DNA of 32,265 nucleotides from an uncultured virus (IMG/VR IMGVR_UViG_3300032562_000011) (lineage: Duplodnaviria; Heunggongvirae; Uroviricota; Caudoviricetes): IMG/VR virus record IMGVR_UViG_3300032562_000011; one strand, given 5' to 3'. The notes beneath the pieces were generated by a model that did no database searches, was not told where the DNA came from, and saw nothing but the letters and a program-made list of their open reading frames with translations. Positions 1 to 32,265 of this stretch are shown here, in pieces; position 1 is the stretch's first letter, and each line of letters begins with the position of its first letter. Made by a program: the position numbers and the translations under genes.

Positions 1-278
1 TCAAAAGAGAACTGCTTAGCTTTTTGTATTTGTATACAACAAAGAAAGGCGTGACTCTTGAGTTAGCCTCCTACACCTTAGACGATGAACAGTTGTCTGA
101 GACTATGGAGTACTTAGATGAAAAGGGAACGAACCCCTTTAGATATTTCACTACATATCCATCTATACAAAGCCTTATAGACGAGCTACCATACCGCCCT
201 GAAGTTGTTGGGGTGCTGGATGCTCCGCAAAACATATTACGATACGGACACTGGGGATTGGACTACAGCAACTTATGA
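1..278 (+). CDS. hypothetical protein, 5'-truncated by window edge
   Basis: Frame is open from position 3 (KRELLSFLY...) to TGA at 276-278, which overlaps the ATG of the helicase (ATGA). Confidence 0.7.
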   Translation, partial: KRELLSFLYLYTTKKGVTLELASYTLDDEQLSETMEYLDEKGTNPFRYFTTYPSIQSLIDELPYRPEVVGVLDAPQNILRYGHWGLDYSNL

Positions 279-1501
279 ACAACGAAGCAAAACTATTAAG
301 TAAAGTTATTGAGAGCCGTAACCTTGGATTAATCTTAGAGCGCGGAGTTGATGCAGAGTGGTTTGCTGATGCAAACGATAAAAAGATATTCACCTTCCTG
401 CAAAAACACTTTACCTATTATCAAGAATGTCCAAGCCTTGATTTGGTAATTGAAAACTTTCCTACATATAGTCTTTTAAAAGTAGAAGACAACATTGAAT
501 ACTTTTTAGACAGGCTTGTAGCAAGCCGCCGTAAGCTTTCAATCATTCATACGATTGGAGAAGCCCTCACCTCTATTGAAAAAGAAGCAGACCATGAGAG
601 CGCACTGCTTGCTATGGAGCGCGGAATTATACGATTGGAAGAGGCAGGCCTCACCAAGTCTAATGATTTGGAAATTACTAAAGCAGCCAAACACGCTAAG
701 ACAGAGTACGAGTTCCGCAAAAACAATCCAGGACTACTAGGTATCCCAACAGGTTTTCCCACTATGGATGAATCTACCTCGGGCTTACAACCTGGTCAGC
801 TCATTGTTATCGTTGCTCCACCTAAGACTGGTAAATCTACATTAGCTTTGCAGATTGCTATTAACTGCCAGCTTGAGGGCAAGGTTCCTATGTTCATGTC
901 CTTTGAGATGAGCAACAACGAGCAGAAGAACCGTTACTACGCTATGCGAGCTCGCATTGCATACAGGCGTTTAATGACGGGTACGCTTACTACTGAAGAA
1001 GAAAGTCGTTTCTATACCAAAGTAGACGCCATCCAAGATATGGAAGACAAGTTCCACTTTGTTGACTCTTCCAACGGGCAGACCGTTAGTTCTGTAGCCA
1101 GCAAGGTGCAGAGTAAAAACCCAGATATCATCTTTATTGACGGTACCTACTTGATGATTGATGAGGTGACTGGGGAATCCAACACCCCGCAATCAATTAC
1201 TAACATTACTCGTAGCCTCAAGCGTTTGGCGCAAAAGATTAATAAGCCTATTGTTATCTCAACGCAAGCGCTTTCATGGAAGATGCGTGGCGGTCAAGTT
1301 ACCGCTGACTCAATCGGTTACTCCTCTTCTTTCCACCAAGACGCCGACGTTATCTTTGGTCTACAGCGTGAGGACGAGGCCGTAGATGACACTCGCCTAC
1401 TGCGCGTTATCGCCAGCCGTAACTCTGGTCTTACCGAGGTTTCATTGACATGGGATTGGGATACCGCTACATTCCGTGAAATGAACGAGGATGACCTGTG
1501 A
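275..1501 (+). CDS. dnaB: DnaB-like (SF4) replicative DNA helicase
   Basis: GIPTGFPTMDESTSGLQPGQLIVIVAPPKTGKS (Walker A), SFEMS, IIFIDG (Walker B), LKRLAQKINKPIVISTQ, QDADVIFGLQR, SRN; adjacent to primase. Confidence 0.93.
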   Translation: MNNEAKLLSKVIESRNLGLILERGVDAEWFADANDKKIFTFLQKHFTYYQECPSLDLVIENFPTYSLLKVEDNIEYFLDRLVASRRKLSIIHTIGEALTSIEKEADHESALLAMERGIIRLEEAGLTKSNDLEITKAAKHAKTEYEFRKNNPGLLGIPTGFPTMDESTSGLQPGQLIVIVAPPKTGKSTLALQIAINCQLEGKVPMFMSFEMSNNEQKNRYYAMRARIAYRRLMTGTLTTEEESRFYTKVDAIQDMEDKFHFVDSSNGQTVSSVASKVQSKNPDIIFIDGTYLMIDEVTGESNTPQSITNITRSLKRLAQKINKPIVISTQALSWKMRGGQVTADSIGYSSSFHQDADVIFGLQREDEAVDDTRLLRVIASRNSGLTEVSLTWDWDTATFREMNEDDL

Positions 1502-2424
1502 CAGTTGATGAAATGACTTCTACTCTTGAGCGCTTAGGGCTTGATGTCCTAGGTTCTCATGGGTACGAGATTCAAGGTCAATGCCCTGCTCATATTGAGC
1601 GCACGGGTCACGCTGACCGTAATCCGTCTTGGTATATCAACGCTGATACGGGCGCACACATATGTTTTTCTTGTGGCTGGAAAGGCAACCTTTACAGTTT
1701 AATTGCGTACGTAACCAAAGTTGATTACGAAAAAGCTAGTGAATGGCTTGGCTCTGTAGATAGTCTTGTCTCTAGGTTTAATGGATTACAGAAAGTAACT
1801 AAGCCTAAGATAGAAGAGCCCACGCACATCACGGGTTCCATGTTACGCGCTTTCTCTACCCCACCAGATTACGCGCTTAACGCTAGGGGCTTGAGTAATA
1901 CTGCTGTTACTACCTACGGGATTCTGTGGGATGAGCGTAATCGAAATTGGATTATTCCTATTAGAGACCCCCACAAAGACACTCTATTAGGATGGCAAGA
2001 AAAGGGCTTTGACCACCGCTACTTTAATAATAAGCCTGCTGGTGTGAAGAAGAGCGAGACGCTATTTGGGTATAACGAGAACGTATTTAATTGGGCAGTC
2101 ATTGTTGAATCACCCCTAGACGTAGTACGCCTAGCGTCTATTGGAATTCCAGGGTTAGCTACCTACGGGGCTATGGTATCTAAAGCGCAGTTCAATCTTA
2201 TTCGTGGTTTGGATAAGGTTATCTTCGCTATGGACAACGACGAAGCAGGAAGAAACTCTGCCAAAGACCTACTGGCAATGTGTCAAGAGATGGGTGTAGA
2301 ATCCTGGTTCTTCAACTACGGTGACTTAGACGTCAAAGACGTAGGTGGTATGAGCAAGTCCGAAGTACTTAACGGGATTGAAAAGGCACGGCATATGGTT
2401 AGGAAAGACCGAGCCATACATTAA
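1498..2424 (+). CDS. DNA primase (zinc-binding domain + Toprim)
   Basis: N-terminal CPAH...CFSC zinc finger, IIPIRD, Toprim VESPLD and AMDND motifs, KDVG; GTGA overlap with helicase. Confidence 0.9.
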   Translation: MTVDEMTSTLERLGLDVLGSHGYEIQGQCPAHIERTGHADRNPSWYINADTGAHICFSCGWKGNLYSLIAYVTKVDYEKASEWLGSVDSLVSRFNGLQKVTKPKIEEPTHITGSMLRAFSTPPDYALNARGLSNTAVTTYGILWDERNRNWIIPIRDPHKDTLLGWQEKGFDHRYFNNKPAGVKKSETLFGYNENVFNWAVIVESPLDVVRLASIGIPGLATYGAMVSKAQFNLIRGLDKVIFAMDNDEAGRNSAKDLLAMCQEMGVESWFFNYGDLDVKDVGGMSKSEVLNGIEKARHMVRKDRAIH

Positions 2425-2433
2425 GGGGTACAC

Positions 2434-2994
2434 ATGATTATTGGATTAACTGGCTACGCACAAAGCGGTAAAGACACAGTTGCTAAAACTCTTATTGATA
2501 ACTATGGTTTCAAACGCATCGCTTTTGCTGACCCTATACGCGAACTTCTATACGAAATGAACCCCATAATTGGATTTGAGGTTGATGGCGGAGGGTGGGA
2601 CTTAAAGACTGTTGTAGACCGAGACGGTTGGGATTTTGCTAAACAAGACCCCGAAGTTCGTCGTCTGCTTCAGGACTTAGGTGTTGGTGCCCGCAATGTA
2701 TTCTATGAAGACTTTTGGGTTGACGTAGCCTTAGCAGATGTAACTAACTACAAAGACGGCAACCATTTTGTTATTACAGACGTTAGATTTATGAATGAGC
2801 TTCTTCAGATTAAACGCATGGGCGGTCAGATTTGGCGTGTAGACCGCCCAAACGTTACTGCGGTTAACAGTCATGTATCTGAATCTGCTCTATCCGAGTA
2901 TGGTGTAGACCTTCTTCTCTATAACCACTCCACTATTGAAAACTTAGAAGAAAACATTAAATCCGTTATGGCAGGAGTATTAAATGCTAAGTGA
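2434..2994 (+). CDS. deoxynucleoside monophosphate kinase
   Basis: MIIGLTGYAQSGKDTVA P-loop, FADPIRE, RRLLQDLG, VITDVRFMNE, HVSE: the phage dNMP kinase pattern. Confidence 0.9.
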   Translation: MIIGLTGYAQSGKDTVAKTLIDNYGFKRIAFADPIRELLYEMNPIIGFEVDGGGWDLKTVVDRDGWDFAKQDPEVRRLLQDLGVGARNVFYEDFWVDVALADVTNYKDGNHFVITDVRFMNELLQIKRMGGQIWRVDRPNVTAVNSHVSESALSEYGVDLLLYNHSTIENLEENIKSVMAGVLNAK

Positions 2995-3301
2995 TGCAGT
3001 TGTAGCAAAAGAAGAAGCTATTGCCTTAGTCGCTTCTGGTATGAACCCAGAGTGGCGAGAGGATGCTTTACGGGCTATTAAGACCTTGGCTGAGCGCGAG
3101 GATGAGTTCACCACCGATAAGGTGTGGGAAGAGCTCTTGACCTTCTCCACAGCGGACACCCCTGAACCTCGTGCCATGGGTGCGGTAATGGTTCAGGCTA
3201 GAAAACTAGGTTACGTACTGCCTACCAACACCTACTTAAATAGCTCAAGGGTTAGTTGTCATAATCGCCCATTGCGCATTTGGAAGTCTAATCTTAGATG
3301 A
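2984..3301 (+). CDS. hypothetical protein, possibly winged-helix DNA-binding
   Basis: ORF with GGAG RBS that overlaps both neighbours; FTTDKVWE...PRAMGAVM...ARKLGYV helical pattern. Confidence 0.6.
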   Translation: MLSDAVVAKEEAIALVASGMNPEWREDALRAIKTLAEREDEFTTDKVWEELLTFSTADTPEPRAMGAVMVQARKLGYVLPTNTYLNSSRVSCHNRPLRIWKSNLR

Positions 3302-4887
3302 CCTTTACTGGCACTTTACTTCCTTACCAACCTGAGGCTGTAGACCGCATGTGCGAACGTGGCACAATGCTTGTCGCTTATGACCTTGGGCTTGGTAAGA
3401 CTGTCCTGACTATTGCCGCCTTGGAGCGGTTAATGGCTGAGCAGAAAATTAAAGAGCCAGGTCTTATAATTTGTTTATCCTCATTGAAATATCAATGGGC
3501 TAATCAGATTGAAAAGTTTACAAGTGGTACTTCACGTGCTTTGGTCATTGACGGAACGCCAGCTAAAAGAGCAAAACAATATGAAGAGGCCTACAACTGG
3601 GCTACTTCAGGAGTTGACTATATTGTCCTCAACTATGAGCAAGTTGTTAATGACTGGGACTTCATTAAAAAACTTCCACGAGGATTTGTAGTACTCGACG
3701 AGGCTACCGCTATTAAGTCGTTTAAATCTAAGCGCACAAAGGCCGTAAAGAAATTGGTCAATGCTCCCTTTAGGTTCGCTCTTACAGGAACACCTATTGA
3801 GAATGGTAAACCCGAGGAGCTTTACAGCATTATGCAGTTCGTAGATAGCTCTGTGCTTGGCCGCTTTGACATATTTGATTCGGCTTTTATCGTGCGCAAT
3901 AGCTGGGGTGGGGTAAACAACTATAGAAACCTTCCCACCTTGCACACAAAAATGAAGGAAGCTTCTGTGCGTAAGTCCCAGAAAGACGCAGACGTAGCGC
4001 CTTACCTTCCAGAGGCTATACATCAAGACCCTATCTTGGTTACGTTTGACCGCAAATCTTCTAAGTTATACACACGCATCTGTGACGACCTTCTACGGGA
4101 CTTAGAGGAGGCTCAGAACCTGTTTGGTGGGGCGTTCAATGTACTTGCTCACTATGGTTATGAGAACCAAAGAGGAGGTCCTGAGGACGAATGGCGCGGT
4201 AAGATTATGTCTAAGATTGGGTGCCTAAAGATGCTCTGCTCTCACCCCGAACTTCTGCATACCAGCGCTGAAAAGTTTAAACAATTAAACGGAGAAGGGT
4301 CTGCCTATGCAAATGAATTGGTTGAGTCTGGCTATCTTGATGGCGTTAGTCATTCACCTAAACTGGACTACCTTACGCAGTATGTCAAAGATTTCTTGGA
4401 CCAAGACGAAGAGAACAAAGTAGTTATATTTGCTACGTATGTTGACATGCTGGACATGATTGCTGAGACCTTAGGCCCTGAAAGATGTAAGCTCTACTCA
4501 GGTAAACTAGATGCCAAGACTAAAGAGGAGAACAAAGTTGCTTTTAACAATGACCCTTCTATCCGTGTCCTCATTAGCTCTGACGCTGGCGGTTATGGCG
4601 TGGACCTTCCCGCGGGTAATCTCCTTGTTAACTATGACCTCCCGTGGTCTTCAGGAGCGGCGACGCAAAGAAACGGTCGTATCATCCGAGCCTCATCTAG
4701 ATTTCAGTCCGCCGTCATACAAGATATTCTGATTGCTGGTTCGGTGGAAGTAAGGCAATACGAAGCCCTTCAACAGAAGAACGCGATAGCCTCAGCCGTC
4801 ATTGATGGAGAAGGAATAGACGATAAAGGCGGAATTCCTCTCACTATTGGCAGTTTAAAGCAGTTTTTGGTAGAGGCTATCGTATAA
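3298..4887 (+). CDS. SNF2-family (SF2) helicase/ATPase
   Basis: YDLGLGKT (motif I), VLDEAT (motif II variant), LTGTPIEN (III), SPKL, KVVIF, SDAGGYGVDL, YDLPWS, QRNGRIIR (VI). Confidence 0.92.
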   Translation: MTFTGTLLPYQPEAVDRMCERGTMLVAYDLGLGKTVLTIAALERLMAEQKIKEPGLIICLSSLKYQWANQIEKFTSGTSRALVIDGTPAKRAKQYEEAYNWATSGVDYIVLNYEQVVNDWDFIKKLPRGFVVLDEATAIKSFKSKRTKAVKKLVNAPFRFALTGTPIENGKPEELYSIMQFVDSSVLGRFDIFDSAFIVRNSWGGVNNYRNLPTLHTKMKEASVRKSQKDADVAPYLPEAIHQDPILVTFDRKSSKLYTRICDDLLRDLEEAQNLFGGAFNVLAHYGYENQRGGPEDEWRGKIMSKIGCLKMLCSHPELLHTSAEKFKQLNGEGSAYANELVESGYLDGVSHSPKLDYLTQYVKDFLDQDEENKVVIFATYVDMLDMIAETLGPERCKLYSGKLDAKTKEENKVAFNNDPSIRVLISSDAGGYGVDLPAGNLLVNYDLPWSSGAATQRNGRIIRASSRFQSAVIQDILIAGSVEVRQYEALQQKNAIASAVIDGEGIDDKGGIPLTIGSLKQFLVEAIV

Positions 4888-4889
4888 AC

Positions 4890-5045
4890 CTATTTTGTAC
4901 CTTTTTTAATATTACAGAGCACATGAGTAGGACGTATATTTTCTATTAAGTCAGTTCCCCCTTTAGACAGTGCAATTACATGGTCTAAATGTAACCCTTT
5001 CTCCCATCCCTCTTTATATCTAGGATGTCTAGGCGGGTCTAGTAA
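4890..5045 (-). pseudogene. HNH endonuclease C-terminal remnant
   Basis: Minus-strand translation LLDPPRHPRYKEGWEKGLHLDHVIALSKGGTDLIENIRPTHVLCNIKKGTK*, containing the HNH core; in-frame TAG directly upstream (5046-5048) and no start codon ahead of the motif. Confidence 0.8.
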
Positions 5046-5112
5046 CTACAGGAAGTTTTTGTGTGTTAACATTATTGTCATTCATACTAGTTTAAGTATA
5101 ACATTGAAGGAT

Positions 5113-5280
5113 GTGGTTAAGTCGCCTAACGCGCCTAAGACTCCTACACGTACTATCCGTGTATCCGATGACCTATGGCTTGCTGTTCAAAAGAAGGCTT
5201 CTAAGGAAAAGGTCACGGTAACAAGCGTGATTATCGAAGCGCTTGAGGCGTATATTGCCCTTGACAAGAGGTTGGACTAG
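5113..5280 (+). CDS. ribbon-helix-helix DNA-binding protein
   Basis: TRTIRVSDDLWLAVQKKASKEKVTVTSVIIEALEAYI fits the RHH strand-helix-helix pattern; GTG start at 5113 is a best guess. Confidence 0.75.
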   Translation: MVKSPNAPKTPTRTIRVSDDLWLAVQKKASKEKVTVTSVIIEALEAYIALDKRLD

Positions 5281-5289
5281 TACTAAATT
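5261..5289 (+). promoter_or_regulatory. sigma70/SigA-type promoter
   Basis: TTGACA (5261-5266), 17 nt spacer, TAAATT (5284-5289); AAGGAG RBS and GTG start follow. Confidence 0.7.
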
Positions 5290-5313
5290 ACTCCTTCTAA
5301 CCAAGGAGTAGAT

Positions 5314-5721
5314 GTGAACTTAGAAGAAATTAAAAAGAATGCTCACCAGTACTTTGTACTTAAATCCGAGAGCACCTTACTCACTGCCAGACAAAACGAA
5401 TTAAAGAAGCGTCTACTTGATTCTTTAGATGATGCTGAGGCTGACGATAAAGGTCATAAAGTCCTGTCTTTTGAGGACTCGGACCTAGGTACGGTTAAGC
5501 TGACCAAACAACGTCGTGTTACTAAGAACCTTGATATGGATATCGCAGAAGACCTCCTAACTAAAAAAGGTATTAAAGATACCTGTGTTAAGATGGTTCC
5601 TATGCTAGACGAAGCCGCAATCATGGCCGCTTTCTATGAAGGTTACCTAACAGAAGAAGACATTGATAGCATGTTCCCTGCAAAGGAGTCCTTTGCTTTT
5701 TTGATTGACGCGGCTAAATGA
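5314..5721 (+). CDS. hypothetical phage protein (N-terminal coiled coil)
   Basis: 135 aa ORF with AAGGAG RBS, ATGA overlap with next gene. Confidence 0.75.
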   Translation: MNLEEIKKNAHQYFVLKSESTLLTARQNELKKRLLDSLDDAEADDKGHKVLSFEDSDLGTVKLTKQRRVTKNLDMDIAEDLLTKKGIKDTCVKMVPMLDEAAIMAAFYEGYLTEEDIDSMFPAKESFAFLIDAAK

Positions 5722-6185
5722 CCGAAGATTTCATTGACTCTACCTTTGCTGACCTGGATACTTACTATCCAGGCAGTAAACGCAAGCAGAAAAAGATAGA
5801 ACCTAAAAAGCCTGAGGTAACCCCTGATGTTGCTTGGGATTCTAAGCCGTTCGTAAAGGTACTTCCCAATGGTAAAAGCATTGAGATGTTTACTATCGGC
5901 GCGCTTGCGCAGGCTCTAGGCCGCCCTGTAATAACAATCCGCGCATGGATTAAAGAGGGTTACCTTCCAGCCTCCCCCTACCGCCTCCCAGCCAAAAAGA
6001 ACATCCATGGTGAAGACCACCAAGGGCGCAGGCTTTACTCTCGCGCTATGGTGGAAAAGGTGGTAGAGTTATTCCGTGCCTCTGGCATTCTAGAGGTAAA
6101 GCGAATAGAATGGCCGACACACCGACAAGTCACTCGTGATATTGTCGAGGCATGGGGTAACATCCGTGCAGAAGAAACTAATTAA
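5718..6185 (+). CDS. MerR-like helix-turn-helix DNA-binding protein
   Basis: FTIGALAQALGRPVITIRAWIKEGYLP...GRRLYSRAMVE is the MerR wHTH signature. Confidence 0.8.
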   Translation: MTEDFIDSTFADLDTYYPGSKRKQKKIEPKKPEVTPDVAWDSKPFVKVLPNGKSIEMFTIGALAQALGRPVITIRAWIKEGYLPASPYRLPAKKNIHGEDHQGRRLYSRAMVEKVVELFRASGILEVKRIEWPTHRQVTRDIVEAWGNIRAEETN

Positions 6186-6217
6186 AACAACATACAATCA
6201 AAGGAAAATAAAATACA

Positions 6218-6907
6218 ATGGCAATCAACCGAACTGAAGCAGAAGCAACAGCGTACGTCCCAGAAAACGATGAATTCAACACTTCATCACTTGACGCTCG
6301 TCCCGCACAAGCCACTAGCACTCTCGTGCAATCAGGCTGGGAAGCAGCAGAAAAACTAACCGCTCCATCAAAAGAGTATCCAACTGAGTTTAAGTTTGAT
6401 GCTAATGGTGGATATCAAATCATTAAGTTTCTAGACCAAGATGGTCCTTTCGCCGTGTACAAGTTGCACTTCTTGTCTCAAAAGACAGAGGGACAACGCT
6501 CTTATGTTTCACACGGACCTAACGACCCTCTTTGCACAAAGCTTGGTAGTAAGCCTGAAGAGAAGCGCGCCTTCTCTATTGTGAACCTCAGTCACCCTGA
6601 AGGTCCAAAGCGTCAGATGCTTATTGCTAGCCCACGTCTATTCAAGACCCTCCACGCGGCTCACTTCTCCCCACAAGGTCCTCTAACCAAGAACTACTGG
6701 GCTGTTAGCCGTACAGGTAAGATGCAAACAACCACGTATCACATCAACCCAGTTAAGCCCCGTGACCTCATGGAAGACTGGGCTATTGATGAAACAGCCG
6801 CGGAAGCCTCTGTAGCGTCCTTCGTTTCGTACACTCGTGCGGACATTAAGGAAAATACATGGGAAGAGCTTGAGGCTGTAGCCGCTTCTCTTTCACCTGC
6901 ATTCTAA
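6218..6907 (+). CDS. probable single-stranded DNA-binding protein (gp32-like)
   Basis: Directly upstream of the polymerase; IIKFLD...YKLHF, DPLC, WAVSRTGKMQTTTYHI pattern; AAGGA RBS. Confidence 0.55.
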   Translation: MAINRTEAEATAYVPENDEFNTSSLDARPAQATSTLVQSGWEAAEKLTAPSKEYPTEFKFDANGGYQIIKFLDQDGPFAVYKLHFLSQKTEGQRSYVSHGPNDPLCTKLGSKPEEKRAFSIVNLSHPEGPKRQMLIASPRLFKTLHAAHFSPQGPLTKNYWAVSRTGKMQTTTYHINPVKPRDLMEDWAIDETAAEASVASFVSYTRADIKENTWEELEAVAASLSPAF

Positions 6908-6925
6908 CCAACAAAAACTAGAACG

Positions 6926-6963
6926 CTGGCGGGTCAAGTCTTTTATTAGACTTGGCCTTCCAG
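6926..6963 (+). promoter_or_regulatory. intergenic stem-loop (attenuator/processing site candidate)
   Basis: CTGG..GGGTCAAGTCT-TTTATT-AGACTTGGCCT..CCAG hairpin between SSB and polymerase, just upstream of the GGGGGA RBS. Confidence 0.5.
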
Positions 6964-6981
6964 TCTTATTGGGGGAACCAT

Positions 6982-8970
6982 TTGAATATTATTACGACTA
7001 AAGAAGATTTACAGGAATTAGTCTCGTACTACATGGCGCAAGACGCCTTTGCTTTTGACGTGGAAACTGTGGGTGTTCATCGCGGTGTTCCCGTAGAGAA
7101 TGAAGTTTTATGGATTAGCCTAGCCACTCATGGTCGCGGAGATGCTATCCCCGTGGGTCACCCTAACGGAGAATTTATTGAGTTCATCCGACCACTTACA
7201 GGTCAAGGTCAGAAGCGAGTAGAAGCAGGACTTCCTGCTCGCCCACTAGATTATTCACGAGATGACAAGAAGGCTGTAAAAACTTTCAGCCCTCCACCAG
7301 CGCAGTTGTTCCCTGCCGAAGTCTTTGAGGCGCTAAAGCCTTTAATGTTTAATGAGAACATACTTACCATTGGCCACAACCTAGCCTTTGACCTTTGCTC
7401 TGTCGCTAAATACTACGGGGGCACCATCCCAGCAGGACCTTACTTTGACACTCTCATGGGTTCCTTTGTCTATGACAATCGTAATAAGGGAAAGCTCGGT
7501 CTTGATGACTGTCTACAAAGAGAGCTTGGGTTCTCTATGGAGAAGGGCATTGGGCACAAGGTTGAGGAATACTCTTTTGATGAGGTCGCTAAGTACTCTT
7601 ATCTAGATTCTAAATACACATTCTTATTATGGAAAGCCATTGAGCCTAAGCTTATTGAAGCTGAGGTAGATAAGGTAATGAACCTTGAGATGGGTGTGTT
7701 GAAAGTTCTATGCGATATGAAACTTACTGGCGCGCCTATCAATGAGGCTCATCTTGCTGAACTACAGGTTAAGCTAGAAGCTGAGCTAGAAGAAGTCAAG
7801 GGTAGGATTTACCAAGAGGCTGGCCGTGTATTTAACATCAATTCTAATGCAGAAAAGCAATACATCCTCTACGGTCCTGTAGAAGAAGGCTGCCGAGGAC
7901 TAGCTCCTGTTATTTTGACCACCGCAGGTGCTAGAAACGATAACCCTACTTATAAGGACTACTCAGTATCAGCAGACGCTTTAGAGCCTTATCGTGAGAC
8001 AGATATCTTGGTGGGGGCGCTCTTAGAATATGCAGACCTTAATAAGTTAATCAGTACCTACGTCATTCCATACCTTGGGGGGGACGTCATCAAGACTACT
8101 AACGGAAAGTCTAAGACAGAGACTCGTGAGAGCATGCTTATTAACGGGCGCATCTACGGAGACTTCGTTCAGTGGGGCGCAGAGACTGGGCGTTTTTCAA
8201 GCCGTAACCCTAATCTTCAAAACATTCCCGCCCCTAATAAAAAGTTGGGTCCTGATAAAGACCACGGAACACTTATCCGCACCATGTTCTATGCGCCTGA
8301 GGGGTACAAGCTAGTAGTAGCCGATTACTCTCAGATTGAACCTCGTGTGCTGGCTTCTATGTCTAAAGACCCTATTCTTATGAGTACCTACAATACCCCT
8401 GGGGTAAAGGGTGATATCTATACCACTATCGGTGAGACTATGGGCGTAGACCGAAAAGCAGGTAAGGTACTGGTTCTTGCTATGATGTACGGCGTAGGTC
8501 CAGACAAGATTTCCGCGCAGATTGGCTGTACATTGCCTGAGGCCAAAGCCCTTCTGACCAGTTTCTCGGATAAGTTTCCTTCTGTTAATGAGTACCGCGC
8601 TAAGGTTATTGGTGTTGTTCGTAACAAAGGGTACATAGCCACGCTACTCAAGCGCCGTCGCTATCTTCCAGACATTAATTCTAGGCAAAATGGTTTTAGA
8701 GCCAGTGCTGAGCGTCAGGCATTCAACACCCGTATTCAAGGGTCAGCCGCAGATATTATTAAACTTGCTATGATTAGGGCGCACGATATGATTCCTAAAG
8801 AGTCTAAATTGTTGCTCACAGTTCACGATGAACTGGTAACGTTAACCCCCGACCATCTCGCTGAAGAGACTGCCAACGCTATCCGTGAGGCGATGGAAGG
8901 TATTAAACTACTAGATGTTCCACTAATCGCAGATTTAAATATCGTACAGACATGGGGTGACGCCAAGTGA
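6982..8970 (+). CDS. polA: family A DNA polymerase with 3'-5' exonuclease domain
   Basis: ExoI FAFDVET, ExoII GHNLAFD, ExoIII YSYLD, TGRFSSRNPNLQNIP, motif A ADYSQIEPR, motif B RKAGKVLVLAMMYG, motif C VHDEL; TTG start at 6982 chosen from the GGGGGA RBS. Confidence 0.95.
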   Translation: MNIITTKEDLQELVSYYMAQDAFAFDVETVGVHRGVPVENEVLWISLATHGRGDAIPVGHPNGEFIEFIRPLTGQGQKRVEAGLPARPLDYSRDDKKAVKTFSPPPAQLFPAEVFEALKPLMFNENILTIGHNLAFDLCSVAKYYGGTIPAGPYFDTLMGSFVYDNRNKGKLGLDDCLQRELGFSMEKGIGHKVEEYSFDEVAKYSYLDSKYTFLLWKAIEPKLIEAEVDKVMNLEMGVLKVLCDMKLTGAPINEAHLAELQVKLEAELEEVKGRIYQEAGRVFNINSNAEKQYILYGPVEEGCRGLAPVILTTAGARNDNPTYKDYSVSADALEPYRETDILVGALLEYADLNKLISTYVIPYLGGDVIKTTNGKSKTETRESMLINGRIYGDFVQWGAETGRFSSRNPNLQNIPAPNKKLGPDKDHGTLIRTMFYAPEGYKLVVADYSQIEPRVLASMSKDPILMSTYNTPGVKGDIYTTIGETMGVDRKAGKVLVLAMMYGVGPDKISAQIGCTLPEAKALLTSFSDKFPSVNEYRAKVIGVVRNKGYIATLLKRRRYLPDINSRQNGFRASAERQAFNTRIQGSAADIIKLAMIRAHDMIPKESKLLLTVHDELVTLTPDHLAEETANAIREAMEGIKLLDVPLIADLNIVQTWGDAK

Positions 8971-9446
8971 ATTGGTTTAAACGGTTATTCAATAAAGAAG
9001 CTGAGTTTGAGATTGTTACTCATCAGGTGCCTATGAGTACTGTGTGTCGTTGGTACCTATATGACACAGGGCTAGTAGAAGACGTCAATGGTATGGCTGA
9101 ACTCTTGGGTTTAAATAGAATTAGCCTTGAGGGTGAAGAGATGGAACGCGAAGAGAGCGATGCTCGTATGCGCAACATAGAGCCTCTTTTCCCTTTCTTA
9201 GATTCCATTGCGGATTTTAGTTCACAGCTATTAACTACAATCCACATGAAAGAGATTGTTGATAGTAACCCTGATGTTGACGCAGATGACCTTTCTAAAA
9301 AGGCTGGGGACATGAGTTCTATTTACAAAGCCGCCGCTCTATCCTCTTTAATCGGTGGCATATCCGCTGCTGTAGACTTGGGCTTATTGCACCACGACGC
9401 GGTTAACACTGGCGTACATAATCTAGGAGATGGACATGAGCACTAG
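8967..9446 (+). CDS. hypothetical protein
   Basis: 159 aa ORF, GTGA overlap with polA. Confidence 0.75.
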   Translation: MNWFKRLFNKEAEFEIVTHQVPMSTVCRWYLYDTGLVEDVNGMAELLGLNRISLEGEEMEREESDARMRNIEPLFPFLDSIADFSSQLLTTIHMKEIVDSNPDVDADDLSKKAGDMSSIYKAAALSSLIGGISAAVDLGLLHHDAVNTGVHNLGDGHEH

Positions 9447-9825
9447 CGATTGGTTTGCTAAACGGTTAAATCAACCACAGCAACCCCAACAACAACCTAA
9501 CATTAACTTGCCACAGTATGTGGCTCCTCCCCCTGCTACATATGTGCAACCACAACAGCCACAGTATCCGCCGTCACAACAGGCTACTCCACAAGCACCT
9601 CGGTGCCCTGGTTGCGGTAGCAATAACTACGGTGGTGCGCAGGGCTCACGTCCTCGCTGTTATGATTGCGGTTACCCTATTCAACAATCAGGTAGTGGAT
9701 TAGGTAAGGGTATTGTTAATCAAGGAGGTACCGCTTCGGGACCTGCCGCACCTGCACGACAAGTATCTACTGGAGGGTTCAACGGAACCACCCCAGTCAT
9801 TGGCCCAGACGGAGGATTTAGATAA
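9436..9825 (+). CDS. Gln/Pro-rich protein with CxxC...CxxC zinc ribbon
   Basis: Q/P low-complexity stretch, then CPGC...CYDC; ATG 9436 fits the AGGAG spacing; TAATG coupling to recA. Confidence 0.75.
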   Translation: MSTSDWFAKRLNQPQQPQQQPNINLPQYVAPPPATYVQPQQPQYPPSQQATPQAPRCPGCGSNNYGGAQGSRPRCYDCGYPIQQSGSGLGKGIVNQGGTASGPAAPARQVSTGGFNGTTPVIGPDGGFR

Positions 9826-10874
9826 TGGCAATCACAGGCGAACTCGCAAAAGCTTTCAGCGAGATTAACAAGAAGTTCGGGGACGACACTGTTGTCCTCG
9901 GGTCTGATATCACCGAGACTGGTGGGCGCCTAACTACAGGTTCCATCGCAGTTGACGTGGCGCTTGGGGGCGGTTGGCCTACTAACCAATGGCATGAGAT
10001 TATTGGTGAGGCCTCCAACGGCAAGACCGCACTAGCCCTTAAAACTATTGCGGCTAATCAACTTAAAGACCCAGAGTTCACTGCCGTATGGGTTGCCGCC
10101 GAAGAGTGGGTTCCAGGATACGCAGAGATGTGCGGCGTAGATGTATCCCGCGTGTACGTAGTTTCTACTAATATCATGGAGGAAGCCTATGAAGCCGTTA
10201 TCCGTATTACGGAATCTAAAGCTATTGATTGCATTGTTCTGGATTCTTTGCCTGCTCTCGTTCCTAGCTCGGAAGACGAAAAGCAAATGGAAGAGTCAAC
10301 AGTAGGGCGAGGTGCTCTACTTACTAATAAGTTCTTCCGCAAGGTTGGTAAGGCGTCTAAACGTTCACTGACTCACCACGAGCGCCCGTTTATCGGTCTG
10401 ATTATTAACCAATGGCGCTCAAAGATTGGCGTTATGTACGGAGACCCACGCACTACCCCAGGAGGATTGGGCAAGGATTACGCCTTCTTCACCCGTATGG
10501 AGGTTCGTCGGGATGAATGGATTGAGACAGGCACAGGCCAAGACAAGCGTAAGATTGGCCAGACCATCAAGGTTCGCGTTATTAAGAATAAGTCAGCCGC
10601 CCCTTCCGCAGTTGCGCTAGTGGACTTCTACTTCGCTAACGGTGGAGAGATTGATGCTGGCCAGTTCGACTTTGCTAAGGAGATAGTGGCAATCGGTAAG
10701 CTCAATAAGGTTATTACCCGCGCTGGTGCGTACTACCGTTATGGGGAACGTCAGTGGATGGGTGAATCTGCTATGCTTAGCTCCTTACGGGAAGAGATTG
10801 AGCTCAAAGAAGAACTTGAACGTGAAGTGCTAGATTCTATTAAAGCAGGGTCAAAGCACGTTTATGAAGAGTAA
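9825..10874 (+). CDS. recA: RecA/UvsX-like recombinase
   Basis: TTGSIAVDVALGGGWP, GEASNGKT, IVLDSLPALVP, INQWRSKIGVMYGDPRTTPGG, VIKNK, AGAYY. Confidence 0.95.
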   Translation: MAITGELAKAFSEINKKFGDDTVVLGSDITETGGRLTTGSIAVDVALGGGWPTNQWHEIIGEASNGKTALALKTIAANQLKDPEFTAVWVAAEEWVPGYAEMCGVDVSRVYVVSTNIMEEAYEAVIRITESKAIDCIVLDSLPALVPSSEDEKQMEESTVGRGALLTNKFFRKVGKASKRSLTHHERPFIGLIINQWRSKIGVMYGDPRTTPGGLGKDYAFFTRMEVRRDEWIETGTGQDKRKIGQTIKVRVIKNKSAAPSAVALVDFYFANGGEIDAGQFDFAKEIVAIGKLNKVITRAGAYYRYGERQWMGESAMLSSLREEIELKEELEREVLDSIKAGSKHVYEE

Positions 10875-11241
10875 AGGTCTTAGAGAGTCTCAGAAGCACG
10901 AGGCACGACTAGCAGATGTTTTCGACGGCCAGCGCAATGCTGGTAGCGGAGCCTTCTGGAGTCGTAAAGGTGATGTCCGTTCACGCGAGTATCTAATAGA
11001 ACACAAGTGGACAGGCAAAACCTCCTTTACCGTCAAAGCAGCGGTTCTGGAGAAGATTGTCAAGGAGGCTATCCTTGAGAGTCGTACACCCATTCTCGGC
11101 ATCAGTCTCAATAATGAGAACTACTGCATACTTACAGAGGATGACCTCTTAGAACTGCTCCATACTATTCAGGAGCACTCGTGCACGACGAAGACCTTGG
11201 ACCCGAACCTTGGCGATACAAAGCCAAGTGCAGAGGAGTAA
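10864..11241 (+). CDS. PD-(D/E)XK nuclease, Hjc-type Holliday junction resolvase-like
   Basis: HEARLA...GSGA...KGDV...LIEHK motif pattern, in a recombination cluster. Confidence 0.7.
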   Translation: MKSKGLRESQKHEARLADVFDGQRNAGSGAFWSRKGDVRSREYLIEHKWTGKTSFTVKAAVLEKIVKEAILESRTPILGISLNNENYCILTEDDLLELLHTIQEHSCTTKTLDPNLGDTKPSAEE

Positions 11242-11498
11242 ACACCGACCTCTTTTTTCCTCCTCGGGATAAAGAACAGTATAAAGACATAGCCGATAAG
11301 GCTAAGGCTGTCTGCTTTGGTCGTGATGGTTTGCCCGAATGCCCTGTGCGTAAAGAGTGCCTCTTGTACGCAGAAGAGAACGAAGACACCCACGGTATAT
11401 GGGGTGGCATGTCACACCGTGAACGTAACGCGCTTAAAAGAAAAGCAAAAAAAGTAGGACTCACCCTTAAAGAATGGGTGGAAACCCAACCTTCGTGA
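11181..11498 (+). CDS. whiB: WhiB-family transcription factor
   Basis: WRYKAKC...LFFP...AKAVC...CPVRKECLLYA...HGIWGGMSHRER with four Cys; AGGAG RBS before GTG. Confidence 0.92.
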   Translation: MHDEDLGPEPWRYKAKCRGVNTDLFFPPRDKEQYKDIADKAKAVCFGRDGLPECPVRKECLLYAEENEDTHGIWGGMSHRERNALKRKAKKVGLTLKEWVETQPS

Positions 11499-11510
11499 TA
11501 GGTTACTCCC

Positions 11511-12371
11511 ATGAGTAACCAGACATCAGGAGCCTTAAAGAAATTTGTGGACGTGGCTAAAAAAGAAACAAGAGTCCTAGGTTCAGTAGAGCGCTACATT
11601 ATTTCTAAGCCCAAAGACAAGAGTCGTAGAACGGACGTCCTGCACCCATCAGAGATGGTAGGTAACGACTGGTGCCATCGCGCTTCTTACTTTCAACTCC
11701 AAGGTAAAGAGCCAATCAGTAACAGAACAATGACGCTCGGCCTTGATAATGTGTTTGAAGAGGGTCACGCTATCCACGCTAAGTGGCAAAAGCGATTCCA
11801 AAACATGAACAACTTGCACGGTATGTGGTACTGCCATGAGTGCGAGGAAACCTTTTGGGGTGGAACAGATTGCCACGACGGTCCTATTACATATAGAGAA
11901 GTGCCGTTATTCTATGAGCCACTGCGTATTGCAGGGCACTCAGATGGTTGGCTAAAGGGATTCGGTGAAGACCTCATGCTTGAGATTAAATCAATCGGTG
12001 AGGGAACCCTACGCTGGGAGTGCCCAGAGCTATATGCTGAGAACAACTATGACTTTAAAGCCACATGGAAAGCCATAACTACTCCTTTTATGAAGCACGT
12101 AATGCAGGTTCAAATTTATATGAAGCTCGCGGAACTGCTGAGCGAAACTGACCCTCGTTTTATTGGCTACCCTAAAGAAGCCGTTCTTATCTATGAGAAT
12201 AAGGCTGACCAGTCTGTTAAAGAGTTCGTTGTTCCTAAGGGCGATTTCGGCATTAAGCACATCTTTGAAGCAGCCCAGTTAATTGTTGATAGTATTAAGG
12301 CACAGACACCACCTGAGTGCAATGTAACCATGGGTGGTTGCGCAAAATGTAAGGGGTACGAAAATGGTTAA
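11511..12371 (+). CDS. Cas4-like PD-(D/E)XK exonuclease
   Basis: HPSE...C, GHAIH, GHSDG...LEIKS, QVQIYM, and C-terminal C-x6-C-x2-C (1+3 Cys arrangement). Confidence 0.8.
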   Translation: MSNQTSGALKKFVDVAKKETRVLGSVERYIISKPKDKSRRTDVLHPSEMVGNDWCHRASYFQLQGKEPISNRTMTLGLDNVFEEGHAIHAKWQKRFQNMNNLHGMWYCHECEETFWGGTDCHDGPITYREVPLFYEPLRIAGHSDGWLKGFGEDLMLEIKSIGEGTLRWECPELYAENNYDFKATWKAITTPFMKHVMQVQIYMKLAELLSETDPRFIGYPKEAVLIYENKADQSVKEFVVPKGDFGIKHIFEAAQLIVDSIKAQTPPECNVTMGGCAKCKGYENG

Positions 12372-12843
12372 TCTTGTAGCAGAGGGTATAAGTGAGGCTG
12401 TTCTAAAGGTATTAGAAGGCCAAGGGCTACCTATCCGACGCCAGTTAGATTTAGATATACCTGACTTCCCTAAGGACATCACAGCTGTGGATGACCAACA
12501 GCTCATGCGTTTAGCTACTGTGTACATGGAGAACTACAACTTCATGCTCACCCAAGTAGCCTGCGCAGAACTCGCAGTTGTTGAGTCTAAGAACAAGCAT
12601 GACAAAGCCGAGGCTAAAGCCATGCTATCTAAGACCACAGGTAAGTCAACGGAGAAGGCAGGCATGCTCATGGCTTCCGTGAGTACTGACCCAGAGATTG
12701 AGCAGTTATCGGATGCTGTTCTATTCTCAAACGCCTATCACAAGCTCCTCAAAACAACATTAGATAACCTAGAGCGGTACTACCAGCTCACTTCCCGTGA
12801 GCTAACCCGCCGAACATCTGTTCTAAAATCTCGCGGATATTAA
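12364..12843 (+). CDS. helical protein, possibly UvsY-like recombination mediator
   Basis: All-helical 159 aa with ...VSTDPEIEQL...LDNLER... pattern, located in the recombination cluster; assignment tentative. Confidence 0.4.
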   Translation: MVNLVAEGISEAVLKVLEGQGLPIRRQLDLDIPDFPKDITAVDDQQLMRLATVYMENYNFMLTQVACAELAVVESKNKHDKAEAKAMLSKTTGKSTEKAGMLMASVSTDPEIEQLSDAVLFSNAYHKLLKTTLDNLERYYQLTSRELTRRTSVLKSRGY

Positions 12844-13382
12844 TGAAGATATTTGATGGCGGACTAGAGGGTGCTATAGGCGCCGAGGTCTACATCGGCA
12901 TTGACCAGTCCTACAGCGGGTTCGCCATAACCGCGCTCAATGACACAGGGTATAGAACTACCGTGTATAAATCTGATAAACGCGGTATTGAAAGACTGCG
13001 GGATATCCAAGCCCATATGCTGGAGATTATAGTTAACTATACAATTCTAGACGTGGCTATGGAAGGCTACGCTTTCGGTTCTCAGATGGCTAACATGCTA
13101 GGGGAACTGGGCGGTATGGTTAAGCTAACCTTATTGGATTTTGGCATATACCCCCTCATAGTTCCGCCCACTAACCTAAAAAAATATGTGACGGGCAAAG
13201 GCAATGGCATATCCAAGAGTCAGATGATGCTGTTCGTTTATAAGAAATGGGGCGTTGACCTCGCTGATGACAATGCGGCTGACTCCTATGCTCTAGCCCA
13301 CTTAGTGGCTAAGCGCCATGGGCTGGCGTATGAAAAAGAAGTTTATGATAAGCTTCAAGACCCTAAGTTTCGAGAAAAGTAA
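12843..13382 (+). CDS. ruvC: RuvC-like Holliday junction resolvase
   Basis: YIGIDQS, VAMEG, VPPTNLKKYVTGKGN..SK, DDNAADSYALA: all RuvC acidic motifs. Confidence 0.88.
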   Translation: MKIFDGGLEGAIGAEVYIGIDQSYSGFAITALNDTGYRTTVYKSDKRGIERLRDIQAHMLEIIVNYTILDVAMEGYAFGSQMANMLGELGGMVKLTLLDFGIYPLIVPPTNLKKYVTGKGNGISKSQMMLFVYKKWGVDLADDNAADSYALAHLVAKRHGLAYEKEVYDKLQDPKFREK

Positions 13383-13390
13383 GGTGCATA

Positions 13391-13558
13391 ATGCCAAGTT
13401 ACGACTACAAGTGTGACACTTGCGAGACCGTAGTAGAGGTTCAACGTTCCTTTGATGAAGAGGGCTCACCGACATGTGTAGCCTGCAATACAACTATGAG
13501 TAGGGTTTGGAACGCCACACCCGCGCACTTTAAAGGAGGTGGCTGGGGTGGACGATAA
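13391..13558 (+). CDS. FmdB-family zinc ribbon protein (55 aa, not in ORF track)
   Basis: MPSYDYKCDTC...PTCVAC...MSRVW...HFKGGGW; AAGGTG RBS. Confidence 0.88.
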   Translation: MPSYDYKCDTCETVVEVQRSFDEEGSPTCVACNTTMSRVWNATPAHFKGGGWGGR

Positions 13559-13631
13559 CGAATGGTTGTTACCTTGGTTTCTAGTTACTTTATTAACAAT
13601 CGTATCTCTAGCAGTTTGGGTGATTAAATGA
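13548..13631 (+). CDS. 27-aa single-pass membrane peptide (not in ORF track)
   Basis: MDDNEWLLPWFLVTLLTIVSLAVWVIK*; GGAGG 8 nt upstream of GTG; stop overlaps next ATG (ATGA). Confidence 0.65.
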   Translation: MDDNEWLLPWFLVTLLTIVSLAVWVIK

Positions 13632-13870
13632 GTAAGACACAGGAAAAGAGAGCACGTCGTATGCAGGAATCCGCTGACTTTATTTTAGAACGTCGCAAGA
13701 TGCAGTTGGGTATGTTTGAGCAGGCGCATAAAGTAGGTCTAAAACTGTACGAAGACCATAAAGATGACCTACAGCCAGCTGATATCGAAGCCCTTGAGAA
13801 GCAAATCAAGGAGAACGAAGCCATCATTGAGAAACTAAAAAGTGAAATCTACCCGACAACTGAAGCCTGA
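13628..13870 (+). CDS. hypothetical coiled-coil protein
   Basis: 80 aa charged helical ORF in the operon. Confidence 0.7.
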   Translation: MSKTQEKRARRMQESADFILERRKMQLGMFEQAHKVGLKLYEDHKDDLQPADIEALEKQIKENEAIIEKLKSEIYPTTEA

Positions 13871-14054
13871 TTACACTGGCACCATGGACTACGCTGATAC
13901 CGTGCTCCATGAGTGCCCCAAGTGTGAAAGCAACCTTTGGAACCTGAAGGTGTCCTTTGAAGACTACGAGATAGCCCAATACCTGTTGGAGATGGAGTGC
14001 GCTATCTGCGGAAGTTACGCTAAAGCGCCAACCCCACTTGATAAACCTAATTAA
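13842..14054 (+). CDS. small zinc-binding protein
   Basis: CPKC...CAIC pairs in 70 aa. Confidence 0.7.
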   Translation: MKSTRQLKPDYTGTMDYADTVLHECPKCESNLWNLKVSFEDYEIAQYLLEMECAICGSYAKAPTPLDKPN

Positions 14055-14146
14055 TGTCTAACTATCTTTAGACAGACCTTCTGAGGGCTAACCCTCATAC
14101 TTTATACCACGGGGAACCACACTAATCGTAAACCGAGGTATACAAC

Positions 14147-14425
14147 ATGTCAGAGCAAGACGAGAAAGACGTGCTGCGCGTTTCAGCCAGCAGTAACCCA
14201 CAGGCGGTAGCTTCCGCCATTGCCCACGCTATCTATGAAACCCGCACCTGTAAGGTACGCGCCGTAGGTGCTGGGGCTGTAAACCAAGCCACCAAAGCCC
14301 TAGCCATTGCGCGCGGATATACTGCCCCACGAGGCATTGATATCGCATATGTCCCTGGGTTCACCACTATTAAGAGCCATGATGGGGATATTTCAGCCAT
14401 GGTTCTAACAGTGATTACCATTTAA
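14147..14425 (+). CDS. spoVS: SpoVS-family protein
   Basis: VLRVSASSNPQAVASAIA...VRAVGAGAVNQATKALAIARGY.AP.GID...PGF matches the SpoVS family over its whole length; GAGG RBS. Confidence 0.92.
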   Translation: MSEQDEKDVLRVSASSNPQAVASAIAHAIYETRTCKVRAVGAGAVNQATKALAIARGYTAPRGIDIAYVPGFTTIKSHDGDISAMVLTVITI

Positions 14426-14486
14426 GCCTGTATTCAACAGGTAAATGGCGTACATTTATGAAACAACCTTCGGCCAAAGGATAACC

Positions 14487-14816
14487 ATGGAAAAACCTAA
14501 TAAAGAAAAGCATCTTGGACCCAATGATGCCGCTAAGCCTGTCGCTTCAACAAGCGCAAAGGCTAAGATTGCCCCTGTAGAAAAGGGAACACTCGTAAAG
14601 CGCAAGGGTGCCCACGATGAGAACCCAACCATTGAGGACCATAAGGTACGCTCACATGTTAAGAATACTGGCGGCGCTCGTTACGGTATCAACGTAAAGT
14701 TCCAAAAGACTGAAGCTCCAGAAGCTGGTGCAACGTTAGCTAATGCAAGACTCTTGCCTTCAGCTATTAAGCGTTCTGCTCAGACTTTCGTGGCAGGAAT
14801 GGCAGACCAAGACTAG
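14487..14816 (+). CDS. hypothetical basic protein
   Basis: ATG 14487 preceded by AAGGA; followed by a terminator. Confidence 0.7.
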   Translation: MEKPNKEKHLGPNDAAKPVASTSAKAKIAPVEKGTLVKRKGAHDENPTIEDHKVRSHVKNTGGARYGINVKFQKTEAPEAGATLANARLLPSAIKRSAQTFVAGMADQD

Positions 14817-14830
14817 TCAATCTGCCACAC

Positions 14831-14867
14831 AAAGCCCCTAGTTAAACACTAGGGGCTTTTTCTTTTT
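14831..14867 (+). terminator. intrinsic terminator
   Basis: AAAGCCCCTAGT-TAAAC-ACTAGGGGCTTT followed by TTCTTTTT. Confidence 0.88.
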
Positions 14868-14913
14868 GTGGTAGTCTATGTCTTGTTGCATCGTGACGAG
14901 ACAAGGACACATC

Positions 14914-15153
14914 ATGCTCACCGTATTGAATAAATATTTAGAACCCTCAGCACTTGCAGACGAGTGCGTTGTTGGGCGCTGGATACTTTCATTAAACGAA
15001 GAAGAGCGCAACACTTTTGCAAAACTTAAAGAGCACAGTAACTCAGTAAAACTCGCAGCACTATACAAGGACTTACTTTCAGAAGGGCTTCTTCCCTTCA
15101 AACTAACCGCGTTCCGCTCACATTTACGGAGTTATTGCACATGTCAAAACTAA
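14914..15153 (+). CDS. hypothetical protein (C...H-x4-CxC, possible metal-binding HTH)
   Basis: ATG 14914 after AAGGA; TGG-TAGTCT extended -10 at 14869-14877. Confidence 0.65.
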   Translation: MLTVLNKYLEPSALADECVVGRWILSLNEEERNTFAKLKEHSNSVKLAALYKDLLSEGLLPFKLTAFRSHLRSYCTCQN

Positions 15154-16340
15154 ACATATTGGGTAAGGCTCTAATCAATGCGGAGTTGGATAATTCAGCA
15201 ACTCAAATAAAAGAAACCAATACTCCACCAGAGTTTCGTGCGCGATTAGATGTTAGTACAGACGGTGGTTACTTTGTTTCCACCCCTCGTGCAGCTATTG
15301 ATATTGAGGACGCGGTATCGTTATTTAAAGATTTTGATTTAGACCCAACAGTGTGGGAAGTAGTAAGCGTACGTAAGAGCCGCTGGCAAACATTCAACGG
15401 TGACTGGCTAGAAGCAGCACGTGTAAATATAAAGCCCGCTGGCGCATCCCGCGAAACTGATTTAGATTATGATGCTTTAGTATCAAGTATTGAGAGATGG
15501 AAGCCAGGAAAAGCAGAGAAGGGCACAGGTCCCCTGTTTGCCATTTACGCAATAGGCGACACTCAGTACGGTAAAGACGCTGGCGGAGGTACCGAGGCTA
15601 CTGTGGCTCGTGTGCTCCACGCACTTGACGAAGCGGTTGCGCGCCATAAAGAATTGTTAAAGTTAGGTCGTAAGATTGGAACAGTTGTACTGCCTCAACT
15701 GGGAGACTGCATAGAGGGAAGCACCAGCCAGAACGGCAAGGTTATTGGTCGCAGTGACATGGGCGTTACCCACCAAGTACGTATCGGCCGTCGTGTGCTA
15801 CTAGCGTGGATTAAGGCGTTTGCCCCCTTGTGCGAGGAGTTACTAATCCCTGTAGTCCCAGGAAACCATGATGAAGTGCATAGAATTATGATGACTGACC
15901 CTACTGACTCATGGCAGGTAGAGATTGCTTCTATCGTCCAAGATATCTGCGCGGAGAACCCTGCGCTATCACATGTTAAGTTTTTCTATCCTAATCCAGA
16001 TAACGCCACTCTTGCTATAGATTTGGGCGGAACCACCCTAGGTATGGCACATGGGCACCAAGCTAAAGACATGGGCAAGTGGATTGCTGGGCAAGCTACA
16101 GGACGCACACCAGTAGGCGCGGCAGATGTTCTAATCACAGGGCACTTCCACCACTTCCGTGCAGACCAAGTAGGCCCACGCTTGTGGATTCAAGTGCCAG
16201 CTATGGATGGTGGTTCAGCGTGGTTTAGGGATAAAACTGGGTTGGAATCACCTACAGGAGTGGTAGCCCTAGTGATGGGTAAAGACTACGACCCGCGCAG
16301 AGATTTAAGCGTTATCGGCGGAGAAAATCGCATAAACTAG
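15141..16340 (+). CDS. calcineurin-like metallophosphoesterase (Mre11/SbcD-like)
   Basis: IGDTQ, LGDCIEG, PGNHDE, AHGH, GHFHH motifs. Confidence 0.88.
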   Translation: MSKLNILGKALINAELDNSATQIKETNTPPEFRARLDVSTDGGYFVSTPRAAIDIEDAVSLFKDFDLDPTVWEVVSVRKSRWQTFNGDWLEAARVNIKPAGASRETDLDYDALVSSIERWKPGKAEKGTGPLFAIYAIGDTQYGKDAGGGTEATVARVLHALDEAVARHKELLKLGRKIGTVVLPQLGDCIEGSTSQNGKVIGRSDMGVTHQVRIGRRVLLAWIKAFAPLCEELLIPVVPGNHDEVHRIMMTDPTDSWQVEIASIVQDICAENPALSHVKFFYPNPDNATLAIDLGGTTLGMAHGHQAKDMGKWIAGQATGRTPVGAADVLITGHFHHFRADQVGPRLWIQVPAMDGGSAWFRDKTGLESPTGVVALVMGKDYDPRRDLSVIGGENRIN

Positions 16341-16344
16341 TGTT

Positions 16345-16878
16345 ATGCCGAGTCCTCATCAAAACATACAGAACCTAGGTGCCGCTGGTATGGCAGGCAC
16401 CAACACTACCTATGGTGGTGGCGGTGTTCCTGTTGCTCGCTCCGAACTTGACTTCCTGCGTCTTGGTGTTGGACGCCAACCTTCCGCTGAATACCCAGAC
16501 GGATACTTAGGTACGATTCGTTCTCGCAGAGACGACCGTGGCCGCTCATCTAGTACATCAGATGATGTACTCAATGCACTTAAAGTTAGAGTAGGTCAAC
16601 GCTCGTATCAACGTGGTGTTCATCGCGGTGAGCGCGTAGACGTACAAGATTATTATTACCCTGAAGGACTAGAAGCCACTCGTGGTATTGCTCGTCAATT
16701 CAGAGGAGTTCGTGACGGTAATGTTATTCGCGTCGCACGCAATGTTGAGAACGCTATGGCCGCACCTGCACCTCATTTACCTAATGATGGTAAGGCTAAC
16801 ATGCGTAGCACATCCCCAATGGCACTAGACAAGAGACGCGTAGACCAAATGGCTCGTATGCGTCCTGCTTGGAAATAA
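16345..16878 (+). CDS. hypothetical protein (Gly/Arg-rich)
   Basis: 177 aa ORF; TAAACT 6 nt upstream of ATG (leaderless-type). Confidence 0.75.
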   Translation: MPSPHQNIQNLGAAGMAGTNTTYGGGGVPVARSELDFLRLGVGRQPSAEYPDGYLGTIRSRRDDRGRSSSTSDDVLNALKVRVGQRSYQRGVHRGERVDVQDYYYPEGLEATRGIARQFRGVRDGNVIRVARNVENAMAAPAPHLPNDGKANMRSTSPMALDKRRVDQMARMRPAWK

Positions 16879-17253
16879 ATGTCAGGACAGATGTCTGATG
16901 GCGTATACAACCGCCGACCTTGGGTAGCTCCTACAGCTGATTTAGATATATCGCGCCTTCCCCCTCAGGATTACCTTGGGCCGTTTCAATCTAATGCAGA
17001 ACGCCTTATGGGTCAGTCCTTGGCTACTTGGTCTATGACTAGCGAAGAGATTCAACAGTACGTACGTCCGCCACTACCGCAGGTGAAGTTGTTTCCACCT
17101 CGTTTCGGGTATACTGAGAACGAAATTGGCATTGAAGACTTAATTGATTTACCTCGTCGTACCGCTACAACTCAACGTGTTGAGTCTGACTTTAGCCAGA
17201 CCCCTAACACTCAAGAGTCATCCAGCACTAACTCGTTAGGGAGCACCATATGA
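16879..17253 (+). CDS. hypothetical protein
   Basis: 124 aa ORF abutting the previous stop. Confidence 0.7.
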   Translation: MSGQMSDGVYNRRPWVAPTADLDISRLPPQDYLGPFQSNAERLMGQSLATWSMTSEEIQQYVRPPLPQVKLFPPRFGYTENEIGIEDLIDLPRRTATTQRVESDFSQTPNTQESSSTNSLGSTI

Positions 17254-17483
17254 GTAACGACCCAGGACTTTACACAGATAGCACTGGCTCTGGCATGGCT
17301 GGGGCAGAAGATGTGCGCCTTGAGACCCAACGTGACATGTCAAGAACTATGTATAATGGCGATAATGCCTGTAAAACCTGCGGGATGCTAATAGACCCCG
17401 TACAATCGTTAATGAATCAAGATACCTGCCCGTCGTGCAAGCGTCGTAAGCAGTTTAACCGAGTGAAAGGCGGAATGGCATGA
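17250..17483 (+). CDS. small zinc-finger protein
   Basis: CKTC...CPSC; ATGA overlaps on both sides. Confidence 0.7.
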   Translation: MSNDPGLYTDSTGSGMAGAEDVRLETQRDMSRTMYNGDNACKTCGMLIDPVQSLMNQDTCPSCKRRKQFNRVKGGMA

Positions 17484-17689
17484 CCGTTCGCAAAGCACGT
17501 TCAGAAACCGCATCCCTTCTAGAGGGTGCCACAGACGGCAAGTACCGTAAGCGTCGTCCTAACATGGAAGTTGACCCAGGTATGGGTGACCAGATTGTTG
17601 TCAAGGAGCGCGCTAGTCTGCATCCTTACATGAACTACGGGTTCATCAACTCTGAAGATTCCAACAAAGTAAACCCAGCAGGTAACTAA
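17480..17689 (+). CDS. hypothetical protein
   Basis: 69 aa ORF, translationally coupled on both sides. Confidence 0.7.
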   Translation: MTVRKARSETASLLEGATDGKYRKRRPNMEVDPGMGDQIVVKERASLHPYMNYGFINSEDSNKVNPAGN

Positions 17690-17979
17690 TGTCAGCGCCA
17701 GATAAAGCAAAAGACCCACGTAGAACACCGAGTATTCCTTCTGGGGTTACAGGAAAATACACATTTATGGAACTTCCTGAAGACCAACACACTACTGCAT
17801 ACATTCCGCGCAGAACAGATGCGTATGCTTCAGGACCTAGAACTGGCGTAGAAGCCGCACTTTCTGGTAAGGGCAAGGCTGGAAACATGGGCAAACTTTT
17901 GGGAGAAGTAAAGGGAGCGTTTAAGCCTAATGAATAAAAGCGAAGAGCCTTCTAAAGTAAACCCAGCAGGTAACTAATG
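17666..17979 (+). repeat. 26-bp perfect direct repeat (17666-17691 and 17954-17979)
   Basis: AAAGTAAACCCAGCAGGTAACTAATG occurs twice, flanking the 82-aa ORF. Confidence 0.95.
17689..17937 (+). CDS. hypothetical protein
   Basis: 82 aa ORF, TAATG coupling. Confidence 0.7.
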   Translation: MSAPDKAKDPRRTPSIPSGVTGKYTFMELPEDQHTTAYIPRRTDAYASGPRTGVEAALSGKGKAGNMGKLLGEVKGAFKPNE

Positions 17980-18267
17980 GCTGCCTCAAACCTAACTAAA
18001 TTTGATAAGAGCAATCCAGAGCACGTTAAGGCTATCAAAGGCGAAGACAAAGATGGATTTACCTCTGGCGGTAAAGACGTCAAGATTCACGCAGGCGGTT
18101 ACTTCTCCAAGACTAGCCCCTCAAAAAATCCAACGAGTGATGGCGGCAAGAAGGCAGTAGCCAAGAAGGTTGCTACACCTCGTAAGTTGAAGGCTGTACC
18201 TATGGCTGAAACGCCTGCCACAGCCAAGAAGGCTCCTGCTAAGAAGGCTGCTCCTAAAAAGAAGTAA
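17977..18267 (+). CDS. Lys/Ala-rich protein with histone H1/HupB-like tail
   Basis: C-terminus TAKKAPAKKAAPKKK, plus GGKKAVAKKVATPRK. Confidence 0.7.
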   Translation: MAASNLTKFDKSNPEHVKAIKGEDKDGFTSGGKDVKIHAGGYFSKTSPSKNPTSDGGKKAVAKKVATPRKLKAVPMAETPATAKKAPAKKAAPKKK

Positions 18268-18291
18268 CCTTTTTGTGCTAAGATTAGCCCC

Positions 18292-18843
18292 ATGTCTGAC
18301 ACATTAGAAAACGAGTATATCCTCCTACTTGTATGCAAAACATGCAAGACCATTGAGGAAATTCCGTACCAAAAATCGGGTAAATATCTAGGCGACGGAA
18401 AGTACGACCAAACAGACAACCCCTTTTTAGCTAAGGCTATCGGACCTTGCGAGAGCAAAGGTCATATGGGCATGCTTACAGACGTTAACTTCGTTTATTG
18501 GATGACTCCAAAGGTTAAAGAGTCCATCATTGCTCAAATTAAAGACACATTTACAAATGGCGCAAACATGGCCTCTGGCCTTGACGTATTTGGAACTAAT
18601 TTCTACGACCTAAAAGATACCTATTCCGCAGATGCTATGTCTTGTTGGAAACTGCACAACAGTCCTAAAGGCCAATGCTCTGACTACAAGGCTGAACGTA
18701 AACTTCTGGATGCAGGAACAGGTGCTGAACGACGCGCCGAGGGCCTAGGCAAATCTAATATTAAGGTCTATTTGTGCGATTTTTGCCCTGTAAAGATGTA
18801 TAACCAGCAGAAAGCCTATAAAGAGCGCGGGTTGTACGAGTAA
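18292..18843 (+). CDS. Cys-rich putative zinc-binding protein
   Basis: CKTC, C-x4-H, C-x3-H-x6-C, CDFC. Confidence 0.75.
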   Translation: MSDTLENEYILLLVCKTCKTIEEIPYQKSGKYLGDGKYDQTDNPFLAKAIGPCESKGHMGMLTDVNFVYWMTPKVKESIIAQIKDTFTNGANMASGLDVFGTNFYDLKDTYSADAMSCWKLHNSPKGQCSDYKAERKLLDAGTGAERRAEGLGKSNIKVYLCDFCPVKMYNQQKAYKERGLYE

Positions 18844-18908
18844 ACTTTGGGTCACCTTTCCCTGTAACGCTTGGCTATACTGTACATACAGACCAAGAGG
18901 GAGATTCC

Positions 18909-19115
18909 ATGTTCGTAGAAATGACATGTCAATGTGGAGCCTCATTCCAGATGGACGCAGGGGATAACACATCTATAGTTGAACTTTGGGCGCACTCATT
19001 TGTTAATGCACATCACGAATGCGGTTATATGTCCACGCCATTACGCGCGGATACTGAAGAAAAGATGAAGCGTTACGACGTTATCTACAAGGAACCGCGC
19101 GAAAAAGAACTATAA
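18909..19115 (+). CDS. small protein with CxC and HHEC
   Basis: GAGGGAG RBS; TATACT at 18876-18881 upstream. Confidence 0.7.
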   Translation: MFVEMTCQCGASFQMDAGDNTSIVELWAHSFVNAHHECGYMSTPLRADTEEKMKRYDVIYKEPREKEL

Positions 19116-19122
19116 TTAGTAA

Positions 19123-20052
19123 ATGGATTTCTATACATCACTAGTTGCTAACGCGACCCCAATAGGTATAGAGCCTGCTGAGACTTCGTACTTCAGTGCT
19201 CCTGGAGCTGGGCTCGACCCTCGTTTATTTAGAGACAATAAGCTACTTCCTGTTATGCGCTCGGCTATTCTACGTATTCTATTTGAACACCTTAATCAGT
19301 ATTACAGTAGCCCTGAAGCGTACTGCACCGTCTGGTTAGCTGGTTCTGGCGTGAGCTACCAATGGGCAGCTGCACGGCAGCCTGCGGATTTAGATTGCCT
19401 TATCGGCGTAAACTATTTGAAGTTTAGACAGGCTAATCAACAGTATAAAGCCTTGAGTGACCAGCAGATTGCGGATATGTTTAATGAAGATTTCCGAAAG
19501 CACCTGCACCCGTTAACTAATAACTTTTTTAATACCTACGAACTTACTTTCTTTGTAAATGTTAAAACAGATATCCGCGCGTTAAAGCCATACGCCGCCT
19601 ATTCAGTAACCAATGACGACTGGACAGTTGCGCCAGAAACAAAAGCGCCTCCACACAGCGCCGCCATGGAGCAAAAGGTTGCCAAAGATTTGTCTATGAC
19701 AACAGAGATTCTATCCAGATACGCAGATGCGTTAAATAAACTCGGTAATGCAACTACTGATAATGCCCGTAGAAACGCGGAATCTGCATTAAAGTTAGCG
19801 ATTGACCAAGGCTCCGCACTGTTTGATGATATTCATTATGGCCGCCGAAACGCTTTCAATCCTTCTGGTGGTGGTTACACTGATATTGCTAACTACCGTT
19901 GGCAAGCAGGAAAGCGCGCTGGAAGCATACAAGCCCTGAGTAAGTTAAAAGAGGTTTCCGTCAAAGGTCGTAAAGACTTTGAGGCTCAGACATACGGCAT
20001 GGAACTTCCAGACACCAATACCTTAATTCGTAGGGCTGTCGGAGGACGTTAA
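19123..20052 (+). CDS. Pol-beta superfamily nucleotidyltransferase
   Basis: WLAGS-x13-DLDCLI signature with a third acidic residue in YELTFFV; helical C-terminal domain. Confidence 0.75.
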   Translation: MDFYTSLVANATPIGIEPAETSYFSAPGAGLDPRLFRDNKLLPVMRSAILRILFEHLNQYYSSPEAYCTVWLAGSGVSYQWAAARQPADLDCLIGVNYLKFRQANQQYKALSDQQIADMFNEDFRKHLHPLTNNFFNTYELTFFVNVKTDIRALKPYAAYSVTNDDWTVAPETKAPPHSAAMEQKVAKDLSMTTEILSRYADALNKLGNATTDNARRNAESALKLAIDQGSALFDDIHYGRRNAFNPSGGGYTDIANYRWQAGKRAGSIQALSKLKEVSVKGRKDFEAQTYGMELPDTNTLIRRAVGGR

Positions 20053-20153
20053 TGTGCGCGGTTCAGGAATATAATATTACTGAATTAGCGGATGTGTTTA
20101 ACACAACAATAGATGACGCCGCTGACTTCATATACACATCCATTGTCGTCTGA
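20052..20153 (+). CDS. 33-aa acidic peptide (not in ORF track)
   Basis: MCAVQEYNITELADVFNTTIDDAADFIYTSIVV*; GGAGG at 20041-20045, TAATG coupling. Confidence 0.6.
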   Translation: MCAVQEYNITELADVFNTTIDDAADFIYTSIVV

Positions 20154-20172
20154 TTAATGGTAGGGTTCCACC

Positions 20173-20640
20173 GTGGCTACACTAGTATTTATAGATGAGG
20201 TTTTGCGCAGTCAAACTGGCGCCCCTATACCTCAGGGTATTGCTCTGTTTCGCACTCTAAAGGAAAGAGAACGCGTTCTTATCCTTTCTAAAGATAAGGC
20301 TAGAGATGATGTTTGGCTGAAAGCCCACAAGATTAACTTTGTAGATGACCTAATAGGATTAGAGTCAGTAACCTTTACAGATTTTCCAGAGTGGCGCCTC
20401 GTTGAGTACTGTCGCGGGCAATGGCATATAGACATGGTTATAACATCTAACCCAGAGCTGGCGACTAAACTGCTCACAGTAGGCATCACTACTCTAATGT
20501 TTTTACACCCTGTTTATATTACAGAACGTTTTCGCCCAGATAGCCGCACGGGTGTCCGTGCTTGGGAGTCTATTTCAAAAGAGATAGCCACCCAACAAGA
20601 AGCCTTTATTGACGACCACAGACTAAACCGAGACATATGA
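20173..20640 (+). CDS. HAD-fold-like protein with degenerate catalytic motifs
   Basis: LVFIDEVLR (cf. hhhDhDGVL), PIPQGIALFRTL, VLILS, WLKAHKI, MVITSNP...GITTL follow the capless HAD layout. Confidence 0.5.
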   Translation: MATLVFIDEVLRSQTGAPIPQGIALFRTLKERERVLILSKDKARDDVWLKAHKINFVDDLIGLESVTFTDFPEWRLVEYCRGQWHIDMVITSNPELATKLLTVGITTLMFLHPVYITERFRPDSRTGVRAWESISKEIATQQEAFIDDHRLNRDI

Positions 20641-22076
20641 CTCGGATTGTCTATTTAGGTGCTGAGGTTCCTAGTAATCGTATCTTGCTTGAAAGTGCGG
20701 GCGTTCGCCATGTCGGTTTCAGTTTCTACCGCCTATTGCGCCGCGGCATCCCTAAAAAGGGATACAGATTAGAAGACCATTTTGACGACGGGGTTCAGAT
20801 TTATCTACACCCTGGCCTACCCGCTGACCCCGCTATTCCTTTTGATGAGTTCTCGGACTTGTACGAGGGGTTCGTGGCAGAGAACATTGATAGGGTAACC
20901 CTATTCACGGAGATAGATTCAGATAACCTAGCCTATGTAGAGAACCAAAGAAAGACCTGTTGGTCTGAAGTTCCCCCAGGTAAGTTCCTCCCAGTTTGGA
21001 ACCCAAGCACGGGGTTCAGTAATCTTAATCTAATGGCAGAACGCTACTTAGATATAGGAATCCCAGGCTCCTCCTTTGATGACCCCCAGACTGCTGTGGT
21101 GGTTAGAAACCTCACCCGTCAGGGTACTAGATTTCATATCTTAGGCTCGGCTAAGCCCGACCTACTACGCAATGTTCCAGCTGAGACCACAAGTACGCTA
21201 TCATGGCTGTCCCCAATGATGAATGGCGAGACCATAGTCTGGGACGGTGTGAAATTGATGCGCTACCCCAAGCGCATGAAAGACCAAGCCCGAACTAGAT
21301 ATAGAAATGTCTATACAAAGGCTGGCTTAGATGTTGATAAGATACTAGAAGATGACCCCAAAGAAGTATGCCGTTTGGCGCTCTGGTCATACCAGCAATA
21401 TGAAGCGAGGAACAACGGAGTGAATAACAATGACGACTTCTTATCAGATAATAGCGAGGGAAATGAAGTAGCAACTAATGCGGAAACTACCCCCTCCCAT
21501 ATTGATAAGAAGCCCCTAGAGACACGGAAACTTGAAGCACGATTACCGCATGAAATGGGCAATCTACCTATCTTCGGATACGACGTAAAAGCCGTTGTTA
21601 ATGATGATGGAGTCATAGAAGATGTGACCTCTGTGCGTTCACAATCTACTAGTCTTAGGGCATGTGATACCTGTTTCGTAGCCTCTAATTGTCCCGCTTT
21701 CAAGCCGCAAACAATGTGCGCTTTCAATCTACCAGTAGAGGTAAAGACCAAAGACCAACTAAAGGCACTACTCAATGCAATCATTGAAATGCAGGGTCAA
21801 AGGGTCGCTTTTATGCGATTTGCAGAAGAAATGAGTGGTGGGTATGCTGACCCCAACGTTTCTCAGGAGATTGACCGCCTCTTTAAGTTGATTAAAACAA
21901 CCAAAGAATTGGACGATTCAAGAGAGTTTATCCGCATGACGGTAGAGCGACAAGGCTCTGCAGGAGTGCTATCCTCCATCTTCGGAGATAAGGCCAACGT
22001 CTTAAAAGAACTCCCTAATGACGGTCTAAACGAAGAGCAAACGACCAAGATTATAAGAGATTTAACCGAAGAATAA
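20637..22076 (+). CDS. two-domain protein: TGT/DpdA-like barrel + Cys-cluster/helical C-terminal domain
   Basis: GFSFY, IYLHPG, FTEID, FLPVWN, IGIPG, RFHILG...LLRNVP...STLSW follow the strand order of phage TGT-like proteins; C-terminal CDTC-x5-C-x8-C. Confidence 0.45.
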   Translation: MTRIVYLGAEVPSNRILLESAGVRHVGFSFYRLLRRGIPKKGYRLEDHFDDGVQIYLHPGLPADPAIPFDEFSDLYEGFVAENIDRVTLFTEIDSDNLAYVENQRKTCWSEVPPGKFLPVWNPSTGFSNLNLMAERYLDIGIPGSSFDDPQTAVVVRNLTRQGTRFHILGSAKPDLLRNVPAETTSTLSWLSPMMNGETIVWDGVKLMRYPKRMKDQARTRYRNVYTKAGLDVDKILEDDPKEVCRLALWSYQQYEARNNGVNNNDDFLSDNSEGNEVATNAETTPSHIDKKPLETRKLEARLPHEMGNLPIFGYDVKAVVNDDGVIEDVTSVRSQSTSLRACDTCFVASNCPAFKPQTMCAFNLPVEVKTKDQLKALLNAIIEMQGQRVAFMRFAEEMSGGYADPNVSQEIDRLFKLIKTTKELDDSREFIRMTVERQGSAGVLSSIFGDKANVLKELPNDGLNEEQTTKIIRDLTEE

Positions 22077-22189
22077 GATTTCCTCTTAGCATATAAGAGA
22101 GGGGTAGCGGATATTGGAACTATATACTCCGTGAACTACGACTAATAAGCACCTAGACTATAAATCCATAACTGACGAACGGGGAAAAA

Positions 22190-24256
22190 GTGGCTTTATC
22201 ATTTCATTTAGCAGACGATTACGTGGCAGGGTACCGCAGTAAGAAAGTGCCTTGGGGATACCAAGATGCCGCTGGAAACTCGGTGGGAGAGATTACTTTC
22301 CTACGTACCTATTCCCGTATCAAAGAGGATGGCACCAAAGAGACTTGGGTAGATGTGTGTGAGCGTGTCATCAACGGCATGTATTCTTTACAGAAAGACC
22401 ACGCTAAGGCTAACCGACTTCCTTGGAATGATTCCAAGGCACAAGCCTCAGCCAAGGAGGCGTTTGACCGCTTATTTAATCTGAAGTGGACACCCCCAGG
22501 ACGTGGACTATGGGTTATGGGAACCCCAATCGTGAACGAGCAACGAAATTCGGCTGCTCTTCAGAACTGCTCGTTTGTATCAACCTCTTCAATGACAAAG
22601 AACGACCCTTCCAAACCATTCGCCTTCCTTATGGAAGCAAGCATGCTAGGCGTCGGTGTTGGCTTCGACCAAAAAGGCGCAGATAAGGATTTTACAATCT
22701 ATGAGCCACAAAACGGAGAAACCTATGTCATCCCAGATACCCGTGAAGGTTGGGTCGAGTCCTTCTCTGCCATCCTCAATAGTTACCTTAGACCAGATAC
22801 GAAGAGCCCTGTCTTTGACTACAGCCAAATCCGCCCAGAAGGAACTCCAATTAAAACCTTTGGAGGAACTGCCGCAGGACACGAGCCATTAGAAAACCTT
22901 CATAATCATATTCGCCGCATATTCAAAGACCGCGCGGGAGAGAAATTGACCCGTTTGGATATCGCAGATATCGGTAATCTAATTGGAGTTTGCGTAGTAT
23001 CTGGCAACGTCCGTCGCTCAGCAGAACTTCTAATGGGAAAGCTGGATGACGAAGAGTTTCTTAATCTGAAGAATGCCGAAGTCTATCCAGAGCGTAACTC
23101 TTACAACCCAGAAGCTCCTGGTTGGGCTTGGATGTCTAACAACTCAGTTGAGGTTAGCGTCGGTTCTAATTTAGATTCTATTGTTGATGGTATTGCCCGT
23201 AATGGTGAGCCTGGGGTTATCTGGATGGATGTGACTCGTAAATACGGTCGTCTAGCAGACCCAATCAACAATAAAGATTGGCGCGCGGCTGGGTACAACC
23301 CTTGCGCAGAACAGTCTCTTGAATCCTATGAGTGCTGTACTCTGGTTGAAACTTACCTCAACCGCCACGATTCTATTGAAGACTTCAAGCGGACTCTCAA
23401 GTTTGCTTATCTCTATGCCAAGACCGTAACTCTTCTGCCAACTCACTGGGAGGAGACCAACGCGATTATGCAACGTAACCGCCGTATCGGTACCTCTATC
23501 TCAGGTGTCGCTGACTTCGCTGACAATCGTGGTCTACCAGCCTTGCGCCAGTGGATGGACGAGGGTTACGCCACTATCCAACAGTACGATAAGGGTTACT
23601 CAGAGTGGCTCGGTATCCGTGAATCCATTAAGACTACTACTGTCAAGCCTTCAGGAACAGTCTCTATTCTTGCAGGCGAAAGCCCAGGGGTTCACTGGTC
23701 AGTAGGCGGTAAATACTTCCTTCGTGCTATTAGATTCCGCAACGAAGACCCTCAACTTCCTCTCTTCCGTATGGCCCAGTATCGTATTGAAGCGGCCAGC
23801 GAGGACCCAAAGAATACTTCTGTGGTGTTCTTTCCAGTTGAATCTAATTCTAAACGCTCCGAGAAAGACGTCTCTATCTATGAGAAGGTTGCTCTCGCAG
23901 CGACGGCGCAACGCTACTGGAGCGATAACTCTGTCTCTGTAACAGTCTCTTTCAACCCTGAGACGGAATCTAAAGATGTTGGCACTGTTCTACATCTATA
24001 TGACGGTCAGTTGAAGACGGTCTCTTTCCTACCATCAGGAAATACTATCTACCCTCAAATGCCGTATACCCAAATTACTGCGGAAGAGTACGAGGCTTAT
24101 CGTATGACTCTCTTTCATATTGACTTCGCTGGTGTCTACGCTGGTATGGCTATGGACGCTATCGGTGAGGCTTTTTGTAGCACAGACGCATGCGAAGTTA
24201 AAATGATTACAGACGTAAAGCCAGGAGAAATTATCACAAGTAAAACAACAGATTAG
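22190..24256 (+). CDS. nrdJ: class II (adenosylcobalamin-dependent) ribonucleotide reductase
   Basis: PPGRGLW, ALQNC, GVGF, VSGNVRRSA, SNNS, NPCAEQSL, TTVKPSGTVS, DNSVS, C-terminal CSTDAC; no small subunit nearby. Confidence 0.95.
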   Translation: MALSFHLADDYVAGYRSKKVPWGYQDAAGNSVGEITFLRTYSRIKEDGTKETWVDVCERVINGMYSLQKDHAKANRLPWNDSKAQASAKEAFDRLFNLKWTPPGRGLWVMGTPIVNEQRNSAALQNCSFVSTSSMTKNDPSKPFAFLMEASMLGVGVGFDQKGADKDFTIYEPQNGETYVIPDTREGWVESFSAILNSYLRPDTKSPVFDYSQIRPEGTPIKTFGGTAAGHEPLENLHNHIRRIFKDRAGEKLTRLDIADIGNLIGVCVVSGNVRRSAELLMGKLDDEEFLNLKNAEVYPERNSYNPEAPGWAWMSNNSVEVSVGSNLDSIVDGIARNGEPGVIWMDVTRKYGRLADPINNKDWRAAGYNPCAEQSLESYECCTLVETYLNRHDSIEDFKRTLKFAYLYAKTVTLLPTHWEETNAIMQRNRRIGTSISGVADFADNRGLPALRQWMDEGYATIQQYDKGYSEWLGIRESIKTTTVKPSGTVSILAGESPGVHWSVGGKYFLRAIRFRNEDPQLPLFRMAQYRIEAASEDPKNTSVVFFPVESNSKRSEKDVSIYEKVALAATAQRYWSDNSVSVTVSFNPETESKDVGTVLHLYDGQLKTVSFLPSGNTIYPQMPYTQITAEEYEAYRMTLFHIDFAGVYAGMAMDAIGEAFCSTDACEVKMITDVKPGEIITSKTTD

Positions 24257-24351
24257 TAACTAATCTTTGCGATAATCTGCTAGCCTAGTGGCACCATGTC
24301 CTGGAGCATGCGGCTTAGGGTTAAGGTTCCTCCTAAAACCTATCCAGATAG

Positions 24352-24422
24352 TGGGAATAAGTGTTACGGTAGCACGTGGAGCTCCAACCTCCAAGGCACG
24401 GGTTCGACCCCTGTATTCCCTG
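24352..24422 (+). tRNA. tRNA-Trp (CCA)
   Basis: Acceptor TGGGAAT/ATTCCCT, D stem GTGT/GCAC, anticodon stem TGGAG/CTCCA with loop CTCCAAC, T stem ACGGG/CCTGT with loop TTCGACC, discriminator G; 3' CCA not encoded. Confidence 0.85.
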
Positions 24423-24515
24423 CGGTGATACACCTCCATGACTGAAAATCATGGGGGGTTGTAATTCCAAGATGAACCTATTAAACTGATAAGGGACAAT
24501 CAGTAACCGAGCATA

Positions 24516-24553
24516 GAAAAAGCCCCCCTAAACTAGGGGGGCTTTCTTTCTTT
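24516..24553. terminator. bidirectional intrinsic terminator between the convergent arms
   Basis: GAAAAAGCCCCCCTA-AAC-TAGGGGGGCTTTCTTTCTTT, with an A-run before and T-run after. Confidence 0.9.
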
Positions 24554-24649
24554 CGGCGCAGGTACGGCTCGCTCGGAAGGGTTGAGGTCTTGACCGTCCT
24601 TAGTAGGAACGAGTGGAAACTACTTTAACGCCCCTCTTAAAAATCTCTC

Positions 24650-24751
24650 TTATTCGTCGTCCTCTTCTTCAATAATCTCTTCGTCCTCAAAAGGGTCTTG
24701 ATTAGGATTGGTTATGTGCCAATCAGGAAGTCCTCCACTGATTGGGTTCAC
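24650..24751 (-). CDS. 33-aa peptide with highly acidic tail (not in ORF track)
   Basis: MNPISGGLPDWHITNPNQDPFEDEEIIEEEDDE*; GTGA overlap with the upstream gene, AAGGTGG RBS. Confidence 0.65.
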   Translation of the reverse strand: MNPISGGLPDWHITNPNQDPFEDEEIIEEEDDE

Positions 24752-25029
24752 GCTTCCACCTTAAAATCAATAGAGCCCATAAGGAAGGTAGGCTTACCGT
24801 TCTCATCTTCAATCGTAGGGGACAACTTAATTGACTTGCGTCCTGTTGTGACTAGCAATTCGCTCTTTACCCAGCGCTTACCAGCAGAGGCGTTAGACCA
24901 TGCGCTCATAACTACGTTGGAGACCTCTCCTAGTTCGTTACGTACGGCTACAGTACAGAGCCATGCGCCACTCTTTTCGGTGTTCTTTGCTAGTGAAGCA
25001 ATAAACGTATTCGTTACCTTTTTAGCCAT
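24748..25029 (-). CDS. hypothetical protein
   Basis: 93 aa ORF, AAGGA RBS. Confidence 0.75.
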   Translation of the reverse strand: MAKKVTNTFIASLAKNTEKSGAWLCTVAVRNELGEVSNVVMSAWSNASAGKRWVKSELLVTTGRKSIKLSPTIEDENGKPTFLMGSIDFKVEA

Positions 25030-25486
25030 TTGTATTCCTTCTTTCTTTGGGTGTGTAATCTACCACATTAGAGTACTGCTTGTCATCTACCACCCAAAAG
25101 TATGGCATCTCGCCATTTACATCAGGGAATTGTTCTTGATAGTACTCAGGGGCTTTTCGGATTAGATTAGATTGGTGAGACTTATGGAGTCGCTCGTCAC
25201 CTAGCCACGCGGGCATGGTTGGGGCGCCTACACAAACAAATCTCTCCAGCATGGTGTCCTTGTATCCACGCGCTATCCACTCTAGGCACATCTCTCTCCC
25301 GTAAGCATTGAGCGCGTCCTCGTACCCAGCCCACATCAAGACTGCAGGGTGGTTACGCCACCCCTTAGTCTCTCCCCGTAAGGCTTTAAGTATCTGCCAC
25401 GCTTCAACTCTCTGCCTACCTAGCCTACGGTAATCCAGCGCACGTGCTGTATCCGTAAAGTTAGGTAGCGGTAGAAAAGTTTGCAT
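25022..25486 (-). CDS. pyrimidine dimer DNA glycosylase-like (MSMEG_6728 family)
   Basis: MQTFLP...LDYRRLGRQRVEAWQIL...GWRNHPAVLMW...PAWLGD...HKSHQSNLIRK..Y...F...PYFW. Confidence 0.85.
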   Translation of the reverse strand: MQTFLPLPNFTDTARALDYRRLGRQRVEAWQILKALRGETKGWRNHPAVLMWAGYEDALNAYGREMCLEWIARGYKDTMLERFVCVGAPTMPAWLGDERLHKSHQSNLIRKAPEYYQEQFPDVNGEMPYFWVVDDKQYSNVVDYTPKERRNTNG

Positions 25487-25821
25487 TACTCAGTCTCTCT
25501 ATCTAGGCTCTCTGCATGGAGTACTGCTCGTTTATGTCCCTCTTGCGCTTGCTCTAAGGTTGAGTATCTCTCTTGATACACCTCAGACCAATCATCTTTA
25601 GGAAAGACCATAGTCTCAAATATGACTGGAGGTGCTTCGTCATTAGAACCAAGGCGCATATCTATACCAGTCCACACTGTGGATACGCGATAGTTATTTA
25701 CCTCGTAGTACCCTACGCGCTTATACGTATGGTCAGTGGTATATTCGCCCCACTGTTTAAGGCTAATCTTATTGCCCTTACGGTCGTAGCACCTATAGTC
25801 ATTCTCTTGACTACTCATCAT
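25486..25821 (-). CDS. hypothetical phage protein
   Basis: VSTVWTG...FETMVF...RYSTLEQAQEGH; coupled ORF. Confidence 0.75.
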   Translation of the reverse strand: MMSSQENDYRCYDRKGNKISLKQWGEYTTDHTYKRVGYYEVNNYRVSTVWTGIDMRLGSNDEAPPVIFETMVFPKDDWSEVYQERYSTLEQAQEGHKRAVLHAESLDRETE

Positions 25822-26137
25822 CTGACTCCTCTTTTAGAGTTGCGAACTCTCCTGAAAACCAATCTCTTGCCCATTCGCTGGCAGAGTTGTACCCATTCTC
25901 TAATGTGATAAGGGTATCGGAGGCTAGGTACGCGCTCCATACGCTCTCTACTGTAGTACCTTCTTTGAGGTCGTACTCAGTATCAGATTGAAACTCTTCT
26001 ACATAGTCTGCTAAGCATGCGTAGACAAATACGTCAGCAAACTTTGGGCGACCCTCACGATACGCATAATCATTAAGCGCTTCTAGTACCTCTTTGATAC
26101 GAAGGTCACTGCCTACTACTTCACCTAGATTACCCAT
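25811..26137 (-). CDS. hypothetical acidic protein
   Basis: 108 aa ORF, GAGGA RBS. Confidence 0.75.
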   Translation of the reverse strand: MGNLGEVVGSDLRIKEVLEALNDYAYREGRPKFADVFVYACLADYVEEFQSDTEYDLKEGTTVESVWSAYLASDTLITLENGYNSASEWARDWFSGEFATLKEESDDE

Positions 26138-26140
26138 TTT

Positions 26141-26662
26141 TTATTCCTCTTCCTTTTCTTGTCGTGTTTCGTCATATTTTATTACTTCCGCGCTTAACAT
26201 GCAAGCAAGGACACTTTCTTTTAACTGCCTAAGGTTAGCGTAAATATCAAAATCTACTTTAGACTCTTTTGTAACTTTATCTAGTAAATACTCTAGCGGT
26301 GCTAACGAAACTGTATAGCCCTCCTCGTCTTTGTACTCTAAAGATAAGTTTTCTATAAAGTACGCCACTAGTAAGTCTGCTAGAGACACTTCCGTTTTGC
26401 TTTTATCTAGTCTACGTGCGCCGTCCTCAACGTACGTTAAATCTCTTAGAACGCCTGTTACTCGGTTACCGATAGGGGGTTCGGAATCATAATTAACATT
26501 AGTATGACGCCCGTGCTGGATAAGGTTATTTATATTATTCGCAATAATAGTATGTGCTTCCGCACTTAGGTTTCTATATGAGAGGTCTCTGTCTTTAGCA
26601 TAAGACGGGCGCGCGTGGTGAGGTTCGTCTCCCCACTGCTTACTAATATTACTTTTAGCCAT
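26141..26662 (-). CDS. hypothetical protein
   Basis: 173 aa ORF, TAATG coupling. Confidence 0.75.
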   Translation of the reverse strand: MAKSNISKQWGDEPHHARPSYAKDRDLSYRNLSAEAHTIIANNINNLIQHGRHTNVNYDSEPPIGNRVTGVLRDLTYVEDGARRLDKSKTEVSLADLLVAYFIENLSLEYKDEEGYTVSLAPLEYLLDKVTKESKVDFDIYANLRQLKESVLACMLSAEVIKYDETRQEKEEE

Positions 26663-26877
26663 TAGTTATGCCCTCTGCAATCACAACATTCCTCGCACCG
26701 TGTTGGCACATACACGCATTGGCGGATACCGTACTGTGCGCCTACTGTGCCCCGTTTAGGTGTGGCTTCTCCACACCTAGAGCATTCAATATAACAATCG
26801 TTGCACTCCCCGTTACAGCAAGCGCAAGCGTTCTCGTAAGCGACATGCTCGCATGCTTCATGGATAACCTTAGTCAT
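26662..26877 (-). CDS. very Cys-rich small protein (13 Cys in 71 aa)
   Basis: ACEH...CACC...C..C...C..C...C...C..CC.C..H; ATG 26877 fits the GGAG RBS. Confidence 0.7.
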   Translation of the reverse strand: MTKVIHEACEHVAYENACACCNGECNDCYIECSRCGEATPKRGTVGAQYGIRQCVYVPTRCEECCDCRGHN

Positions 26878-27055
26878 TTTTGATTTCTCCAAATTCTTTT
26901 AGAACCTCACGTAGCACGTCAATCGCGCCTCTGTAGTACTCATCTGACTCAAAGTGCTCGTCATCAGGTATCTCAACCCCTGTACGGGCTTCCTCCCACG
27001 CGACTTGCAGACTCCATGAACGTTCTTTTATATAATCAAGTACGTCTTTACTCAT
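26870..27055 (-). CDS. hypothetical protein
   Basis: 61 aa ORF, GGAGG RBS, ATGA overlap. Confidence 0.75.
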   Translation of the reverse strand: MSKDVLDYIKERSWSLQVAWEEARTGVEIPDDEHFESDEYYRGAIDVLREVLKEFGEIKND

Positions 27056-27261
27056 TTTAGTCCTCCCATATTTCTTCCGCCGTCAGAGTCTCTGACTATT
27101 ACTTGCTTAGTGACTTGCCTAAGGTTATCCCAACCGTAGTACTCTTGCATGAAAGTAAAGTATTCCTCTGCAATCTTTTCGCCGTCAGTTTCCTCGGTTG
27201 TTACGTCTCCAACTAATGAGAAGTAGTCACCTATAAATAGAACCGTATAATCTTTAGCCAT
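27052..27261 (-). CDS. hypothetical protein
   Basis: 69 aa ORF, AAGGA RBS. Confidence 0.75.
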   Translation of the reverse strand: MAKDYTVLFIGDYFSLVGDVTTEETDGEKIAEEYFTFMQEYYGWDNLRQVTKQVIVRDSDGGRNMGGLK

Positions 27262-27299
27262 TGTCCTTGCCCTTACGTTTAGTTTGCGGTTTGTTTGTG

Positions 27300-27446
27300 T
27301 TGAGTAGCCTTACCAGCAATAAGGTTGATATGGCTCTGCACGTCTCGGTTATCACCCCGACCGATTTTCGTACGAATGTCTGCGACTGAGGCAGACTACT
27401 CACGGCTCGTGCTCCAGTGTCCGTTGCTGTGCGCAAGGCTACTCAA
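27300..27446 (-). ncRNA. candidate structured non-coding RNA (147 nt)
   Basis: Perfect 12-bp terminal inverted repeat TTGAGTAGCCTT/AAGGCTACTCAA enclosing nested stems CAGCAA/TTGCTG, GCACG/CGTGC, GTCTGC/GCAGAC, TCGGT/ACCGA; fills the only large gap in the arm. Confidence 0.7.
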
Positions 27447-27459
27447 TTCTATTTAGTTT

Positions 27460-27933
27460 TTACCAACTACTCTGATAGTAGAACGTCCACCATTGCTCGC
27501 CCTCAGTCCACTTCAGCAGGTTCTCTAAGGTCTTGACGGTATCCTCTAACTGTTCGTAGTACCAGTTGTCGTACTCGGTATGACCGAAAAAGAATCCTTC
27601 CATAGCAGGAAGTAGTTCCTCTGTCTTAGTCTTATCCTTCAATACTTCTTGGCAGATATTAGATAGTTCCTTTAACTGCTCTCGCGTAACGTTAGCCTGC
27701 TGGCAATCATCTACACCACCCTGCACGTTTTTTACGAACCACTGATGGATAGCATTAGCCTTGCGCCAGTAACCTACCTTCAACTTTACTTCTGCCGAAG
27801 GCAAGTCTCTGTACTCAATGCCGTTAGCGCGTATCGCGGTAACAATATCTTGGTACTGTTGCTTCTCGTAATCGTCCGACCATTCGGCGCCCGATACGTA
27901 CTTCTCTGCGTATAGATACATGTCTAGTCCCAC
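27460..27933 (-). CDS. conserved phage protein of unknown function (MGLDMYL...YWRKANAIH type)
   Basis: MGLDMYL, YWRKANAIHQWF, LLP..GFFFG..EYD.WY, YYQSSW. Confidence 0.8.
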   Translation of the reverse strand: MGLDMYLYAEKYVSGAEWSDDYEKQQYQDIVTAIRANGIEYRDLPSAEVKLKVGYWRKANAIHQWFVKNVQGGVDDCQQANVTREQLKELSNICQEVLKDKTKTEELLPAMEGFFFGHTEYDNWYYEQLEDTVKTLENLLKWTEGEQWWTFYYQSSW

Positions 27934-28157
27934 TTGATGTTGCCCTTCTCTAGTTGGTTTAGTTTTCTTACTGCGTAGCCTACTTTGTCCGATAATTCGT
28001 TGTCAAGGTTTTCCACGCTTGGGTTGTATAACGGTTTGATAAACTTTTCGTTGTAGTAGATAGCACCGTCAGGGAAGACTGCGTTCTCTGTCTCCACGTC
28101 CCAGTCCCACTCTTTTCTTTTAGAATCGTATTTAATTATAAAGTGGTGGCTTGTCAT
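27924..28157 (-). CDS. hypothetical protein
   Basis: 77 aa ORF, ATGA overlap. Confidence 0.7.
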   Translation of the reverse strand: MTSHHFIIKYDSKRKEWDWDVETENAVFPDGAIYYNEKFIKPLYNPSVENLDNELSDKVGYAVRKLNQLEKGNIKWD

Positions 28158-28348
28158 AAGAACACCTTCTGACTGTCCTCTAAGTAGAACGAGTAATCAA
28201 TCGCGCTCTCTACTAGGTTTATCAAGTGAGGCACTTCCATAACCGTACTGTTTAATAGGCTAATGCTATCTTTCAGTTGGTTAAGCGTTTCTCGTAATAG
28301 GTCAGAGTAATCAATGGTTGATACCTGTACTTCAATAGGCTTATCCAT
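28154..28348 (-). CDS. hypothetical protein
   Basis: 64 aa ORF, AGGAGG RBS. Confidence 0.7.
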   Translation of the reverse strand: MDKPIEVQVSTIDYSDLLRETLNQLKDSISLLNSTVMEVPHLINLVESAIDYSFYLEDSQKVFL

Positions 28349-28353
28349 TAGCC

Positions 28354-28461
28354 CTAGTCCTCCTTGTTATATCGTAGGTACTCGTTGCGCTTATCGGCGC
28401 CTTCTGTGATTAGGCATGATATGAATACTGCTATCAATGCCCCTATAACTATCGCGGTCAT
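28354..28461 (-). CDS. 35-aa membrane-anchored peptide (not in ORF track)
   Basis: MTAIVIGALIAVFISCLITEGADKRNEYLRYNKED*; AGGAG RBS. Confidence 0.7.
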   Translation of the reverse strand: MTAIVIGALIAVFISCLITEGADKRNEYLRYNKED

Positions 28462-28494
28462 GGTTCTCCTATTAGAATCCCACTAGGGGGCAGA

Positions 28495-30372
28495 CTATCT
28501 GCCCCGTAGCGCTTCCTTGACTAGTTCCGTTGCGACACCGAGCACGTCGCTTGCTTTTGCTACAGTCTTGAATACCTTTGCGAAGTGTCGGATACTCTGT
28601 AACTGCTCTTTGGCTGACTTGTCGCCTGTGTTACTAGCCTCAATTATTTGGCGGTAGTACTCATAGTTACCAATAAAGACTACGCATGTGAGGATACCCT
28701 TAGCGTTCATCTCCTTGATAATGCTATTGCACTCGTCGCTCATTTCCCATTCGCCGTCGGTGACTATGAAGGCAATCTTGATAGCCTTCTTGCTGTTACC
28801 CAGTAGGCGTTGGCTCTCAATGAGGGCGCGGATAGGATTAGTGCTACCTCCCGATTGAACGTAGCGATAGTTGCTACCCTTAGCCTTCTCGTTGCGTGAG
28901 TACACTAAACGGCTCTCATGGTTGAAGGTATAGACGGTCACTGCACCGTCAATATTCTCAATGCCACGTTTGATAATCCATGCGTTCTCATTAACTGCGG
29001 TCATACGCCCACCCATAGAGGAGGAGTTATCCGTTAGGATTACTGCTTCAATGTCGGTGGCAGGGTTGCCTGTGTCCCATGTATCAAACATCTCACCGAT
29101 AGCATTAACGTCGGGAGTCATGGTACGAGAGACGTTGAGTTTCCCACTTGAATTGAACTTATCCCAATGGGGTTCGCTGTCTTTGGCGATACGTTCTAAT
29201 TGAATACCGAACCTACGCGCTAAGGCTACCGAGTTTGTTCTGGGCGCTTGGTCACGATAGATAGCGTTACGCATAGCACTACGGGTCTCGTCGCTATTGA
29301 TAATAGCCTTACGGGTCTCAGAGACTTCACGCTTTACGTCAGAGTCATCTCTAATCTCTTGAAGGCGTTCCTCAATAACCTTAGCAATCTTGGCGTCCTC
29401 CTCGGTGAAGTCTAAGTCCTCGCCCGTATATTCAGGAGAGTCCTTACCTCCAGCACCGATAGCAGGGGCGTTCAGTTGCTCTAATTCAGAACCTTCACCC
29501 TTGTTCTTATCTTGCAGTTGATTCTGTTCTTTCTGACCAGCAGGGCGCCCCTTTGTGCCTAGGCTTCGGTCTGTGTGAGGCGCTTTAGGGTTCTGCTCAT
29601 TAGGGTCATCAAACCCGATAATGTTAGCCATGCGTACGGCTATATCTTTAGCCTTATCAAAATCTGCAGGGAAGGCGAAGGCTTTGTAGGTATGAATAAG
29701 TAAGTGCATTTCCTCTGCTAAGGCTATGCCATGACGAGCGATAAACTTATCGGCAATCAACTGGCGCAACTCTAGCGGTAGGTACGTACGCCCCGTAGTG
29801 AGGTGAAAGTGTTCTCCCCATTCTTTGGAGTCACCCTTCAACACGTAGTCAAGGGTGCTTGCCTCTAGGAACACTTTGGTAGCAGGGTACTTGGCTGTAA
29901 GCAAGCCCTCTACACGTCCCTCCTCTAACACGTTGAGCGCATTGATAACCTTATTCTCTCTAGCCCACTTGCCTAGGTCACTGCCAGCACGTGGTGAGAA
30001 TAGGACGTGAGCAATCTCGTGGTAGTTCAAGCCGTTGAACGAGATAAGGCTATCGGTAGTCAAGTCCTCAATTAAGTCGGAATTGAATATGATTTCCTTG
30101 CCGTTGCTCATAGCCGTAGTGTTCATGTTAGGGTCAGACACCACCGAGACGGTGATGTCCTCTCCTGTGATAATCCTATCGGCACGCTGGTACACGGCAC
30201 TAACGGCGTTGAGTTTATCGGCTTGCTCTTGATAATCCTCTAGGATTTCCTCACGAGTACGCCCCCACTCATCTTGGTACTCAAACTCATTAGTATCAGG
30301 ATTGTACCGAGCAGATAGATTTCTGCTATCTTCTAGCGCCGATAACTCGTCGGTATTCTTTGAGTATCTCAT
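28495..30372 (-). CDS. zincin-like metallopeptidase + von Willebrand factor A domain protein (CobT-like architecture)
   Basis: YHEIAH (HExxH) and NVLEEGRVE; low-complexity linker; VWA MIDAS DNSSSM, GGST, IVTDG. Confidence 0.85.
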   Translation of the reverse strand: MRYSKNTDELSALEDSRNLSARYNPDTNEFEYQDEWGRTREEILEDYQEQADKLNAVSAVYQRADRIITGEDITVSVVSDPNMNTTAMSNGKEIIFNSDLIEDLTTDSLISFNGLNYHEIAHVLFSPRAGSDLGKWARENKVINALNVLEEGRVEGLLTAKYPATKVFLEASTLDYVLKGDSKEWGEHFHLTTGRTYLPLELRQLIADKFIARHGIALAEEMHLLIHTYKAFAFPADFDKAKDIAVRMANIIGFDDPNEQNPKAPHTDRSLGTKGRPAGQKEQNQLQDKNKGEGSELEQLNAPAIGAGGKDSPEYTGEDLDFTEEDAKIAKVIEERLQEIRDDSDVKREVSETRKAIINSDETRSAMRNAIYRDQAPRTNSVALARRFGIQLERIAKDSEPHWDKFNSSGKLNVSRTMTPDVNAIGEMFDTWDTGNPATDIEAVILTDNSSSMGGRMTAVNENAWIIKRGIENIDGAVTVYTFNHESRLVYSRNEKAKGSNYRYVQSGGSTNPIRALIESQRLLGNSKKAIKIAFIVTDGEWEMSDECNSIIKEMNAKGILTCVVFIGNYEYYRQIIEASNTGDKSAKEQLQSIRHFAKVFKTVAKASDVLGVATELVKEALRGR

Positions 30373-31781
30373 TAGATTGTCTCCACGTGGTAGCGGTCTG
30401 TGTCAGGGTGAGTAGGGATAGAGATATTTAGTTCGCTTGCAATATTATCCTTGAAGGTATCAACGGATAGTCTTACTGCACTACGCTCTTCCTTATTGAA
30501 TCCGTTCACGAACGAGGTCGAGGCGAAGTCAATACCGAATCGCTTGGCGTTCTTTACGTACTGCACGAGGGAGCGCGTTGAGATAGGAGTAGTAATCTCA
30601 TCTTTCTCAAATTGGTCACGCAACTTATCGGCTAGTACTAGTAGAGAGGCATTACCTACTACCTTCTTCTCAATAGCCTTATCGTATGGAAACTCTAACT
30701 TGATACCGAATCGGTCATTGAACGCTTGGTTGAGTTCTTGTGTCCCACGATAGCCGTAGTTCATGTCAGCCACGATAAGTAGGTCTTTGTGCGCCTTAAT
30801 GACCTCGCCACCATTCTCTAGGAGTTGAATCTCACGGCGATAGTCAAGGAGTGAGAACAATACAGTGCTAACCCTAGTAGGAAGGAAGTTCACCTCATTG
30901 AGGAGAAGTACGCCACCGTTACGAACGAGTTCGGTAACTGCACCGTCCTGCCAGCGATAGCCTTGCCCGTCAGCACGTGGAATCCAGCGCCCGAATAGTT
31001 GGCTTGGGTCAATACCGTTATTGTTGGACACGTTGAAGTAGCGGTAGCCACGAGCCGAGGCATATGACTGCACTGCAATAGTCTTACCCGAACCAGCGCC
31101 ACCTTCAATTAGAACGTTGTCGCCGTCAGTCAGAGCGCGGTCGAAAATATCCCAGTCAGTCTTGCCACCAAAACTGCGGTGAACGTACTCACGAGCCCAC
31201 TTTGGGTCAGGAATAGTAATCATGGATAAGGCTAGTTCACTTACACGATTGTCATTGGTAGCCACTTCCACCTTCTCATAGGTAGGGATTGTGGGTGCGG
31301 TCACGACGGAATCCGCGATTGTGGGAAGTACACCCTGCTCAGTTGAACGAGCGATAGGGTTAATAATCACGCCATTGGTACGGCGCTTGTCGGTGATATA
31401 CGCGGTGAGCGATTGGTCACCAGCGAATAGGGAGCCGATAATGTTAATGACTGCCTCACTGTGTGTGGAGGGCGCGGTAATGGGGGTAGCACTTTCACGT
31501 GCATATAGAGCCTTGACTGCAATATTAGTGACTAAGCCTAGTTCAACCATTTGTAGGTCACGGTCATTGAGGGCAACTGCTACGGGCTCAACTAGGAGTT
31601 CGGTGTGCGGTAGGTCATATTCAGTAACCTTATTCCATGTTTGACCCCTACCTTTGGAGCCATTGGACGTGCGGTGGTATAGTTCCACCGAGTCCTTGTA
31701 AGGGAATATAAGAGTCTGCGCTTCTGCAGGAATACCTTCTAATAGCCCTGCTGGGCTAGTAACGAGTAGTGCTAGTGACAT
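30372..31781 (-). CDS. MoxR-type AAA+ ATPase (CbbQ/NirQ/CobS-like) with long N-terminal extension
   Basis: VLIEGGAGSGKT, WQDGAVT, LLLNEVN, DMN.GYRGTQELNQAFNDRF, ISTR; TAATG coupling to the VWA gene. Confidence 0.9.
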   Translation of the reverse strand: MSLALLVTSPAGLLEGIPAEAQTLIFPYKDSVELYHRTSNGSKGRGQTWNKVTEYDLPHTELLVEPVAVALNDRDLQMVELGLVTNIAVKALYARESATPITAPSTHSEAVINIIGSLFAGDQSLTAYITDKRRTNGVIINPIARSTEQGVLPTIADSVVTAPTIPTYEKVEVATNDNRVSELALSMITIPDPKWAREYVHRSFGGKTDWDIFDRALTDGDNVLIEGGAGSGKTIAVQSYASARGYRYFNVSNNNGIDPSQLFGRWIPRADGQGYRWQDGAVTELVRNGGVLLLNEVNFLPTRVSTVLFSLLDYRREIQLLENGGEVIKAHKDLLIVADMNYGYRGTQELNQAFNDRFGIKLEFPYDKAIEKKVVGNASLLVLADKLRDQFEKDEITTPISTRSLVQYVKNAKRFGIDFASTSFVNGFNKEERSAVRLSVDTFKDNIASELNISIPTHPDTDRYHVETI

Positions 31782-31845
31782 TGTGTACTGCCTTCCTGTG
31801 CGCGGTCTGCGCGGTTATGAGGATTATGTTTAATCCAGTACCCGT

Positions 31846-31875
31846 ACTCTAATATAAGAGAGAGGGGGGAGTCCA
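31846..31875 (-). promoter_or_regulatory. possible promoter for the minus-strand arm
   Basis: TGGACT, 18 nt spacer, TAGAGT on the minus strand, about 65 nt upstream of the AAA start. Confidence 0.35.
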
Positions 31876-31893
31876 ATTAGAATGGCTATATTT

Positions 31894-31961
31894 GATAACG
31901 ATTAGATAACGATTTATAGCCCGTTCTGCAACGCCAGCCATATATAACAAATCGTTATAAT
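31894..31961. promoter_or_regulatory. cluster of AATCGTTAT motifs (GTTAY-n6-GTTAY, GlnR/MtrA-box-like)
   Basis: ATAACGATT at 31895-31903 and 31906-31914 (11-bp period), AATCGTTAT at 31950-31958; CAAATCGTTATAAT (31948-31961) recurs at 32219-32232. Confidence 0.55.
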
Positions 31962-32085
31962 AGAGGGTAATCCAGTAACCCTAGTTAATACATAGCAGAC
32001 GGGGCTAACCTTATGGGAATCTGGTCTTATCCGCGTTCAAGCCCCCTATAGCATAGACAGTAGCCTAAAGTCAATAGTGGGAGTG

Positions 32086-32101
32086 TGTGACGTCGCTCAC
32101 A
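32086..32101. promoter_or_regulatory. CRP-type operator
   Basis: TGTGA-CGTCGC-TCACA, an exact TGTGA-N6-TCACA match in non-coding DNA. Confidence 0.7.
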
Positions 32102-32168
32102 GCCCCCTATCTCTCTCTCCGAGAGCGCGCTAAGCCTATTCTAACTATTCTAATAGGACACTCTCTTC

Positions 32169-32207
32169 TCCCAGCAATCTCTCAGGATTCTCTCAGGTAA
32201 TCTACAG
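32169..32207 (+). promoter_or_regulatory. tandem TCTCAG-N5 repeats (MprA-box-like, OmpR-family spacing)
   Basis: TCCCAG-caatc-TCTCAG-gattc-TCTCAG-gtaat-CTACAG, 11-bp period. Confidence 0.6.
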
Positions 32208-32233
32208 TAGATTGTTACCAAATCGTTATAATT

Positions 32234-32255
32234 GACACGGCGTGTCGGCTTGACA
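32234..32255 (+). promoter_or_regulatory. inverted GACAC pair (WhiA-type motif) next to a TTGACA -35 element
   Basis: GACAC-GGC-GTGTC (32234-32246), then TTGACA (32250-32255); the -10 would lie beyond the window. Confidence 0.55.
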
Positions 32256-32265
32256 AATGTTTGTG

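Follow-up and report, generated by a model that had tools for sequence, protein, structure and literature searches.

The minus strand of an uncultured freshwater phage harbors, between two genes, a 147-nt element that is probably a real, unclassified phage RNA structure; no described family matches it. The element was found within the window, by which we mean the whole stretch of DNA analyzed (32,265 nt; IMG/VR record IMGVR_UViG_3300032562_000011). A first-pass annotation had predicted an unrecognized structured RNA on the coding strand at this site. This core claim stood up to a search of Rfam, to a comparison for compensatory changes and to an inspection of the overlapping open reading frame (ORF), the comparison involving two distinct sequences only. 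Base pairs are retained in a diverged allele present on contig L020 and the overlapping 60-aa ORF is not conserved; a real, strand-specific and non-coding RNA structure is therefore likely. On balance, we lean towards the view that the structure is genuine and has been selected.

Genomic setting of the element

The window belongs to a large phage genome of the lytic type, roughly 100 kb in size (CheckV assigned a completeness of 27% to the nearest record of 26 kb). Its plus-strand block encodes a DnaB-like helicase, a primase, a family-A DNA polymerase, a UvsX-like recombinase, resolvases and exonucleases, together with a queuine-tRNA-ribosyltransferase-like protein and a ribonucleotide reductase. 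The minus-strand operon starts with the gene of an AAA_5 ATPase, followed by the gene of a protein with a weak VWA match, by many small overlapping ORFs and finally by a pyrimidine-dimer glycosylase gene. The two convergent blocks are separated by a non-coding region of 491 nt (24257-24747), inside which a tRNA-Trp (CCA) gene resides at 24352-24423. The features surrounding the element are as follows:

24748-31781, minus strand: operon, converging with the plus-strand block at a bidirectional terminator
near 24519-24545: bidirectional GC-rich terminator, adjoining the tRNA-Trp gene
27460..27933, minus strand: upstream gene, 157 aa, viral family phrog_7971 of unknown function, used as anchor for collecting relatives
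27300-27446, minus strand: structured-RNA element, 147 nt, non-coding, between the two genes
27262..27299, minus strand: C/A-rich unstructured spacer from the element to the RBS of the next gene, with an 11-nt unit of varying copy number
27052..27261, minus strand: downstream gene, 69 aa, no family match

A search of the ESM Atlas with the 157-aa upstream protein returned only unnamed viral clusters. The earlier statement that the element fills the only gap of about 200 nt in the operon was roughly right. Only two gaps, 27262-27459 (198 nt) and 28349-28494 (146 nt), interrupt its series of called ORFs with 60 aa or more, and the second one is mostly filled by a 35-aa ORF (28354-28461, minus strand) with a hydrophobic N-terminal half. 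This ORF probably encodes a small membrane protein below the 60-aa cut-off. Thus, the element occupies the only non-coding gap of considerable size in the operon. It ends 38 nt upstream of the start of the next gene. The 11-nt unit of the intervening spacer reads CAAACAAACCG; two extra units are present in the metagenome contig L019 (3135-3180) and one extra unit occurs in the sequencing run X21 behind position 27281. When the flanks were added to the fold (198 nt), -55.3 kcal/mol was obtained, which is almost no gain in energy over the element alone.

Beside the element, neither a sigma-70-type promoter nor an intrinsic terminator was detected on the minus strand. Promoter-like sites occurred at chance level in the region (10 found, 10.5 expected from shuffles), and the stem is followed by CACAAACAAACC instead of a U-run. 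As there is no flanking promoter or terminator on this strand, the element is probably co-transcribed with the operon.

Predicted fold of the window allele

The 147-nt minus-strand sequence quoted in the first-pass annotation matched exactly. Its MFE amounts to -54.3 kcal/mol (z -3.25), a value that none of 200 dinucleotide shuffles reached, while the plus strand folds slightly weaker (-52.2, z -2.86). The predicted structure consists of the following parts, listed from the 5′- to the 3′-end of the RNA:

27433..27446, minus strand: 5′ strand of P1, UUGAGUAGCCUUGC, pairing with 27300-27313 in the MFE structures of both alleles with a probability of 1.0
27430..27432, minus strand: bulge GCA (ACA in L020), 3 nt between P1 and P2, unpaired in both alleles
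27424..27429, minus strand: 5′ strand of P2, CAGCAA, pairing with 27314-27319
27403..27423, minus strand: arm A, CGG/CCG closing a variable apical part of 15 nt, in both MFE structures
27374..27401, minus strand: hairpin 1 (arm B), 4 + 6 bp, GAGU-A-GUCUGC / GCAGAC-AUUC, with the 7-nt loop CUCAGUC
27338..27373, minus strand: hairpin 2 (arm C), base GUACG/CGUGC, internal loop AAAA/GA, top UCGGU/ACCGA, loop CGGGGUGAUA
27320..27337, minus strand: junction strand of 18 nt leading from arm C to P2, AGAGCCAUAUCAACCUUA, mostly unpaired in the MFE structure
27314..27319, minus strand: 3′ strand of P2, UUGCUG, the same in both alleles
27300..27313, minus strand: 3′ strand of P1, GUAAGGCUACUCAA, the same in both alleles

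Most of the stems proposed earlier were recovered. The 6-bp stem CAGCAA/UUGCUG and both hairpins are present in the MFE structure, the top of hairpin 2 comprising five pairs and the 10-nt loop. The closing stem was described as having 14 bp; 13 pairs are formed, one of them G-U, and the fourteenth (the terminal U1-A147) is only possible. P1 and P2 (13-14 bp and 6 bp) together constitute a near-continuous duplex of ~20 bp in both alleles. P1, P2 and hairpin 1 are paired with probabilities of 0.86-1.0, hairpin 2 and arm A of the window allele with only ~0.5; for arm A, 0.45 and 0.84 were determined in the two alleles. In the lowest-energy fold P2, arm A, hairpin 1 and hairpin 2 on its GUACG/CGUGC base meet at a four-way junction. 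The three-way junction of the first-pass annotation, formed by a 5-bp stem GCACG/CGUGC and partly putting arm A to other use, is absent from this fold, yet it is only 0.2 kcal/mol worse in the window allele. In the L020 allele it is 2.1 kcal/mol worse than the MFE. The three-way layout may be regarded as one of two nearly isoenergetic models. We discarded a mini-hairpin CACG/CGUG, which becomes CGCG/CGCG in L020 by seemingly compensatory changes, as it lies 1.8-3.9 kcal/mol above the MFE with a pair probability of at most 0.07. The same changes fit the three-way model, too.

The assertion that the non-Watson-Crick pairs are G-U on the minus strand only held true, since three G-U pairs are the only non-canonical pairs of the core model. 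On the plus strand, the G-U pairs (three in the window allele, four in L020) turn into mismatches, and the sense fold beats the antisense fold by 2-3 kcal/mol in both alleles. With DNA parameters only weak folds of about -25 kcal/mol were obtained, and the two strands hardly differed. Out of 140 sliding 150-nt windows of the operon (mean -36.0, sd 7.4), two, both of them coding, fold at least as well as the element. Thermodynamics alone does not single it out.

Relatives, alleles and known families

Five records contain the identical 147 nt, among them G001 of IMG/VR, which shares 79% of the sampled words of the window, and the metagenome contigs L017, L018 and L019. The sole diverged allele, 86% identical with 19 substitutions and three indels, resides on a single contig, L020. 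Contigs spanning the element were present in three of four DNA sequencing runs and disclosed no variant inside it; only the 11-nt repeat varied. A look for runs containing the stretch brought up no RNA run. Collecting homologues by means of the flanking gene yielded one diverged allele and no wider set. The 157-aa gene led to 14 viral and 41 metagenome loci, of which only L017-L020 (97-99% protein identity) were found to contain the element. The other relatives (10 viral and 37 metagenome loci), with at most 54% protein identity, lack it according to blastn and a two-allele covariance model. This model (R1) recovered only the window and L020 in 51 sources (249 kb), and the single known copy in G001. 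With the 69-aa gene as anchor we obtained one distant locus (L016), in which the gene follows its neighbor without a gap and the element is missing; a 63-aa gene specific to L020 gave no loci. A blastn search with 601 nt against 50,697 phage records remained without match. Patterns derived from five blocks of the element, exact or degenerate, had 0 matches in IMG/VR, and one pattern had 13, all with unrelated flanks. Two element patterns, among them that of the terminal repeats, were also absent from 185,579 species genomes, the terminal-repeat pattern being absent from IMG/VR as well. Since relatives and pattern scans outside L017-L020 and G001 lack the element, its family appears to comprise one phage lineage with two alleles within the collections scanned.

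Other structures occupy the corresponding slot, behind the same gene family, in distant relatives. L001 and L021 exhibit a GC hairpin followed by a T-run (by eye), and three further loci contain a 25-bp hairpin without U-run, which had a z of -5.27 in L009 and no Rfam match:

L009 3478-3627, L010 3478-3634 and L011 3478-3640: slot hairpin, its apical stem different in L011 and still paired

The slot of L012 (3457-3736) and L014 (3377-3651) comprises ~280 nt of non-coding DNA with a tRNA T-arm-like sequence, GGAGGTTCGAGTCCTCC, and a GGGG...CCCC closing stem; a terminator-like hairpin comes next. ARAGORN and Rfam call nothing there.

Over 3.1 kb L020 is 97.4% identical to the window. Of the 81 differences, 22 fall into the 150-nt bin of the element, while the other bins contain at most nine. 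The 19 substitutions within the 147 nt compare with 5.9 expected at the rate of flanking third codon positions (4.0%; P 7e-6). L019, which is equally distant, shows 0 differences in the element as against 6.8 expected (P 0.0009). This all-or-nothing divergence fits two alleles, each of which would be conserved, and the L020 allele was probably imported by recombination. The outer ends are the same in both alleles, over 12 nt at the start and 31 nt at the end of the element, and the interior is ~20% different. Arm A is affected by five substitutions and one indel in 21 nt; about half of the allele differences lie either in this arm or in the upper stem and loop region of hairpin 2, its top. Eleven bases at the 3′ side of the junction strand are the same in both alleles.

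Folded alone, the L020 allele adopted the same architecture (-54.3 kcal/mol, z -3.40, one of 200 shuffles as good). Random mutants with 19 substitutions attained -54.3 or better in 33% (positions 13-116) or 6.6% (all positions) of the cases, and the retained fold energy is not informative. The individual pairs were compared using alignment A3, which is model-fitted, the structure having been derived from one of the two sequences and hairpin 2 having been aligned to fit it. Here, 83 of the 84 cells of 42 core pairs are paired, and L020 keeps 41 of the 42 pairs. The top of hairpin 2 reads GUGGU/ACCAC in L020, reflecting two adjacent double changes (U-A to G-C and C-G to U-A). Three one-sided changes run through G-U: G13-U to A-U and C14-G to U-G in P1, and A19-U to G-U in P2. 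One pair is broken, U52-A68 of hairpin 1, which became U.U; a C of the hairpin 1 loop is changed to U. Placed at random, 19 substitutions break 5.6-6.7 pairs, and the probability of at most one broken pair is 0.0013-0.006. In a structure-blind MAFFT alignment three pairs are broken (P 0.04-0.11). The comparative support comes from two distinct sequences only.

Each hairpin loop had also been reported to be complementary to one side of a bubble. These complementarities do exist in the window sequence, but UCAGU/ACUGG is broken up in L020, where three of five pairs are left, one change being kept as U-G and two positions being lost (alignment A3, by eye). A UCAGU/ACUGG pseudoknot is contradicted at the sequence level. 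The other pair, UGAUA in the loop of hairpin 2 and UAUCA in the junction strand, is unchanged in both alleles and exhibits no covariation. Its G-C extension is weakened in L020 by a change from G to A, and a shifted register is possible. A pseudoknot between these two strands is a possibility.

The element was not recognized as a member of any known family: on the minus strand, no Rfam match was obtained at E <= 10 in either allele. In the window, Rfam 15 (4227 models, among them tRNA, tmRNA, 6S, Y RNA-like RNAs, riboswitches and self-cleaving ribozymes) gave tRNA-Trp at 24352-24422 as the sole match at the gathering threshold, and at E <= 10 the region 27150-27600 yielded two plus-strand noise matches with E values of 2.3 and 8.8. 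The L020 allele had no match at E <= 10. ARAGORN detected only tRNA-Trp (24352-24423) as tRNA or tmRNA in the window and none in L020. Retron, pRNA, 6S and Y-RNA were rejected: Rfam gave no signal, and neither a reverse transcriptase nor a Ro-type partner is present among the ORFs scanned. Recoding, i.e. frameshifting or read-through of an upstream stop, was rejected as well, as all three frames stop within a few codons (by eye).

The overlapping 60-aa ORF (27254-27436), checked for its start codon and open frame, is conserved neither in L020 nor in L019. Its TTG start is TTA in L020, where several stops are in frame, and in L019 a 22-nt expansion of the 11-nt unit throws it out of frame. PHROG and Pfam contained no match to this ORF. 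Both plus-strand ORFs over the element are broken in L020. Judged by these sequence comparisons, a protein-coding reading of the element is excluded. L020 possesses an intact 42-aa basic ORF with its own RBS. Of this ORF the window retains no more than the terminal ~16 codons, as the final 16 of the 60-aa ORF, and for this reason the latter seems to cross the element. Two extra ORFs of L020 (3139-3464) are situated between the element and the MAKDYTVL-type gene, the very basic one of 42 aa with a good RBS and an acidic one of 63 aa, neither of which matched Pfam. Furthermore, L019 (3588-4016) and L020 (3850-4278) contain an insertion of ~430 nt relative to window positions 26869-26881, encoding in L020 a 154-aa ORF with a CxxC-rich C-terminus. 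This insertion indicates that small genes are frequently gained and lost in the operon.

Possible functions and comparison with known systems

As to function, we tentatively rank first a cis-acting module between cistrons that would serve RNase III-type processing or the stability of the message. This ranking was based on the size of the duplex and on the transcript-boundary features in the corresponding slot of relatives. The element would be transcribed as part of the polycistronic minus-strand message, and its basal duplex of ~20 bp would match in size the substrates of a double-strand-specific endonuclease, the host RNase III. By cutting there, the enzyme would separate the upstream from the downstream parts of the message, whereupon the branched domain may be released as a small stable RNA or stay as a protective end structure. 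In both alleles the duplex (13-14 plus 6 bp) agrees with the about 20-22 bp of an RNase III signal, though the 3-nt bulge breaks it, which speaks against this model. The identity of the outer ends, set against the divergent interior, would suit such a module but could also simply mark recombination breakpoints. Moreover, compensatory changes preserve hairpin 2, although a conserved branched top would be superfluous in a plain processing stem; this indicates that the apical domain would have a function which the processing model leaves unexplained.

RNase III signals of phage T7 are simple hairpins with an internal loop, whereas the element has a three-arm branched domain with conserved single strands and no sequence similarity to them, and its cleavage by RNase III is putative. 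For the E. coli enzyme an idealized substrate has 22 bp, and the polycistronic early message of T7 carries five RNase III signals (PMC3867540). The element resembles the T7 signals in its intercistronic position within a phage operon, in a basal duplex of about two helical turns and in the lack of an own promoter or terminator.

The maintained branched top argues for an apical role of its own, and a trans-acting RNA and a cis-regulatory leader therefore remain serious rivals of the processing module. A trans-acting small RNA (a decoy, sponge or antisense regulator), excised or made alone, is a doubtful though conceivable explanation. It would act through conserved single strands, UAUCAACCUUA of the 3′ junction strand and the loop of hairpin 2, with arm A as the specificity region. 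That compensatory changes maintain the branched domain, that the single-stranded blocks are the same in both alleles while arm A varies, and that two distinct alleles coexist, as judged from the 19 substitutions of L020 against 5.9 expected, would suit such an RNA. No promoter or terminator of its own was detected, however, and the allele difference may be due to recombination import rather than to diversifying selection; the best target of the loops and junction strand in the 32-kb window (13 of 18 bases) corresponded to background. Going further, the element may be the first example of a novel class of phage non-coding RNAs, in which the branched domain is functional (binding a ligand or protein, catalytic, or a decoy in phage-host conflict) and in which distinct alleles are exchanged or diversify fast around a fixed scaffold with single-stranded junction motifs; taken as a whole, we consider this unlikely. 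A leader controlling the downstream genes, be it a protein-binding translational operator or a ligand-binding aptamer, is decidedly unlikely. The next start lies 38 nt away behind an unstructured C/A-rich spacer, in L020 an RBS and the 42-aa basic ORF follow within about 10 nt, and aptamers typically have multi-branch junctions with contacts between loops and strands. On the other hand, the spacer length varies in 11-nt units, the downstream gene is different in the two alleles and no riboswitch family matched; the 20-bp basal helix is very stable without evident alternative pairing with the RBS, so that a switch mechanism is not apparent. That the element represents a novel self-cleaving ribozyme class is very improbable. 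Its compact, multi-branched form with possible contacts between loops and strands would suit a ribozyme, and small ribozymes are common in phages, but no ribozyme family of Rfam was hit at E <= 10 by either allele, the hammerhead core (CUGANGA ... GAAA) is not matched by eye, and nothing indicates a cleavage site.

Other explanations dispense with a minus-strand RNA function. That a left-over spacer simply folds well by chance is quite unlikely in our view, even though the two coding windows of the operon fold equally well, a third of the random mutation trials preserve the fold energy and the structure-blind test was marginal (P 0.04-0.11). The absence of any difference in L019 where 6.8 were expected, the preservation of the same specific helices in an allele diverged by 14% and the tight packing of genes elsewhere in the operon all oppose it. 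A feature acting at the DNA level is distinctly improbable, be it a palindromic insertion in the form of a miniature mobile element whose terminal inverted repeats measure 14 bp, a hot spot of recombination or a structure of single-stranded DNA. The ends are indeed inverted repeats, complementary at 13 of 14 positions, and relatives of both flanking genes lack the element. It also lies at a mosaic boundary, with the insertions of L020 directly behind it and an interior resembling an allele swap, and G.T wobble is tolerated in folded single-stranded DNA, too. However, there is a single copy in the window and in G001, all exact matches of the 12-nt end in the window being the two ends of the element itself, and the terminal-repeat pattern scored 0 both in IMG/VR and in the 185,579 species genomes. 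No target-site duplication is visible by eye in the flanks (AATAGAA / CACAAAC), compensatory change keeps the internal hairpins, and DNA parameters yield weak folds (about -25 kcal/mol) with hardly any strand bias. Hardly to be expected, finally, is an antisense small RNA of the plus strand, running from a promoter-like sequence (27224-27251) to a weak terminator-like hairpin (27345-27364). The promoter-like site matches at 10 of 12 positions, the best in the region scanned, and the plus-strand hairpin has a T-rich tail; but such sites were at chance (10 versus 10.5 expected), this one resides inside coding sequence and is about 320 nt further from the element in L020, where the T-run is shorter, and the G-U pairs favor the minus strand.

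Neisseria Correia elements and enterobacterial ERIC are transcribed miniature inverted-repeat elements that form a long stem when transcribed, and Correia elements are reported to be cut by RNase III. The size of about 150 nt and the terminal inverted repeats folding to a long stem are shared with our element, which differs from them in being single-copy, in having no target duplication and in an end pattern unmatched in the viral and genome collections. In phi29 pRNA the 5′- and 3′-ends form a long helix carrying a junction with two hairpins, an arrangement that is found here as well. In contrast to pRNA, the two hairpin loops of the element are not complementary to each other (by eye), it is situated inside an operon of a phage with DnaB, primase and PolA replication genes, and no Rfam family was matched at E <= 10, which covers pRNA if Rfam holds it.

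If real, the structure would be a compact, multi-branched and unclassified newcomer among the phage non-coding RNAs of defined fold, of which there are still few. Its two clearly different alleles in a 97% identical background would represent a natural mutate-and-rescue pair for probing and functional tests. The element is confined to a single phage lineage in the collections scanned and opens no long-standing question; a survey of IMG/VR has previously put forward thousands of comparable structured RNAs in viral data (10,006 predicted motifs; Fremin, Bhatt and Kyrpides 2023, PMC10690425). The element is similar to those candidates in being an unclassified phage-borne intergenic RNA structure with comparative support. 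Four strings of the element are absent from the searchable supplementary files of PMC10690425, the alignment archives and one spreadsheet, in which it may already be listed, lying outside that search.

Some other sites of the window attracted our attention. On the plus strand, a 92-nt intergenic region (14055-14146) with two hairpins (z -4.03) is located directly upstream of a clear SpoVS homologue (14147-14425; PF04232, E 2.5e-27), which is an unusual phage gene. Upstream of the minus-strand operon (31782-32265, minus strand), repeated TATAACGATTTG / AATCGTTAT motifs and promoter-like hexamers were identified. These repeats may be operator or iteron sites.
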